Origin: Patescibacteria group bacterium
Lineage (GTDB): Bacteria; Patescibacteriota; Kazan-3B-28; UBA10110
Direction: 5' to 3'
Length of the DNA stretch: 64,000 nt
Assembly: GCA_041659905.1 (NCBI GenBank)
Contig: JBAZXK010000002.1
Coordinates: 30,723 to 94,722, forward strand
Positions 1 to 64,000 of this stretch are shown in pieces. The position numbers were made by a program, and so were the translations under genes. Numbering within the stretch: the stretch's first letter is position 1; the number at the start of each line of letters is the position of its first letter. The notes under the pieces are model-generated. The model searched no databases, was not told where the DNA came from, and worked only from the letters and a program-made list of their open reading frames with translations.

Positions 1-1
1 A

Positions 2-481
2 GAAGAAAAGTATCAATCTAAAAACTTTATTGAAGAATTAAAACAGAGAGCAGACGGAGTTGTTTTCCTATATTCATTTCCAAAAGAACCTATTATTGCT
101 ACCGGTAAAGTTTTTACAGAATTTATGAAAGATATGCAAAAAGAAATCGTAGAACAAGTACAAGAAATTTATGGAATGACTGCTTCCAGCGGATACGCTG
201 TAGGTAAAGTAATCGTATGTACGGATATTGATTCTATACATAAAGTTCAGGAGGGCGACATTCTGGTTGCAAGCATGACCAGGCCTGAATATTTGCCTGC
301 CATGAAAAAAGCCTCTGCCATAATCACCGACGAGGGAGGTATAACGTGCCATGCCGCAATAATTTCTCGGGAGTTAGGCATCCCCTGTATAATTGGTACT
401 AAAATTGCGACTCAAGTCTTGAAAGATGGCATGACCGTGGAGGTAAAAGCAAACCATGGAGTAGTAAAAATAATTCAATAA
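2..481 (+). CDS. PEP-utilising enzyme mobile (phosphohistidine swivel) domain protein, 5' partial (runs off window start)
   Basis: Frame is open from nt 2 with no upstream stop. The C-terminal motif GGITCHAAIISRELGIPCIIG matches the PEP-utilising-enzyme phosphohistidine signature of PEP synthase, PPDK and rifampin phosphotransferase. Confidence 0.75.
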   Translation, partial: EEKYQSKNFIEELKQRADGVVFLYSFPKEPIIATGKVFTEFMKDMQKEIVEQVQEIYGMTASSGYAVGKVIVCTDIDSIHKVQEGDILVASMTRPEYLPAMKKASAIITDEGGITCHAAIISRELGIPCIIGTKIATQVLKDGMTVEVKANHGVVKIIQ

Positions 482-517
482 TAAAATATCAAGAAAATAG
501 TAATTTAAGGATATAGT

Positions 518-1354
518 ATGGAAAATGAACGATTTGTTCCTGAGACTGATTTTGTTATGGCAAGGCATAGCAAAAAAGGAAAGGATTCGACAGAGTATGA
601 AGGATTGTCAAACGAAGGAGTGGAATTGGCAAAACAGGAAGCCAGCAAGTGGCTTGGCCTACTTGATAACGCTGAGGAAGGCACTGTCATGTGGCTAGGC
701 GGGGCATCAGAACAAATAAGAACTAAATCTACCATTAGAGCCTTGACTGAAGAAATTAATAATATTTTATCCCAAAGAGAGAATAACAACATTGAATTGA
801 TTGCCAATGATAGTATTGACTTTGAAAAAGGTTTTAATAAAGCGATCGAAGAATTGTCAGAAAAAATTAACTCGAGCCCGGATAAAAAATTTATAATTTC
901 CGCCCCATTATTTATTAAAGAATTTAGCGGAGAAAAGAATAGATGGATTGGCAAGGATAACGAACCAATCGCATATTATAATGAACTGAGCAAAAAATGC
1001 GATGGCAACGAAAAAGAAATGTTAAAGGAATGGCTGAATAATCAGGGCCATTTAGACGGTCTCGAAGGCCCTAGCCCAGCCCAGGTTGCAGAAGAGCATT
1101 TGTATGGAATTAAAAGATTGTCAGATCTCGCAAAAGAATATATTCCCAACAATCCATTAATTATCGGCGGCGTAGGACAAAGCGTGGGTCTTGATGCGTT
1201 GGCCATCTATCTTGCAAATGACGGTAAAGTAAATTTGGAGGGATACGAAAAAGTTAATGCAACAGGCATTCAAGAGTTAGAACCAATAAAAATAATTGAT
1301 GGTAAATTTTCGTATGGTGATCGCTTGGAGATTGATTTAAACGAGCATGAATAA
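518..1354 (+). CDS. hypothetical protein (weak RHS..G histidine-phosphatase-like N-terminal motif)
   Basis: 278-aa ORF with an AAGGA ribosome-binding site 8 nt upstream. It lies between two PEP-synthase-like domain genes. I recognise no confident domain. Confidence 0.5.
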   Translation: MENERFVPETDFVMARHSKKGKDSTEYEGLSNEGVELAKQEASKWLGLLDNAEEGTVMWLGGASEQIRTKSTIRALTEEINNILSQRENNNIELIANDSIDFEKGFNKAIEELSEKINSSPDKKFIISAPLFIKEFSGEKNRWIGKDNEPIAYYNELSKKCDGNEKEMLKEWLNNQGHLDGLEGPSPAQVAEEHLYGIKRLSDLAKEYIPNNPLIIGGVGQSVGLDALAIYLANDGKVNLEGYEKVNATGIQELEPIKIIDGKFSYGDRLEIDLNEHE

Positions 1355-1428
1355 AATCAACTTCGAAAAGATGGAGATGCAGCAGGAGTTGATGTTGATA
1401 AAGGTATGATAAAAAATAATAAATAAAA

Positions 1429-2370
1429 ATGAAATATTCCAGATTATTTCACGAACTTACTAAGAAAGATACGGATATCGCTGGCGGAAAAGGCGCCTCG
1501 CTTGGTGAAATGGTACAGATTAATATCCCAATACCTCCGGGATTTGTGGTGTTAGCAGGTTCGTTTGACCATTTTTTGGAAAAAAACGAGATTAAAGCCG
1601 ATATTGAAGCGATTTTAGAAAAGGTTAATCATCAAGACATTAATTCGGTTGATGGCGCGTCTGCTGAAATTCAAAGCATTATTCACCATATGCCGTTTCC
1701 TGAAGACATTGCCCAAGAAGCTTTAAAGCAATTTTCAGAACTAAATACTATCTATGTCGCCGTAAGATCTTCCGCAACAGCCGAAGATTCATCAGCAGCA
1801 TCATGGGCCGGTGAACTAGAAAGCTATTTAAATGTCACCGAAGATGCATTGTTGGATTGTATCAGGAAATGCTGGGCATCACTCTTTACACCCAGGGCAA
1901 TATTCTACAGATTTGAGAACAAGATGAATCTAGAAAAAGTTTCCGTTGCAGTTGTAGTGCAAAAGATGGTTCAATCCGATGTTTCAGGCATAGTCTTTAC
2001 GGTTCACCCGGTAACAAAGGATGAAAATCAAATGATTATTGAGGCTGGTTATGGTTTAGGGGAAGCTATCGTCGGCGGGAAAATCACGCCAGATAATTAT
2101 ATAATCAATAAATCTACTTTGGATATTACCAATAAATACATTTCTGAACAATCAATGATGATTATTAAAGCCAAAGATGCTCCAACGAAAGAAGAAGAGA
2201 TACCACAAGCAGATAGAGGAAAACAGAAATTAGCTGATGACAAGATAATTGATTTAGCTAAAATTTGTTTAAACATTGAGAAACATTACGGCTTTCCCTG
2301 CGATATCGAATGGGCTATGGAAAAGAATAGATTATATATAGTGCAGTCTAGGCCTATAACTACTTTATAA
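1429..2370 (+). CDS. PEP synthase / pyruvate phosphate dikinase N-terminal nucleotide-binding (PPDK_N, ATP-grasp) domain protein
   Basis: N-terminal GGKGASLGEM motif is typical of PEP synthase N-termini. 313 aa, ATP-grasp only. Confidence 0.75.
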   Translation: MKYSRLFHELTKKDTDIAGGKGASLGEMVQINIPIPPGFVVLAGSFDHFLEKNEIKADIEAILEKVNHQDINSVDGASAEIQSIIHHMPFPEDIAQEALKQFSELNTIYVAVRSSATAEDSSAASWAGELESYLNVTEDALLDCIRKCWASLFTPRAIFYRFENKMNLEKVSVAVVVQKMVQSDVSGIVFTVHPVTKDENQMIIEAGYGLGEAIVGGKITPDNYIINKSTLDITNKYISEQSMMIIKAKDAPTKEEEIPQADRGKQKLADDKIIDLAKICLNIEKHYGFPCDIEWAMEKNRLYIVQSRPITTL

Positions 2371-2422
2371 ACGAGAATTAAATATCTTACTCTGCTTTCC
2401 TGAATTTGAATCACAGCATACA

Positions 2423-2456
2423 AAAAACTGCCATTCAGAAAGAATGTCAGTTTTTT
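2423..2456 (+). terminator. bidirectional Rho-independent terminator
   Basis: A-run, then stem CTGCCATTC / GAATGTCAG (8 of 9 bp) with loop AGAAA, then TTTTTT. It lies downstream of the 1429..2370 gene and abuts the 3' end of the minus-strand tRNA. Confidence 0.65.
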
Positions 2457-2532
2457 GGTAGCGGGGGTTGGATTCGAACCAACGGCCTCAAGGTTATGAG
2501 CCTTGCGAGCTACCAGACTGCTCTACCCCGCG
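2456..2532 (-). tRNA. tRNA-fMet (initiator, anticodon CAU)
   Basis: Reverse complement folds as a cloverleaf with anticodon loop CUCAUAA. C1 is unpaired with position 72, and there is an A11:U24 pair. It closely resembles E. coli initiator tRNA. CCA is encoded. Confidence 0.8.
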
Positions 2533-2572
2533 GCGACGCCTGTAATGTTAGCAGAGAAACTGATGGTTGTCT

Positions 2573-2607
2573 ACAACAAAACGGCTATGAATAGCCGTTT
2601 TGTTTGA
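2573..2607 (-). terminator. Rho-independent terminator downstream of the RRM gene
   Basis: Hairpin AAACGGCTAT-GA-ATAGCCGTTT followed on the minus strand by UUUUGUUGU. Confidence 0.5.
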
Positions 2608-2617
2608 TAAAGCAAAT

Positions 2618-2896
2618 TTAGAACCGTTGGCCGCCAGCCGGACGATCAGTCATCGGCCGAGCTTCGCTAACGGTAATATTGCGGCCTTCTACTTCTGTGC
2701 CATGCACAGTAGAGATGGCTGCTTGAGCTTCTTCTTCGGTAGACATCTCTACAAAACCAAAACCTTTGGATTTGCCAGACATCTTGTCCTTGATGATAGT
2801 AGCGGATTCCACTGTACCAACACCGGCGAACAACTTACCTAAATCTTCGTCGGTCATAGCCCAAGGAAGTCCACCTACAAACAATTTCTTGCCCAT
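2618..2896 (-). CDS. RNA-binding protein with RRM domain
   Basis: RNP-2-like LFVGGL and RNP-1 KGFGFVEM motifs. 92 aa. Confidence 0.85.
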   Translation of the reverse strand: MGKKLFVGGLPWAMTDEDLGKLFAGVGTVESATIIKDKMSGKSKGFGFVEMSTEEEAQAAISTVHGTEVEGRNITVSEARPMTDRPAGGQRF

Positions 2897-3102
2897 AGTT
2901 ACCTCACATAATACTTAATATACCCGCGGTCGATCTACTTTCCTGGCTAGATCCTCGGGTATAGGCAAACTGCTTTTGACCAGAGGGAACTTTACACAAG
3001 AAACCCGCAACTGGCTTATCTTATCCTATCCCCGCCAAAAGTCAATGGAACACATTAAAAAACCCCTGCAAGGGCTTAGCCGGCTGATAAATTGGTTTTT
3101 AA

Positions 3103-3609
3103 CTAACTTTTCTTGGGTTTCTTGACAGCGGCTTTCTTAACTGCCACTTTTTTAGTAACTGGCACTGATTCTTTCTCTGTTTTACTATCAGTTTTGTTTT
3201 CTGCCATGATATCTACCAACCGATTGATAGACACTGTAAGTTTATCTAATTTAGCGTTAATGGCTTCGAACTCACGTTTATTGTCTCCGCCGCCAGTGTT
3301 CCTATAATCTGGGCTTTTGACAAAGCTGGGACGGCCAAAGTCCTTTCTGGGAGCCCTATCGCCACCGTCTTGGGTGTTTCTAAAGCAAGCACTGCAATAT
3401 ACCGGTTTGTCGCCAGAAGGGCGAAAAGGTACCTCACAGGCCTCTCCGCAGCTGGCACAAGTGGCTTTGTGCATAGTTACCGGCCCCCGGTCGCGGTCGC
3501 CAAAACTCGGACGGCCAAAACCCCTGTTGCCGCCTGATTTGAACCCCCCTCGACTGCCTCCCCGCTGGTTAAAATCTCTCATAGCTCTGGTACTATACGC
3601 CAGTATCAC
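3103..3609 (-). CDS. RG/RGG-rich zinc-ribbon protein with lysine-rich tail
   Basis: CASCGEAC...CSAC (CxxC-x17-CxxC) ribbon flanked by duplicated (K/G)DFGRPSF motifs and RGG boxes. C-terminus is K-rich. The true start may be the internal Met at MRDFNQRGG. Confidence 0.6.
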   Translation of the reverse strand: MILAYSTRAMRDFNQRGGSRGGFKSGGNRGFGRPSFGDRDRGPVTMHKATCASCGEACEVPFRPSGDKPVYCSACFRNTQDGGDRAPRKDFGRPSFVKSPDYRNTGGGDNKREFEAINAKLDKLTVSINRLVDIMAENKTDSKTEKESVPVTKKVAVKKAAVKKPKKS

Positions 3610-3632
3610 CTAAGAAGCAAGTAGAAACTTTG

Positions 3633-3666
3633 ATTTCAACGGCTCAACTGGTTGAGCCGTTGAAAT
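3633..3666. repeat. palindromic element TTTCAACGGCTCAAC-TG-GTTGAGCCGTTGAAA
   Basis: Perfect 15-bp arms between two minus-strand genes. The same core recurs at 18524..18552, and a partial copy is at 45143..45165. Confidence 0.5.
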
Positions 3667-3686
3667 TCTAGATAAAACAAGGATTT

Positions 3687-5321
3687 CTATTGGACAACTA
3701 TCTTCCCTTTCATAAAGGGATGGAGGGTGCAAATATAACTGAATGTCCCCTTGGTATTAAATGTAAAAGAAAATTCTTTTCCTTGAGTTAAATTGCCCGA
3801 ATCAAAGTTGCCTTGGCTAGTCACAGTATGGAGCATCGCATCCTCATTTTTCCAGGTCACTTTCGTCCCGACCGGGATAGTGAGAGTGGCCGGACTAAAA
3901 GCAAAATTTTTGATACTGACTCTTTCTTCTTTGTTGTTCATTCCACTAGTTGAATTATTGATTGAATTATTCGGTACATTGCTTTCAGCCGGAATTAACT
4001 TGAATATTTTACCGCTAGTCCCGCTGGGGCCGAGCGCTTCGGTGGTTAATAAATATAATTCGCCCATATCGTCCTGCCCTACTCCTTTGACAAACAAACC
4101 TAAGCGTCCATTACTATTGCCGGAAATTTTTAACTCCCGCCATAACCAACTTCCTTTATTGTTTAGAGCAGCGAACACGCCGCCATCGCCCGCAGTAAAA
4201 CTTTTGCTCCAATCGGCAAACACATAGTTGCCTGTTAAGCCGGCGAGGGCTGCCCCTCGATAGACATATCCTCCGACATTGGCTATCCCCACGCCCCCAT
4301 TACCCGGATGACCATATTCGAATACAGGATCCACCAGCGGTTCACCTTTAGCTCCGGTAGTGGGACACTCTGCTGGTGATTGATCGGGAGTTTGCGCACT
4401 AAAGCAATGCTTCCCCTCTCTGATATTCCAACCGTAATTATTCCCTTTTTTAACTATATCTACTTCTTCCCATAAATTTTGGCCGACATCGGCGACGAAT
4501 AATTCGTGGTTTCCTCCCGCATCAAAAGAAATATGATAAGGATTACGGAAGCCATAAGCGAATATTTCATCTTTACCGTCTTTGCCGATAAAAGGATTAT
4601 CTTGAGGGGCAGCATAGGGATCGCCTTTATCAATATCGATCCGCAGAACTTTCCCTAACAAAGTAGTAAGATCTTGGCCGTTACCACTGGCAGAATGCCC
4701 CAGACCGACATCATTGCCTTGACCACCGTCGCCGGTAGGAATATAGAGGTACCCATCCGGCCCAAATGCAATATGCCCTCCGTTATGATTGAACTGCGGC
4801 TTATCAATTTGTAAAATTATTTTTTCGGAACTCAAGTCAGCTATATTCGGATTACTGGCACTGACTTTAAATTCGGAGACACGGTTAGTACAATTCCATC
4901 CTGCTGGTGCGGTCTTGTTTAATGGCGCGCTGTAATAGACAAAAAAGCGGCCATTGGTTTTGAAATCGGGATGGAAGGCTAACCCCAGCAAACCTCTCTC
5001 GTCATAGTTCGTGGTTAATTTTACCAATTTACTATGCAGATCCAAGAAATTGTCTTTTAACACTTCTCCTGTAGAAGTGACTACCTTTATAACTCCGACT
5101 TGATCTACCAAGAACATTCTGCCCGTACCATCATTGGACGAAACAAAAGCGACAGGAGAAGTAAACCCCTGTGCTATTAACTTAATAGCAACTTCTTGAG
5201 TTGGTTGGTTGTTTATTGTATTTTGACTGGCTGGCAACTTGTACCCTTTGATAAGAAAATATACAACAGCGATAACTAATATACCCCCCAATACTACCCC
5301 TATTTTTTCTGTCGTATTCAT
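3687..5321 (-). CDS. membrane-anchored PQQ-dependent (soluble glucose/sorbosone dehydrogenase family) beta-propeller fused to a C-terminal cupredoxin (type-1 copper) domain
   Basis: N-terminal TM helix. GSDH-like motifs HNGG.IAFGPDGYLY and GDGG. C-terminal cupredoxin with His...Cys-x2-His-x2-Met copper ligands (MLHTV ... YICTLHPFM). Confidence 0.7.
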   Translation of the reverse strand: MNTTEKIGVVLGGILVIAVVYFLIKGYKLPASQNTINNQPTQEVAIKLIAQGFTSPVAFVSSNDGTGRMFLVDQVGVIKVVTSTGEVLKDNFLDLHSKLVKLTTNYDERGLLGLAFHPDFKTNGRFFVYYSAPLNKTAPAGWNCTNRVSEFKVSASNPNIADLSSEKIILQIDKPQFNHNGGHIAFGPDGYLYIPTGDGGQGNDVGLGHSASGNGQDLTTLLGKVLRIDIDKGDPYAAPQDNPFIGKDGKDEIFAYGFRNPYHISFDAGGNHELFVADVGQNLWEEVDIVKKGNNYGWNIREGKHCFSAQTPDQSPAECPTTGAKGEPLVDPVFEYGHPGNGGVGIANVGGYVYRGAALAGLTGNYVFADWSKSFTAGDGGVFAALNNKGSWLWRELKISGNSNGRLGLFVKGVGQDDMGELYLLTTEALGPSGTSGKIFKLIPAESNVPNNSINNSTSGMNNKEERVSIKNFAFSPATLTIPVGTKVTWKNEDAMLHTVTSQGNFDSGNLTQGKEFSFTFNTKGTFSYICTLHPFMKGKIVVQ

Positions 5322-5429
5322 ATAAATAGATGGTTAATAATGACGACTTCATTTTACCAATTCTACCTCTTATATAGATATACCAAAATTCTCCGCCTCC
5401 ATAGCAGATAATATTTTGGCCTACCTGCT

Positions 5430-5472
5430 GATATAGAAAACCCCCTTGAATTGAATCATTCAGGGGGTTAAT
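5430..5472 (-). terminator. putative Rho-independent terminator downstream of 5480..5815
   Basis: GC-rich hairpin ACCCCCTTGAA / TTCAGGGGGTT with one bulge, followed on the minus strand by UUUUCUAU. Confidence 0.4.
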
Positions 5473-5479
5473 ATTCATG

Positions 5480-5815
5480 CTATTTTATTGCATCGATTTC
5501 ACGCAACATCGCAGTTACTTTCGTAACAGCTTTGCGAAACCAGGGCTGAGAGAACCGACCGCACGAAATAGACCTTATACTTTTGGGTAAGTAGATCAGA
5601 TGGCCAACCGTCGGGTCAATCATAATTGGACCGCCCACTATCCCAACCGGATAAACATCGATAACGTTCCCTGTCGGAGTAAGCAGCCAACTATGTTCGA
5701 ATCCAATAGCAGGGAAAAAACCATCCTGATATTTCAGGTTGTACACTTTAGCGGCCGCACGCACCAGGATATGACAGGACAAAACCACTGTTTGTTTACC
5801 TGCTAAGTCCAGCAT
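5480..5815 (-). CDS. hypothetical protein
   Basis: 111-aa ORF. An in-frame stop lies 36 codons upstream of the annotated Met. No recognisable domain. Confidence 0.45.
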   Translation of the reverse strand: MLDLAGKQTVVLSCHILVRAAAKVYNLKYQDGFFPAIGFEHSWLLTPTGNVIDVYPVGIVGGPIMIDPTVGHLIYLPKSIRSISCGRFSQPWFRKAVTKVTAMLREIDAIK

Positions 5816-5956
5816 ACCGTCATCGATATCATCTGGCAGTCTGTTTACTGCCTTAGATATGCGATAGAAAAGTTCTACTTCGTCTGGTGGTAGATTGCAT
5901 TCTGTATAAGTTTTGATAGTCCATCACCTCTTGCGGGGATTAATAATCCGTACAAA

Positions 5957-6532
5957 TTAATTATCTGATTGGTTCTGTTGGTTAGCAGATAGATCTTCTG
6001 GTTTTATACCCTTTTTCTGATAATAAACCAGTGCTGCCCGCGAGTGTTTAAATACGGCTTCATCTAGACCCGCTTTCAATCCATCTGTTGTGTCGTACTG
6101 CACACAAGCAATGATAGCTGCTAGATAAATGAACAACCAAACAATATACGATATCGGTGGGGTTACATATATAATTGCAACAATCAAAGCAGTGAACGAC
6201 ACAGTGAATGCAGAAAACATCCAGAATGTAATAATCATCGCCACTTGTATCAGCTTCGCCGGTATGCCACCAAACGAAACTGTAAACCAAGCTGTTCCCA
6301 TAACAGCCACTGGCGCTAAGAGAGCGAATATTACCGTAGCAATATCATTTTCTGGAGTTTTTCCGAGAGCAAAATAAACAACTATGGCGGCTATTACATT
6401 TAACCATAGTACTTTTCGATGCTTACTGAGATTGTCGAGCAAGAATCTATGCTCTTCTTTTGTGAGATCAGCATGGAAAAATCCATTCAGAACAAACCTT
6501 TTTAGTAACCAGTAAATTGGATCTAAATTCAT
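5957..6532 (-). CDS. hypothetical integral membrane protein
   Basis: 191 aa with 4-5 predicted hydrophobic helices. Confidence 0.55.
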   Translation of the reverse strand: MNLDPIYWLLKRFVLNGFFHADLTKEEHRFLLDNLSKHRKVLWLNVIAAIVVYFALGKTPENDIATVIFALLAPVAVMGTAWFTVSFGGIPAKLIQVAMIITFWMFSAFTVSFTALIVAIIYVTPPISYIVWLFIYLAAIIACVQYDTTDGLKAGLDEAVFKHSRAALVYYQKKGIKPEDLSANQQNQSDN

Positions 6533-6700
6533 TTCGATTTCATCTCCTTGTTTTCAAGTTCCCTCTTTAGGTGACATTAAAACATACCAAGAAAACTAGC
6601 TCCTGGTCAAGTTATTCCCCTATGTATTCTCCGGGGCGGAGCTGCCCGCCTTGATTCGCCAACCTCGACTGATAAACAGACACCAAGCCGGCAGATTAGA

Positions 6701-7201
6701 TTAGTTTATCTGCGCGAAAAGCACCACATAATTCTTGCCGTAGGCCTTGGCGCATTTTGGACAGGTGGTGTAGGAAAAATAAAGCTTTTTTAGTTCCTTG
6801 TCCTGACTTTTGACGTATGCTTTCATCTCGGCTGCCCATTTACCCACATTTTGGTAAGGGCCTTCAAATATTTTAGTTAAAAATGTGCCGGAAAGTTTTG
6901 CCATTTGCGCGCCCGGAACATCTTTCGCCACATCAATGTAAATATCAGAACCCCACAGTGATTTTTCATTAGTCAACATTAATTGGTAGGGAGATTTAGC
7001 ATTAGCTTTTTCAATCAAGCCCATATTCTTGACTATCTTCTTCCCCATATCAAGCGGTATGTGCAAGAAATTACAGATATGATCTTTGACAAATAGTTTG
7101 TCATTCCAAACTACCTCTTTATCCTGCCACGGTTCCGGATTAAAAGGTTCGCAGCAACCAGTTGATTTTATTGTTTGCATAACCATATATTTATTATTCA
7201 T
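6701..7201 (-). CDS. hypothetical protein (C-terminal CxxC)
   Basis: 166-aa ORF. Its start overlaps the pepE-like stop by 1 nt, consistent with an operon. Confidence 0.5.
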   Translation of the reverse strand: MNNKYMVMQTIKSTGCCEPFNPEPWQDKEVVWNDKLFVKDHICNFLHIPLDMGKKIVKNMGLIEKANAKSPYQLMLTNEKSLWGSDIYIDVAKDVPGAQMAKLSGTFLTKIFEGPYQNVGKWAAEMKAYVKSQDKELKKLYFSYTTCPKCAKAYGKNYVVLFAQIN

Positions 7202-7842
7202 TATGATTTAAAAATATTTTTCTCACCTTCGCCAATAATCTTTGTCTTTTTGCCTTTAACTAAGACGGCTTGCTTGTCAGTTAAGGCAATAACTGGATAT
7301 TTAGCTTTATTGGCAGCTTTGGTTATCACTTCTCTTAAACCCTCTTCAAAATGAGCTGTAATTAGAAAGGGAACCAAGTTTAATCCTCTTAAATCAGTCA
7401 GTTTCATATAGTTTCTATCGGCGTGCTTCCAAGAAGCTGCTTCGATAGTTGGACAAGCCACATAACTACCTGCACTAACCCCTACATATACCCCATCTTT
7501 TTTAACAAACGCCTTAATAACTTTATCTAAGCCAGTTTTTCTGAGACCGGCAAGATATTCAAAGGTATTGCCGCCAAAAACAAAGATAACATTTATTCCC
7601 TTTATATCTTCCGGTTTAATTTTTCTTTCAAACTGGAAAAAAGTTATATTCGACTTTGGTATATTAACTCCCTTAAGCTGTCTAAATAGCCGACGAATAT
7701 ATTTATCGCGGTCAGCGTATTTAGTTGGGGTGATTACGAATAATATTCTGATGTTAGTTGGTTTTTTGCCAACCAGTTTAATAAACTCATCACCAATAGA
7801 CGGACATTTCCACCAACCTGACGATGTAAGAAGCAATTTCAT
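7201..7842 (-). CDS. peptidase S51 family (dipeptidase E / cyanophycinase-like)
   Basis: LLTSSG, FGGNTFEYL and GVSAGS motifs of the S51 Ser-His-Glu peptidases. Confidence 0.7.
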   Translation of the reverse strand: MKLLLTSSGWWKCPSIGDEFIKLVGKKPTNIRILFVITPTKYADRDKYIRRLFRQLKGVNIPKSNITFFQFERKIKPEDIKGINVIFVFGGNTFEYLAGLRKTGLDKVIKAFVKKDGVYVGVSAGSYVACPTIEAASWKHADRNYMKLTDLRGLNLVPFLITAHFEEGLREVITKAANKAKYPVIALTDKQAVLVKGKKTKIIGEGEKNIFKS

Positions 7843-8231
7843 AATCCTATTTCATCTAATAAAGGGATTCCGTTTGGCCAAATTAACTCTCTGGCTTTAG
7901 TAGCATCCACCCATTCAACATTCCCTTCCCCTTCATCAATTTTTTCTATAGGTTTAGCCCAAAACATAGCTACTCTAATAGGTTCACCAGTTTCTCCATG
8001 GTGGTAAACCACATCTTGTAAACGCTTGATTATTTCTACCTTATAGCCAGTTTCTTCCAGCGTTTCTCTTAAAGCAACTTGCTCAATATCTTCACCTGTT
8101 TCGGCATGTCCTTTTGGAAAAGCCCAGGCACTTCTGTCTTCAGTGGTGACAAGAAGAACATTAGAGCCATCAACCACTACACAACCAGCCTTTAATATCT
8201 CTCCTGCATCATTCTTTATTTCCATATTCAT
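7839..8231 (-). CDS. NUDIX hydrolase
   Basis: Canonical Nudix box GHAETGEDIEQVALRETLEETGY. Confidence 0.85.
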   Translation of the reverse strand: MNMEIKNDAGEILKAGCVVVDGSNVLLVTTEDRSAWAFPKGHAETGEDIEQVALRETLEETGYKVEIIKRLQDVVYHHGETGEPIRVAMFWAKPIEKIDEGEGNVEWVDATKARELIWPNGIPLLDEIGL

Positions 8232-8273
8232 ATCTTACCAATTCTAACTCAGCAGTAGGCATACAAACTTTTA

Positions 8274-8810
8274 CTAAAGAAGATTTACTATCTCTTGAGC
8301 AACCTCTTCTGGTGTTTTGTTTTCCGTATCAATAATGGGCGCGCCTTCTTTCTTGAATATGTCGTATAACCAAGGTGCAGCTGATAAGATATCCTCAATA
8401 AATTTATCTAAGGGAACACCTGCCGCCCTGCTGATTTCTGCTATACTCTCTGGGGTTTGGTATCTGCTTAGCAACCGTTTTTTGATAGTGTCATTTGAAG
8501 CATGCAGCAAAACCAGCTGAGCCGGAGGGTGGTTTTCTTTACTGTATACTTTCCAAAAACGTTCCGGTTCTACAAAACCGCAAACAATAGTAGACTTCCC
8601 GAGCTCTGCATTTTCGGCAGCAGTTTCTAACCAATAGAGAGTCTCGGCATTGTGCCACTCGTGACCACCACCAGCTGGGACACCTCGTTCATCAAAATCT
8701 CGGATATCATATTCATCTGCTGAGAGCAGGCTTTTCAGATACTTAATAACTGAGGACTTACCGACTCCGCTAACACCGGAAATAAAATATACTATCGGAC
8801 TATTTTCCAT
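8274..8810 (-). CDS. P-loop NTPase, predicted nucleotide/nucleoside kinase-like
   Basis: Walker A GVSGVGKSS at the N-terminus. 178 aa. Confidence 0.55.
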   Translation of the reverse strand: MENSPIVYFISGVSGVGKSSVIKYLKSLLSADEYDIRDFDERGVPAGGGHEWHNAETLYWLETAAENAELGKSTIVCGFVEPERFWKVYSKENHPPAQLVLLHASNDTIKKRLLSRYQTPESIAEISRAAGVPLDKFIEDILSAAPWLYDIFKKEGAPIIDTENKTPEEVAQEIVNLL

Positions 8811-9018
8811 ATTGATATTGTATCCCCTTAGAAGCGGCTGAGTAAAACTCGAGGAAGCGCTATTCTTGCCCTAGGATCGGGATTAATTGCTCCACAGGTA
8901 AATGACATTGTAAATTGTCAGTACTCACTGTCGATATACTAGACGGTAATTATCTGAGATTCAAAAGATCGCCCCAACATTGGAGCGATCATGTATTCTT
9001 TGGCTTAACGACCAAGGA

Positions 9019-10335
9019 TCAATAATCAACCTTGAATTGAAACGGACTGTATCCATCGTTGACCGTTGCTTTGAAAGCAGTGAAAATTTCCTCTCGGGCT
9101 ACTCTTGGGTCTACCTCGTAAGGATAGTCGTAAAGTATGCTCCGACGATGCCACTGGCTGTAGTCTTGATGACAAATCCATGATTTGGTTTTGTCGTAGA
9201 TCTCGGTCCCCGGGAAAGGAACTAAGTATGACACCCCTAGCTCGTAGGGCTTACATTTCTGCACTAGACGAATAGTCGCTTCGATGTCTGCCCGTGTCTC
9301 TCCGGGTATAGCTACAATCAAGCACATCCCGGTTTTTATCCCGACTTGTTTGCACAAATCGAAGGCTAACGCCACCTGTGAGTCAGTGAATCCTTTATGG
9401 AGTTCTCTCAGAATTCGATTGCTCCCCGACTCAACACCAAAACATAGTTGAGAACAACCAGCTTCTTTCATTTTCCTTAACAGCGCCAAGTCAACGCTAT
9501 CAACTCGGGTTTCGGCACTCCAGGAAATTGTTGGACCTCCTTTGACCAGCTTTTCACAAATCGACATGACTCGATCACGCTGGTAGCATAAGAAGTCGTC
9601 ACAGAGCATGATTTCGTCAACGGAGTAGCGCTGATAGAGATACTGCATTTCTCCAACCACTCGTTGTGGTGAATGCGGCCGGAAGCCTTTCCCAGAAACG
9701 CCCTTATCGCAAAAACTACATCCATAAGGGCATCCTCTGGAACTAAACATCGTGGCGATGGAAATGCCCACTTCTTTACTTAGATTTTCCAGGTATCTTT
9801 CCAACGGCAACAATTCGCGATTTGGTTCTGGAATGGCATCCAAATCTTGCGGTGGCTGGCATTTCACCATTGCCGGTCCAATCAATTTTCTTTGGCGAAT
9901 CCAATCTTCCAAAGAAACTGATGCCAACAAATCAACCAACATCACGGGAAAATTTTCGGCTTCTCCCTGGACAACCATATCTACATTATCTGCAGATAAG
10001 CCCCCATGGGTGATGGCACTAATACCGGGTCCACCAAAGATAATCATTTTCTGGGGATCATTTTCTTTGATACATCGAGCGATACGTAGCGCCTCGCCAA
10101 TTTCAGTGATAGTAGTGCTGATGCCAATGATACGAGTCCGGATGTTGTCGATACTAGCCTGGTAATCATGTTCGGCCAAGAGCTGGCCATTGATAAATGA
10201 AGTTTCCCAGCCGTTCTTTTGGAAAGCTGCTATCAAATAGAGCAATCCCAGCGGTGGATATAATCTAAATTCAATTTCCTCCGCTGGACGGGGAAAAATC
10301 AAGGTGATTTCCTTTGCTACCCACTTGGCAGTCAT
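9019..10335 (-). CDS. B12-binding domain radical SAM protein (class B radical SAM)
   Basis: N-terminal B12-binding-like Rossmann region, then the CPYGCSFC (Cx3Cx2C) radical SAM motif. 438 aa. Confidence 0.8.
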   Translation of the reverse strand: MTAKWVAKEITLIFPRPAEEIEFRLYPPLGLLYLIAAFQKNGWETSFINGQLLAEHDYQASIDNIRTRIIGISTTITEIGEALRIARCIKENDPQKMIIFGGPGISAITHGGLSADNVDMVVQGEAENFPVMLVDLLASVSLEDWIRQRKLIGPAMVKCQPPQDLDAIPEPNRELLPLERYLENLSKEVGISIATMFSSRGCPYGCSFCDKGVSGKGFRPHSPQRVVGEMQYLYQRYSVDEIMLCDDFLCYQRDRVMSICEKLVKGGPTISWSAETRVDSVDLALLRKMKEAGCSQLCFGVESGSNRILRELHKGFTDSQVALAFDLCKQVGIKTGMCLIVAIPGETRADIEATIRLVQKCKPYELGVSYLVPFPGTEIYDKTKSWICHQDYSQWHRRSILYDYPYEVDPRVAREEIFTAFKATVNDGYSPFQFKVDY

Positions 10336-10402
10336 GGTGGCCTCCTTTCAAAGAGCGAGATTAAGATAGAATATCATAACATATTAATTAATATGGTTGA
10401 TA

Positions 10403-10440
10403 CAAAAAAAAACGGATGGCCGAGAACGGCCATCCGTTGG
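10403..10440 (-). terminator. Rho-independent terminator after ABC-F gene
   Basis: Stem AACGGATGGCC / GGCCATCCGTT followed on the minus strand by U9. Confidence 0.75.
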
Positions 10441-10460
10441 AATACTCAATGGTTATTACT

Positions 10461-12104
10461 TTAAAGCATATTGATCAGTCGCTTAGCTTCCCGCTCAGCG
10501 TCAGCCAAATATGCTTCGTAGTTTTGTTGACGGTCGAGCTTACCGTCAGAAAGAACATAGGTGTCAGTGGGATTGAACTTCTGGAGAAAATATCGATCGT
10601 GTGACACCAACACAATCGTACCTTCATAGTGAGTAACTGCTTCTTCCAGTGCTTCTAGTGCTTCTATGTCCAGATGATTAGTCGGCTCATCAAGAAGCAA
10701 AGTATTCACCGATAAAGCAGAGAATAACGCCAATAGCAACCGTGATCTCCCGCCGGGAGAAAGGTTACTCACAGTCTTGCCAATTTCTTCAGGACTAAAA
10801 CCGTAATGAACAGCTAAAGCATATGCATCAGGAACTGGCAAATGACCTTTTTGCGTTAACAGATCAGAAAGGGTTGTCTCACGAGGAAGATTGTCATGTT
10901 CTTGCATTAAATTGCCTATAATCAGCGCATTGCCGACTCTCACCTCCCCCGCTAGGGGCGACAACTCCCCCCCAATTGTTTTGAGGAGAGTGGACTTGCC
11001 TGATCCATTCAAACCAAGAATCACCACTCGGCTACCGTAAGGAAAAATAGCAGATATGGGCCCGATTTGAAAACCGCTTTGGGCATATCCGGCAACCACA
11101 CCTTGCAATACTATGTCCTTGGATCCTCCGGGTTTTAATGGTCTGATATTGATGCGAAACAATTCTCGCTCGAGCGGTTTTTCAACTTTCTCCATCTGCT
11201 CAATGCGCTTTTCGATTGCCTTTGCAGCTCGACTAGAGCCGGCCGCCCGATCCCGTTTAAACCCTTGCAGAAACTTGTCGCTAGCGGAGCCGCGAAAGTT
11301 GGCACCTTTGGCCGCTTGAGCCCGTTTAGACTTAGCTGCCCCAACCAGCCGTTGAGTTTCCTCTTGTTGTGCCTCATAATCAGCTGCCTGTTTTCTGCGT
11401 TCCTTTTCTCTCCGTTCCAAATAGTCGGAATATCGACCATTAGTAACATTGAGCGAACGAGTATGCCAGTCAATTTCGAAAATCTTTCTAACCACTCGAT
11501 CAAGAAACGTGCGGTCATGAGAAACCACCAAACAAGCTGCTGGTGATCGCATCAAAAAATCTTCGAGCCAAATCAAAGCTGAGAGATCAAGGTTGTTGGT
11601 CGGCTCGTCTAATAGCAGTAAATCCGCATCGGACAATAGCACACCGGCCATCAATACCTTGCTTTTCTGACCGGATGACAATGTGTTAATCGATCGATCA
11701 TTGTCAACACCGCTCAAACCGAATCCCGCTAGGGTTATTTGCATTCGATAGTCGAAAGAATAACCTCCTCGGCTCTCGTATTCTTCAACTGCTTCTGGAG
11801 ATGTTTCAAGCTGGGCTTCCAGATCCCCAATACCCGTTACTCTACGTAAATAGTCACCAATGGTTTCGTCGGTCATCAGGCTGGTGTCCTGCGGCATATA
11901 GCCAATAGTTAGGCCCTTGCGCAAAGTGACAGTGCCGGCATCAGGCTCAACTAACCCCGCAATGATTTGCAGGAGAGTTGATTTACCCGTGCCATTACCA
12001 CCAACTAGCCCTACCTTCTGACCTTTTTCCAACGAAAACGAAATATCATTGATGACCGTAACGGTCTCGTAGGTTTTGCCAATTCGTTCAATCTTGACTT
12101 CCAT
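10461..12104 (-). CDS. ABC-F family ATPase (tandem ABC domains, no transmembrane domain; EttA/Uup/ARE-like)
   Basis: Two Walker A motifs (GGNGTGKST, GLNGSGKST) and two signature motifs (LSGGQKSKV, LSPGGRSRL) with a charged linker between them. 547 aa. Confidence 0.85.
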   Translation of the reverse strand: MEVKIERIGKTYETVTVINDISFSLEKGQKVGLVGGNGTGKSTLLQIIAGLVEPDAGTVTLRKGLTIGYMPQDTSLMTDETIGDYLRRVTGIGDLEAQLETSPEAVEEYESRGGYSFDYRMQITLAGFGLSGVDNDRSINTLSSGQKSKVLMAGVLLSDADLLLLDEPTNNLDLSALIWLEDFLMRSPAACLVVSHDRTFLDRVVRKIFEIDWHTRSLNVTNGRYSDYLERREKERRKQAADYEAQQEETQRLVGAAKSKRAQAAKGANFRGSASDKFLQGFKRDRAAGSSRAAKAIEKRIEQMEKVEKPLERELFRINIRPLKPGGSKDIVLQGVVAGYAQSGFQIGPISAIFPYGSRVVILGLNGSGKSTLLKTIGGELSPLAGEVRVGNALIIGNLMQEHDNLPRETTLSDLLTQKGHLPVPDAYALAVHYGFSPEEIGKTVSNLSPGGRSRLLLALFSALSVNTLLLDEPTNHLDIEALEALEEAVTHYEGTIVLVSHDRYFLQKFNPTDTYVLSDGKLDRQQNYEAYLADAEREAKRLINML

Positions 12105-12244
12105 GATTTCGCTCCTTTTTTATTATTTTCTCATGGAACTAAGAAAAATTTGTCAAAGCCCCATTTCCCCCTGGGGACAGAATGTTCCCATTCTTACAAT
12201 TGAGGGTAGCACAACCTGGTAGCTTTGTCCATGAATAAACACAT

Positions 12245-12278
12245 ACGGAAATCTCCCCAGATTGTGGGGAGATTCAGG
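12245..12278 (-). terminator. putative terminator after MTAP gene
   Basis: Hairpin AATCTCCCCA-GATTG-TGGGGAGATT just downstream (minus strand) of the stop at 12295. The U-tract is weak. Confidence 0.4.
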
Positions 12279-12294
12279 TTCAAATTTAACTGGG

Positions 12295-13170
12295 TCAACT
12301 TCGAGCTTTGTAATACTCCGCTATTCTGGTACCCGCACAGTTACAAGTCACCAGTTCCGTAGCATGCCCCGCCAGCCGGGAAATCAGTTTTAGTGTATTG
12401 ACAGTGTTGCTCTGGAAGATGGCTAAAACCTTCTCCATATTGCCAGGTTGCATTGATAGACTGCTAGGCACTCCTACATCGTAATCAGTTACTGATGCGA
12501 CTGCGCCATAGCAAATTCCGAGCTCGTGAGCAAAATAACATTCTGGGTACTGAGTCATATTGACTACATGCCCTCCCCACAGCATGAACATCTTGCTTTC
12601 CGCCACGGTAGAAAACCGTGGCCCTTGGATAACAACCACTGTTCCGCCAATCCGATGGGGTATTCCGCTCAACTCCAGCTCCCGCTCCATTATCCCGCTC
12701 AGGTGAGAGCAATAAGGAGCACTCATGCCAAGATGAACAACTTCAGAGTCCACCGTCGAGGTATCATCACGCCCCCAGGTAAAGTTGATGAACTGGTCTA
12801 GGATCACCAGTGTACCTGGAGCTATACTTTCCTGCAGACTACCCACCACACAAGTCGCAATAACATGGTTCGCGCCGACGGATTTTAACGCGAATAAGTT
12901 GGCCTTATAGGGCACTTTATGCGGTAGGATGGTGTGGTCTTTGCCATGCCGAGGTAAAAAAGCAATTCGACTGCCATTACAATCGCCCACACTAATTGCA
13001 GACGAAGGTTTTCCATATGGCGTGTCTACATCCACTTCTTTTTGGATATTAAACCCCGGCAGACTACATAGGCCCGATCCTCCGATGATACCGATAACTC
13101 CAGAAAGGGATTTGCCCGTTGAGAAGTTGGCATCGCCGGTTTGGCTCAAGAATTCTCCAGATGAGTCCAT
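12295..13170 (-). CDS. mtnP: 5'-methylthioadenosine / purine nucleoside phosphorylase (MTAP family)
   Basis: IGIIGGSGL N-terminal motif and PRHG...H family motifs. The ORF is open up to 13221, but the Met at 13170 (MDSSGE) is the plausible start. It overlaps the 3' end of the upstream radical SAM gene in another frame. Confidence 0.75.
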   Translation of the reverse strand: MDSSGEFLSQTGDANFSTGKSLSGVIGIIGGSGLCSLPGFNIQKEVDVDTPYGKPSSAISVGDCNGSRIAFLPRHGKDHTILPHKVPYKANLFALKSVGANHVIATCVVGSLQESIAPGTLVILDQFINFTWGRDDTSTVDSEVVHLGMSAPYCSHLSGIMERELELSGIPHRIGGTVVVIQGPRFSTVAESKMFMLWGGHVVNMTQYPECYFAHELGICYGAVASVTDYDVGVPSSLSMQPGNMEKVLAIFQSNTVNTLKLISRLAGHATELVTCNCAGTRIAEYYKARS

Positions 13171-14575
13171 GTGTAATCTCCTGGGTAAAGACAGTATTTC
13201 CTGCATCTGTAGCAGTAACACTGCCTAATAGCTCGTGTGTTCCCCATGCACATCCTCCACCATCCAACATGCCGTAATTCTTGCCAAGGATTTTACGATC
13301 ACTAATGAGAGGAACACGCTGCCTCCAAGCTTTCACTGTTTTAGTGTCAGCAATTCTGAAAGAAGCAGGCAGTTCGCTAACATGTCCCTGATCACACCGA
13401 AGAAATGGACAATTAGTTACTTGGCCATCAGGCTGAATTACCAACTGGCTGCCATAACAAGTGCAATCAATGCTAAAAGGTAGTGCTTGGCGCAAGGCCG
13501 TCAGTTTTTTCTCCAGCTGATACTCAAAAAAATCATCGCCATCGGTTTGATGTGCATCATTCCAGCCGGAAAGGACACCCTGAGCAGCGGCTAGGTAATA
13601 ACTGTCCGGATCGATCGCTAACGGAGACTCTAACAAAGCATTCCCTTTCAGTAAATTAAAGCCAAACTTGGACACGCCTAGATCTTGCAAGAATTTCGGA
13701 TACTCGTCCAGGATGGCGATATTCTCTGCATTAATGATCACCGATGCTACAACCTTTACTCGGTTAGCCGTCAGGATTTTGATTGCCTGGGCAATTCCGG
13801 CAAAAGTTGGTTCCCCGGCAGAGGTCCGCCTTGATTTGTTATTGATTGCAGAAGGACCGTCAATGCCGACTGCTACCATAACCTTATGGTCCGCTAACAG
13901 CTTGACTAGCTCCTCATCGATCAATATGCCATTAGTACATAACATTAGCTCCAAATTCTGGGGTAGCCTTCCCAGAGCCTTCTCTGCTTCCACAAAAGGC
14001 AAAACCTTCTCGAACACTGGGCGGTTCAATAGAGGTTCTCCTCCGTAGAAAACTAGAAAGAAGGGCTCACTGTCTTCACCTGAAAAGTCCTCGATATGTT
14101 TCTCCCATAATTGGATCCCGGCAACTGCATCGTCCCAAGACAATTTACTGTCACCGTATTGTTTTGCCAATTTGGGGATCGGACAATATCCGCAGGCAAA
14201 GTTACAGTTCTGTGCCAACATTAAATACAGGATGGTTGGCCGATCTAAGAGCTGGATTGCCCATTTCTGGGCAACTTCCAACTCTTGCTGGTCGATCTCC
14301 GATGATGCTATCAACATCTTTTTCTCGCATAGTTCAACGACTAGATCATTCAAGCAGAGATTACCCGGCAACCTGCCATCCATGGCATTCCAAACTGTGG
14401 TTGGCAAATACACAGGCTCCGGATGTAATTGATGGAAAAGTGCTGATATTCCATCCTGCTCCAAATGACAAAGAAATCGAGATTCCTGGAAAAACTGATC
14501 CATAATTATCCCTTCTTTCTGAAGAAAAAGCCCCCGTGTCCAAACGGGGGCTACATGTGGTCTCACTGTACGCAA
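13064..14575 (-). CDS. radical SAM/SPASM-domain enzyme with N-terminal RRE-like extension (peptide-maturase-like)
   Basis: CNFACGYC (Cx3Cx2C) about 100 aa into the protein. C-terminal Cys-rich SPASM-like region (CTCYG...NCPFLRC...DGGGCAWG). The N-terminal ~95 aa contain a PqqD-like motif TVWNAMDG..LNDLVVEL. The alternative start MDQFF is at 14503. Confidence 0.8.
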   Translation of the reverse strand: MRTVRPHVAPVWTRGLFLQKEGIIMDQFFQESRFLCHLEQDGISALFHQLHPEPVYLPTTVWNAMDGRLPGNLCLNDLVVELCEKKMLIASSEIDQQELEVAQKWAIQLLDRPTILYLMLAQNCNFACGYCPIPKLAKQYGDSKLSWDDAVAGIQLWEKHIEDFSGEDSEPFFLVFYGGEPLLNRPVFEKVLPFVEAEKALGRLPQNLELMLCTNGILIDEELVKLLADHKVMVAVGIDGPSAINNKSRRTSAGEPTFAGIAQAIKILTANRVKVVASVIINAENIAILDEYPKFLQDLGVSKFGFNLLKGNALLESPLAIDPDSYYLAAAQGVLSGWNDAHQTDGDDFFEYQLEKKLTALRQALPFSIDCTCYGSQLVIQPDGQVTNCPFLRCDQGHVSELPASFRIADTKTVKAWRQRVPLISDRKILGKNYGMLDGGGCAWGTHELLGSVTATDAGNTVFTQEITHGLIWRILEPNRRCQLLNGQIPFWSYRYHRRIGPM

Positions 14576-14592
14576 AAGCGAATTGCGGTCGG

Positions 14593-14769
14593 TTACTCTC
14601 TTACCTTTTCGGCCGCTTCGAGCAACTGCTCCTTGGTCAACTTGACCTGGTTGCCATCATCGTCAGTGATCTTCACGTTGCCTTCGCGCTTGTTGACTTC
14701 CACGGTGGGGCAACAGCCTTTAACACCGCAGAGTTTGTAGCGCTTAATGTCCTCATTATTGGGCATCAT
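14593..14769 (-). CDS. small Cys-containing protein, candidate RiPP precursor or small metal-binding protein (not in the ORF track because it is under 60 aa)
   Basis: ATGATG start preceded by AAGGAGG 5 nt upstream. Translation is MMPNNEDIKRYKLCGVKGCCPTVEVNKREGNVKITDDDGNQVKLTKEQLLEAAEKVRE (58 aa, Cys at 14, 19 and 20). Its stop lies 18 nt upstream of the radical SAM ORF. Confidence 0.5.
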   Translation of the reverse strand: MMPNNEDIKRYKLCGVKGCCPTVEVNKREGNVKITDDDGNQVKLTKEQLLEAAEKVRE

Positions 14770-14992
14770 TGGCCCTCCTTTTTCATGAATTTGAGGTCAA
14801 AGATCATGCAGAACTACTTCTGCTTAACCCAAACTTACCTCATTAAACAGAATTAGTCCATATGACGGTCTCTACAGGCACAAATGAGACAATGGCAAGG
14901 GGATATGAAAATATCTCATATATGGCCTAATAATCAGTCTAATAGTCAAATCAACCAAGATAGGCACCTCGGTCATTTGATTCGTTTTTATT

Positions 14993-15275
14993 TGGCTCCG
15001 GGGGAGGGATTCGAACCCACGACCAATTGATTACACAAATCCATAATTTTCATTATGGCGTGGACTATATCTTTACCATGCCTCATTTGGAGAGGTTTAG
15101 GCATCTCGGTATCTAGTCTCTACGGCGCCCTCAATTTTAAATTGAGGTTCCCACGGTGTTAACATATCTCACGACTTAGTCTTCACCGTTATCCCAAGAT
15201 GTTCACTTTGGCGTTTCCACCAAAGGCTGCGTTTTATGATCACAGTCAACTGCTCTACCGCTGAGCTACCCCGGA
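14993..15275 (-). tRNA. tRNA-Asn (anticodon GUU) interrupted by a 208-nt group I intron
   Basis: The 5' exon is 15275..15242 (UCCGGGGUAGCUCAGCGGUAGAGCAGUUGACUGU). The 3' exon is 15033..14993 (UAAUCAAUUGGUCGUGGGUUCGAAUCCCUCCCCCGGAGCCA). Joined, they give a 75-nt cloverleaf with anticodon loop CUGUUAA, a U1:A72 pair and a G73 discriminator, as in bacterial tRNA-Asn. Confidence 0.8.
15034..15241 (-). ncRNA. group I self-splicing intron (ORF-less) in tRNA-Asn anticodon loop
   Basis: The 5' exon ends in U, which can pair as U.G with a GCAG guide sequence about 12 nt into the intron. There is a P2 hairpin CUUUGG...CCAAAG. GUAGAGACUAGA and AAGAUAUAGUCC elements are present, and the intron ends in G. 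Confidence 0.75.
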
Positions 15276-15305
15276 TTGTCAAATTACTTACCTATATATT
15301 CTAAC

Positions 15306-16751
15306 CTATTCGAGATAATCCTTTAATTTCTTAGAATCTTTAGATTTTTTGAGTTTCGCGAGGGCTTTGGCTTCGATCTGGCGAATGCGCTCGCGCGTTA
15401 CTCCAAATTCATGCCCGACTTCTTCTAAAGTATGTGCCCACTCCCCGTCTAAGCCAAAGCGCATCTTTAATATTTTCTGTTCCCGCGGGGTAAGTAGATG
15501 CAACACACTACCTATATCTGACTTCAATAAATCTTGGGCGGATTGTTCATCTGGCGTTAAACTATCTTCATCTTTGATAAAATCGCCCAGCAGGCTATCG
15601 TCTTCATCACCGACAGATTTCTCTAACGACACGGTTTCCTGTGAAATTTTAAGGATGTGGTTAACCTTTTCTAATTCAATCCCCATTTCGTTGGCAATTT
15701 CCTCAGGTGAAGGCGGCCGACCCAACTCTTGCACCATCTGCCGCTGAGTGCGTGCCAAGCGATTCATCGTTTCGACCATATGCACCGGAATCCGGATAGT
15801 GCGGGCTTGGTCTGCGATCGCCCGGGTAATGGCCTGTTTAATCCACCAGGTCGCATAAGTAGAGAATTTAAACCCGCGTTTGTAGTCGAATTTATCTACC
15901 GCTTTCATCAAACCGATATTGCCTTCCTGGATTAAATCCAGGAGCGACAATCCCCGGCCGATATATTTCTTAGCAATACTTACAACTAACCGCAAGTTGG
16001 CTTCGGCTAAGGCTTTGGCAGCCATCGTGTCGCCAGCTGCCACCCGTTTAGCTAAAGCCACTTCTTCCGGCTTCTTCAATAAGGCGATCTGCCCAATTTC
16101 CTTCAAATACATCCGCACCGAATCTTCGCCAATCGCTTCGGTGGATTCTTCTTCGCTCAATCCTTTTTTGACCGGTTTTTTACTCTTGCGGACTTTCTTA
16201 GTTTCTACATCCGAAGCTCCGGATTGCCAAATCAGATCCTCGCGCAAATCTACCACTTCTATCCCTAAATCTAAGAAGGATTCGTACAGCTTATCCAGTA
16301 GCTCGATGTTATTTTCGGCATCAGGAACTGCTTGATTTAATTCCTGCTGCGTAACAAAATTTTGGTCTTGCGCTTTCAGTAATAAATATTCGATCTCTGG
16401 CGGAAAATTGTACTTTTTTAGTTTATCCTTAAAACTTTGAACTTCTTCTATCTCGTCTTCCAGTTGTAATTCCGGCTCCTGTTGTTCTACGACTGGAATA
16501 ACTAGTTCTTCGATTTTTTTTATTTTCTTTTTTGGTTTAATTACTGCTTTGACAGGTTTCTTGGCTGCTTTTTTGGCCGCTGGTTTTGCGCGGTGCGGGG
16601 CCTTCACCGCTTTCTTCAATTTATGAGCCGTTTTTTTCACCGGCTTAGTTGCCTTTTTGGCAAATTTAGCCTTCTTTCTTGAAGGCATAGTGGTTTTTCT
16701 CTGCTTAGCTTTTGCCGAAGCAGACTTCTTGGCTGATTGTTTCTTCGCCAT
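15306..16751 (-). CDS. rpoD: RNA polymerase sigma-70 factor (primary sigma)
   Basis: Regions 2-4 are conserved ([63 protein letters not shown]). N-terminus is K-rich. Confidence 0.9.
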
Positions 16752-16766
16752 ATAAAAATAAAATAA

Positions 16767-18503
16767 TTAAAATTGTCGGTTGAATTCCTCTAAAAATTCT
16801 TGCAACTTAACTGCATCACCCATCTGCTCGGCTACAATAATCTGGCGATTGAGTTCTGCCAGGGTCAGTTTGGTTTGGCGTTGCTTCAGTAGATTAATGT
16901 AAAATTTCAACTCTTGTTCCACATCCTTCTCTGGCATATCGGCATAATACTCCTCTGTCGTCATGAGAGTTTCTAGGAGATCCACCTTTTCCTGATAGTC
17001 CAGTTTGGCCAGCAGACCGTCAAGAGAAAATTCTCTCCCAGTATAGCAATTTTTTAGTTCCGCGTAAACTTTTTCTGTAAAAGGGTGGGGCCATTTCAGA
17101 TTATTCAGCTCACTCTGGACTTTTTCCCAATAATTTGGCCTAAAAGTTAGTATGCCCAAAATCCGCTTTTCCAGCCAATCCGTTCTGTCTGCCGGCTTAA
17201 TTTCTCCTTTAGGCAAGCCGATCTTATTCGGCTTACGCTTAACTTCTAGATTTTTCAACGCCTCGTACAAATTGGTTTGACTGATACCTAACGTTTCGGA
17301 AAGTTTTTTGACATACTGATCTTTTTCGACCGGACTGCCTAATAAATTGATCGCTGGCAGCACTTCGGCGACAACTTTCTTTTTATCGTTAACGGAAGTA
17401 GTGCCATATTTTTTAGTAGCATAACTGATATAAAAATCAACGATCGGGATCGCTGCCGCGACGGTCGCTCGCCATTTGGCCGGATCAGCTTTAGCACATT
17501 CATCCGGATCTTTGAATCCTTCTAAAACAGCTATTTTGATTTCTAAATCCTTTGCCGAAGCCAATTCAATTACCCGCTTGGTGGCTTCACTGCCCGCTCC
17601 ATCGGCGTCTAAGGCTAAAATCAAAGTTTCGGCGTGTCGGCGCAAAATATCCAGTTGCTCGAGAGTAAGTGCCGTGCCCGATGAGGCTACTACATTGGTC
17701 ACGCCAGCTTGGTACGAAGATAGGGCATCCATTTGTCCTTCCACTAATACAACTGTTTTCTTTTCTTGGATACTTTCTTTAGTCACTGACAGGCCATATA
17801 AAATTCTGCCTTTGTTAAATATGGGGGTTTCGGGTGAATTTAGATATTTAGGCTGATCGTTATTATCCAAAACCCGGCCAGTAAACCCCACCACTCTCCC
17901 ACCAACATCTGTGATGGGGAACATCAAGCGATGACGAAATTTATCGTATTGTTTACCGTTGCGATTGACGATCAGTCCAGCTTTTTCAATTTCTTCCGGG
18001 GTGAATTCTTTGCGCCGTAAAAATTTAAACAAGAAATCCCAGCCAGCAGGGGCATAACCTAACCGAAATTTGGTAATAGTTTCCGGGGCCACCCCGCGAT
18101 TAATCAAGTAATTCATTGCTTGCCGCCCCGCCACCGTATCTGCCATATATTTCTCAAAAAACTTAGCCGATAGCTCGTTGATAGCGAGCAACTTGCTTTT
18201 GACCCCCCAATCCCGCGGTCGGGTTTTTAATTCTACTCCGGCACGCTCGGCGAGCTCTCCTAAAGCTTCTGTGAATTCTAACCCCTCCTTTTTCATCAAG
18301 AACCCAAAGATGTCGCCGCCCGCCCCACAACCAAAACAGTGCCAGATCTGCTTATCTGGGCTCACGATCAGCGAGGGGTCTTTGTCCCCATGGAATGGGC
18401 AAACCGTCCGGAAGTTGCGTCCGGCTTTTTTCAGGGGTAGATACTGCCCAATAAACTCGACAATATCTACTTTGGCTTTGATTTCGTCCAGCTGGTCCAT
18501 CAC
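16767..18503 (-). CDS. dnaG: DNA primase
   Basis: CHC2 zinc finger (CPFHGDKDPSLIV...WHCFGCGAGGD) and a TOPRIM domain. It is adjacent to rpoD as in the macromolecular-synthesis operon. Confidence 0.9.
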   Translation of the reverse strand: MMDQLDEIKAKVDIVEFIGQYLPLKKAGRNFRTVCPFHGDKDPSLIVSPDKQIWHCFGCGAGGDIFGFLMKKEGLEFTEALGELAERAGVELKTRPRDWGVKSKLLAINELSAKFFEKYMADTVAGRQAMNYLINRGVAPETITKFRLGYAPAGWDFLFKFLRRKEFTPEEIEKAGLIVNRNGKQYDKFRHRLMFPITDVGGRVVGFTGRVLDNNDQPKYLNSPETPIFNKGRILYGLSVTKESIQEKKTVVLVEGQMDALSSYQAGVTNVVASSGTALTLEQLDILRRHAETLILALDADGAGSEATKRVIELASAKDLEIKIAVLEGFKDPDECAKADPAKWRATVAAAIPIVDFYISYATKKYGTTSVNDKKKVVAEVLPAINLLGSPVEKDQYVKKLSETLGISQTNLYEALKNLEVKRKPNKIGLPKGEIKPADRTDWLEKRILGILTFRPNYWEKVQSELNNLKWPHPFTEKVYAELKNCYTGREFSLDGLLAKLDYQEKVDLLETLMTTEEYYADMPEKDVEQELKFYINLLKQRQTKLTLAELNRQIIVAEQMGDAVKLQEFLEEFNRQF

Positions 18504-18523
18504 CCACCATTATACCCTGTGGG

Positions 18524-18552
18524 ATTCAACGGCTCACAGGTGAGCCGTTGAT
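18524..18552. repeat. palindromic element ATTCAACGGCTCAC-AGG-TGAGCCGTTGAT
   Basis: Same CAACGGCTCA / TGAGCCGTTG core as 3633..3666. It lies immediately upstream of the dnaG start. Confidence 0.5.
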
Positions 18553-18575
18553 CACAAACTTTATTTAATCCTCTC

Positions 18576-18842
18576 TTACTCCAAAGAAATTATCTGAATA
18601 CCTTTATCTAGGATTTCTTCGGTGGGCCAAAAAGAATTTTTAAGATCAAGCTTGCCCACATAAGTCACTTTTTTCTCGACATTTCTCCCGGTGTATTGTT
18701 TGGTAGCCGGATCCCATTCTTCTAATACTAATGTGTCGCCTTCATTAACCTCAAAATCATTCAGACGCCAATCATACTTTTTCTTGCCGGAGGCTATATC
18801 TTCGAGATATCCCGGCCACATTTTCTTCTTTACAATCGCCAT
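18576..18842 (-). CDS. hypothetical small protein (ASCH/PUA-like?)
   Basis: 88-aa ORF with no confident domain. Confidence 0.45.
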   Translation of the reverse strand: MAIVKKKMWPGYLEDIASGKKKYDWRLNDFEVNEGDTLVLEEWDPATKQYTGRNVEKKVTYVGKLDLKNSFWPTEEILDKGIQIISLE

Positions 18843-18855
18843 ATTTCCTCCCTAA

Positions 18856-19908
18856 TTAATAACTATTTCTATCCAACCTTTTTATTCTACCAAACAGCCA
18901 GACAATTACGGCAAGAGGCACCGTTGTCCAGATCAACATATGATCGCAGGGTAATAACCAATAAGTTAGATCAATCACTACCCAATGTGCTACATAAATA
19001 AACAACGAAGCATCTCCTAACACTTGCAATACCCCCAGAATCCATTTAACTATTGATGATTTGATTAGTTTAATGATTTTTAGTAGCCAGACCAGCCCAA
19101 GCATGACTGCAAAACCAGCGACAATAGCATACAAGTTAAGCGGATAGATGTGCCAATTAAATGACCACGGGCTAGGACCGGTTTGCCAAACTAAATAAAT
19201 CAGCGTAGCTAATCCGGCCAGTCCGATGAATAATTTACCGGCATACTTTTCAAATCCCCACATAGCTAGATAAAAACCAGCCAAATACGGTATCAGCCAA
19301 AGCGCCAAGGGAAACATAATATTGCTTCGTGCCCACAAAAAATCTGTGAACATGTTATGCGGCCAAGTCACTCCGTAATTCAGCAACACTACTAATAACA
19401 AGGTGATGGCAATAGTAATTCTTGAATACTTGACCCGTTGAACCAGATAAATAAATAGCGGAGAAATAATTAAATAAGCTCCGATAGTCAAAAGAATACT
19501 GATGGGAACGGTAAATGATTTTAAAGTCAAAACATGCCCAAGATCCAGCCAGCCTTTTTCACTAAACTGCCAATAGAATGGTTCGGTGTCAAAATTAAAC
19601 ACCCACAATTTTATTAAATTATACGCATAATAAATACCGATTAGTTTTAATCCATGCCCTACTAACCGCCAGCCTACCTGGGGAGAATTTGTGTTGCGAG
19701 CATAGGCAATAAACACTACACTCCCAGCTAGAGCTACAAAAAATATCAACCCCAAATAAAGCCACTCCTGGCCGGCCTTGCCAAACGAACTAAGTTCAGC
19801 CCCCGACCAATCTACTAAATGAATCGTGATAATAGCCAAAATCGCTAATCCCCGCAGATAAGAAATATATGGATTGCGATTCGATTTAATCTTGGATTGA
19901 TTCTTCAT
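18856..19908 (-). CDS. acyltransferase family 3 (OafA/YrhL-like) membrane protein
   Basis: N-terminal RNPYISYLRGLAILAIITIH motif and about 10 TM helices. Confidence 0.7.
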   Translation of the reverse strand: MKNQSKIKSNRNPYISYLRGLAILAIITIHLVDWSGAELSSFGKAGQEWLYLGLIFFVALAGSVVFIAYARNTNSPQVGWRLVGHGLKLIGIYYAYNLIKLWVFNFDTEPFYWQFSEKGWLDLGHVLTLKSFTVPISILLTIGAYLIISPLFIYLVQRVKYSRITIAITLLLVVLLNYGVTWPHNMFTDFLWARSNIMFPLALWLIPYLAGFYLAMWGFEKYAGKLFIGLAGLATLIYLVWQTGPSPWSFNWHIYPLNLYAIVAGFAVMLGLVWLLKIIKLIKSSIVKWILGVLQVLGDASLFIYVAHWVVIDLTYWLLPCDHMLIWTTVPLAVIVWLFGRIKRLDRNSY

Positions 19909-20282
19909 TACATTACCCTACCTCGAAGCTCTTTTCTGATCTGCTTATGATCTGGGATGGTTTTGGCGACTAATTCCCAGAATTTTTTTGAGTGATTAAA
20001 CTCCCCTAAATGGCACAATTCGTGCACAACAATATAATCCGCTACTTCTAGGGGTAATAAGACCACTCGATAATTAAAATTGAGATTGCCTTTTTTAGAA
20101 CAGCTCCCCCAACGGCTGCGCTGGTTCCGAATACTAACCCGCTTAATCGGAAATTGATACTGTCGGTTAAAATGAGCTAGTCGCTCCGACACCAATGCCC
20201 GAGCTTGTTCTTTATACTCTAAGAATTCGGCCCTTTTATATCGCCGGATCCTGAATCTAACAATAGAGCCCAATCGTGCCAA
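19908..20282 (-). CDS. YgjP/DUF45-family metal-dependent hydrolase (short form)
   Basis: HELCHL zinc-binding motif with flanking similarity to YgjP C-terminal half. Only 124 aa, so it lacks the usual N-terminal domain. Confidence 0.6.
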   Translation of the reverse strand: MARLGSIVRFRIRRYKRAEFLEYKEQARALVSERLAHFNRQYQFPIKRVSIRNQRSRWGSCSKKGNLNFNYRVVLLPLEVADYIVVHELCHLGEFNHSKKFWELVAKTIPDHKQIRKELRGRVM

Positions 20283-20298
20283 TTCAGACTTTTAGTTC

Positions 20299-20670
20299 TT
20301 ATGATCTTATCGGTGAATAAAAAACTAGCTTGTATCCATCCGGATCTTTTACGACAAACTCGCGTTTGCCCCAAGGCCAGGTTTTCGGCTCGGTCCTGGG
20401 AACAATACCATTACTCTGAATGGTTTCAAAGTATTTATCCGCATCATCAACTTCTATATAGGTATATATACCTAGTCCTTTTGGTTGCAGCCCCGATTCG
20501 TTCCGAATGGGAGTTTTATTCTCATCAATGAACACTAAAGTGAAATCGCCCAGTTTTATCTTCAATTGATCTTCTGATTTTTGTATATCAAAACCTAGCT
20601 GCGTATAAAATTGCGCGGTTTGCTCGAGATTACTGACAAAAAACAAGTTGGAGTGAAATCTTTTAATCAT
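20299..20670 (-). CDS. VOC / glyoxalase-bleomycin resistance family protein
   Basis: 123 aa with the glyoxalase-like fold pattern. Overlaps the next gene by 4 nt. Confidence 0.65.
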   Translation of the reverse strand: MIKRFHSNLFFVSNLEQTAQFYTQLGFDIQKSEDQLKIKLGDFTLVFIDENKTPIRNESGLQPKGLGIYTYIEVDDADKYFETIQSNGIVPRTEPKTWPWGKREFVVKDPDGYKLVFYSPIRS

Positions 20671-21227
20671 AATAGAATTCGTTTTATCTTATTTCTTTTA
20701 TTAAGAATGATTTCCAAGTTTTTATTATGTCCATGTGGGCTCGCCGGGGATGGATGCCAGAGCGGTAATATAAACAGTTTTTTATATTGATAAACAACCG
20801 GGTTGATCTCCCCTATCACCAGTTTAACGCCAAAAACTTCTTCTAATATATCTTTGGTAATTACTCCTAAGGAAAAGATAATTTTTATTGGATATGTGCT
20901 TACCTGAGACAAAAGATGATCTCCCGAACGAAGACCACAAGATTTTAGTATTTTACGATTATTTCCTATATAACACTTGGCTATTTCTGTAAAAGCACAT
21001 CTCTCAAGAGTGAGATTAAGACCAGCTAACTCTTCGTTCAGTCGTTTGCCCGTAGGCACCAACTTACCTTCCGGAGTATAGAAAGCTTTTCCAGAATTAA
21101 CCCAACCATTCCGAGCTAGCGATTCACCTAGGATAAGAACCTTACTGCCAACCCCGACCCCTGGTTGAAAGAAAAATGAAGGCGGTTTAGTTTGGATACT
21201 GCCACAGTTATGAATTTCTTCTACCAT
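20667..21227 (-). CDS. uracil-DNA glycosylase superfamily protein (family 4/5-like)
   Basis: GESLARNG motif A-like and HPSPAS motif B-like. Confidence 0.6.
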   Translation of the reverse strand: MVEEIHNCGSIQTKPPSFFFQPGVGVGSKVLILGESLARNGWVNSGKAFYTPEGKLVPTGKRLNEELAGLNLTLERCAFTEIAKCYIGNNRKILKSCGLRSGDHLLSQVSTYPIKIIFSLGVITKDILEEVFGVKLVIGEINPVVYQYKKLFILPLWHPSPASPHGHNKNLEIILNKRNKIKRILL

Positions 21228-21710
21228 CTACTCTGACTGACTTGAGGTATTTTTCGTTTTCTGTAAATATCCTTTAGCTATATCGGCCACACCTTCATTT
21301 TCAGTAAATTCGGTTAGTGTAGATTGGATTTTGTCTAATAGAGAGATAATCCGTTCATCAGAACTGCGCTGAGCTAAAGCACAAGCAGCTCGGAATCTAG
21401 GGTAAGGATTCTCTTCATCAGTTTTCTGCATTAAGTTAAGTAGATTCTCTATATCGGAATCTTCTAATTCCTGATTGGTTAATTCTAAAGTGCTGGCGGC
21501 CAAATCGCGCAATCCAGAATCTTCATTATCTAAATTATCCTTGGCCCATTCCACTACCGCGGGGCTATCGGCAATTTCTGGCAAAGTGGCATCTATCTCT
21601 TTCCAACCCTCGGAATCATTGCGCTGAGCTAAAGCTATTATTTTTTCCAAAGTCTCGCGCTCTTCTTCATTATCCATATTGTTTTCCCCCATTCTTTCTT
21701 GGTATTTCAT
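21228..21710 (-). CDS. hypothetical acidic protein (possible HEAT-like repeats)
   Basis: 160 aa, highly acidic. Confidence 0.5.
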   Translation of the reverse strand: MKYQERMGENNMDNEEERETLEKIIALAQRNDSEGWKEIDATLPEIADSPAVVEWAKDNLDNEDSGLRDLAASTLELTNQELEDSDIENLLNLMQKTDEENPYPRFRAACALAQRSSDERIISLLDKIQSTLTEFTENEGVADIAKGYLQKTKNTSSQSE

Positions 21711-21831
21711 ATTTCTTAATTATTAGTTTATTCCAGCTGGTAAACGCCTCTCGGCTACGCTCGAGGCACTCGACTGTCCGCTCTGGTCGTAGACCACGAG
21801 CGAGCTTAACTTTATAGTTAAGCGAGTCGAG

Positions 21832-21919
21832 TGGCGGAGAGGGCGGGATTTGAACCCGCGATACCTTGCGGTATGCCCGCTTTCCAAGCGAGTGCACTAG
21901 GCCACTATGCGACCTCTCC
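21832..21919 (-). tRNA. tRNA-Ser (anticodon GGA)
   Basis: Cloverleaf with anticodon loop UUGGAAA, a long variable arm, a G73 discriminator and encoded CCA. Confidence 0.85.
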
Positions 21920-22017
21920 ACTAAACGCCTCTCGGCGCAATTAACCAATTGCCAATTTAACCAATGTGCACCAATATAACACCAATTACCTTATTATTGT
22001 AGCAGGAGTTAGTATAC

Positions 22018-22241
22018 GATTCTGGAGTCGCTTTGTAAGCTCCCCAGAATGACGCCCAAGCCAGCCATTGGAGGAGGGATGTTCTGAATTGAGCCAAATC
22101 CTTGGCGCGGGGAGATGTTTGAGGCCGATGTGCTATCGGCCGAGTTTCGACCTAAAGCGGTAAGAGGATTTGGCCAATGAATAATCCCGACGAACGAGCT
22201 GGGACTTTGGTGTTACCTTTCTAGAAAGGTAACAGAAAAAA
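22018..22241. repeat. ~220-bp intergenic element, copy A
   Basis: Begins TTCTGGAGTC...CCATTGGAGGAGGGATGT. Ends GACTTTGGTGTTACCTTTCTAGAAAGGTAACAGAAAAAA. Homologous in order and ends to 58130..58337. Confidence 0.5.
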
Positions 22242-22244
22242 TGA

Positions 22245-22320
22245 TTTCTGGAGATCCTGAAACAAGTTCAGGATGACGGGAAGAAAAAGGCCTAGATTCC
22301 GGATCAAGTCCGGAATGACA
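22245..22320. repeat. cluster of hairpin-TGACR miniature repeats
   Basis: CTGGAGATCCTGAAacaagTTCAGGATGACGG and TTCCGGAtcaagTCCGGAATGACA. These are short hairpins each followed by (A/G)TGAC(A/G). Confidence 0.45.
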
Positions 22321-22345
22321 AAAAATCATAGGAAACTACATAGGG

Positions 22346-22374
22346 TTGACGGGAAGGGCAAAATGCCCTACACT
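22346..22374 (+). promoter_or_regulatory. putative sigma-70 promoter for rpsF-ssb-rpsR
   Basis: TTGACG, 17 bp spacer, TACACT. It lies about 80 bp upstream of the rpsF start. Confidence 0.35.
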
Positions 22375-22455
22375 CGGATTACTTTATAACTTAACCTTTT
22401 CTCCCCTTCGACCATGCTCAGGGGGATTCCCCATGGGAAAGGAAATTTTTTGCTT

Positions 22456-23085
22456 ATGGAAGAAAATAATGTCTATGAATTAGCTGTGGTTATCTCCCCT
22501 GACCTATCAGAGTTCGATGTCCAAAAGATTGTCGACAAGGTCAAAATCTCTATTGCCTCTAAGGGAGGTTCGGCTCAACAGGAACATACTTGGGGGAAAA
22601 AGCGCTTGGCTTATCCCATCGGTAAAGCCGAGTTTGGGTATTATCAGACCTTGATTTTCGACTCCCCTAAAGAGGCTATTGCCGAAATCGATAAAGATAT
22701 TAGACTAACCCCGGAAATCATTCGGCATTTGATTATCTCATTGGAAAAAGAAGGAATCACGGCAGAGCAATTATTTACACCTGAGAAAGAAGCGGTTTTG
22801 ATCGCGACGATAGCCAAAGAAAAAATGGAACCGAGCCGGCCACATCAGACTAGAGCGAGTAGAGGCAGGATAACGCCGGCGATAGTTGCGGATATTCCAG
22901 GAACCAAAGATTCTGGAGTCGCCCCAGAGGAAAGCTCCCCTGCCTACCGGCAGGCAGGCCAGAATGATGACATAAAAGAGGTGGTAGATATTGCTGAGCC
23001 TGTGGTAGAAGAGACTGCCGATGAAGCGGCCAAGCGGAGAGAAGAATTAGATAAGAAATTAGACGAATTATTAAAAGAAGAATAG
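22456..23085 (+). CDS. rpsF: 30S ribosomal protein S6 with long acidic C-terminal extension
   Basis: YELAVVISPDL...WGKKRLAYPI...GYY S6 core. The Met at 22456 is preceded by a GGGAAAGGAAA ribosome-binding site. The ORF-track start at 22414 is probably too early. Confidence 0.85.
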   Translation: MEENNVYELAVVISPDLSEFDVQKIVDKVKISIASKGGSAQQEHTWGKKRLAYPIGKAEFGYYQTLIFDSPKEAIAEIDKDIRLTPEIIRHLIISLEKEGITAEQLFTPEKEAVLIATIAKEKMEPSRPHQTRASRGRITPAIVADIPGTKDSGVAPEESSPAYRQAGQNDDIKEVVDIAEPVVEETADEAAKRREELDKKLDELLKEE

Positions 23086-23100
23086 AGATTCCTCGACAAG

Positions 23101-23155
23101 CTCGGAATGACACTCTTTCTGTCATCCTGAGCGGAGTCCTTTCTGGACGGAGTCG
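23101..23155. repeat. hairpin-TGACR miniature repeat between rpsF and ssb
   Basis: CTCGGAATGACActctttcTGTCATCCTGAGCGGAGTCCtttctGGACGGAGTC. Confidence 0.45.
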
Positions 23156-23197
23156 AAGGATCTGAAACAAAAGTTATAGTGAATAACTTTTAAGGAA

Positions 23198-23710
23198 ATG
23201 CGTGATCTAAATAAAGTAATGCTGATTGGTAATGTCGTCCGCGATCCGGAAATCCGGACCATTCCGTCCGGACAAAGCGTGGCGGCTATTTCGATCGCCA
23301 CCAATAGAAGCTGGAACGATAATGCCGGTGAACTCCAGAAAGCGGTGGAATATACCGATATTGTAGCTTGGGGCAAACTGGCGGAAATCGCCGGACAAAT
23401 CCTCAAAAAAGGCCGCAGAATGTATGTGGAAGGTAGATTGCAAACCCGGAACTGGGAAGGCCAAGATGGTGTCAAAAGATATAAGACCGAGGTAATCGCG
23501 AGCGACTTAATCGTTTTAGATAAACCGCAAGGAATTAACATGAACGGCACTACTGAAGCTACAACTATGCCAGAAATAACCACTCCAGCAACAGTTATGC
23601 CAGCAGCTGAATCCCCGGTAGAACCAGCTGGATCAGTGCCTCAGCCGATGGCAGTGGGCGCCACCGCCGCTCCCGCCGAGGAAATTGATATCGAAGATAT
23701 ACCGTTTTAA
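23198..23710 (+). CDS. ssb: single-stranded DNA-binding protein
   Basis: OB-fold SSB core and C-terminal acidic tail ending in DIPF. Confidence 0.9.
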   Translation: MRDLNKVMLIGNVVRDPEIRTIPSGQSVAAISIATNRSWNDNAGELQKAVEYTDIVAWGKLAEIAGQILKKGRRMYVEGRLQTRNWEGQDGVKRYKTEVIASDLIVLDKPQGINMNGTTEATTMPEITTPATVMPAAESPVEPAGSVPQPMAVGATAAPAEEIDIEDIPF

Positions 23711-23790
23711 AAAATTACTGTTCGAGGCAGATGCCGAGAACTATAGTTCTCACTTCGTTCGAACAATAAATTAAATAATAATTAATAAAT

Positions 23791-24051
23791 ATGGCTTTTA
23801 AATCATTCAAGAAAAAACCAGCAACTTTCCCCCGCTACACTACGACAGTCAAAAAATATTGTCATTTTTGTCATGAAAAGATCGATTATATCGATTATAA
23901 AAATGTCAAAACTCTATCCAAATATTTGTCGCGGTATATGAAGATTGAACCGCGTCGCCGGAGCGGCAATTGTGCCAAGCATCAACGCATGGTGGCAACA
24001 GCCCTAAAACGGGCCCGGCATCTGGCTTTAATGCCTTACACCATCCACTAA
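23791..24051 (+). CDS. rpsR: 30S ribosomal protein S18
   Basis: Conserved S18 motif [34 protein letters not shown]. Canonical rpsF-ssb-rpsR gene order. Confidence 0.9.
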
Positions 24052-24055
24052 ATCA

Positions 24056-24613
24056 ATGTTAGACATCACTGATCTTAAAACTGGTGTCATTATCGAATTA
24101 GAAGGCGCCCCTATGGAAGTAGTGCGGTATCAGCACACTAAAATGGGCCGGGGCGGTGCAATTTTACGCACAACTCTAAAAAACTTACTGACTGGCGCTA
24201 ATGTCGAACGGACATTCAGGAGTGAAAAGTTCAACGAAGCCGATATCACTCGCAGTAAAGCCCAATATCTTTATAAAGACGGTGGGAACTTTACTTTTAT
24301 GGACAGCATCACCTTTGAGCAGTTTAACCTGAGCCAAGACGTAATTGGTCATAATGCCAATTATCTAGCAGAAGGCCGGGAAGTGGAATTGGTTTATTTT
24401 AACGGTAACCCAATTAGCATCCAATTGCCGCTGAAAATGAAATTTAAAATTATTCAGGCCGATCCAGCCGTTAAGGGCGACACTGTCACTAATCCTTCTA
24501 AAAACGCTACCCTGGAAACGGGTATGCATATCAAAGTACCTATGTTTGTGAAAGAGGGTGATACGATTTTAGTAGATACCCGCGATGGCAGCTACATCGA
24601 ACGGGTTAATTGA
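24056..24613 (+). CDS. efp: elongation factor P
   Basis: EF-P KOW/OB architecture. Loop sequence is KMGRGGAILR, with Arg at the modification position. Confidence 0.9.
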   Translation: MLDITDLKTGVIIELEGAPMEVVRYQHTKMGRGGAILRTTLKNLLTGANVERTFRSEKFNEADITRSKAQYLYKDGGNFTFMDSITFEQFNLSQDVIGHNANYLAEGREVELVYFNGNPISIQLPLKMKFKIIQADPAVKGDTVTNPSKNATLETGMHIKVPMFVKEGDTILVDTRDGSYIERVN

Positions 24614-24691
24614 CGACATATTCCTTGTGTCGTCATCCCTGCCTACCGGTAGGCAGGCTCGCCTCGTCGGGGATCGTATAAATTAATATAA

Positions 24692-24725
24692 GATTCTGGA
24701 CGCACTTCGTTTGCCAGAATGACGG
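24692..24725. repeat. hairpin-TGACR miniature repeat upstream of ychF
   Basis: GATTCTGGacgcacttcgtttgCCAGAATGACGG. Confidence 0.45.
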
Positions 24726-24739
24726 ATAAAAAATAAGTT

Positions 24740-25831
24740 ATGGGATTATCAATCGGTATTGTCGGGTTACCCAATGTTGGAAAATCGACGCTGTTTAACG
24801 CCTTGATGGGCAAGGCCCAGGCGGCAGCGAGCAATTTTCCGTTTTGTACGATTGAACCTAATGTCGGTACCGTGCCTGTTCCCGATTCCCGACTAGACGT
24901 ACTGGCCAAATTAGAAAATTCTGAAAAAAGCGTTCCCACGGCCGTAGAATTTGTGGATATTGCCGGATTAGTCAAAGGTGCCAGTGAAGGTCAGGGCCTG
25001 GGCAATCAATTTTTGGGCCATGTCCGAGAATGCGACGCCATTATTGAAGTGGTGCGCCTATTTAATGACACCAATGTGATTCATGTCAGCGGTGCCGTAG
25101 ACCCTAAAGAAGACATCTCGACTATCAATACGGAACTTCTGATCGCGGATATGCAGGCTCTGGAAAAACGCGTTGGGCGAGAAACCAAAGAAGCTAAAAC
25201 CGATATTAAACTACAGCCCCGAGTAGAATTTTTGCGTAAGATCAAATCACATATCGATGCGGGACAACCGGCGAGAACTTTTGCGGCCAATGATGAAGAA
25301 AAAATTTGGCTCCGAGAACTCTGCTTACTCACTAGTAAACCAATTTTATATGTGGCTAATGTGGACGAAGAACAACTAAAACAACCGGACTTAATCGAAA
25401 AACTCAAACAGCAGGTTGAGGATGTTTTCCCCGAAATTATTGCCCTTAATGCTAAAGCCGAGTCCGAACTTTCGCAGATGTGCATGGAAGATCAGGATTT
25501 ATTACTGAAAGAATTGGGTATGGACGAACCCGGATTAAACAAAGTCATTCGCGCTGGCTATAAATTACTTAATTTAATTACCTTTTTTACGGCTGGACCC
25601 AAAGAGGCCCGAGCCTGGACGATCCGCTTGGGCGCCAAAGCGCCCCAGGCCGCCGGGGTAATTCATACCGATTTTGAAAAAGGCTTCATCCGGGCCGAAA
25701 CTATCAGCTACGCTGACTTTGTCCAGTACGGTGGCTGGAAGGGCGCTGGCGAGGCTGGAAAAGCCCGCCAAGAAGGCAAAGAATACATCGTCCAAGATGG
25801 CGATGTCATGCTCTTCCGATTCAATGTCTAA
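24740..25831 (+). CDS. ychF: ribosome-binding ATPase YchF (OLA1 family GTPase-like)
   Basis: GIVGLPNVGKSTLFNAL G1 motif and a C-terminal TGS domain. Confidence 0.9.
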   Translation: MGLSIGIVGLPNVGKSTLFNALMGKAQAAASNFPFCTIEPNVGTVPVPDSRLDVLAKLENSEKSVPTAVEFVDIAGLVKGASEGQGLGNQFLGHVRECDAIIEVVRLFNDTNVIHVSGAVDPKEDISTINTELLIADMQALEKRVGRETKEAKTDIKLQPRVEFLRKIKSHIDAGQPARTFAANDEEKIWLRELCLLTSKPILYVANVDEEQLKQPDLIEKLKQQVEDVFPEIIALNAKAESELSQMCMEDQDLLLKELGMDEPGLNKVIRAGYKLLNLITFFTAGPKEARAWTIRLGAKAPQAAGVIHTDFEKGFIRAETISYADFVQYGGWKGAGEAGKARQEGKEYIVQDGDVMLFRFNV

Positions 25832-27181
25832 TTATTGGCGGAGTTTAGAGAAAATACTTGTCAGAGTCTGAGTAACTTTCTGATAAATTCTTTCAATATT
25901 ATCTGTAAATAACAGCGCCTCTTTAGGCTGGAATGGCAACTCGACTTTTCCACCTGTTGAAGGTACTGTCGGTTTAATTACAACTGGGGTAGTTGGTTTG
26001 GAGAAGATCTTTTGCCAAAAACTTTGTTTTTTAACTGTCAGCGTCCATTCAACTTGATTGTTTCCTTTCATCCAAGTTTTCCATTCTGCTACAGGACGAA
26101 AAGCTTCAGTATAGATTTTGGCTGTCCAGGGCGCTTGAATGGTAAATTCAAATCGGCCGATCTCTCCCGGTTTAACCACCCGGTTGACTAACACTGGTCG
26201 ATTATATTTCAGCCAAGACGAATGATAAAAACTGCTCCGGCGATCTCGCTTGGCGTCCGTGCCTAATCGAACCGGGTTTTCACCATCCTGATACCAGGTG
26301 GCCGTACCGGTATTTTTAAATTCTACCCAAAGTACTGCCGTTTCTTTATATTTCAACGTGAGCGCAGGAGATTGATTAACTAAATCAGCGATATATTCCT
26401 CATTCACCCCACCCGTGGTAGGTGGTGTGATTTGGGTTTTATCTGTGACAGTAATCAAATGTGAGTAGCAATCGGATTGAATAAGTGCGTTGTATGCACA
26501 CAACCGATAAGTTCCGACAGCTAATGTGTTAGGTAAAAGATTCAGTGTCATGAGATCTCGGGTGTGTGGTTTTTCAACTGGGAAAACAATTTGATTAAGC
26601 GTAACCCAAGCCTGATTTTCAAACCCCAATCCACGAATAACTAATTCGGTAGCAGATCCATAATAAAAACTCATCGGACTAACACTGTCGATCATCGGGT
26701 AAGTTGGCAGATAACCGCCAGGCGAGCTCGACCCCGCTGGAACAGCTGAGACAGTGAATACAGCGTCACTACTATCCGTAATAGCCGGAACCGTGACACT
26801 ACTAATCCGCACTGTGGCTGTGGTAGTAGCCGGCTCAGTAACTAGCCACGGATAATCTCCATCATTAGTTGTGGAAGCCGTCAAGGTTTCCCAAGCCCCT
26901 GCTACAGTTCTTTGTAGCTCAATTTTCACATTGGACACGCTCCCGGTGCTAGTCCAGATAATGTGTTGGGAAGAATCAACCTGCCAATTCTCGCCGCCAT
27001 TAGGATCTGCAACTGTCAGCGTGCCAGCATCCAAAATAACAAAGGACATATCAGTAGTATCACTAGCCGCATTGACCAGCCACATACTTAATGAAACAAA
27101 ACAAATCGCCAGGACGGCAATAAGTTCTTTTTCTAGGAGTTCCCAGATAAAAATTTTTATTTTTGATATTTGTTGGAGCAT
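25832..27181 (-). CDS. hypothetical membrane-anchored extracellular protein with C-terminal NTGTxTW...GExGRF repeat-domain
   Basis: N-terminal TM anchor and a Thr/Ser-rich region. The C-terminal ~90 aa are homologous to the two N-terminal repeats of the SpoIID-like protein at 51319..53301. Confidence 0.55.
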   Translation of the reverse strand: MLQQISKIKIFIWELLEKELIAVLAICFVSLSMWLVNAASDTTDMSFVILDAGTLTVADPNGGENWQVDSSQHIIWTSTGSVSNVKIELQRTVAGAWETLTASTTNDGDYPWLVTEPATTTATVRISSVTVPAITDSSDAVFTVSAVPAGSSSPGGYLPTYPMIDSVSPMSFYYGSATELVIRGLGFENQAWVTLNQIVFPVEKPHTRDLMTLNLLPNTLAVGTYRLCAYNALIQSDCYSHLITVTDKTQITPPTTGGVNEEYIADLVNQSPALTLKYKETAVLWVEFKNTGTATWYQDGENPVRLGTDAKRDRRSSFYHSSWLKYNRPVLVNRVVKPGEIGRFEFTIQAPWTAKIYTEAFRPVAEWKTWMKGNNQVEWTLTVKKQSFWQKIFSKPTTPVVIKPTVPSTGGKVELPFQPKEALLFTDNIERIYQKVTQTLTSIFSKLRQ

Positions 27182-27243
27182 TCCTGAGGATATTATGATA
27201 TTTATTTATTATATCATAAATATCTCTCTTCGTCAAGACAGAA

Positions 27244-27801
27244 TCATGAGACAAACTTTGAGGTTTTCAGATAAAACCGCCACGGTTTGCTGGCATAGTC
27301 TTTAGCGTAAGTTATTCCCCGACGCGCTGATTGTCCCATTTGTTCCGGTTTCACTATATAGCCATCATCTTCGACCCATAAACCACTAATTCGATTTAGT
27401 CTGTGACAATTAAACTCACTGCCAATATTTAATTCGCGACAAAGTCGACCTGGCCCGATAGGTTTTTGTAAGGTAGAGGATAACGGCTCGACTGAACGAA
27501 TCAGTACCGCTTCGGCTTCTCCTTTTCCCGCTGTAACTAAATTAAGACAATGGTACATGCCATAAATTAAATAAACGTAAATGCGTCCGGCTGGCCCAAA
27601 CATTACTTCTGTGCGCCGTGTCCGCCCTTTAGCCGCATGGCAAGCTAAATCTTGCACGCCGCAATAAGCTTCTACTTCGGTAATGCGATAGCGCTCTATT
27701 CCCTGGGGAAATTTCCTAACCAAAACTTTACCCACTAAATCCGGGGCGACTTGCAGAGCGGGGCGAGCAAACCATTTAGCATTAAGAATTTTCCTGTGCA
27801 T
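27244..27801 (-). CDS. mpg: DNA-3-methyladenine glycosylase (AAG/MPG family)
   Basis: RITEVEAYCGVQDLACHA...MFGPAGRIYVYLIYGMYHCLNLV, the characteristic MPG core. Confidence 0.8.
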   Translation of the reverse strand: MHRKILNAKWFARPALQVAPDLVGKVLVRKFPQGIERYRITEVEAYCGVQDLACHAAKGRTRRTEVMFGPAGRIYVYLIYGMYHCLNLVTAGKGEAEAVLIRSVEPLSSTLQKPIGPGRLCRELNIGSEFNCHRLNRISGLWVEDDGYIVKPEQMGQSARRGITYAKDYASKPWRFYLKTSKFVS

Positions 27802-28765
27802 TTGTCCCCACGACTACCGGCTGAACTGGATTATCGCCATTAGTGATGGTCGCAAAAATCATTTTACCAGCCACGGTTTGAAAAACTCGCGTTACCATCG
27901 CCTTAACTTCTTTGCCAATGGAACGATAGCCATTCTCCACTACTACCATAGTACCATCGCCTAAATACCCGACGCCTTGGTTGCGATCTTTCCCTTCCTG
28001 TACCAATTTAATCGTCAGTTCTTCGCCGGGCAACACCACTGGCCGCAGTACATTGTTGAGTTCATTTACATTCAAAACTAAAATGTTTTGGATTTGCGCC
28101 ACTCGATTAAGATTATAATCCACCGTCATCAACCGAGCTCGGCGCTTTTTAGCTAAGCGCACAATTTTAGCGTCCACATCGAGCTCAGTAGGAAAATCAT
28201 CATCTATTACCGCCACTATAATACCTTTCTCTTTGCGCAATTCGCTTAAAATATCTAGACCCCGGCGGCCCCGGCTGCGTCTGAGCTCATCCGGAGAATC
28301 GGCAATGGATTGCAGTTCGTTCAACACAAACCGCGGAACCAAAAGGCGGCCGATCAAAAATCCGGTGCGCACGATTTCTAAAATACGTCCGTCCACGATC
28401 ACTGAAGTATCGACTAAAATATCTTCCGTGGCTGTCGGACTAACCACTTCCCGCTTGGCCACCGTAGCCAGCACCGAAAACAAGTGCGTTAAGAATCTTA
28501 TGATCGAGTTTCTTTGATTGTAAAAATAGGTTGTGACTACCGCTGCACTAAACACATTAATAATTAATGGCAGCCATTGCCCGAAGGGATCCCGGAGTCG
28601 CCCAAGCGGTAAAGACACTAAGGTGCCAATAGACAGGCCTAGAATTACTCCCACGATCACGATAGCAAAATCCGCCGATTTCATCTCAATCGACTTCCGG
28701 ACAAACACCAGATAAATGGCTACTAGCACTAAAACAACGCCCCCAAAAATTTGTCCTAACAACAT
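27782..28765 (-). CDS. PIN/TRAM domain membrane protein (YacL-like)
   Basis: N-terminal TM helices, a PIN-like nuclease domain, and a C-terminal TRAM-like beta-barrel. Confidence 0.6.
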   Translation of the reverse strand: MLLGQIFGGVVLVLVAIYLVFVRKSIEMKSADFAIVIVGVILGLSIGTLVSLPLGRLRDPFGQWLPLIINVFSAAVVTTYFYNQRNSIIRFLTHLFSVLATVAKREVVSPTATEDILVDTSVIVDGRILEIVRTGFLIGRLLVPRFVLNELQSIADSPDELRRSRGRRGLDILSELRKEKGIIVAVIDDDFPTELDVDAKIVRLAKKRRARLMTVDYNLNRVAQIQNILVLNVNELNNVLRPVVLPGEELTIKLVQEGKDRNQGVGYLGDGTMVVVENGYRSIGKEVKAMVTRVFQTVAGKMIFATITNGDNPVQPVVVGTNAQENS

Positions 28766-28821
28766 GGTTTTATAAAAATAATTAAAGATAAATCCCTGGA
28801 TAAATTGTCTAAAGAACTAAA

Positions 28822-31311
28822 TTATTTAACGGCCTTGGCTCGGGCGCTGCTTAAGATTAGCTTGCCTGATTTAACATCAACTTTAACTTTAGCACCTTTT
28901 TTAAAGTTATCACTTAAAATGCCTTCTGCCAACTGATCTTCAATCATATTTTGAATAACTCGCCGCACTGGCCGCGCTCCACTATCCGGGTCAAAGCCCT
29001 GATCAGCAATAAACTGACGAGCAGCTGCAGTTACATCCAAAGTAATTTTCTGCGCAGCTAATCGTTGCATTAATTGATTTAATTGCAGGTCGACAATTCT
29101 TTGGATATCTTCTTTAGCGAGAGCATGGAATACTACAATTTTATCAACTCGGTTCAAAAACTCAGGCCGAAAAGTTTTTTTGAGATCTCCCATCACTTGT
29201 TCGCGTAAATTATCATAGTCTTCCGTGGATTGCTTATTCGCTTGTCCAAATCCGATCACCGCTTGGCGATTCATTAGGCCAGTCCCGACATTAGAGGTCA
29301 TGATTACTACTGTATTTTTAAAGGATACGCGGCGACCTTTAGCGTCCGAGAGAAATCCATCTTCTAATATTTGCAATAAAATATTCATGACATCGGGATG
29401 GGCTTTTTCTACTTCATCCAACAGCACTACAGCATAGGGCTTACGCCGAATGGCTTCTGTCAACCGGCCCCCTTCTTCGTAACCCACATATCCTGCCGGA
29501 GCCCCGATCAAACGAGCCACATTGTGCTTTTCCATAAACTCGCTCATATCAATGCGCACCAAAGCGCTTTTATCCTTAAAGATCTCTTCGGCTAAGGCTT
29601 TAGCTAACTCAGTTTTACCCACGCCAGTCGGACCCAAGAACATAAAAGAACCCATCGGTCGATCCGGATTGCCAATCTGCACCCGAGAGCGGCGGATAGC
29701 AGAAGCAACAGCTTCTACCGCCTCATTCTGCCCGACAATGCGTGATTTCAAGGCTCCTTCTAAATTAGTCAGGGTTTTGACTTCCTCACTGGCTAATTCT
29801 CCCACGGGGATATTGGTCCATAATGACACGACTTGGGCAATTTCATGGGGAGTTACTTTAGGCCAATGTGATCGATCTCCGCCGGCCGATTCTTTTTGGG
29901 CAGTAGAGATCTTTTTTTGTAATCTCAGTTCTTGGGCCCTCAGTTTAGCCGCTTTTTCGTAATCCTGTCCTTCCACCGATGCTTCTTTTTCTTTCATAAT
30001 ATTATCCAGCTGGACTCTTTCTGCTGTAGTGCCTACTTGCGCTAAGCCAGCCGAAATCCGCACTGCCGAAGCAGCTTCATCAATTAGATCAATCGCTTTA
30101 TCTGGCAAGAAGCGGTCATTAATATAACGCACCGAGAGCGACACTGCCGCCTCGATAGTTTCTACGGGAATAATCACTTTATGGTACGTTTCATATTTTT
30201 CTTTAATCCCCATCAAAATCCCGATGGTTTCTTGCGGGGTGGGTTCGCCGACTAAAATAGGCTGGAAACGGCGCTCCAAAGCAGCATCTTTTTCAATATG
30301 TTTCCGGTATTCTTCTAAAGTAGTCGCACCGATCATTTGCAGGTCGCCTCTGGCTAGGGCTGGTTTTAAAATATTAGCGGCATCTAGACTGCCTTCGGCA
30401 CTGCCCGCCCCTACCAGCGTGTGCAATTCATCTACAAATAGAATTACGTCTTTTGCCTTGCCCACTTCTTCTACGATTTGATTAATCCTTTCTTCAAATT
30501 CGCCGCGATATTTGGTTCCGGCTACCATCGCCGAAGGATTGAGTACCATAATTCTTTTACCGGCAATATTCTCCGGCGCTTCTTTATTAATAATTTTAAT
30601 TGCCAGTCCTTCAACAATGGCAGTCTTGCCAATACCCGGGTCACCGATCAGAACTGGATTATTTTTAGTCCGCCGGTTTAAAATTTGAATCACCCGTTGG
30701 ATTTCTTTATCTCGCCCCACGATCGGATCAACTTTGCCAGATTTAGCCATGCCGGTGAGATCGATGCTAAAAGTGTCTAGAATGGGCGTGCTGGACTTGC
30801 TAGCCCCTCCGCGAGCCCGTCCTACTCTCGGCTCGTCGCCCATGGCTGTCCCCATCATCCGGTCATCAGCACTAGCCTGGATGGCATCTGCCGCCAAACG
30901 AGAGACTTCGGCTGGATTAGTACCTAATTTTTGAATTACTTGAAAAGCCTCACTGCTGCTATCCTGCATCATGGCCAACAGCAGATGTTCCGTACCAATA
31001 TAGAAACTACCATACTGAGCCGCAATCAAAACCGCTGTTTCCACTAACCGCCGCGCTCCCGGGGTTAAACCGATTTTAGCTACTGCTTCTTCTTTGCGCG
31101 AGAGATTAACTATCATATCGGCTTTTTCCCAACTGACTCCGAGACTGCCTAAAACCTCAAAAGCAGTACCGCTCTTAATATTAAGCATGGCGAGTAGCAG
31201 ATGTTCGGTACCGAGATGAGCTGACCCTAAATCCCGCGCTACCTTTTGAGCGTTAGTGAGGACTTTCTTAGCATTGGTGGTGAATTTATCTAAATAGTTA
31301 TAACCATTCAT
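28822..31311 (-). CDS. clpC: ATP-dependent Clp protease ATP-binding subunit ClpC (two AAA+ modules, Clp-N repeats, short UVR-like middle domain)
   Basis: Duplicated Clp_N (GTEHLLLAM). Two Walker A motifs ([16 protein letters not shown]). The short linker favours ClpC over ClpB. Confidence 0.8.
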
Positions 31312-31339
31312 ATTCTATTTATACCACCGTTTGCGGAAA

Positions 31340-32524
31340 CTACGCGGCAGCTTCCCCGGACTCTGATTTATTTTCCTCAGTGGGAGCGGATTCTTCGGAA
31401 ACTTCGGGTACAGATTCAGGAATAGCGATATTTTCCGGCTCAGTTACCGCTTCATCGCCAGCCGGAGGTGTTTCGGTACCTCCAATCGGCGGCATCCCTT
31501 CTTTATCCACTTCGATCTGATAACCAGTCAAGCGGCTAGCTAACCTGACATTCTGACCAGCCTTGCCGATAGCTAAAGATAACTGGTCACTATCTACTTT
31601 GATCTTGGCCGCTTTGAGTGATTCGTTAATTTCTACTTCCCGCACTTTAGCCGGGGCCAGCGAATTGACAATAAAGGCTTTAGGATCAGCATCCCATAAG
31701 ACAATATCAATTTTTTCATCGCCGATTTCTGCCATCACCGCTTGTACCCGCACTCCCCGCCGACCGACTAACGAACCTACGGGATCGATAGATTCCTGGT
31801 GAGAAATCACCGCTACTTTAGACCTGACTCCCGCTTCCCGGGCGATAGCTTTCAACTCCACGGTGCCAGCGGTAATTTCGGGCACTTCCATTTCAAACAA
31901 TTTTTTAATCATATCAGGATGGGCTCGCGAGAGCACGACTTGGGGATCCTTTCCTCCCGTCTGAGCTTCTACCACATAAACCTTTAAACGCTGACCCACA
32001 TAATACCGATCGGAGCGCGATTGCTCGGAAGGAAATAAAATGCCGGAGGCTTTGCCGATATCGATCATCACCACGTCGCCTTCAATCCGCTGCACTGTGC
32101 CAGTAATCAACTGGCCTTCTTTGGATTTATATTCTTGGAAGATCACATCACGCTCAGCTTCCCGGAGACGTTGCAAAATAACTTGTTTAGCGGTTTGGGC
32201 AGCAACGCGACCATACTCGGCCGGTGGAAAAACTTCTTCCCGAATTTCGCCATCAATTTGCGCATCGGGATTAACCTTCTGGGCGTCTTCTAAAGAAATT
32301 TCCCGCATCGGTTCTTCAACTGTTTCGACAATTTTATGCACAATAAATAGCCGCACTTTTTCCGAAGTGGGGTCGATGGTAGCCGCAATCATTTGCTCCT
32401 TTTGCCCAAAATCTTTCCGGTAGGCGGCGGCGATTGCGGCGGCGACGGTATCTAAAATTACTTCCTTACTGATGCCTTTTTCTTCGGCGATTTGATTGAT
32501 CGCTGACAAAAATTGTGAATCCAT
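31340..32524 (-). CDS. nusA: transcription termination/antitermination factor NusA
   Basis: NusA N-terminal domain, S1 domain and two KH domains. Acidic C-terminus. Confidence 0.9.
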   Translation of the reverse strand: MDSQFLSAINQIAEEKGISKEVILDTVAAAIAAAYRKDFGQKEQMIAATIDPTSEKVRLFIVHKIVETVEEPMREISLEDAQKVNPDAQIDGEIREEVFPPAEYGRVAAQTAKQVILQRLREAERDVIFQEYKSKEGQLITGTVQRIEGDVVMIDIGKASGILFPSEQSRSDRYYVGQRLKVYVVEAQTGGKDPQVVLSRAHPDMIKKLFEMEVPEITAGTVELKAIAREAGVRSKVAVISHQESIDPVGSLVGRRGVRVQAVMAEIGDEKIDIVLWDADPKAFIVNSLAPAKVREVEINESLKAAKIKVDSDQLSLAIGKAGQNVRLASRLTGYQIEVDKEGMPPIGGTETPPAGDEAVTEPENIAIPESVPEVSEESAPTEENKSESGEAAA

Positions 32525-32607
32525 AATACTCCTTAGGTTTTAAAAAAGTGGGCGCACCCACTTTCAGAATACTCCCAGTTTAAAACTAGGGACAAGAAAT
32601 GTCAAGA

Positions 32608-32961
32608 CTAGAAGGCATTAGGGATAAAATTAACCTGATAGCGTCGGCGCCAAGTCTGGTAGAGAACCTCAACTACCCCAAAAGCGACCGGCCCCCGGTA
32701 ATGCCCGGCAGATAGATAGTATAAGGCCAGTCGCCGTAATTTGTTTTGCTTGCGTAGTGTCACTGACTCAGCCGGCCAACCCCTCTTAATACTGGTACGG
32801 GTTTTCACTTCGATAAAATACAAAACTCCGCGATGAGTAGCAATAAGATCAATTTCACCTAAGTAACATTTGTAATTTTTAGCTAAAATCTGGAAATTAC
32901 TAGCCAGCAAAAACTTTTCGGCAACCGTTTCTCCAGCCTTACCTAAACTCAAATTTAGCAC
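32608..32961 (-). CDS. YraN family (UPF0102) endonuclease-like protein
   Basis: GEIDLIA...YFIEVKTR motif. Conserved position after rnhB. Confidence 0.75.
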   Translation of the reverse strand: MLNLSLGKAGETVAEKFLLASNFQILAKNYKCYLGEIDLIATHRGVLYFIEVKTRTSIKRGWPAESVTLRKQNKLRRLALYYLSAGHYRGPVAFGVVEVLYQTWRRRYQVNFIPNAF

Positions 32962-33602
32962 TTAATCTCTAAATTAGACCGCATAGAAATGGCTTCTTTA
33001 ATAGGACGGTAGCTTTTACGATGCCACTCGCAAATGCCGTGTTCTTTAATTTTCAATTGATGAATGGCAGTTCCGTAGCCTTTATTAATATGAAAATTAT
33101 ACGCAGGAACTGATTTGTGGATTTCTTTCATCATCCGATCCCGGGCTACTTTTGCCACAATCGAAGCTGCGGCAATCGAAACCGATTTGCGATCACCATC
33201 AATAATGCCTTGGGACGGCGCTTCCGCAAAACCCACCCTAAAACCATCCACTAAAACATACTGCGGCTGGACGGATAAATTCTCCACTGCTCGGCGCATA
33301 GCTAAATACGTTGCTCTCCCTACGCCCATCTCGTCTATTTCTGAGGTCTCGGCGATGCCGATACCAATATCTACCGCTAGTTGGTAAATTTTCTGTAACA
33401 AAATTTCTCGCTGCAATGGAGAGAGTAGTTTAGAATCATTAATGCCATAATAACGATTTAAAAACGGCAGCACTACGGCGGCGGCTACTACTGGGCCCGC
33501 CCACGCTCCTCGGCCCGCCTCATCAACTCCCGCAATCGCTAAAAACCCCTCCTGCTGGAGCGCTTTCTCGACTTTAAGATTGGGAATCCTGTTTTTCACC
33601 AA
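32955..33602 (-). CDS. rnhB: ribonuclease HII
   Basis: AGVDEAGRGAWAGPVVAAAVVL catalytic motif. NDSKLLS. Confidence 0.9.
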   Translation of the reverse strand: MVKNRIPNLKVEKALQQEGFLAIAGVDEAGRGAWAGPVVAAAVVLPFLNRYYGINDSKLLSPLQREILLQKIYQLAVDIGIGIAETSEIDEMGVGRATYLAMRRAVENLSVQPQYVLVDGFRVGFAEAPSQGIIDGDRKSVSIAAASIVAKVARDRMMKEIHKSVPAYNFHINKGYGTAIHQLKIKEHGICEWHRKSYRPIKEAISMRSNLEIKC

Positions 33603-34158
33603 CGCTTTCCTCCCCCTCTACTGTATCACCTTTTTCGGATACGGCTGGGGGTGTGTCGACTGGTTCGTTACTAACTTCTGTAGTATCCGCGACTGTTTCA
33701 GTTGGTTCAATTTCCTGTTCTTCTTTTTCTTTGGCGGCTTGCACGGCTTCTTCTAAGACTTCTTTGCTAAGTTCTTCTGGTTCATCGACTTTAGCCACTA
33801 ATTCCCAAATATCCTGATCGATTTTCTTTTCCTTCATCTTTAAAGATTTTCCAGACAACTTCCGCAGATAATACAATTTGGCCCGGTGGACTTCGGAACC
33901 TTTTTTGAATTCAATTTTCACAATATTAGGAGATTGCAGCGGATAGGTTCTTTCTACTCCTACGCCGTAAGTAATCTTGCGTACTGTAAAGCTGGCATTG
34001 GAGCCAGTTTTGCCATGAGTTTTGATCACAATACCTTCAAAAACCTGGACCCGCTCCTTGCCGCCTTCTTTAATCTTCTGGTGCACCCGAACAATATCTC
34101 CTGGATGGACCTCAGGCAAACCCTGGTTTTTGGTGGATGGTTTTAACATTCCTGTCAT
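33574..34158 (-). CDS. rplS: 50S ribosomal protein L19 with C-terminal acidic extension
   Basis: L19 core (VHPGDIVRVHQKIKEGGKERVQVFEGIVI...). The probable start is the Met at 34149. Conserved rplS-rnhB-yraN gene order. Confidence 0.9.
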   Translation of the reverse strand: MTGMLKPSTKNQGLPEVHPGDIVRVHQKIKEGGKERVQVFEGIVIKTHGKTGSNASFTVRKITYGVGVERTYPLQSPNIVKIEFKKGSEVHRAKLYYLRKLSGKSLKMKEKKIDQDIWELVAKVDEPEELSKEVLEEAVQAAKEKEEQEIEPTETVADTTEVSNEPVDTPPAVSEKGDTVEGEESVGEKQDSQS

Positions 34159-34212
34159 AATAGATTATCTTAATCTCCCGCTATGGTAGCAGAAAACTTA
34201 TTTGGAAGCAAG

Positions 34213-34247
34213 TAAAAACAAGGGGGCGGCTGAGCCGCCCCGTTTTT
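34213..34247 (-). terminator. Rho-independent (bidirectional) terminator
   Basis: Stem GGGGCGGC-TGA-GCCGCCCC flanked by an A-run and a T-run. It lies downstream of 34288..34725. Confidence 0.65.
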
Positions 34248-34287
34248 GTGTCAATCTTATTGATTCGCCCCTGGTGGCTTATGCCAC

Positions 34288-34725
34288 TCAGCCTGAAACC
34301 AACTTTTCAATACCAACTGCATAGTCTTCTTTCAGGTGCGCAACACCTGATACCTTTGCCTGTCCCCCGCCATTCCGCTTGGGAATATTACCAGGAAAAA
34401 AATCGATAACTACTCCCCAGTTATTCCCCACCAGAACAGCGTCTTCCTCAGGGCAGCCCTGCTGTTTAAGTATCTGGGCTATCTTCAGGTTAAGCTGCTG
34501 ATCGATCTTGCCTTGAATAGCAGGCAAATCATCTTTCTGTTTCACCCCTTCAACACAGATTCGGATTGGCATTCCTTGCTTAATACCAAACGTCGCATAT
34601 AACGCGTGGTTTAAAGCCTTCTCGCGATGATCGTTTCTGGCCAATTTTGTTTGTTCCTCCGTATAGATAGGTTGAGATTGAATGTACAGGCAGCTTGTTG
34701 CCGCCAAGTAAGACCAAGATAACAA
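34288..34725 (-). CDS. hypothetical protein
   Basis: 145-aa ORF with no recognisable domain. It is flanked by terminators on both sides, so it looks like a monocistronic unit. Confidence 0.45.
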   Translation of the reverse strand: MLSWSYLAATSCLYIQSQPIYTEEQTKLARNDHREKALNHALYATFGIKQGMPIRICVEGVKQKDDLPAIQGKIDQQLNLKIAQILKQQGCPEEDAVLVGNNWGVVIDFFPGNIPKRNGGGQAKVSGVAHLKEDYAVGIEKLVSG

Positions 34726-34743
34726 ATAAAACTGTTCTAGTAA

Positions 34744-34780
34744 AGAAAAATCCGCCGGTTATTCATCGGCGGATTTTATT
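34744..34780 (-). terminator. Rho-independent (bidirectional) terminator
   Basis: Stem ATCCGCCG / CGGCGGAT with a 9-nt loop, flanked by an A-run and a T-run. It lies downstream of the lipoprotein gene. Confidence 0.6.
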
Positions 34781-34846
34781 TTATATCTGACTGGAATCCT
34801 TGCAGAACCAGTGTAAAATTTGGAAAAGATCAGTTAAACCGGCCTG

Positions 34847-36787
34847 TTAGTCAACGGTAGGGTTAATATCCAATTGATGGGCACCAGGACAAACTTCATC
34901 CCAGCGCGGATCTTCGCAATAAACCCCCTTCCACCCTATATCAACCGTAACGCTAAATAACTGGATACCTAAATCAGTTTCCACATATAAGGCAAAATTA
35001 TCAGCTTGATCCAGCGTAACAGCTCTGACCGGTACAGGATCAGGCGTGTTAATCATAAAATCCAATTTATCCCAGGAAAAAAGAGGAGCTTCCGCGTCAT
35101 TTTGAAATTCACAAGAGAAATTGGTTAATAGACTATTGGACACAAGATCAAATCGTGGAGTAAGAACGGTACCGCTACCAGCTACTATGCCATTGATCAT
35201 CCCTCGAGCCAAGAATATAGAGGTGCAGTTAGCCACAACTATATCCACAGGCGATAACTCCCGATCGCGCACTCGAGGGCTCACCACATACAGATCGGTT
35301 GTTCCATTAGCAGATCGGCTGACAAAATAAATTTTGCCCACCAAGCCTTGGGTGACCCAAAGCGGCGGACAAATTAAATCCACTCCTTTTATCACGCATT
35401 GTTCTGGCTGATCGGCAGATAACGACATAATACGCAACTCGTCACTGCTTTGATAGACTAACCAATCCCCATTCGGTGAAAAGTCGGCGTAATACCCGGA
35501 GGCGATGGCGGTAGCAACGGCATCGGTATCTTTAAGAAGATAGATACCGGATTCATTAGTTACCGTTTGGGTCCAAACTAAGTTAGATCCATCTGAACTA
35601 AATCGCGGGAAGGAACTAACTCCCTCCGTCGAAATAGTTGTCAGAGACTGCCAAGCTGCATCAGCCAAAATCAGTTGGCCGTTCAAAACATAGGCAAATC
35701 TTGCCTCAGCCAAAGGTTGAGCAGAAAAAATACTAATCTCAGGCAGAGATGGAATACTGGAATCTTCTGGAAATTCTGGTGCCAGATGCAACACCCGATC
35801 TAAATGTTCGAGAGTGGCTTGATCCAAATCCCTCGCTCCTTGGCCGGTTAGTAAATCGTAATGATTATAATCCGGCCAAATCCGATAGTACCTACCTGTT
35901 CCCCAGAGCGCAGAAGCCACAGGGACAACCCCATCGCTTTCGTGGCACCAATCTTCTTCGTAGCCACTGGGAAATTGGCAATCAGTTGTGTAATCCCAAA
36001 CGGAGTGCTGAATTAACAGAGCCGCCAGTTTAGCTGCTTCCCTTGTGGGTTGCTGATGATTCAACCGTGTACTGTAGCCCATAATTAGGTTAGCTGAAAT
36101 GTGCCGAGAATTAAGGGGGTCAATTCGGCCAGCAAACATAGCCAAGTCGCTTTTGGCCTCACAGTCCTCAAAATAAAGAGGTTGGAGAAATTCCGTGCTT
36201 AGCACTTCTGAGTCGAACACAGAAATCGCATATTCCTGTAGATCGTTGGGAACAACTTCTTGAATAGCGGCATTACGCACATCGGGATGCGCCAAGGGTG
36301 TGGAGAGTAAAGGCGCTCCCAAAAGAACACCTCCACTAATCAGCCCTTCGTAATTTTGATCCAGCAACCAAGCCACGACTCCGCCCTCGCTATAAGCGAC
36401 GACGGCAATCTGGCTACTAGAGAGTTCGGCATTAGCGCGAATGGCAGCTGCCAGGTCTGCAGCAATCTGATCAACTGGTTGCTGAGAATTATACTCATAC
36501 AACCAAAATTTGGCCAACTTTGATGTTCGACAGCCAAATTGTTCCTCGCCCAACAGGTCGAGGTTATCTAGCTTAAAAGAAAACAGCTCTTCCAAAGTGG
36601 CTTGATCCGGCACAATTCCCCGACGCCCGTGGATGAAAAGAATCACCTTCGGCGCCGAATGAGCTGGCTGACGCGACCAAAGATATAACCCCGGCACGCC
36701 AGATGTGGCAGAATTATTTCCGTCACAACCAAACAACAGTCCTAAACTTAGGCTGCAAATCCAAAACCAGCACCTCATATAGATCAC
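34847..36787 (-). CDS. lipoprotein with alpha/beta-hydrolase (esterase/lipase-like) domain and C-terminal TolB-like beta-propeller
   Basis: Lipobox LLFGC. GxSxG-like AYSEGG nucleophile elbow. C-terminal repeated FS.DGS..V/FSPNGDWLVY propeller blades. Confidence 0.55.
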   Translation of the reverse strand: MIYMRCWFWICSLSLGLLFGCDGNNSATSGVPGLYLWSRQPAHSAPKVILFIHGRRGIVPDQATLEELFSFKLDNLDLLGEEQFGCRTSKLAKFWLYEYNSQQPVDQIAADLAAAIRANAELSSSQIAVVAYSEGGVVAWLLDQNYEGLISGGVLLGAPLLSTPLAHPDVRNAAIQEVVPNDLQEYAISVFDSEVLSTEFLQPLYFEDCEAKSDLAMFAGRIDPLNSRHISANLIMGYSTRLNHQQPTREAAKLAALLIQHSVWDYTTDCQFPSGYEEDWCHESDGVVPVASALWGTGRYYRIWPDYNHYDLLTGQGARDLDQATLEHLDRVLHLAPEFPEDSSIPSLPEISIFSAQPLAEARFAYVLNGQLILADAAWQSLTTISTEGVSSFPRFSSDGSNLVWTQTVTNESGIYLLKDTDAVATAIASGYYADFSPNGDWLVYQSSDELRIMSLSADQPEQCVIKGVDLICPPLWVTQGLVGKIYFVSRSANGTTDLYVVSPRVRDRELSPVDIVVANCTSIFLARGMINGIVAGSGTVLTPRFDLVSNSLLTNFSCEFQNDAEAPLFSWDKLDFMINTPDPVPVRAVTLDQADNFALYVETDLGIQLFSVTVDIGWKGVYCEDPRWDEVCPGAHQLDINPTVD

Positions 36788-36811
36788 CTCCTTTCAGGTT
36801 ATCAAGGTACT

Positions 36812-39800
36812 CTAGGCTAACACTGTCTCGAGCTCTTGTTCGAGCTCTTTAACTTGGGCAGTTTTTGTCGTCGTCTTGAGTTTTTGCCACTGCCCTTGGG
36901 CAAAAACTTCTAACTCTACGTTAACCCCGCCGGGATATTTTTCCAATATTCCTTTCAGGGTCTTTAATTTCTCTCCATCAAAACCGCGCGGGACTTTAAT
37001 TAATAGATTATCCCCTCTAAATTGAAACGGGCGTAGAGTTGGGACCGGTATTTCGGTAATTAAAGGTGTTTGCAATAATTGAGCCAGATATTCATCAGTA
37101 ATTTCTACCAGACTATCCGCCACCAATTTAGCTTCGCTATGAACAATCAATTCGTCCCCTTCTTCCGACACTCGATCCTTAACATTGACTTTGCCTTCGA
37201 CTAATAAAATCTTGTCTGTCTTCAACAACTCTCCGTGACTATTCATCAGGTTCGGAAAAATAATAACTTCCAGGCTGCCGCTTAATTCTTCCAATCGCAT
37301 AAAAGCCATCGGCTCGCGATTGCGCGTATTCACTTTTTGTACTTTAGTAACAATTCCCGCCACTTTGATTTTTTTATTGTCCGAAGAATTGTTTAAAGAA
37401 TTTATTTCCTTGAATCTGCCTTTTAGCTTAGGCATCATTTCTTTTAAGGGGTGTTTGGACACAAAGGTGCCCAAGAGTTCTTTTTCCCAAGCCAGTCTTT
37501 CTCTTTCGGTAGATAATTCGCTGTCTCGCAAACTGAAAGTGGGTTTTTGCATTATTTCTTCCCCAAAAATACCGATCTGATTTAGGCTGTGATCTTTATG
37601 CACACTGCTCACAAAATCTACCATGGTGTCCACATTATTGAGCAATTGTTTGCGGTCACCAAAATCTTCTAAAGCCCCGGCTTTAGCTAATGACTCTAAA
37701 ACTTTTTTGTTTAAGCCTTCTTTGGGCACGCGCGTGAGAAAATCAGTTAAACTAGCATAACCACCCTTCTGTTGACGCTCTTCCTCAATAATTTCCGAGA
37801 CTTTGCGACCAACATTTTTAATCACATTGAGCCCAAACCGGATATTGCCAGTTTCTTTCACTACCGCAAAATCTATAAAGCTTTCATTCACTGACGGTGG
37901 CAACACTTTAATGCCGAAGCGCTCGGCTTCCGCAATATCTTTAGCCACTTTGTCTAAATCAGTTTGGTCGGAAGTGAGCAAGGCCGCTAAGAATTCATTG
38001 GGATAATGCACTTTTAGATAAGCGGTCCAATAAGCAATCACTGCGTAAGAGGCCGCGTGCGCTTTGTTGAAACCATAATCGGCAAACGGCTTCACGAATT
38101 CAAACAACTGCTCGGCAACTTTGTGATCAATGCCATTATCCACAGCTCCTTTAACAAACTTCATCTGCTGTTCAAACAACATCTCTTTTTTCTTTTTGCC
38201 GATCGCCTTGCGCAACACATCAGCTTCTCCCAAACTAAACCCACACAGATCTCGAGCAATTTGTAATACCTGTTCCTGATATACAGCAATCCCATAAGTT
38301 GCTTTGAGAATCGGTTCCAACTTAGGATGTAAATACTCAATTTTTTTCCGCCCATGCTTCCGATCAATAAAATCCGGGATGAGCGATATGGGGCCGGGCC
38401 GGTACAGCGCTACCATAGCAATTAAGTCACCCAAAACGGAAGGCTTTAATTCTTGAAGATTACGCCGCATCCCTTCACTTTCAAATTGGAATACACCCAC
38501 GGTTTCACCGCGGCTTAATAAATTATAGGTAGCCGCGTCATTGAATAGGATTTGTTCAATAATAATATGTTCTTCTCTGGTCTTCCGAATAATACGCAAA
38601 GCATTTTTGATAATAGTGAGGTTCTTTAATCCCAAAAAATCAATTTTCAAAAGCCCGAGTTTTTCAATGGGCCCCATCGAGTATTGGGTAACTAAGGACA
38701 CTTCCCCTTTCACGGCTCTCTGTAAAGGGGCGTAATTAACCAGTTCCTTGTCCCCAATTACCACTCCCGCCGCATGTGTAGAAGTATGTCGCACTACTCC
38801 TTCTAGCTTCTTGGATAGATCAATTAAGCGCTTTATTTTCGGGTCCGCATTATAAAGTTTTTTTAGTTCATCGACTGCCGCCACGGCTTCGTCCAAGCTT
38901 AAACCAAACGGAATCAACTTAGCAATATGATCAACGTCGTTATAAACAAACCCCAATACCCGTCCGGTGTCCCGGATGGCCGCTCGTGAGGCCATAGTAC
39001 CAAAAGTAACAATTTGCGCCACGCGATTTTCACCATATTTTTCCACCACATAGCGGATAACTTCCTCCCGTCTGTCATCGGCAAAATCGATATCAAAATC
39101 TGGCATGCTGATACGTTCCGGATTTAAGAACCGTTCGAAAAATAAACCATATTCCAACGGGTTGAGGTCGGTAATATACAGCACATACGACACCATGCTG
39201 GCCGCTCCGCTTCCTCGTCCCGGACCCACTACCACGCCATGGTCCCTGGCCCACCTGATTAAGTCTTCGACTACCAAAAAATATGATTCGTAATTCATTT
39301 GATTGATCACGCCCAACTCGTACGTAATGCGATCTAAAATATCCTGAGTAGGATGATCGCCAAATCTTTTATTAATACCGATTCTCACTAATTTATCCAG
39401 ATACTCTTTGTCGGAGGTTTCGCCGGAAGGTAAATCAAATTTTGGTAGAATGATTTTCCCTAATTCTAATTTCACATTGCATTTCTCGGCAATTTTTTCT
39501 GTATTCTCAACTGCTTCCGGTACATCCAAAAAGGCTGCTTTAACCACGTCGGGATGTTTAAAATCAAACACATCGGCATGCATATTAAAACGGTTTTCAT
39601 CGGCCAGCAGCGCCCCTGTTTGCACACACAGAAGCACATCTTGCGCCTCAGCATCTTCCGGCCGCAGATAATGCGCATCACAAGTAGCTACCAGCGGGAT
39701 GTGCAACTCTTTGGCAATAGTCTTGATGGCCGCATTGGCTTTAATTTGTTCGGGCATACTAAATGGCATCACTTCCAGGTAATAATCTTCACCAAACAGA

Positions 39801-40285
39801 CCTTTGTGCCACTGGGCAATCTTCTTAGCATCTTCTAACCGATCTTCTAAAATAGCCTGGGAAACTTCTCCGGCCAGGCACCCTGACATAGCCACTAACC
39901 CTTCCGCATGTTGCGCCAAAAAATCATGGTCAATCCGGGGACGGTAATAATAGCCATCGACATGGGCTTTGGTAGTGATAGTTAGAAGATTGAGATAGCC
40001 AGTGTAGTTTTTGGCCAGGAGAGTGAGATGAAAATAACCTTTTCTGCCTGGAGTAGCAACTTTCTCTTCCAAACTTCCTTTAGCCATATAAACCTCGCAA
40101 CCCAAAATTGGCTTGATCCCGGCTTTTTGGCATTCCATATAAAACTCGATAATGCCATACATCACCCCGTGATCGGTCAATGCCAAAGCCGTGGCGCCTT
40201 GGGCTTTCGCAGCAGCTACCAAATCTGGAATCTTAGTTAAGCCATCCAGTAGGCTGTAATGACTGTGTACATGTAAATGGATCAA
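36812..40285 (-). CDS. dnaE: DNA polymerase III alpha subunit
   Basis: PHP domain start MIHLHVHSHYSLLDG, then palm/fingers and OB domain. 1157 aa. Confidence 0.9.
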   Translation of the reverse strand: MIHLHVHSHYSLLDGLTKIPDLVAAAKAQGATALALTDHGVMYGIIEFYMECQKAGIKPILGCEVYMAKGSLEEKVATPGRKGYFHLTLLAKNYTGYLNLLTITTKAHVDGYYYRPRIDHDFLAQHAEGLVAMSGCLAGEVSQAILEDRLEDAKKIAQWHKGLFGEDYYLEVMPFSMPEQIKANAAIKTIAKELHIPLVATCDAHYLRPEDAEAQDVLLCVQTGALLADENRFNMHADVFDFKHPDVVKAAFLDVPEAVENTEKIAEKCNVKLELGKIILPKFDLPSGETSDKEYLDKLVRIGINKRFGDHPTQDILDRITYELGVINQMNYESYFLVVEDLIRWARDHGVVVGPGRGSGAASMVSYVLYITDLNPLEYGLFFERFLNPERISMPDFDIDFADDRREEVIRYVVEKYGENRVAQIVTFGTMASRAAIRDTGRVLGFVYNDVDHIAKLIPFGLSLDEAVAAVDELKKLYNADPKIKRLIDLSKKLEGVVRHTSTHAAGVVIGDKELVNYAPLQRAVKGEVSLVTQYSMGPIEKLGLLKIDFLGLKNLTIIKNALRIIRKTREEHIIIEQILFNDAATYNLLSRGETVGVFQFESEGMRRNLQELKPSVLGDLIAMVALYRPGPISLIPDFIDRKHGRKKIEYLHPKLEPILKATYGIAVYQEQVLQIARDLCGFSLGEADVLRKAIGKKKKEMLFEQQMKFVKGAVDNGIDHKVAEQLFEFVKPFADYGFNKAHAASYAVIAYWTAYLKVHYPNEFLAALLTSDQTDLDKVAKDIAEAERFGIKVLPPSVNESFIDFAVVKETGNIRFGLNVIKNVGRKVSEIIEEERQQKGGYASLTDFLTRVPKEGLNKKVLESLAKAGALEDFGDRKQLLNNVDTMVDFVSSVHKDHSLNQIGIFGEEIMQKPTFSLRDSELSTERERLAWEKELLGTFVSKHPLKEMMPKLKGRFKEINSLNNSSDNKKIKVAGIVTKVQKVNTRNREPMAFMRLEELSGSLEVIIFPNLMNSHGELLKTDKILLVEGKVNVKDRVSEEGDELIVHSEAKLVADSLVEITDEYLAQLLQTPLITEIPVPTLRPFQFRGDNLLIKVPRGFDGEKLKTLKGILEKYPGGVNVELEVFAQGQWQKLKTTTKTAQVKELEQELETVLA

Positions 40286-40353
40286 TTTTCCTCCTACCCT
40301 AAAACTACGCTCCGACGTACTTTTTATTCTAACAAATTAATCACTTCTCCGCC

Positions 40354-41001
40354 CTACCGCTTGCGCCGCTCAAAGAATAACCAGCTAACCAAAACAACAA
40401 CTAAGATTGCCCCTAAAACAATGACAAATCCCCAAGCCCAAGTAAGAATAAACTGGGTAATCCCCACGGCAATACCAACTAAATATTGGCCCCAAGTTGT
40501 TCCGGACAAAAACCAAACCCCGATCAAAAAAATCAGGATACCCAGAAAGATATCCCGAATTAAATGTGGATGTGATTCGCTAAAATAGACCAGCTCGTTA
40601 ATAAATACCTGCCAACTGCTTTTCTCGCGATAATCTTTGCCCATCATATCCAAGATGGATCGAAGATAGATAGCCGTAGCCTCTTGGGCTGTTTTTAAAT
40701 CCGTGAAAAATCCTGGTACTTCTACAATATCCTCGTAAACTTTGCGTGCTTCCAACAATCCTTTCATATTCGAGAAAAGATTGGCTGAATTTTGGATTGC
40801 CTCATTCACCGTTTCGCCAAAACTAATAATCCCCAACACCTCCCGAAATAGTTTATCGGCTTCCACTATCGCCATATTTAAGGAAGCTTGGTGTTTCTGA
40901 GCCAACAATTTCTCGATGCGATCCCACTCTTTCTCGATAATTATTTCTTCTTGTTCAATCTCTTGTTCGGGAGAGGATTGATCTATGATGTCGTCTTCCA
41001 T
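40354..41001 (-). CDS. hypothetical membrane protein
   Basis: Acidic N-terminus and 3 C-terminal TM helices. 215 aa. Confidence 0.5.
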   Translation of the reverse strand: MEDDIIDQSSPEQEIEQEEIIIEKEWDRIEKLLAQKHQASLNMAIVEADKLFREVLGIISFGETVNEAIQNSANLFSNMKGLLEARKVYEDIVEVPGFFTDLKTAQEATAIYLRSILDMMGKDYREKSSWQVFINELVYFSESHPHLIRDIFLGILIFLIGVWFLSGTTWGQYLVGIAVGITQFILTWAWGFVIVLGAILVVVLVSWLFFERRKR

Positions 41002-41003
41002 GT

Positions 41004-43445
41004 TTAGTAGAAATTAATAATTTTATCCGGTACAAACTTATACTGCGACTTTTCTGCAAAACCAGCCAGTTTAGCGTCTTGCTTGAGTAAGTTGATCACC
41101 ACGGCTTCATCGGCTCCCGCAGGAACCTCCAGACTCCCCCGTTTTTTCCCTTGTTCTTGGACAATGATAATCACTTTATCTAACTTGGCCTTAGCCGGGT
41201 CTGCTCCGGGCCATTTAGCCTTAAATACGCTATCTGGTTTCTTTAGTATGTTTTGCCAGAGTTCCTCCGCCAAATGCGGTGCAAACGGGGCTAGTAAAAT
41301 TACAAAGTCTTCTAGCCAATTAGTACTTGCACCATCTTCGATAGCACTATTCACAAAGATCATAAAAGCGCTCACCGCTGTATTGAAATGAAATTCTTCG
41401 ATATCACCGGTAATTTTTATGATCAGACGATGGAGGTCGCCCTCTTTGCTATTATCTTGAGATAATTTTACCCTTTCCTGGACTAAGCGGTAAACCCGGT
41501 CTAGAAATTTCTTAATTCCCTCGATCCCGGCAGTGCTCCAGGGCTTGGCCTGGTCAAACGGACCCATAAACATTTCGTACATCCGGAGAGCATCAGCGCC
41601 AAATCCTTCCACCACTTCATCGGGATTTATCACATTGCCTTTAGATTTGCTCATTTTTTCGCCATTTTCCCCCAAAATCATGCCTTGATGGCGCAACTTT
41701 AAGAAAGGTTCATTAAAATCGATATAGCCCAGTTTATGTAAAACTTTGGTGATAAATCTGGCGAAAATTAAATGGCCCGTAGCGTGTTCCGCTCCTCCCA
41801 CATAAACATCCACCGGTAGCCAATGTGCGAGCTCCTCTTTGCCGGTAAACTCTTTGGCATTTTTAGGATCTGCGTAGCGCAAATAATACCACGACGAGCA
41901 CACGAAAGTGTCTAGGGTATCGTATTCGCGCCGTACCGCTTCCGGATATCCAACTGGCAGTTTTTTAAATGCTTCCGAATAAGTTAAAGGCGACTCTCCG
42001 GTCGGACGAAATTCCACATCAGTCGGGAGCATTACCGGTAAATCTTTCTCTTTAACAGGAATCGGCTGATCATTTTTGTCATACAGAATGGGAATGGGCG
42101 CTCCCCAATAGCGTTGACGGCTTATTAGCCAATCCCGCAACCGATATTTAACGGTAATCTTGCCTTGTCCTTTCTCTTCTAACCACTCCATAATTCTTTG
42201 AGTAGCTTCGTGGATAGGCAAACCATTAAGAAATTCTGAATTGATCATGGTTCCATTCTTTTCTTGTACTTGCTCGGCACGTTCAATAGGAGAAATATCG
42301 CCATCTGTACCTATAACAACACGCACAATAGGTAAATCGAATTCTTTAGCGAATTCAAAATCCCGCATATCGTGACCAGGAACACCCACTACAGCTCCGG
42401 TACCAAAGCCGGCTAAGACAAAATCAGAAACCCAGATCGGAAGACGTTTGTTATTAAGGTTATTGATCGCGAAGAAGCCCGTGAATACACCTGTTTTCTT
42501 TTTACCTTCTTCCAGACGCTCAAGTTCTGTTTTAGAAAGCGCTTGTTGATAATAATCTCGAACTGCCTGGACATATGATTCACCCTGAGGAATAATTTCC
42601 TCATCCATAACTTTTTTAACCAACGGGTGTTCGGGCGCTAACACTACAAATGTGGCGCCAAAGTTAGTATCTGGCCTAGTCGTAAAGCACACTATCGTTT
42701 CGTTGGTTCCTTCAATTGGATAGGTGATATCGATACCCTGTTTCTTTCCGATCCAATTGCGTTGAATTTCCTTGGTACTGTCTGGCCAATCCAATTTGTC
42801 TAATCCGTTTAACAAATCCTCGGCAAAATCAGTGATCTTAAAGAACCATTGTTTGCGTTTTTCTTGCACTACGGCGGTACCGCAGCGCTCGCAGCAGCCC
42901 CCCACTACCTGCTCATTGGCCAGTACGGTTTTGTCATTCGGACACCAATTTACAAATGCTTCTTTTTGATAAGCTAAACCATTTTTATATAGTTCCAGAA
43001 ACAGCCATTGAGTCCATTTGTAATACTCGGGATCGGAGGTAACTACCTGTCGACTCCAATCATAAGAAAACCCGAGCATATTGAGCTGTTCTTTGAACCG
43101 TTGAATATTTTTAGCTGTATTTTCGGCTGGCGGAATGCCTTTTTTGATGGCCGCGTTTTCCGCCGGCAATCCAAAAGCATCAAACCCCATCGGATGTAAT
43201 ACATTAAAACCCTTCAGTCGATAATAGTGGCTGGTAATGTCGCTGGCGATATACCCTTCCGGATGTCCTACATGCAGACCCTCGCCGGAAGGATATGGAA
43301 ACATATCCAAAACATATTTTTTTTCGCCGGTTTCATTAGTCGCAAAAATTTTATGTTTTTCCCAATATGCCTGCCATTTGGCATCTAATTTTTGGTGATC
43401 GTATTTCTCTTTTATCTCTGCCATACTATTAAATAATACCCCCAT
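41004..43445 (-). CDS. leuS: leucyl-tRNA synthetase
   Basis: HVGHPEGY (HIGH) and KMSKS motifs with editing and anticodon-binding domains. The likely start is the Met at 43424 (MAEIKEKY). Confidence 0.9.
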   Translation of the reverse strand: MGVLFNSMAEIKEKYDHQKLDAKWQAYWEKHKIFATNETGEKKYVLDMFPYPSGEGLHVGHPEGYIASDITSHYYRLKGFNVLHPMGFDAFGLPAENAAIKKGIPPAENTAKNIQRFKEQLNMLGFSYDWSRQVVTSDPEYYKWTQWLFLELYKNGLAYQKEAFVNWCPNDKTVLANEQVVGGCCERCGTAVVQEKRKQWFFKITDFAEDLLNGLDKLDWPDSTKEIQRNWIGKKQGIDITYPIEGTNETIVCFTTRPDTNFGATFVVLAPEHPLVKKVMDEEIIPQGESYVQAVRDYYQQALSKTELERLEEGKKKTGVFTGFFAINNLNNKRLPIWVSDFVLAGFGTGAVVGVPGHDMRDFEFAKEFDLPIVRVVIGTDGDISPIERAEQVQEKNGTMINSEFLNGLPIHEATQRIMEWLEEKGQGKITVKYRLRDWLISRQRYWGAPIPILYDKNDQPIPVKEKDLPVMLPTDVEFRPTGESPLTYSEAFKKLPVGYPEAVRREYDTLDTFVCSSWYYLRYADPKNAKEFTGKEELAHWLPVDVYVGGAEHATGHLIFARFITKVLHKLGYIDFNEPFLKLRHQGMILGENGEKMSKSKGNVINPDEVVEGFGADALRMYEMFMGPFDQAKPWSTAGIEGIKKFLDRVYRLVQERVKLSQDNSKEGDLHRLIIKITGDIEEFHFNTAVSAFMIFVNSAIEDGASTNWLEDFVILLAPFAPHLAEELWQNILKKPDSVFKAKWPGADPAKAKLDKVIIIVQEQGKKRGSLEVPAGADEAVVINLLKQDAKLAGFAEKSQYKFVPDKIINFY

Positions 43446-43489
43446 AGGAGCAGTTTAATTTTAACACAAACCTGATTCGGTGCTGGATG

Positions 43490-43520
43490 ATAAAAAACAA
43501 CCCCGCGAAATGCGGGGTTG
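43490..43520 (-). terminator. Rho-independent terminator after purB
   Basis: Stem AACCCCGC-GAAAT-GCGGGGTT followed on the minus strand by UUGUUUUUUA. Confidence 0.65.
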
Positions 43521-43545
43521 GGTGGACTGTTTTAACCGAATGGGT

Positions 43546-44925
43546 TTAGGCGAGCAAGCGTTTCTGCCAATTGCGGCACACTTTTCCGGCTTTATCAGGA
43601 GCAATACCGATATATTGTGTGGGGTCAGAGATAATACTCCTCTGATGCTGTGTCATATCTTTGAAATAAGGCTCCACTTCCGGATCAGCCAAAGCCACTG
43701 CCTCAAGTGTACTGCGGTTTTGTTGGGCGATGAGTGTGAGCTGTCTGACTTTTTCATGGGCATCAGGATGACCAAGATAAGACAGAATAATATAGAGCGG
43801 TTCGGCAGCGCCGAGGTTTCGGCTCATAGCTAAATTCCGATCCATATTCCCCTTATTCACTCGCATTTTCGCCATTGTGTTAGATAATCGATCGGCCATC
43901 GCAACTACATAGGCGATAGTTTCACCATTGATGCGAGCTGATGCTGAATTGGTGAGATCTCGCTGGTGTTCACTGATCTGATCCATAAACACAGTGATAA
44001 TCCGAGCCACCACAATTTTCCAACAGCTCTTTACATTCTCGAAATTGATGGGATTCTGCTTTTGAGGCATAGTTGATGACCCAACCTGATCGCTTTGGAA
44101 CTCTTCACCGATTTCACCAATTTCGGAACGTTGGAGGTGGCGCATGTCATCAGACAGATTAGCCATAATGCCGGCAGCAATAGTGACTTCGGTCATGAGA
44201 CGAATTAAGCCCTCTGGAGGCACCACCTGAGTGGAGCACTCCGCTGGCAATAAGTCCATTTCCGCCAACACCTCGGTCTCAAATTGTTCTGGATCATCGA
44301 AAAATAATCCAGATGCATTGTAGGCCCCGACTGCTCCAGAGAACTTCCCTCTCAACGCTTTGGCTCGATCTTTTAACATCTCTATACACTCGCCTAAACG
44401 AGAGACATAGGACGTAATAGCAAAGCCAAAGGTAATCGGGTTGGCATGTTGGCCGTGAGTCCGGCCGATTTGGCGAACATTAGCGGTTTCCAGCGCTAAA
44501 GTCATCAGCACCTGCTCAAGTTTAACCAGAGATGGTACCAGCACATTCATGACTACGTCGCGATACCGAGCAGCATTAGCTGTGTCCGAGATATCAAACG
44601 AAGTAGCCGTCATGTGAACAAATCGTTTAATTGTATCAGCGATCCACTTCCGGATGCAGTTGACCAGTGCTCGAATGTCGTGACCAATTCGCTTTTCTTC
44701 AGCGTAAACATCTGGTGCAGTCACTTTGTCGCAAGCAGACTTAACCTGATCAACTGCTTCGGGAGGGCAGATCTTCCAGCGACAGAGTACCGTGATAAGA
44801 GCCAGTTCTACCAAAAGTTTATATTTGATAAAGGCTCTCTCAGACAGATATTCCGCCACCTTCTGTTTCCAATACCGATAATCGATCGGGGAAATATTGT
44901 CATATATGTCCCATTGACCGTCCAT
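43546..44925 (-). CDS. purB: adenylosuccinate lyase
   Basis: Fumarate-lyase signature GSSTMPQKQNP and the N-terminal ISPIDYRY motif typical of adenylosuccinate lyase. Confidence 0.8.
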   Translation of the reverse strand: MDGQWDIYDNISPIDYRYWKQKVAEYLSERAFIKYKLLVELALITVLCRWKICPPEAVDQVKSACDKVTAPDVYAEEKRIGHDIRALVNCIRKWIADTIKRFVHMTATSFDISDTANAARYRDVVMNVLVPSLVKLEQVLMTLALETANVRQIGRTHGQHANPITFGFAITSYVSRLGECIEMLKDRAKALRGKFSGAVGAYNASGLFFDDPEQFETEVLAEMDLLPAECSTQVVPPEGLIRLMTEVTIAAGIMANLSDDMRHLQRSEIGEIGEEFQSDQVGSSTMPQKQNPINFENVKSCWKIVVARIITVFMDQISEHQRDLTNSASARINGETIAYVVAMADRLSNTMAKMRVNKGNMDRNLAMSRNLGAAEPLYIILSYLGHPDAHEKVRQLTLIAQQNRSTLEAVALADPEVEPYFKDMTQHQRSIISDPTQYIGIAPDKAGKVCRNWQKRLLA

Positions 44926-45107
44926 AATGAATTCCTCCTCGGAATTTAATTTGAGTTAATTTGAAAAGGACACTACAGCCAATCTGGAGTAGTGATAGTT
45001 TATTATAGCAAACTCAGCGATGTCTTCTAGATATGCCGTTTGTCACAACTATTTTACAGGCCTCCTGGTAGAAAGGAATATTTCTTATTAAAAATGTCTT
45101 TTTTGTT

Positions 45108-45133
45108 GGTATCACAGTACGTACTGTGATACC
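45108..45133. promoter_or_regulatory. perfect 26-bp palindrome GGTATCACAGTAC|GTACTGTGATACC (candidate operator)
   Basis: Perfect 13-bp inverted-repeat arms with no adjacent U-tract, so it is not a terminator. It lies about 185 bp upstream of purB, between purB and tRNA-Ala. Confidence 0.35.
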
Positions 45134-45233
45134 GTAGGATAAATTCAACGGCTCACGAGTGAACCTCTCCCCGGCTCTCACCCGATACTTTCACCAAAAA
45201 CACAAAAAACTCCCTCACAGGAATTTTCCGTTT

Positions 45234-45310
<77 letters not shown>

Positions 45311-45322
45311 ATATGATAATTT

Positions 45323-45430
45323 TACTGGAGATCCTGAATCATAATTAGATCCTTCGACTCCGGAACGTCTGACGTTCCTCCGCTCAGGATGACAAAGCAA
45401 GGAAGACTTTGTCAGTTCAGGATGACGGAG
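45323..45430. repeat. cluster of hairpin-TGACR miniature repeats upstream of MBL gene
   Basis: TACTGGAGATCCTGAATC...CTCAGGATGACAaagcaaggaagactttGTCAGTTCAGGATGACGG. Shares the CTGGAGATCCTGAA segment with 22249. Confidence 0.45.
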
Positions 45431-45484
45431 GGATCGTTCATACAATAGCTGACAATCTCTATCTTATCAAGCTATACTAGGGAT

Positions 45485-46840
45485 ATGAATATTTCTATTC
45501 AATTTCTAGGGGCTTGCGGCACTGTTACTGGCTCTAATTATTTGGTTACTTGTGGTGCGACTAAATTATTGGTGGATTGTGGGTTATTCCAAGGCGACTG
45601 GGAAAATCAACAGCGCAATTATCAACCTTTTGCCTTCAACCCCCAAGACATTGATTTTATGGTGCTCACTCATGCTCATTTAGACCATTGCGGGCGGATC
45701 CCTAAACTCTACCGCGAAGGCTTCCGGGGCAAGATTTATTGCACGCCAGCTACAGCTGATTTAGCTAAAATTATTTTGACGGATGCCGCCCAAATTCAAG
45801 AACACGGCGTCCGGGAAGACCAATTAGACATCTTGTTTAACCGCCAGGATGCCATTAATGCCATCAAGTTATTTCGTAAGTTAGATTACCGAACTGAATT
45901 TGAAATTAATCCCCAAGTCAAACTCTGTTTGCAGGATGCTGGACATATTTTGGGTTCCGCTATAGCGGAGCTTTGGCTAGAAGATAAAAAAATAGTTTTT
46001 TCCGGAGATCTCGGCAACAGTCCGGTGCCTATCTTGAATGACCCGGCCACTATTCCAGAAGCAAACTATGTTGTGTGCGAATCAACCTACGGAAATCGCC
46101 TGCACACTCCCATAGTTTCGCGGGAGGAAGACCTGCAAAATGCGGCTATTTTTGCCCAAAAGCATCACGCTCAAATTATTATTCCCGCTTTTGCTCTGGA
46201 GCGAACTCAGGATCTCTTGTACACTTTTAATCTTCTAAAAAACCAGGGAAGATTCCCTAATATCCCGGTGATTTTAGACAGTCCTTTAGCTACAGAAATT
46301 ACAGCGGTTTATAAAAAATATACTGATTTATTTGATCAAGACTTTCAGGCCTATCTTAAGACCGATCCCGATCTATTCGACTTTCCAAATTTCCGACTTA
46401 TTTCCACCAAAGAAGAATCGAAGCAGTTGAATAATTTACAAGAAGCGGCTGTAATTATCGCGGGATCCGGTATGGTCGATGCTGGCCGCGTACCGTATCA
46501 TATCGTGCATCACGCCAGTAATCCAGATAACCAAATTATCTTTACCGGCTATCAGGTCCCAGGCACGCCTGGACGCAAAATCTTAGATGGCGCCAAACAT
46601 ATCGAGTTGTACCATGAATTTGCCAACATTCGCGCCCGGGTGTTCGGCATCGAGTCATTTTCTTCACATGCTGACCAAAAAGGTTTGCTTACTTGGCTAA
46701 ATGGCTTTAAAACCCAGCCGACAGTGTTGATCACGCATGGCGATGACGATTCGCGGCAAATCTTGGCTACCAAAATCAGCCAGCAGCTTAAATTTAAGAA
46801 TCATCAGCCCCAGTTCCAAGAAACTTACGACCTAATCTAA
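45485..46840 (+). CDS. MBL-fold metallo-hydrolase, beta-CASP RNA-metabolising family (CPSF/RNase J-like)
   Basis: VLTHAHLDHCG (HxHxDH) and a beta-CASP region with C-terminal SHADQ. Confidence 0.8.
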   Translation: MNISIQFLGACGTVTGSNYLVTCGATKLLVDCGLFQGDWENQQRNYQPFAFNPQDIDFMVLTHAHLDHCGRIPKLYREGFRGKIYCTPATADLAKIILTDAAQIQEHGVREDQLDILFNRQDAINAIKLFRKLDYRTEFEINPQVKLCLQDAGHILGSAIAELWLEDKKIVFSGDLGNSPVPILNDPATIPEANYVVCESTYGNRLHTPIVSREEDLQNAAIFAQKHHAQIIIPAFALERTQDLLYTFNLLKNQGRFPNIPVILDSPLATEITAVYKKYTDLFDQDFQAYLKTDPDLFDFPNFRLISTKEESKQLNNLQEAAVIIAGSGMVDAGRVPYHIVHHASNPDNQIIFTGYQVPGTPGRKILDGAKHIELYHEFANIRARVFGIESFSSHADQKGLLTWLNGFKTQPTVLITHGDDDSRQILATKISQQLKFKNHQPQFQETYDLI

Positions 46841-46855
46841 CTGGCCGACTAGCAA

Positions 46856-47311
46856 TTAGAGCTTGATGTTTTTGGCAAACACCTCTACCCAGGGTAGGGA
46901 TTTTTCTTTGCCAGTTATAGCCCAATATACTCCCGCCACACTGACCACAGCGAACAATAACCAAATTAGTTTATACAGCCAAACTACCACTATGGCAGCT
47001 GGCATAGAAAATAGAGCGATTAAAAACGATTCGATCAACCAAAGAATAAACCAAGCAATCAATTCGGCAGCGAATAAAACCATTCCCCTTTTGATATGAA
47101 AGGCAACAAACGAATTATCTTTTTTGACAACCCAAGGCACTACAAATAATATTGAGAAGTAACTCAACGCCGCAAACACTTTAATATCCGCTTCAAGTGC
47201 TGTGTGGCTAGAATGAATAGGCGGAATAGCCGAAATCGGATCAACAGGAGTTGGTTCCTCTAGTGATGGCCCTGAAGGGGGCGAAGAAATATTATCTATA
47301 GTTTCATTCAT
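46856..47311 (-). CDS. DUF4870-like small membrane protein
   Basis: FHIKRGMVLF motif and 3 TM helices. Confidence 0.45.
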   Translation of the reverse strand: MNETIDNISSPPSGPSLEEPTPVDPISAIPPIHSSHTALEADIKVFAALSYFSILFVVPWVVKKDNSFVAFHIKRGMVLFAAELIAWFILWLIESFLIALFSMPAAIVVVWLYKLIWLLFAVVSVAGVYWAITGKEKSLPWVEVFAKNIKL

Positions 47312-48683
47312 TGGCTATTTCCTTATTTTTATTCTGATATAACACAGCTATGATCCCGATAGTTAAAAATAGTATAAGCCGACCTGGTTGTAAAGTCCAA
47401 AGATAATGATCAAACAAACCCAGGATAACAATAGCGGTTACTGAACTCAGAGCCACTACCCCCAATAAACTTCGGCCCAGCTTAAACAGACTCCCACTGA
47501 CCCAGATTAGACCGCCCAACAGAACAATAAACAAAACTTCTCCTACCCAACCCAGCTCTGCTAAAACTAACAGAAAAATGTTATGGACCGGCTGATAGTC
47601 CCAGATCTGGCGGCTAAGATTATATACCCAACTCGACAACTTAGAATTATATTGCCAGCCCAATTTATTAGTATCTTGTTGAAGCAAATAAATAGTGTAT
47701 TGCCCCACGCCTACTCCTGTAAGCGGATATTTATCATAGACTAATTTAGCTTGTTGCAGCTGGTCAATCCGAGCAGTGACCGATCCCTGTTCCAAGGCAG
47801 TTTGTTCTGGATGAAATCGAGACACCAGGGCCGGATACTGGCTGAGCGCTATTACCATAACGATAGCGATTAAGCCCCCATCCCACCCTTGCCAACGCGG
47901 CCGACCTGAAATCAACCGCCAGATTATAACTACCAGGCAAGTTAGGCCGATAGCCAACCAAGCTGAACGAGAAAAACTGAACAGCAAAGCCACGCTGCCA
48001 ACTGTTAAAATCAGCCAATAAATCCATGGCCGTTTTATAGCTTTTACTACGCCAAGATAAATCAATCCCAGCCAGGGCAAAACTAAGGCCAAATAACCGC
48101 CCAAAACATTGGCATGAGGCAAGGTCCCGTGCGCCCGTAAATGTCTTACTCCGTTAATCAGCACCACTGGGATGCCGAGTTCAGCCGGTTGCAGAGGTGA
48201 TTCGCCTAAAAATTTTAAGCCGAGAGAACGATTTAGGCCATATTGGCCGATGGCAATGATTGCCTGCAAGCCAGTCCCCCAGGCCAGAGGCAATAGAATA
48301 TCGGAAAGGTTTTTTACTGCGTTAACTAAATAAATATAGAATAGATAAAATAAAGAAAAATGCGCGGCATTATTTAGCCCCACCGCCCAGTTGCCGGTGA
48401 TAGAATTACCGTAACCCACCGAAATCCACAGCCAAACGATTAGAAATGTAAGGGGCCAAAAAATTACAGCCGGTCCCGTTTTAAATTCAGTTTTCTTGGC
48501 AAAGATAAACCAAGTTAATAACACTAGGATAATTAAAATATCCGATAAATAAATACTGATGGAGGCGTATTCAAAAAATTGTCCCTGATGTTCTGCAAAT
48601 ATTAATGTATGGCGGAACTGCCACGGCAACACAAAAAAAGCCGACCACAGTAGGAATCTATTTATTTTTTGCCAAGAGATCAT
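47304..48683 (-). CDS. O-antigen ligase-like (Wzy_C) polytopic membrane protein
   Basis: About 12 TM helices. Central FSFSRSAWLAIGL motif typical of Wzy_C/WaaL. Confidence 0.6.
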   Translation of the reverse strand: MISWQKINRFLLWSAFFVLPWQFRHTLIFAEHQGQFFEYASISIYLSDILIILVLLTWFIFAKKTEFKTGPAVIFWPLTFLIVWLWISVGYGNSITGNWAVGLNNAAHFSLFYLFYIYLVNAVKNLSDILLPLAWGTGLQAIIAIGQYGLNRSLGLKFLGESPLQPAELGIPVVLINGVRHLRAHGTLPHANVLGGYLALVLPWLGLIYLGVVKAIKRPWIYWLILTVGSVALLFSFSRSAWLAIGLTCLVVIIWRLISGRPRWQGWDGGLIAIVMVIALSQYPALVSRFHPEQTALEQGSVTARIDQLQQAKLVYDKYPLTGVGVGQYTIYLLQQDTNKLGWQYNSKLSSWVYNLSRQIWDYQPVHNIFLLVLAELGWVGEVLFIVLLGGLIWVSGSLFKLGRSLLGVVALSSVTAIVILGLFDHYLWTLQPGRLILFLTIGIIAVLYQNKNKEIANE

Positions 48684-49575
48684 CTAGTGCCTGTTCTATG
48701 ACGTCGCGCACTTGCGCCCGCCGATCATTAAAATGCAATTTAATTATATCTCGGTTATACAAAACACTGGGATTGGTGCCGAGCCGACGAATATTTTTAT
48801 CAATAATTCGCCGCTGTTTGGTGTAGGCCCATTCTTCGAATTGATCTCCCCATTTTCCAGATAAAATCTTTTCTATCAGCCTTCGTAGAACAGATGGTTT
48901 GAGATATTTTAAACGGCGCAGCTTCGGATTGCGCCAAGCTCCTGGCAAAACTGATTTTACCCATTGATTAGCCTGCCGCAGCGACCGATGTTCCCCATCC
49001 GGCCAAATTGGCACCAAGTCAGCTAACCAATAAGTCAAATAATAATCTTTCTCAATAGCTAGCTTATTAATATTTAAACTCCGGGTACTTAAGAAAAATT
49101 CCGGGGAAAATTTGCCCCACCTCTGGGGGCTACGGACGCGCAATTTAAACAGGTTCATCATCACCAACAAACAAGCGCGCGTAGTCCACAGCCGCTCTGG
49201 CTGAGCTACTACTAATAAATCAATATCGCTATTGGCGTGGGCATTATTATAAGCTAGCGTATTAGTAACATAAACCTGAGCTAAAAATGGCATATAGCCA
49301 AACAGCCACCGCCAATTATTTACTTTATCCCACAACCGATCGGCTAAAGCTATCCGCTCCAGGCGTTCTCCAATAGATAAATCTCCCTGCCAAACTAACT
49401 CGCCCACTCGGCTAATTTTGGGTAATTCATTAATGGCTGCCTTGAGCTCTATTTCATCAATTTCCCGCTGCCAGGCATACCGCTTTAATTCTGACAAAGT
49501 TAAAGGGAACCTAAACCAGCTAAAGAAAATTATCGGCACCAAGACTGATTTTTTTATGGCTTGGCTAACTTTCAT
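48658..49575 (-). CDS. nucleotidyltransferase-fold domain protein (hypothetical)
   Basis: NAHANSDIDLLVV minimal nucleotidyltransferase motif. It overlaps the downstream Wzy-like gene by 26 nt. Confidence 0.45.
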   Translation of the reverse strand: MKVSQAIKKSVLVPIIFFSWFRFPLTLSELKRYAWQREIDEIELKAAINELPKISRVGELVWQGDLSIGERLERIALADRLWDKVNNWRWLFGYMPFLAQVYVTNTLAYNNAHANSDIDLLVVAQPERLWTTRACLLVMMNLFKLRVRSPQRWGKFSPEFFLSTRSLNINKLAIEKDYYLTYWLADLVPIWPDGEHRSLRQANQWVKSVLPGAWRNPKLRRLKYLKPSVLRRLIEKILSGKWGDQFEEWAYTKQRRIIDKNIRRLGTNPSVLYNRDIIKLHFNDRRAQVRDVIEQALDDLLAKNK

Positions 49576-49648
49576 CTTTAATAATTACCTTTTAGTATAC
49601 CCTACTTTATCTTACCGCTCCCCTGAAACTGTGTTACTTTAGTCTTAT

Positions 49649-50635
49649 ATGAAGAAAGTGGTTTTTAGTGGCATTCAGCCCACCGGCATTCTGCATCTCG
49701 GCAATTATTTTGGCGCCATTAAACAATGGATCGATTTGCAGAACAAAAACAAATGTTATTTTTGCATTGTAGATCTGCATGCCATTACTGTCCCTCAAGA
49801 CCAGACCAAACTACACCAACAAATATCAGACATGGCAGCAATTTATTTGGCAGCTGGGCTAGATCCTAAAAAAGTGGTTTTGTTTGTCCAGTCCCAAGTG
49901 CCTGCCCACAGCGAAGGAGCCTGGCTTCTAAATACGATCGCTTCCATGGGCGAAATGTCGCGGATGACTCAATTTAAAGAAAAACAGGAAGGCAAGCCTA
50001 ACGTATCCGTCGGATTGTTCGATTATCCTGTCTTAATGGCGGCCGATATCTTGCTGTACGACACTAACTTAGTCCCGGTGGGAGAAGATCAAAAACAACA
50101 TGTCGAACTGGCTCGGGATTTAGCTATCCGATTTAATAACCGGTTTGGCGAAACTTTTGTCATTCCAGAACCGATGTTGCCCAAATTTGGGGCTAGAATT
50201 ATGGGTTTGGATGATCCTACCGTAAAAATGAGTAAATCAGCGGCCAGTCCTAATAACTATATTGCCTTGACTGATACTCCAGAAATCGCGCGAGAAAAAA
50301 TTATGCGCGCCGTGACTGATTCTGGTTCGGAAATTAAATTCGATTCTACTAATAAACCAGCCATTTCTAATCTACTTACCATCTATACTCTCCTGACCGA
50401 TATACCCATATCTGACCTGGAAATCAAATATCAAAATAAAGGTTACGGCGAATTTAAAAAAGATTTAGCCGAAGCTGTCGCTGTTTTTCTAATTGATTTT
50501 CAAACCAAGTTGACTGCAATTAGACAAGATCCCGACAATATCAAAACGGTTTTGACAGCGGGAGCCAAAAAAGCCAAAAAAATCTCTAACAAAAAGATCG
50601 AGATCCTCCAACAAAAAATGGGTTTGGGGATCTAG
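49649..50635 (+). CDS. trpS: tryptophanyl-tRNA synthetase
   Basis: VFSGIQPTGILHLGNYFGA (HIGH region) and KMSKS. Confidence 0.9.
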   Translation: MKKVVFSGIQPTGILHLGNYFGAIKQWIDLQNKNKCYFCIVDLHAITVPQDQTKLHQQISDMAAIYLAAGLDPKKVVLFVQSQVPAHSEGAWLLNTIASMGEMSRMTQFKEKQEGKPNVSVGLFDYPVLMAADILLYDTNLVPVGEDQKQHVELARDLAIRFNNRFGETFVIPEPMLPKFGARIMGLDDPTVKMSKSAASPNNYIALTDTPEIAREKIMRAVTDSGSEIKFDSTNKPAISNLLTIYTLLTDIPISDLEIKYQNKGYGEFKKDLAEAVAVFLIDFQTKLTAIRQDPDNIKTVLTAGAKKAKKISNKKIEILQQKMGLGI

Positions 50636-51309
50636 GCTTTCGCTAGCACTAATCCCCAAACATCCCGAGCGCCATTCTGGCGAAGGATTTTAGCGCACTC
50701 ATTTATAGTTGCCCCAGTAGTCACAATATCATCCACTAGCACTACGGTTTTATTGGCCAGATTTTGGCTGAGAGCAACATTAATACTAAAAGCTCCCTCA
50801 ATATTATCTCGGCGAGCCGATTTACTTAAACCAAATTGCGGCTGGGTAGATCTTTTCCGGAATAAGATTGGCAGCAAGGGCCAACCGGTTTGTTGAGCCA
50901 CTACTTCAGCGAGCAAACGCGCTTGATTAAATCCCCTGTCCCAGAGCCGTCCCCGATGCAGCGGCACCGGCACAATCACCAGACCAGTGGTAGCTGTAGT
51001 TTGGTTGATCGTCTCTACCAACCAACCACCTAAAATTTTTACCAGTGGTCGCAATCGGCGATATTTTAAACTATAAACTAATTCTTTTAATGGTGATTGC
51101 CAATAACCATACACTATTAAACGACTGGCTGCGCCGGTCGGACGACACTTACCACACACCTTAAAATCTGCCGACAAACGATGGCAATGATAACAAATCG
51201 GTGTCTTAATAATTTCGATGCGCTTTGCACAAACAGAGCAAATCCAGTCACCTTGAGCATGGCAACTAGCACACCGGGGTGGGAAAACGATGTCGAGTAG
51301 ACTTCCCAT
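50632..51309 (-). CDS. ComF family protein (phosphoribosyltransferase domain)
   Basis: N-terminal 4-Cys zinc ribbon and a C-terminal PRTase motif VLVDDIVTTGAT. Confidence 0.75.
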   Translation of the reverse strand: MGSLLDIVFPPRCASCHAQGDWICSVCAKRIEIIKTPICYHCHRLSADFKVCGKCRPTGAASRLIVYGYWQSPLKELVYSLKYRRLRPLVKILGGWLVETINQTTATTGLVIVPVPLHRGRLWDRGFNQARLLAEVVAQQTGWPLLPILFRKRSTQPQFGLSKSARRDNIEGAFSINVALSQNLANKTVVLVDDIVTTGATINECAKILRQNGARDVWGLVLAKA

Positions 51310-51318
51310 AACCTTACC

Positions 51319-53301
51319 TTAAGCCACGCCGATATTAACTCCTGTGTAAAAGTATTTCAAAATTTGATCATAGGTCTGACCGGCGCTGGCCATATTATAA
51401 GCACTCCATTGCGGCATACCCACGCCATGCCCCCAGCCTTTCCCTTTTAGAATAAACGTAGGTGAATTAGCGGCTCCGAATTTCTCGACAGTAAAATTAG
51501 TACTTTTAACATAACCTGTATCAATCGAGGCTTCAAAGACAGCCGTGGTGACCGTGATGCGTTTGCCAGTGCTAGTTACCAGTGTCAGTGTGCTCAAGCG
51601 GCCGGATGGATAACGATTATCGATTACCAAATCCACGATGGTTTCACCTATCGCAGCTGCTTTAGTGAGCGGACCAGAAAAGCAATCCATCAAATATGCC
51701 TGTTCTACAGTAGCCTCCCATAAAATTGGTTTGGCATAGGGGTCAGCCACTCCCTTAAGGTACGGGGTGGCCTTCTGCGGATTACCGTTACTCCAGGCAT
51801 TTTCGACATTTTCAGTGGCTCCTCCGCTATCAGAAAAATAATACGCCGAGATAGGCTCATTATTATATGTAATGATCATGCCGGGGGTAGCAGACACAGC
51901 CACAGTGATACCGGGTTTATTTAATTCATAATTATAACCATAGTAAACTTGGTCGCGGGTATCGTCGTATAAATTAAAGATGTCGGCGCGAGGAGCTTGG
52001 AGTTTTTTGGCGGCAAATGTCCTAGCGGCAATTACTTGGGCTTTGCGAGCCTCCAGTGGCCAGGTATCCGGCACTTCCGCTAACCCCTTGAGATAGTCTT
52101 CCAATTCCACCTCGTTCACCATCCAAATATTCCCGCTCATCGCTGAGCGACGAATTGTGATAATACCACGGAATCTATTATATTGACTACTAACCTTTTC
52201 GTTGTTCACCGTCAGAATGGAACTACGCAATGGGATACACCGGATCCAGTCGCCGACATCATAGGTTACCCCATTGGCATTAATCACATACCCACCTGAC
52301 CGAGCCGTAACAGTAGCGCTAACCCCGGCTTCTGCCCGCACCACTAAAGCTTTATCGCTGCCCCGGCGAATGACCATGCCGTTATCGCTACTCACAGCGA
52401 TAGAACTGTCCGTGGAACTTAGTCCGACTAAAATCGGCTTCTGTAAGACTAATTCTTCGTTCACAGTGATTTCCCAAACTAGTCCCACATCATTCATCCA
52501 GGTAATTCCCTCTGCCACGGGCCGAAAATATTCTTTATATTTACCAATTTTATCCGGTGCTCGCACCGTAAAACTGAACCGACCGATTTCACCCGGATTA
52601 ACTATTTTATCAGCCACGGCAGCACGGTTATTACTCAACCAACTAGTTGCATAAAAATTACTAACACGATCCAGCGGCTGAGCCGTGCCTAATTTAACGG
52701 CATTATTGCCGGTCGTTGTCCAAGCGGTGTTGCCATCATTGCGCAAATCTACCCACAGCATTGCTTCTCCCCCGGGAGCCAGGGTGATATTGCCTGATTG
52801 ACTCACTAAACTTGTTTTATAAATAGCCGGAAGGATCTGGATTTCGACATAAAAATAAAATTTATCAAACCAGGTGATTCCGTCAGCCACTAAACCAAAA
52901 TATTCACGATATTTTCCAGCTGGCCCTTCAGCAGTAATGGTAAAATTGAATCTGCCCACTTCACCAGGAGCAACCGTGGTCGCTACCGAAGAAGCCATGC
53001 GGTTATCACTTAGCCAAGATGAGTGATAGAGCTTGCTTTTGCGATCTTGGGGCCGAATCGTGCCAATTTTGACAGCATGCAGGCCAGAATTTTCCCAAGT
53101 CGCTGTGCCGGTGTTCTTAATATCCACCCAGGCTTCTACGCTCTCGCCCTGCTTAACCGACATACCTTCCAGCTGATCGATCCATTTAGCCGCATACAGA
53201 TTAGCGGCTTGACCAGGAAAAGGTATGCTAAAAATTTGCGCAATTGTTAAAATTGCTCCGAGCCATCCCCCTATACCTTTAATTAGTTTGGTTTTGTTCA
53301 C
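51319..53301 (-). CDS. SpoIID/LytB domain protein with two N-terminal NTGTxTW repeat domains
   Basis: SpoIID region AARTFAAKKL...YYGY and a signal anchor. Tandem ~95-aa repeats are shared with the 25832..27181 protein. Confidence 0.75.
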   Translation of the reverse strand: MNKTKLIKGIGGWLGAILTIAQIFSIPFPGQAANLYAAKWIDQLEGMSVKQGESVEAWVDIKNTGTATWENSGLHAVKIGTIRPQDRKSKLYHSSWLSDNRMASSVATTVAPGEVGRFNFTITAEGPAGKYREYFGLVADGITWFDKFYFYVEIQILPAIYKTSLVSQSGNITLAPGGEAMLWVDLRNDGNTAWTTTGNNAVKLGTAQPLDRVSNFYATSWLSNNRAAVADKIVNPGEIGRFSFTVRAPDKIGKYKEYFRPVAEGITWMNDVGLVWEITVNEELVLQKPILVGLSSTDSSIAVSSDNGMVIRRGSDKALVVRAEAGVSATVTARSGGYVINANGVTYDVGDWIRCIPLRSSILTVNNEKVSSQYNRFRGIITIRRSAMSGNIWMVNEVELEDYLKGLAEVPDTWPLEARKAQVIAARTFAAKKLQAPRADIFNLYDDTRDQVYYGYNYELNKPGITVAVSATPGMIITYNNEPISAYYFSDSGGATENVENAWSNGNPQKATPYLKGVADPYAKPILWEATVEQAYLMDCFSGPLTKAAAIGETIVDLVIDNRYPSGRLSTLTLVTSTGKRITVTTAVFEASIDTGYVKSTNFTVEKFGAANSPTFILKGKGWGHGVGMPQWSAYNMASAGQTYDQILKYFYTGVNIGVA

Positions 53302-53326
53302 GGTATAAACATTATAACATCACTGC

Positions 53327-53356
53327 TTAGCCAAACTGACTTCATCGGGATATAAT
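53327..53356 (+). promoter_or_regulatory. putative promoter of hsp20 operon
   Basis: TTAGCC, 18 bp spacer, TATAAT. It lies 22 bp upstream of the hsp20 start. The same region is the divergent promoter region for the SpoIID gene. Confidence 0.3.
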
Positions 53357-53377
53357 TTAATCAGTTAAAGAGAACCG

Positions 53378-53791
53378 ATGAAACCTATGCATGTTCCCTG
53401 GCAGCCACAATCTACTTCATCATCGGAGTCCTTGGAAGATGATGATATAAATACATTTTCTGAATCCGAAGAGGTAGAGCTACCCGTCGACATTGCTCGC
53501 CAGGGAGATTATTTAATTATTCGAGCTCCTCTAGTGGGAGCCAAAAATGAAGATATAAGTATCACAGTCAATAATGATATCTTATTTATTCATAAGAATA
53601 ATTACACTCCCGAAGAAAAACTAGACAATTACTATGTGCGTGAATGCCATTGGGGCCCATTAGCCCGAGAAATCCAATTGCCAGTATCGGTTGACCCGAC
53701 TGGCGCCAAAGCTTCTTTAGCTGACGGGATTCTCAAGATTGTCCTGCCCATTATGGGCCATCGGCAAACTCGTATTATCAAAATTAGATGA
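53378..53791 (+). CDS. Hsp20/alpha-crystallin family small heat-shock protein
   Basis: Alpha-crystallin domain with a C-terminal GILKIVLP motif. Confidence 0.85.
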   Translation: MKPMHVPWQPQSTSSSESLEDDDINTFSESEEVELPVDIARQGDYLIIRAPLVGAKNEDISITVNNDILFIHKNNYTPEEKLDNYYVRECHWGPLAREIQLPVSVDPTGAKASLADGILKIVLPIMGHRQTRIIKIR

Positions 53792-54654
53792 AACTTGATT
53801 CCGCAAAAGTCACCAAAGGAGTGATTGCTATTGCTGGGTTTGGCACCAGATTTTTGCCCGTAACAAAAGCCACCCCCAAAGAAATGCTCCCTATTATTGA
53901 TAAGCCGATTATTCAATATATCGTTGAGGAAATGGCCGCCGCTGGAATCACTGATATTATTTTAGTGACTAATTGGCAAAAGCGTTCGGTCGAAGACCAC
54001 TTTGACCGTTCCCGAGAGATCGAAAAACATCTCGAAGAACAGAATAAGTTATCAATATTAAAAGAAATTCGCAAGATTGATAAATTGGCCAATTTTATCT
54101 ATGTCCGCCAAAAAAATGGTTATGGTAATGGGGCCCCTCTGCTAGCCGTACAAAATCTAGTTAAGAACGAACCTTTTGTGTACGCTTTTGGAGATGATTT
54201 AGTCAAATCCAAACAATCATTCTGCGCTCAGTTAATTAAGGCTTACCAGGCAAATCATTGTTCCGTAGTCGGCGTACAGGAAGTACCGCATAACGAAGCC
54301 TGTAAATACGGCATTGCCGAATTAATCCCTGGCACTGACCAAATTAATACCATCATTGAAAAGCCGACGCCCCAACAAACCAAATCCAACCTGGCAGTAT
54401 TCGGGCGTTATCTGCTGACTCCGGATATTTTCCCAGCCTTAGCCCACACCCCGACAGGCAAAGGTGGAGAACTTTGGCTGACTGACGCTTTAAGGTTAAT
54501 GCTGCAAAAAGATAAAATTATTGTCCATAAAGTTAAAGATGGCCAATGGTATACTACAGGTGATCCCTTAAATTATTTAAAAACTACTTTGGCTTATATA
54601 AACGATCAGCCGGATCTGAAACAAGAAATAATAAATTTTATTAAATCACTATGA
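53788..54654 (+). CDS. galU: UTP--glucose-1-phosphate uridylyltransferase
   Basis: GFGTRFLPVTKATPKEMLPI nucleotidyltransferase motif. Overlaps the hsp20 stop by 4 nt. Confidence 0.85.
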   Translation: MKLDSAKVTKGVIAIAGFGTRFLPVTKATPKEMLPIIDKPIIQYIVEEMAAAGITDIILVTNWQKRSVEDHFDRSREIEKHLEEQNKLSILKEIRKIDKLANFIYVRQKNGYGNGAPLLAVQNLVKNEPFVYAFGDDLVKSKQSFCAQLIKAYQANHCSVVGVQEVPHNEACKYGIAELIPGTDQINTIIEKPTPQQTKSNLAVFGRYLLTPDIFPALAHTPTGKGGELWLTDALRLMLQKDKIIVHKVKDGQWYTTGDPLNYLKTTLAYINDQPDLKQEIINFIKSL

Positions 54655-56045
54655 ACAAAAAAATATTTAGCTACGCTGTACTCGCGTCTAGTTTGCTGCT
54701 TATTTTGGGGGCGGCTGCGTGCAGTCGCGGCGGTTCTGGCGGGAGCGGTGGCAAAGTTACTCTCGACCAAACCACTCCCATCACTTTAGAGTATGTCCGT
54801 TTGTTTGATGATAGCACTGCTTTAGACGAAATCATCGCCTCTTATCAAGAAAAACATCCGAATATTAAGATAGTTGTGCGAAAGGTCAACCTTCCAGCTG
54901 GAGAAACAATTTACGACTATCAGCAAGATATCATTAAACAGATCGCCGATGGAGCTGGCCCCGATATCTTTATGATTCATAATGACTGGCTGCCTTACCA
55001 GGTCAACCAAATCTCCCCCATGCCTAGCGGCTTAATGACACTGGAAGATTACCAGGCAAGATTTCCGCAAGTAGTGGTAGATGATTTTGTGACTAATAAC
55101 CAGATTTACGCTGTCCCCTACTATATTGATAATTTGATGCTGTATTACAACATAGATATGTTTACAGCCGCTAAAGTCAAGAAAGCCCCGCGCACTTGGC
55201 AGGAATTAGTAGAAATTGTTCCCAAATTGACTAAAAAAGATGCCAATGGAAATATTATTCAATCGGCTTTACCTTTCGGCGTAGCGGATGGCATCCCTCG
55301 CTTTGCAGAAATCTTAGCTAACCTCATCATGCAATACGGCGGCGAAATGACTAGCTCTGACCGCACTAAAGCTACTTTTGATTTACCGGTGCCAAATTCT
55401 AATCCTCCGGTTTACCCCGGCAGTGAGGCTCTCAAATTTTATACTAGTTTTGCTGACCCCCAATCTCCTCTTTATACCTACACTGATGCCAAAAATCCTG
55501 ACGGTACCCGGAAATTGCCTGAGGATGTGCAAGCTTTTATGGAACACAAAGCAGCTATGTTCATCGGTTACTCTTACCAGGTGGAATACATTAAGAAATT
55601 TATGACGACGCGGCTCAACTTCGAAACTGCTCCTCTGCCTCAATTGCGACTGGAAAACCCCATTGTAGTAGCTAATTATTGGGGTGAAACGGTTTCTAAG
55701 ACATCTAAGCACCCCAATGAAGCCTGGGATTTTATTAAATACGTCGTCACTAAATCTAGCAATTTAAACAAATTGTTCAGCGCCACTCACCATGTCCCCG
55801 CTACTAAAGAATCTGTCGATACTTACAAGGGTAGGCAATATTATGGACCAGTGGCTGAACAACTCCAACTGTGTGCCTCCTGGTATAGACAAAATTCATC
55901 GGACATCGAAAAGATATTTACCGAGATGGTTAATAACGTGTTGCATAACCGCATGGCTGCCGAAGTGGCAGTGAGTGCAGCCATTAGAGATATTAATGAT
56001 TTAAGCAGCTACCGCGCCCGGACTTCACCCGTGCCCCAACGATAA
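54651..56045 (+). CDS. ABC transporter substrate-binding lipoprotein (sugar-type, solute-binding family 1), orphan
   Basis: Lipobox LGAAAC followed by a Gly/Ser linker. Solute-binding protein fold. No permease or ATPase genes are adjacent. Confidence 0.7.
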   Translation: MNKKIFSYAVLASSLLLILGAAACSRGGSGGSGGKVTLDQTTPITLEYVRLFDDSTALDEIIASYQEKHPNIKIVVRKVNLPAGETIYDYQQDIIKQIADGAGPDIFMIHNDWLPYQVNQISPMPSGLMTLEDYQARFPQVVVDDFVTNNQIYAVPYYIDNLMLYYNIDMFTAAKVKKAPRTWQELVEIVPKLTKKDANGNIIQSALPFGVADGIPRFAEILANLIMQYGGEMTSSDRTKATFDLPVPNSNPPVYPGSEALKFYTSFADPQSPLYTYTDAKNPDGTRKLPEDVQAFMEHKAAMFIGYSYQVEYIKKFMTTRLNFETAPLPQLRLENPIVVANYWGETVSKTSKHPNEAWDFIKYVVTKSSNLNKLFSATHHVPATKESVDTYKGRQYYGPVAEQLQLCASWYRQNSSDIEKIFTEMVNNVLHNRMAAEVAVSAAIRDINDLSSYRARTSPVPQR

Positions 56046-56052
56046 AAAACCC

Positions 56053-56295
56053 ATGGACACTACCATAATTGATTTTATGAATGCCCTAAAGATGGCTGTT
56101 TGGAATTTCTTAACTGAGCAACTACTGCCCATCGGAGCAGTTTTAGCTGCGCTAGTTATCATTTGGGGGGGCTGGCTCTATATCCAAAATCGGCCTGAGG
56201 AAGGTAAAAAAACCATCGGAGCAGCTATTCTCGGCTTAATTATCATGGCGCTAGCGTTGTTGATTATCAATACTGTCATTACCTTATTCGGTTAA
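56053..56295 (+). CDS. TrbC/VirB2-like mini-pilin (two hydrophobic helices)
   Basis: 80 aa: hydrophobic helix, IWGGWLY motif, charged loop, second helix. Paralogous to the next gene. Confidence 0.5.
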   Translation: MDTTIIDFMNALKMAVWNFLTEQLLPIGAVLAALVIIWGGWLYIQNRPEEGKKTIGAAILGLIIMALALLIINTVITLFG

Positions 56296-56381
56296 TCAAT
56301 CACCGTCACCTCTTGCCGAGAGCAAGATATGTCTTGTATAATTACCTTGATAGATATTTAGATATAAAAAGGAGGTATGTT

Positions 56382-56720
56382 ATGAAAAAATTTCTGTACC
56401 AAGTGGCGGGCCGCGCCGTTTTAGTTAGCACATTATTATTGGCTCCCACTCGGGTAATGGCGCAGAGTGTAGAACCGATTACTTTTGCTACCGGTTCTCT
56501 TGAGAGTATTATCACACTTCTGGCTAACTGGGCCGCTGGTATAGCTGGGGCTATCGCGGTAGCTTTTCTTATCTATGGTGGATTTGTCTATATCACCGGG
56601 GGGGAAAAAGGAGCTGAAAAAGCTAAACCTCTTATCATCAATGCTATTATTGGTTTATTCGTCATCGCTTTAGCTTTCGTGATTGTCAACACAGTGGTGG
56701 GTGCTCTCGGCGGAGAGTAA
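56382..56720 (+). CDS. TrbC/VirB2-like pilin with signal peptide
   Basis: Strong ribosome-binding site AAAAGGAGG before MKKF. Signal peptide ...VMAQS, IYGGFVY motif, GGEKGAEKAK loop, second helix. The ORF-track start at 56313 is probably too early. Confidence 0.55.
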   Translation: MKKFLYQVAGRAVLVSTLLLAPTRVMAQSVEPITFATGSLESIITLLANWAAGIAGAIAVAFLIYGGFVYITGGEKGAEKAKPLIINAIIGLFVIALAFVIVNTVVGALGGE

Positions 56721-56744
56721 ATCTAAAGTTAACTTAAACCTATC

Positions 56745-56786
56745 AACTCACCCCTCTTATTAAGAGGGGTGAGTTATTTCTAAATC
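56745..56786 (+). terminator. Rho-independent terminator ending the hsp20-galU-SBP-pilin transcription unit
   Basis: 12-bp stem AACTCACCCCTC / GAGGGGTGAGTT followed by a T-rich tract. Confidence 0.7.
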
Positions 56787-56792
56787 CTTTTC

Positions 56793-56868
56793 TGGCGCGC
56801 CCGAGAGGATTTGAACCCCTGGCCTTTCGGTCCGTAGCCGAACGCTCTATCCCCTGAGCTACGGGCGC
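56793..56868 (-). tRNA. tRNA-Arg (anticodon ACG)
   Basis: Cloverleaf with anticodon loop CUACGGA and encoded CCA. Confidence 0.85.
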
Positions 56869-56883
56869 ATGATATTTTCTGAA

Positions 56884-57366
56884 TTATATTTTGAGAATAC
56901 GACCCAGTTTATCTACAAAATTATCCTTATTAGTATCCGATTCCGGTAACATCTTACTGAGAGCTATCCGCAACCTGTCTTGATAATCTGCCGGTATAGT
57001 CAGGGAGATAGGCGGAAGCATGCGAGAGGTTGATAGCAAGTTTAAGTATAGCTTACCCTCGGCTTGATGAAACCAAAACAACTTTAATTGATCATAAGTA
57101 AATTTGCGCTCATTAATGGTTAGCCCGGCTGCATCTATCCGACATTTTAGCAGCTTGGGTTTCGCTCGATCTACTATAAAAATGGCTACCAACAAAATAA
57201 TTACTGTCACTCCGAACAACCATTGTTTGGCATAAATGGCATAAGCTAAGATAAATACCGCTAAAACAATAGCTATTACATACCAGCGCCAGTCTTTTTT
57301 ATACGGCACAAATTCTGTTGATTCCCATTCGATGGGCATAAAACTACCTAGTATTTGTTCATTCAT
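56884..57366 (-). CDS. hypothetical membrane protein
   Basis: 160 aa with 2 TM helices, then a soluble domain. Confidence 0.5.
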   Translation of the reverse strand: MNEQILGSFMPIEWESTEFVPYKKDWRWYVIAIVLAVFILAYAIYAKQWLFGVTVIILLVAIFIVDRAKPKLLKCRIDAAGLTINERKFTYDQLKLFWFHQAEGKLYLNLLSTSRMLPPISLTIPADYQDRLRIALSKMLPESDTNKDNFVDKLGRILKI

Positions 57367-57396
57367 AAATTTAAGTTAACCACTGTTTCATTATAC

Positions 57397-57486
57397 TGGC
57401 GGAGGCGACAGGGTTCGAACCTGTGAGAGGCTCTCGCCTCAACTAGTTTTCAAGACTAGCGCCATAAACCACTCGGCCACACCTCC
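57397..57486 (-). tRNA. tRNA-Ser (anticodon UGA)
   Basis: Long variable arm, anticodon loop CUUGAAA, G73 discriminator, encoded CCA. Confidence 0.85.
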
Positions 57487-57489
57487 CTA

Positions 57490-57792
57490 CTACAGATTAA
57501 TCAAAGAATATCTAATTATTTGTTTTAGTGACGATTTACCTTTATCTGTCTTAAAGTATCTTTCACGTCTTATGGCATCTCTCTTATCTTTGAAAGCTTC
57601 ATAAAATATAAGTTTAAACGGTCGGCGATCTTTTGTTGATCTCACTAAACCCTTTTGGTGTTCCTGAAACCGTTTCTGCAAATCAGTAGAATAACCAATA
57701 TACAATTTATTATCTTTCTGGCTTTTTAATACGTATGTGTAATACATAAAATTACAGGCGTCCATAAACCACTCGGGTTTATGGCTCGCCAT
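57490..57792 (-). CDS. GIY-YIG nuclease domain protein (UPF0213/YhbQ-like)
   Basis: YYTYVL...KLYIGYSTDLQKRFQEH GIY-YIG core. 100 aa. Wedged 3 nt after one tRNA-Ser and 17 nt before another. Confidence 0.75.
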   Translation of the reverse strand: MASHKPEWFMDACNFMYYTYVLKSQKDNKLYIGYSTDLQKRFQEHQKGLVRSTKDRRPFKLIFYEAFKDKRDAIRRERYFKTDKGKSSLKQIIRYSLINL

Positions 57793-57808
57793 GCACCCTA
57801 GCGGTGCA

Positions 57809-57901
57809 TGGCGGTGAGGGAGGGATTCGAACCCTCGCGGGGGATTTCTCCCCCCTACCGGTTTAGCAAACCAGCCCCTTCAGCCTCTTGGGTACCTCAC
57901 C
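57809..57901 (-). tRNA. tRNA-Ser (anticodon GCU)
   Basis: Long D-loop and variable arm, anticodon loop UUGCUAA, G73 discriminator, encoded CCA. Confidence 0.85.
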
Positions 57902-58129
57902 GTGTCGGAACGGCCTCCGCTCCGGCAGTTTGCCAATTAGGATTGGCAAACTTTACCGCTTCGTTGTTCCTCCTTTCCAAATTACAAACAGCACTCCGTG
58001 CTTCGGTTTGTAATTTAGGGAAATCAGCAAAGCTGATTTCATAACCTATCCACCTATATTAAGGTAAGTATCTGACTATTTAAGAATACCATCAATATAC
58101 CTCTCCTGAAAAAGGGGTTGTACCAACCC

Positions 58130-58337
58130 TTCTTGGAGTCCAGAGCCGCCATTGAAGGAGGGATGTATTTTTTGTCTGCAACCCGGGCATTGGAGTTTGA
58201 GCGTTACGGTTCAATAAAATTGGCGCTGTGAAGCCGGTTATACCGGCGAGAACGGAAAGCCATATTTTATTAGAACCGCAGCAAAAACGACTGTCCGGAG
58301 ACTTTGGTTACTTTCCTTGGGAAAGTAACAGAAAAAA
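58130..58337. repeat. ~210-bp intergenic element, copy B
   Basis: Begins TTCTTGGAGTC...CCATTGAAGGAGGGATGT. Ends GACTTTGGTTACTTTCCTTGGGAAAGTAACAGAAAAAA. A plus-strand hairpin with T-run follows at 58346..58386. Confidence 0.5.
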
Positions 58338-58341
58338 GTCC

Positions 58342-60672
58342 TCAAAAGCCCACTTGGATAAAATCTTGGTAAGTGGCTTTTTTAGCTAATTCTTTCTCTG
58401 GGTCAATCACCCCAATTTCCCCGACTAAGGCATCCCACAATTCTAGCAACTCTCCGGCGATGGGTGTTTGATAGATCTCTCCCCCATTATCAGCAGTAAA
58501 AATAAATTCTGCTGGCGTAGTCACTCCCAGATCGGCGATATTGTAAATAAAATTAACTCCCATCTTGCTGAACACGCCATTATCAAGAGGAGCACGGCTA
58601 AAATGATCGTCGTAATCATTATGAATACCATCTCTCATGGTGTCATCAAAACCCACCCCCCCTACTCCCACAGAAGTAATGCCAGAAGGAAAGATATCCA
58701 ACCGATCCAGCCCATTATCCAGATCGTCCTCGGGCGAATAGGTAATAATTTGCTTAACTACCATATCCTTATCAAAAAGCCGAGACTCTCCTCGTAAAGC
58801 TATTTTAGTCGGCATATCTAACAGCTCTTTGATGACTAAACGAATTTTATTCCGAGCCTCATAAGCTTTTAACATTTCTAAATTTCCTCCGGCAGCGATA
58901 GATTTATTCCAACCCACCATATTGGCAACCTGAGTAGCTTTATACGCTTGGCCAATACCAAGTCGTAAATTATTCAGAGCCTCAGGCGTGCCTAAGGCTT
59001 CGACCAGGGCTGTTATTTGGCTATTGCTTAAAGTGCTGGGATCCAGGCCAATTTCATTTTGGAGATTCGAAAAAACATTATTGGCTTGGGATAGATAATC
59101 TTGAGTACGGTCATCTAGTTTAGTTATAGCGGCAGCCCGATCTAATAAATTTTTAACTCGGTTGATAAATTGAAAATACTGCACAAAGAACAGCTTATTG
59201 AGAGGGGCATTCTGCAAGGCTGCCACAATTTGATCATGATTTTTATCAGTCAAGAAAACCCGGTAGTCAGCCATGGTGGTGTCCAACCAACCCGCCACAT
59301 AACCCAATTCTTCCCAAAGCGGCCGGACCTCAGCTTCGGCCAGAGTTCTTTGCCAACTAATTTCGATAGGTTGTCCCGACATCTCTGGAATTTGACTGCG
59401 ATCTACTGCCACAATCGCCAGGGCTTGTCCTTCAGAAAAAGCGGTGAAGGCTCCCAGTTCCTCTGTACTCTCTTCTCCGTCGCTACTATAGGCAGCTAAA
59501 CTTTTAACTAATTTGTAGCGCGATTGGCGCGGAGAGTTAGTTTTAATCAAACCGATCTTTAAATAATCATGGAGATCAGACAAGTACGAGATGGTACGCA
59601 ATAGTCGGTAATCCAAGGTGTGCGTACACGGCCCGCTGGTACCGCAGTTCCATTGGTTTAAATCTCCTATACCTGAACTATAAATCACCAAACTGCCGTT
59701 GGTCACTTTTTCTTGGAGACTATGGATAAACTCATTATTAACTGCCATCATATTACCTTCACTGTCTCGTGTGACTTCGCTGGCCGGAGCTACTAGTTCA
59801 GTTTTAACCGAACCACCCGCCTCGCTCATATTGCCATTGCGTCCACAGGTGAATATGCCGATGATAATGACAAATATCAGTATGATGATCAAAATTACCC
59901 AGCCGACCGGATTAGATACCAAAAATACCACTGCCTCCGTGATAGCATGAATAGCCACCTGGGCAGCCTGTACGGCTGCTTGGTAAACCGCTTGCGCCGC
60001 TTGGGCCGCAGCTTGTGCCATTCTAATACTCACCTCAATGGCTTTTTGGGCAACTTGCACTGTTCTTTGAGCAACTTGCACTGTTCTTTGGGCAACTTGC
60101 ACTGTTCTTTGGGCAATTTGCACTGCTCTTTTGGCCGCCTCTGCTGCTTCGCGAATTTTTTGCGGCGTTTCGATAATTCTTTTGGCTGTTTCCGCAGCTT
60201 CCTTCACTTTGTTAGCAGTCTGCCCCGCTAACCGCTGGGTTTTTTGCAGAGGGCTTTCGGCCGGTTGATTTTGTTGATCAGATGAATTATTTTGTGAAGA
60301 ACCACCCATCCGGCCAGCTGCACCGCGCGCCAACTGCCCAGCACCACGCAAACCTTGTTTGCCCAAATTAGCCGCTTTCCCTTTCCAACCTCCCGCTCCC
60401 CCCACTTTCGGAGTACTAGCTGGACGTTTTCCGGCAGTAGCTAATTTATTAGGCTGAGTTGACCGATCTGCTGGTTTTTCTTGTTGTCGAGTTTGATGTT
60501 TTTTCTCTTTAGTAGGCGAGGTGCGTCTTGGTTCCCGCGACGATTGCCTCGCAGGTTCTTCGGCGGTTGGTTCCGTTTCAGCCTCTTCTGATACAGGTTG
60601 GTCCTCTTCTGGGTTCAGATTTTCCTCTAACGGTTCTTGGTCGAGATCTTCATTGGTATCCTGATCAACCAT
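58342..60672 (-). CDS. large single-pass membrane protein with cytoplasmic acidic/basic low-complexity and heptad-repeat region, and ~480-aa extracytoplasmic domain
   Basis: 776 aa. AQRTVQV heptads encoded by 21-bp tandem repeats. TM helix VVFLVSNPVGWVILIIILIFVIIIGIF. Ends 4 nt from the PEGA gene. Confidence 0.6.
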   Translation of the reverse strand: MVDQDTNEDLDQEPLEENLNPEEDQPVSEEAETEPTAEEPARQSSREPRRTSPTKEKKHQTRQQEKPADRSTQPNKLATAGKRPASTPKVGGAGGWKGKAANLGKQGLRGAGQLARGAAGRMGGSSQNNSSDQQNQPAESPLQKTQRLAGQTANKVKEAAETAKRIIETPQKIREAAEAAKRAVQIAQRTVQVAQRTVQVAQRTVQVAQKAIEVSIRMAQAAAQAAQAVYQAAVQAAQVAIHAITEAVVFLVSNPVGWVILIIILIFVIIIGIFTCGRNGNMSEAGGSVKTELVAPASEVTRDSEGNMMAVNNEFIHSLQEKVTNGSLVIYSSGIGDLNQWNCGTSGPCTHTLDYRLLRTISYLSDLHDYLKIGLIKTNSPRQSRYKLVKSLAAYSSDGEESTEELGAFTAFSEGQALAIVAVDRSQIPEMSGQPIEISWQRTLAEAEVRPLWEELGYVAGWLDTTMADYRVFLTDKNHDQIVAALQNAPLNKLFFVQYFQFINRVKNLLDRAAAITKLDDRTQDYLSQANNVFSNLQNEIGLDPSTLSNSQITALVEALGTPEALNNLRLGIGQAYKATQVANMVGWNKSIAAGGNLEMLKAYEARNKIRLVIKELLDMPTKIALRGESRLFDKDMVVKQIITYSPEDDLDNGLDRLDIFPSGITSVGVGGVGFDDTMRDGIHNDYDDHFSRAPLDNGVFSKMGVNFIYNIADLGVTTPAEFIFTADNGGEIYQTPIAGELLELWDALVGEIGVIDPEKELAKKATYQDFIQVGF
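60049..60132. repeat. 4 x 21-bp tandem repeat (GGGCAACTTGCACTGTTCTTT) inside CDS
   Basis: Four near-identical direct 21-mers. They encode (AQRTVQV)x4 in the 58342..60672 protein. Confidence 0.8.
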
Positions 60673-60675
60673 TGC

Positions 60676-62190
60676 TTAAACAATTAAATCTAAACTAAGC
60701 ACCTTGTTATCGCTACTAATAATAAATAATTTATTGATAACGGCACTGAACAGCAGTTTATTAATTTGCATTTGGCCGACTGCGCTCAAAAATTGGATCG
60801 GGCGTTCTTTACCATCTAGATACCAGCGCCAGAGCGAACCGTCAGGCAACCCAACGATCAACTGATCTTCTGAGCGCCAAGTAAAAGTGCTGATCGGACG
60901 ATCAAAGACTTTCTCGACCTTCTGTTCGGCAATATTCCAGATCGATAATTGTTGCATTCCTCCAACATTCGCCCAGTAGGCAATCCGATTCCCTTCCGGC
61001 GAGTTGCTCCAAAATGTTTGCTTGACCCGATCGGGCATAATTTCCATAAACTCCTTTTCCACGAGATCAAAAATTTTATCAGTTCCCACCGTATCATCTG
61101 CCCACAGGACATAGCGATCATTATTCAGCCAAGTTAATGTAGGGTCATTAAAATTAAGCCCGCTCTGCAAGCGTTCCCATTCCGTGCCATCCGCCTGCGC
61201 CAACACCACGGACTTCTCACCATTGGCGGTTTCGTAAAAATAAATTATGTTGTCACCTTCCGGCGAGAAGCTTAGATCCCGCACATTCCCATTTAATAGA
61301 ATCGGCTGCCAACCGATAGCGTTGATTTGCGTACTTTTAAATGACCAGGCACTAATCCCATTATCTTGCAGAGCACCTTGGGCGGGGCGTTCCCCGAGCG
61401 GAATAAATCTTCCCCGCACATTAGAGTTATCAATCGCGTTTGGCAAGCGCAGTTGGCCAATGAGCCGAACTAAGGCATTGCTCTCCACGGTTGACCAGAC
61501 CACTTTTTTTAAATTAATGAAATTACCTTTAAATAAAGGGGCTCGGGTTAAAGTCGCTATCTCTAATACTTCAAAACCTCCGGCCGCATTAACAAATGCG
61601 AGCGCCCGCCCATTATTGGTGATACTCGGCCAGCTGACCGGTTCGTCGATTAGTTTTTCAATAGTTGGCACCGCATGCAGCACAACGGTCAAAGTGATAA
61701 TTTCTTTACTAGTCAGATCAATGTCTTGTTCAAAATCAACGTAACCATCTTTAGCTACTAACAAATTATGCGAGCCGGCTTTCAATTTGATGGTTAAAGA
61801 GTTAACCGAATCTTTCTGAAACTTGTTATCAATAGTCACCCGCACATTCCCGGGATCAAAAGTTAAGGCTAAAGTTCCGCGCTGAAAATCTAGCAGCGGC
61901 AAGACGACATAGGCCGTGCCCGCCAAAAGCGCCAGCACTACCGCTCCGATTACCCAATTCAACCATCGCCTCCCCCGCCGAGGCCGCATTGGTTTAGTTG
62001 TTGGTACATTCAGAGAATTATCGATCGGTAAAGCAGGGGCAGCCTTGGAAAGCAGCTGATTTCCTACATCTTTACGCGGGACAAACTGCGGCGCTGGAGA
62101 GTTTACCGGCACCTGCAAATCATCCGGCAATCCCCCCGCAGGGCTTTGGTTGGTATTAACGGAACTATTTTGGTTTTGTTCTTCTGCCAT
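60676..62190 (-). CDS. PEGA domain protein with Pro-rich N-terminus, TM anchor and TolB-like beta-propeller
   Basis: TM helix, PEGA-like segment VRVTIDNK...LKAGSHNLLVAKDGYVDFEQDIDL, then WD40/TolB-like repeats. Confidence 0.6.
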   Translation of the reverse strand: MAEEQNQNSSVNTNQSPAGGLPDDLQVPVNSPAPQFVPRKDVGNQLLSKAAPALPIDNSLNVPTTKPMRPRRGRRWLNWVIGAVVLALLAGTAYVVLPLLDFQRGTLALTFDPGNVRVTIDNKFQKDSVNSLTIKLKAGSHNLLVAKDGYVDFEQDIDLTSKEIITLTVVLHAVPTIEKLIDEPVSWPSITNNGRALAFVNAAGGFEVLEIATLTRAPLFKGNFINLKKVVWSTVESNALVRLIGQLRLPNAIDNSNVRGRFIPLGERPAQGALQDNGISAWSFKSTQINAIGWQPILLNGNVRDLSFSPEGDNIIYFYETANGEKSVVLAQADGTEWERLQSGLNFNDPTLTWLNNDRYVLWADDTVGTDKIFDLVEKEFMEIMPDRVKQTFWSNSPEGNRIAYWANVGGMQQLSIWNIAEQKVEKVFDRPISTFTWRSEDQLIVGLPDGSLWRWYLDGKERPIQFLSAVGQMQINKLLFSAVINKLFIISSDNKVLSLDLIV

Positions 62191-62294
62191 CTATATTATT
62201 GAAGGTCTTTAGTTAAATTATATCATATATTGGTTGATTTGTAAATACTGTTAGGTGATATTACCCCCTCTGCGGTCATTCTGGACATCTGGGG

Positions 62295-62323
62295 TTGACC
62301 AAATAGAAGAATTGTGATATAAT
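62295..62323 (+). promoter_or_regulatory. sigma-70 promoter (TTGACC, 17 bp spacer, TATAAT, with TGn extended -10)
   Basis: Near-consensus -35 and -10 hexamers with 17-bp spacing, 32 bp upstream of the ATG at 62355. It is also the divergent region for the PEGA gene. Confidence 0.5.
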
Positions 62324-62354
62324 GAAACAATAAGAATATAAAAGAACCTGGGCG

Positions 62355-64000
62355 ATGAAACTAAAACAAAAACTATTTCTCCTTCTCCTATTAACTCTGG
62401 TCGGCTGGCAAGTCTGGAGTTTAGCCCAACCGGCTCAAGCGGGGTTGACTTCTTCGATGGTAGAAATGATCCAAACCCTGGCTGAAGCTATTTATACCGG
62501 TTTGATGCCTTTCATTCTTCAACTACTCAAGCCTCTTTTAGAGAATCCAGTTTATTTTCTAGACTTTAGCCAAGTTAATTTTCCGGGCGGATTGCCTGAC
62601 TTTGGATCCACCTCAGTTCTGATTACACGAATTTGGAACCTCTGCATGTTGGCGGCTAACTCTATTTTCATTATCGCTCTAGTTTATTCGATTATTAATA
62701 TCATTATCGGCACCAATGCCAATGTCTACAACATCAAGGTGGTGCTAACCAAATTAATCCCCGCCGTATTGCTGGCTAATTTAAGTTTAGCCATCATTCG
62801 GGCTTTTGTCAGTATAGGCAATTTATTCACTCAAGGATTTGCAGCTTTGTTTGACATATCTACAGATGCTGCCGTGCTCTTTATTAGCGATCTGGGCACC
62901 TTAGGCAACGGCACCGGATTTTGGAGCGGCGTGGGTAATTTTTTTGGCAACCTTGGCGAAGGAGTAATTTCGGTATTCTCTAACGATAACGCCAGCACTG
63001 GACCGGCAGTGGCTAGTTTTATTTTATTGATCATCATTTTCTGGGTCTTCTTAAAAATAACTTTAATTTTACTAGAAAGAACCTTTTGGTTATTTATTCT
63101 AACCGTATCGGCCCCTTTGGCTTTTGCCGCTGATTTACTCCCCTTATCATTTACTCAAAAATTATCCAGCAAATGGGCAGAAAATGTTTTGAAATGGATT
63201 ATTATCTTCCCGCTAATACAAACTGCTATCTTTGCTGCCATACATATTTGGACAACCTCTGAACCTGCTCTGGATGCGACTACGATCAACAACCTGATCA
63301 AAAACAGCGCCTTGATCCACGATATGCCCGCAGGACAACTGGGCCCGCTATTTATCGGCATCACTATTTTATATTTTGCCGGTAAGATTCCGGAATATAT
63401 CAAGCCGGGCGGAGCGACGCCTTTGAGCGGATTTGTGGGCAGCTCCCCTATGCAAGGCTACAAAGCTGTTTCTAAACCAATCACGGAAACTCTGACTGGC
63501 AAAAATGCGCTAGGTAAGTCTACAGCTGCTCAGTTCGGTATGGGCTATAAACTGGCCTTGGGAACTAAAACTGGGAGAGCCTTAGAAGCTAAGCGCCAAA
63601 CCTTAAGCGCCGGCGGTCATACTATAGGTAGCGTGCCTTGGTTAATTGCTAAAACTCTTAACCCCAAAGGTGAAATTGCCCGGACTACCGCCGAAAGAAA
63701 TATCGACATGGGTAAGGCGAGATTAAATACTACCAGCGACCAGCTCTCTAAATTAAAACAGAATTTTAGCAAAATAACTAGCGGTATGAATTGGGATGAT
63801 CTTTCTTCAAAAGAGAAAGACGATTTCAAAAAAGACAAAAATATCAGCATCCGTAACCATGCCAACTCTATCGACAAGAAACAGGATCAATTAGACTGGT
63901 TGGCTAACACCTCGGTTAAAGAGGCCCCGATCGAAGAAATGAAACCGGTGGCAAACATGTTGGGTAAGATCCTTAAACCGGGTGCGACAGCGGCGGATGT
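62355..64000 (+). CDS. polytopic membrane protein with signal peptide, 3' partial (possible TrbL/VirB6-like)
   Basis: Open frame to the window end with no stop. Signal peptide ...LAQPAQA, at least 6 hydrophobic helices, then a hydrophilic K/D-rich tail. Not in the ORF track because no stop is inside the window. Confidence 0.55.
   Translation, partial: MKLKQKLFLLLLLTLVGWQVWSLAQPAQAGLTSSMVEMIQTLAEAIYTGLMPFILQLLKPLLENPVYFLDFSQVNFPGGLPDFGSTSVLITRIWNLCMLAANSIFIIALVYSIINIIIGTNANVYNIKVVLTKLIPAVLLANLSLAIIRAFVSIGNLFTQGFAALFDISTDAAVLFISDLGTLGNGTGFWSGVGNFFGNLGEGVISVFSNDNASTGPAVASFILLIIIFWVFLKITLILLERTFWLFILTVSAPLAFAADLLPLSFTQKLSSKWAENVLKWIIIFPLIQTAIFAAIHIWTTSEPALDATTINNLIKNSALIHDMPAGQLGPLFIGITILYFAGKIPEYIKPGGATPLSGFVGSSPMQGYKAVSKPITETLTGKNALGKSTAAQFGMGYKLALGTKTGRALEAKRQTLSAGGHTIGSVPWLIAKTLNPKGEIARTTAERNIDMGKARLNTTSDQLSKLKQNFSKITSGMNWDDLSSKEKDDFKKDKNISIRNHANSIDKKQDQLDWLANTSVKEAPIEEMKPVANMLGKILKPGATAAD

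Follow-up and report, generated by a model that had tools for sequence, protein, structure and literature searches.

The spacers of the rpsF-ssb-rpsR-efp-ychF gene string in a Patescibacteria group bacterium (contig JBAZXK010000002.1) contain short hairpin repeats, and the locus poses the question of whether these repeats are signals for the genes around them or elements of DNA in their own right. A preliminary description of the 64,000-nt stretch analysed here, which we call the window, had counted at least seven copies of a hairpin followed by ATGACR or TGACR, and had offered REP-like elements, transcription-factor sites, termination-attenuation elements and −35 half-sites as possible readings. 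Our analysis leads us to think that the units are probably strand-specific DNA hairpins of the CGTC/TGTC-tagged REP superfamily, related to the motifs of the Ssn nucleases, and that they have spread as non-autonomous single-stranded DNA elements. The family assignment is well supported, and the mechanism in this genome is one that we infer. The CGTC-REP/Ssn-related family is already known; what is new here is the host group, Patescibacteria, and the variant subtypes. With this assignment a previously unexplained Patescibacteria repeat joins a defined family whose kind of protein partner is known, and a false promoter lead is removed.

Repeat Family in the Window

The sequence YYRGRATGACR occurs 10 times when both strands of the window are searched, as compared with 0.8 ± 0.9 occurrences (maximum 4) in 200 dinucleotide shuffles, and the earlier count of copies was a slight understatement. 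A structural detector, which demands a YGTC, a stem of at least 7 bp that begins with AT and is paired at its first 5 positions, and a C after the stem, returns 8 units in the window against 1.0 ± 0.9 (maximum 3) in 100 shuffles, and ten units, c1 to c10, can be identified by eye. The repeat family is confirmed as real and non-random. The ten units fall into two clusters, one in the rpsF-ychF region and one at 45.3 kb, and the structural detector finds no unit in the other 60-odd kb of the window. The units and their gene setting are as follows.

21832-21919, minus strand: tRNA-Ser gene, with a spacer of ~500 nt to rpsF
22016-22054, minus strand: unit c1, CGTC-ATTCTGGGG-(14 nt)-CTCCAGAAT-CGT
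22251-22278, minus strand: unit c2, CGTC-ATCCTGAA-CTTGT-TTCAGGAT-CTC(CAG)
22293-22320, minus strand: unit c3, TGTC-ATTCCGGA-CTTGA-TCCGGAAT-CTA
22456-23085, plus strand: rpsF
22907-22972, minus strand: unit c9, 66 nt (22 codons), in frame in the C-terminal linker of rpsF
23085-23112, minus strand: unit c4, TGTC-ATTCCGAG-CTTGT-CGAGGAAT-CTC, left half of a head-to-head dimer
23120-23164, plus strand: unit c5, TGTC-ATCCT-GA-GCGGAG-[TCC TTTCT GGA]-CGGAGTC-GA-AGGAT-CTG, right half of the dimer
23198-23710, plus strand: ssb
23791-24051, plus strand: rpsR
24056-24613, plus strand: efp
24631-24677, plus strand: unit c10, CGTC-ATCC...GGGGAT-CGT, with an inserted 20-nt perfect palindrome, CCTGCCTACCGGTAGGCAGG (24638-24657)
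24690-24724, minus strand: unit c6, CGTC-ATTCTGG-(14 nt)-CCAGAAT-CTT, ending 15 nt before the ychF start codon
24740-25831, plus strand: ychF
45328-45427, minus strand: unit c8, CGTC-ATCCTGAA-(84-nt interior)-TTCAGGAT-CTC(CAG), with the stem and tail of c2
45346-45394, minus strand: unit c7, nested in the loop of c8, of the c5 subtype, apical stem GAACGT-CAG-ACGTTC

The repeats lie where they had been placed, but the strand on which they had been read does not hold, as the "ATGACR tail" is the reverse complement of a YGTC-AT head. Read on the opposite strand, each unit consists of an unpaired YGTC head, a hairpin, and a C directly after the stem. The layout is an unpaired Y-GTC, a 5' arm of the form A-T-N5-7, a loop or longer interior, a 3' arm that ends in A-T, and a C that is usually followed by T. 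All ten units carry the head (CGTC in c1, c2, c6, c8 and c10; TGTC in c3, c4, c5, c7 and c9), all ten stems begin AT...AT, and in all ten GTC stands just 5' of the palindrome and C just 3' of it, as the first base of a tail that reads CTC, CTA, CTG, CTT or CGT. The CTGGAGATCCTGAA sequence that had been reported as shared by two clusters is real; it is common to c2 and c8 and corresponds to the unit tail, CTCCAG on the head strand.

What varies is the interior. Units c2, c3 and c4 are simple, with an 8-bp stem and a 5-nt loop, and c1 and c6 have stems of 7-9 bp with 14-nt loops, while the interiors of c5, c7, c8, c9 and c10 run from 22 to ~84 nt and contain inner hairpins or nested elements. 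Both c5 and c7 take the form ATCCT-GA-GCGGAG-[variable hairpin]-CGGAGTC-GA-AGGAT, in which the tandem G.A mismatches exist on the head strand only; their apical stems differ and yet are compensated (TCC/GGA in c5 and GAACGT/ACGTTC in c7). The copy inside rpsF, which had been taken for a degenerate one at 22937-22972, is actually the complete unit c9, with its head displaced by 3 nt (TGTC-ATC-ATTCTGG...) and a nested 20-nt palindrome at 22939-22958. This palindrome had been said to recur perfectly in the efp-ychF spacer; in fact CCTGCCTACCGGCAGGCAGG differs at one base from CCTGCCTACCGGTAGGCAGG. The head of c10 is also paired with TGACGACA at 24611-24618, a head-only partner.

As DNA hairpins, the perfect units fold with z scores of −3 to −4.6 (c2, −6.1 kcal/mol, z −3.8; c3, −7.6 kcal/mol, z −4.2), and the c4/c5 dimer (23085-23164) folds as a single long hairpin of −15.3 kcal/mol, z −2.4. 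For the G.A-type units c4, c5 and c7 the nearest-neighbour DNA model predicts no outer stem (z about 0). Because folding gave no signal for this type, covariation was used for pairing instead, and the outer stems of c4, c5 and c7 are predicted from covariation alone. Rfam returned nothing on the units, either in a gathering scan of the window or in an E ≤ 10 scan of 21900-24760, and a literature search with sequence strings produced only unrelated primer matches.

Comparison with Known Repeat Families

CGTC-tagged REPs were defined by Di Nocera 2013 (BMC Genomics 14:522; PMC3733652) and include Neisseria dRS3 and Rickettsia RPE-4 and RPE-6. They have an unpaired CGTC or TGTC head (variant CCTC), an 8-9-bp stem that almost invariably has A and T at positions 1 and 2, a 4-5-nt loop, and a 3-nt tail with the consensus CCA; they occur mostly as head-to-head dimers, with some intragenic copies and no associated transposase, at tens to thousands per genome, and they were listed in five phyla: Proteobacteria, Chlorobi, Bacteroidetes, Spirochaetes and Thermotogae (PMC3733652). 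The units of the window share the head, the A-T/T-A start of the stem, the 8-bp stem and 5-nt loop (c2 to c4) and the short 3' tail, as well as a head-to-head dimer (c4/c5), an in-frame intragenic copy (c9) and the lack of an adjacent transposase. They differ in their host, which lies outside the five phyla listed in PMC3733652, in their tails, which are CTN or CGT rather than CCA (though CCA tails are present in units of the relatives L244 and L249, described below), and in that half of them have long, nested or G.A-mismatched interiors, which exceed the published limits for stem and loop. The case of c9 resembles that of the Rickettsia RPEs, being a 66-nt palindromic element in frame in a variable linker of a protein-coding gene; it differs in being a single case in the window and in residing in rpsF of a Patescibacteria bacterium.

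The second point of comparison is the Neisseria NTS (CGTCATTCCCGCGMAVGCGGGAATCYRG), the target that the small single-domain GIY-YIG nuclease SsnA binds and cuts; the enzyme acts only on single-stranded DNA, and only on one of the two strands (Chenal 2025, Nat Commun 16:2388; PMC11893778). Cutting depends on the three bases 5' of the NTS palindrome, and binding on the C just 3' of it; ssn genes have the motifs at their flanks, and 81% of the genomes with >200 motifs carry ssn (PMC11893778). Like the NTS, the window units have a GTC head, a palindrome and then a C, and in other genomes Ssn-type genes lie between or beside units of the c5/c7 type. Unlike it, they have no match to the published SRM search sequence, and no Ssn-type gene is present in ~70 kb of this genome. 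The REP-like reading of the preliminary description is thus the one that stands: the units share their defining anatomy with CGTC-tagged REPs (PMC3733652) and NTS/Ssn-related motifs (PMC11893778), and orthologous sites show insertion/absence polymorphism.

Gain, Loss, and Conservation in Relatives

Four relatives keep the rpsF-ssb-rpsR-efp-ychF order.

L244: RpsF 74% identical to that of the window; 5 units in 8.2 kb
L247: RpsF 73% identical; 0 units in 7.8 kb
L249: RpsF 58% identical; 5 units in 12.1 kb
L250: RpsF 49% identical; 2 units in 12.7 kb

Comparison of the orthologous regions shows clean presence or absence of units, and c1, c2, c6 and c10 each have a counterpart at the equivalent place in a relative. 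Unit c1 has a degenerate short-loop orthologue at the matching place in L244, and L250 has a unit with the stem of c2 and a 41-nt loop at the equivalent place upstream of the rpsF promoter. The 76-nt head-to-head c4/c5 dimer is found in the window only, between the rpsF stop codon and a conserved "tgaaa..aaaagttata"; the rpsF-ssb spacer is 36-39 nt and has no c4/c5 dimer in L244, L247 and L250, and in L249 it holds a different dimer, arranged tail-to-tail. The efp-ychF spacer is 8 nt with no unit in L247, 126 nt with c10 and c6 in the window, and 158 nt in L244, where an identical c6 and one extra unit accompany a c10 orthologue that lacks the 20-nt palindrome. Within rpsF, the linker that contains c9 exceeds those of L244 and L247, which have no unit there, by 8-10 residues, although its hypervariability keeps the boundaries of the insertion from being fixed exactly. 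Whole units and dimers gained or lost, nesting, and an in-frame copy are characteristic of elements that insert, nest within one another and disappear again. No filled/empty pairs were found among the loci selected by pattern search (see below), and the clean filled and empty sites at this operon may be used to study the spread of such hairpins across the CGTC/Ssn family.

Between the window and L244, c6 is identical at 35 of 35 positions and both halves of c10 are without substitution. Outside two clean indels the efp-ychF spacer as a whole is ~97% identical, with the few changes lying between the units, whereas the 4-fold sites of efp and ychF are only 46-50% identical. The identity of c6 and c10 points to constraint, to recent exchange of the segment, or to conversion that keeps copies alike, and not to decaying selfish DNA; two units perfectly conserved across saturated neutral divergence are a hint of function or of recent DNA exchange.

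The ssb-rpsR spacer of L249 contains TGTCATTCCCGCGAAAGCGGGAATCCAG, which fits the published NTS consensus as well as the SRM search sequence. Judged by its letters, this unit would place the repeats of these relatives on a continuum of sequence types with the NTS.

Distribution and Covariation in Other Genomes

The c5/c7 subtype can be searched for with the pattern GTCATCCTGAGCGN{3,30}CGAAGGATC, which has 22 specified bases and, by our own estimate, about 2 chance matches in 596 Gb. The pattern was found in at least 120 IMG/VR viral contigs and in at least 120 stretches of a species-representative genome collection, the latter spanning >15 phyla. Among the genome matches listed are Chloroflexota, Acidobacteriota, seven Patescibacteria MAGs, Bacteroidota, Planctomycetota, Verrucomicrobiota, Omnitrophota, Gemmatimonadota, Nitrospirales, Cyanobacteria, Bacillota, Actinomycetota, Alpha-, Gamma- and Deltaproteobacteria, and Bdellovibrionales. 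These units often form inverted pairs and sometimes tandem arrays.

Across 313 copies, the head and the stem are conserved within the unit, and outside it conservation is seen only at position −1 (T 82%, C 15%) and position +1 (T 78%). The conserved positions are exactly those that are critical for cutting and binding by SsnA (PMC11893778). In the 212 units in which stem positions 3-5 were not fixed by the search, these positions are complementary in 175, as compared with 57 (maximum 79) when partners are shuffled, and the complementary triplets are of nine types.

As to the neighbours of these units, an all-against-all comparison of ORFs of at least 90 aa in the 240 loci revealed only phage structural genes and transporters as recurrent proteins. 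This clustering missed the Ssn-type genes, whose stop-to-stop frames were short or unclustered, and these were recovered by a later tblastn. With small GIY-YIG ORFs as queries, a small GIY-YIG gene was found in 6 of the 120 repeat-selected genome loci, and in 5 of these 6 a unit lies no more than 72 nt from the gene. Two of the loci (L206 and L230) have units on both sides of the Ssn-type gene with their heads outward, and in two samples selected by gene first (P0134 and P0116, from a protein family with at least 8000 matches) unit dimers precede the start codon by 13-25 nt, with further units 40-200 nt downstream of the gene. No relatives of the Ssn-type genes were found in the viral scan. 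The Ssn-type protein is 47% identical over 88 aa to the ssnA orthologue of N. gonorrhoeae, which itself sits among 13 NTS copies in 1.67 kb; the N. gonorrhoeae sequence used is a chromosome filed as a plasmid in PLSDB, with one match place. From these arrangements we conclude that the hairpins that go with Ssn-type genes are units of the ATCCTGAGCG type, to which c5 and c7 belong.

The published SRM search sequence, HGTCWYN(0-2)YYVSBRHN(0-5)WNVSBRGN(0-2)RNCYNB, has 0 matches in the window and matches 0 of 312 ATCCTGAGCG-type units, while it does match the NTS itself and two units of L249. The family is thus much wider than the published motif captures, with the G.A-mismatched ATCCTGAGCG type present in >15 phyla and in many phage contigs. 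A single covariance model for the Ssn-flanking units was tried and set aside: MAFFT shifted the NTS type by one column relative to the G.A type, and a single consensus structure would therefore have been wrong.

Proposed Mechanism

Following the literature, one strand of a unit would be extruded as single-stranded DNA and bound by an Ssn, a single-domain GIY-YIG nuclease of ~95 aa. The stem and the 3' C would matter for this binding, the cut would fall just 5' of the head with the GTC mattering for cutting, and the nuclease gene, itself flanked by hairpins, would resemble a minimal insertion sequence. Mobilisation of the family by Ssn nucleases was raised only as a hypothesis in PMC11893778. 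In the present genome, the units may spread now, or may have spread formerly, as non-autonomous single-strand DNA elements, with a partner nuclease that may be encoded elsewhere in the genome, may now be lost, or may be of another kind. Their position beside rpsF, ssb and ychF would then reflect the non-coding space that was available and not a promoter role, and an effect on the operon mRNA, if there is any, would be secondary.

The gene setting had been summarized earlier as "always 5' of plus-strand genes". The units do fill the spacers of a plus-strand gene string, which is why they appear to be always 5' of such genes, but c5 and c10 are inverted. The head strand is minus for 8 of the 10 units, and the minus strand is the G-rich, gene-rich strand of the window. 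Exposure of the head strand as lagging-strand template would fit this bias; we regard this as only a hint, because the skew also tracks the direction of transcription and the sites are few.

Alternative Explanations

The units could instead be cis-acting RNA hairpins that are selected in the rpsF-ssb-rpsR-efp-ychF transcript as 3'-end stabilisers, processing sites or translation modulators, an explanation that we consider unlikely, although it is the one that survives best among the alternatives. On this view their likeness to Ssn motifs would carry no information on their function in this genome. The units do sit in operon spacers, either right after stop codons (c4/c5 and c10 begin 2-18 nt past those of rpsF and efp) or, for c6, 15 nt before a start codon. 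The near identity of the efp-ychF spacer with that of L244 also speaks for a role in the transcript, as does the argument that many REPs are transcribed and act as RNA (PMC3733652). However, the sister lineage L247 keeps this operon without a single unit, its spacers being 8-36 nt long, and both orientations occur in the window (c5 and c10 versus the rest). The strand that bears the conserved head and the tandem G.A pairs is antisense to the genes in 8 of the 10 window units, and in the viral loci the units show no orientation bias with respect to ORFs (33 same versus 29 opposite, on crude ORF calls). No T-run follows any unit, which also speaks against the termination or attenuation element proposed earlier, and SsnA does not bind RNA (PMC11893778).

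A second possibility retains a DNA hairpin and changes its partner: in this minimal genome the hairpins would be kept by selection, for which the identity of c6 and c10 between the window and L244 is the ground, and served by a tRNA-linked, UPF0213-like GIY-YIG nuclease outside the described Ssn clade. By tblastn, the window, the 6.3 kb to its left (L252) and ~55 kb of the relatives' loci contain no Ssn-type gene. What the window does encode, at 57490-57792 on the minus strand, is a 100-aa single-domain GIY-YIG protein (Pfam PF01541, E 2.4e-18), whose gene sits between two tRNA-Ser genes with no unit beside it; UPF0213-like GIY-YIG genes are present in at least two copies, this one and one at 17253-17489 of L252. 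The protein was considered as the partner nuclease and rejected. It is nearer to UPF0213 (PDB 1zg2, E 1.3e-8, versus 2e-3 for the L230 type) and lacks the C-terminal K.W.R..K..LIE..N..W.DL motif, and its alignment with the N. gonorrhoeae SsnA orthologue covers 64 of 94 residues (68%) at 33% identity, as against the rule of Chenal 2025 for assigning ssn, which asks for >75% of SsnA aligned and E < 1e-10 (PMC11893778). Units do not flank its homologues either: a unit lies within 200 nt at 0 of 80 homologous loci, and the density of units at these loci is 0.019 per kb, as compared with 0.16 per kb in the window. The protein belongs to another, tRNA-linked subfamily, with which the units are not associated, and a pairing of the two is improbable. 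If it were true, it would amount to a new nuclease-hairpin pairing in Patescibacteria, possibly one that controls recombination or the processing of single-stranded DNA around rpsF-ychF.

Less probable still is that the units are classical REPs or REPINs moved by a RAYT (an IS200/IS605-type Y1 transposase), or remnants of IS200/IS605 ends. GTAG REPs and REPINs share with them a general design, namely an unpaired tetranucleotide head 5' of a hairpin, clustering, inverted doublets that give a longer hairpin (the c4/c5 dimer is one long hairpin in the manner of a REPIN) and a presumed action as single-stranded DNA. The head, however, is YGTC and not GT[AG]G, and the enzyme of the related family is a GIY-YIG nuclease and not an HUH-Y1 protein. 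No RAYT was found: precomputed Pfam assignments for called genes show no Y1_Tnp or other transposase in the window to ~53.4 kb or in the 6.3 kb to its left, and a recurrent transposase-like family is absent from the neighbourhood of the units in the 240 loci. No CGTC REP was found next to any RAYT gene (PMC3733652).

The readings that tie the hairpins to promoters fare worst. A transcription-factor operator is unlikely, given loops of 3 to >40 nt, nesting, and unrelated neighbours in >15 phyla and in phage contigs. It is hardly credible that the TGACR tails serve as −35 or operator half-sites, with the hairpins as promoter-associated regulatory sites, as the resemblance (ATGACA shares 5 of 6 bases with TTGACA, and in the window, L244 and L250 the −35 box of the rpsF promoter is preceded by a unit that ends 11-25 nt before it) is outweighed by the fact that no tail has a −10 element at 16-18 nt, that c9 lies within coding sequence, that c6 ends 15 nt before the ychF start codon and so leaves no room for a promoter, and that identical tails occur beside unrelated genes in >15 phyla. 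Upstream of rpsF, the plus strand has a single sigma-70-like site, TTGACG-17-TACACT at 22346-22374, 25 nt beyond c3, and a homologous promoter and leader are conserved in all the relatives, including those (L247 and L249) that have no adjacent unit. The rpsF promoter is a separate site, and the −35 half-site reading is therefore not supported.

Two observations on other assemblies of this locus may be added. Position 22296, within c3, is the exact start of two independent Logan contigs (L002 and L003), breaks that hint at variation at this point, and a 170-kb ENA contig is 99.985% identical to the window across 20.5 kb.

A GIY-YIG gene and its tRNA neighbours

Small UPF0213-like GIY-YIG genes directly adjoin tRNA genes in the window, in the 6.3 kb to its left (L252), and in the loci carrying homologues of the window gene (L253–L332). 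The two copies on this contig are as follows.

Window 57490–57792 (−): UPF0213-like GIY-YIG ORF, between tRNA-Ser(tga) and tRNA-Ser(gct)
L252 17253–17489 (−): 78-aa GIY-YIG paralogue, ~2 kb left of the window, preceding tRNA-Met

A co-oriented tRNA or tmRNA gene lies beside the GIY-YIG ORF in ~40 of 51 homologous loci. In at least 14 loci the flank upstream of the ORF carries a copy of the tRNA-Gln D-arm with a hairpin after it. Upstream of the 78-aa ORF, a 5′ fragment of the adjoining tRNA-Met is duplicated. The UPF0213-like GIY-YIG gene beside tRNAs looks like a tRNA-targeting mobile gene.

A palindrome and the spacers of the rpsF-ychF gene string

The duplicated tRNA-Met fragment is itself interrupted by a 20-nt palindrome, CCTGCCTRCCGGYAGGCAGG, found at these positions and also in L034, L265 and L317.

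Window 22939–22958: nested in unit c9, the hairpin repeat inside rpsF
Window 24638–24657: nested in unit c10, in the efp-ychF spacer
L252 17514–17533: within the tRNA-Met fragment

Unrelated viral and metagenome contigs carry the palindrome, and the orthologue of c10 in the relative L244 is without it. The palindrome behaves as a separate insert in its own right. Across the efp-ychF spacer, the window (24614–24739) and L244 (4011–4168) are ~97% identical, and two clean indels, one of 20 nt and one of 51 nt, make up most of the difference; the 4-fold degenerate sites of these two lineages are only 46–50% identical. Between ssb and rpsR, one relative lineage only has an inserted 128-aa gene with 23S_rRNA_IVP/bAvd domains (L244 2783–3169; L246 6407–6793).

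Other elements in the window

An element of ~190–210 nt is conserved between the window and two relatives.

Window 22050–22250 (+): first copy, flanked by units c1 and c2
Window 58135–58345 (+): second copy, same orientation
L249 5700–5895 and L250 5585–5800: copies in relatives

The copies share the 5′ end GCCRGCCATTGGAGGAGGGATGT; the 3′ end is CYGGRRCTTTTG, then the hairpin GTTACYTTTCTAGAAARGTAAC and an A-run. The closing helix, CCRGC/GCYGG, appears to covary. A tRNA-Ser gene lies on the opposite strand, 135–250 nt from each window copy. The element has no Rfam match, and L244 and L247 lack it.

Window 15041–15251 (−): group I intron (Rfam RF00028, 68.8 bits)
Window 14988–15024 (−): T-arm/acceptor-like sequence of a tRNA 3′ half, directly adjoining the intron
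Window 60045–60128: four tandem copies of the 21-nt repeat TTTGGGCAACTTGCACTGTTC (family D4), within a 776-aa ORF (58342–60672)

The first two together look like a tRNA gene split by a group I intron; ARAGORN makes no call there.

Unit-rich contigs and a Neisseria locus

Some IMG/VR contigs carry many of the hairpin units: L057, L059, L077 (8.98 kb), in which an 87-nt dimer occurs in tandem in five copies or more, and L074 (14 kb), whose eight units share a strand and are each part of a longer repeat. In N. gonorrhoeae, 13 copies of NTS, the hairpin target of the small GIY-YIG nuclease SsnA, lie within 1.67 kb around an ssnA orthologue (NZ_CP119140.1, 1881578–1883250). That record, a 2.17-Mb chromosome, is filed by PLSDB as a plasmid, and the ssnA orthologue has no annotation in it.
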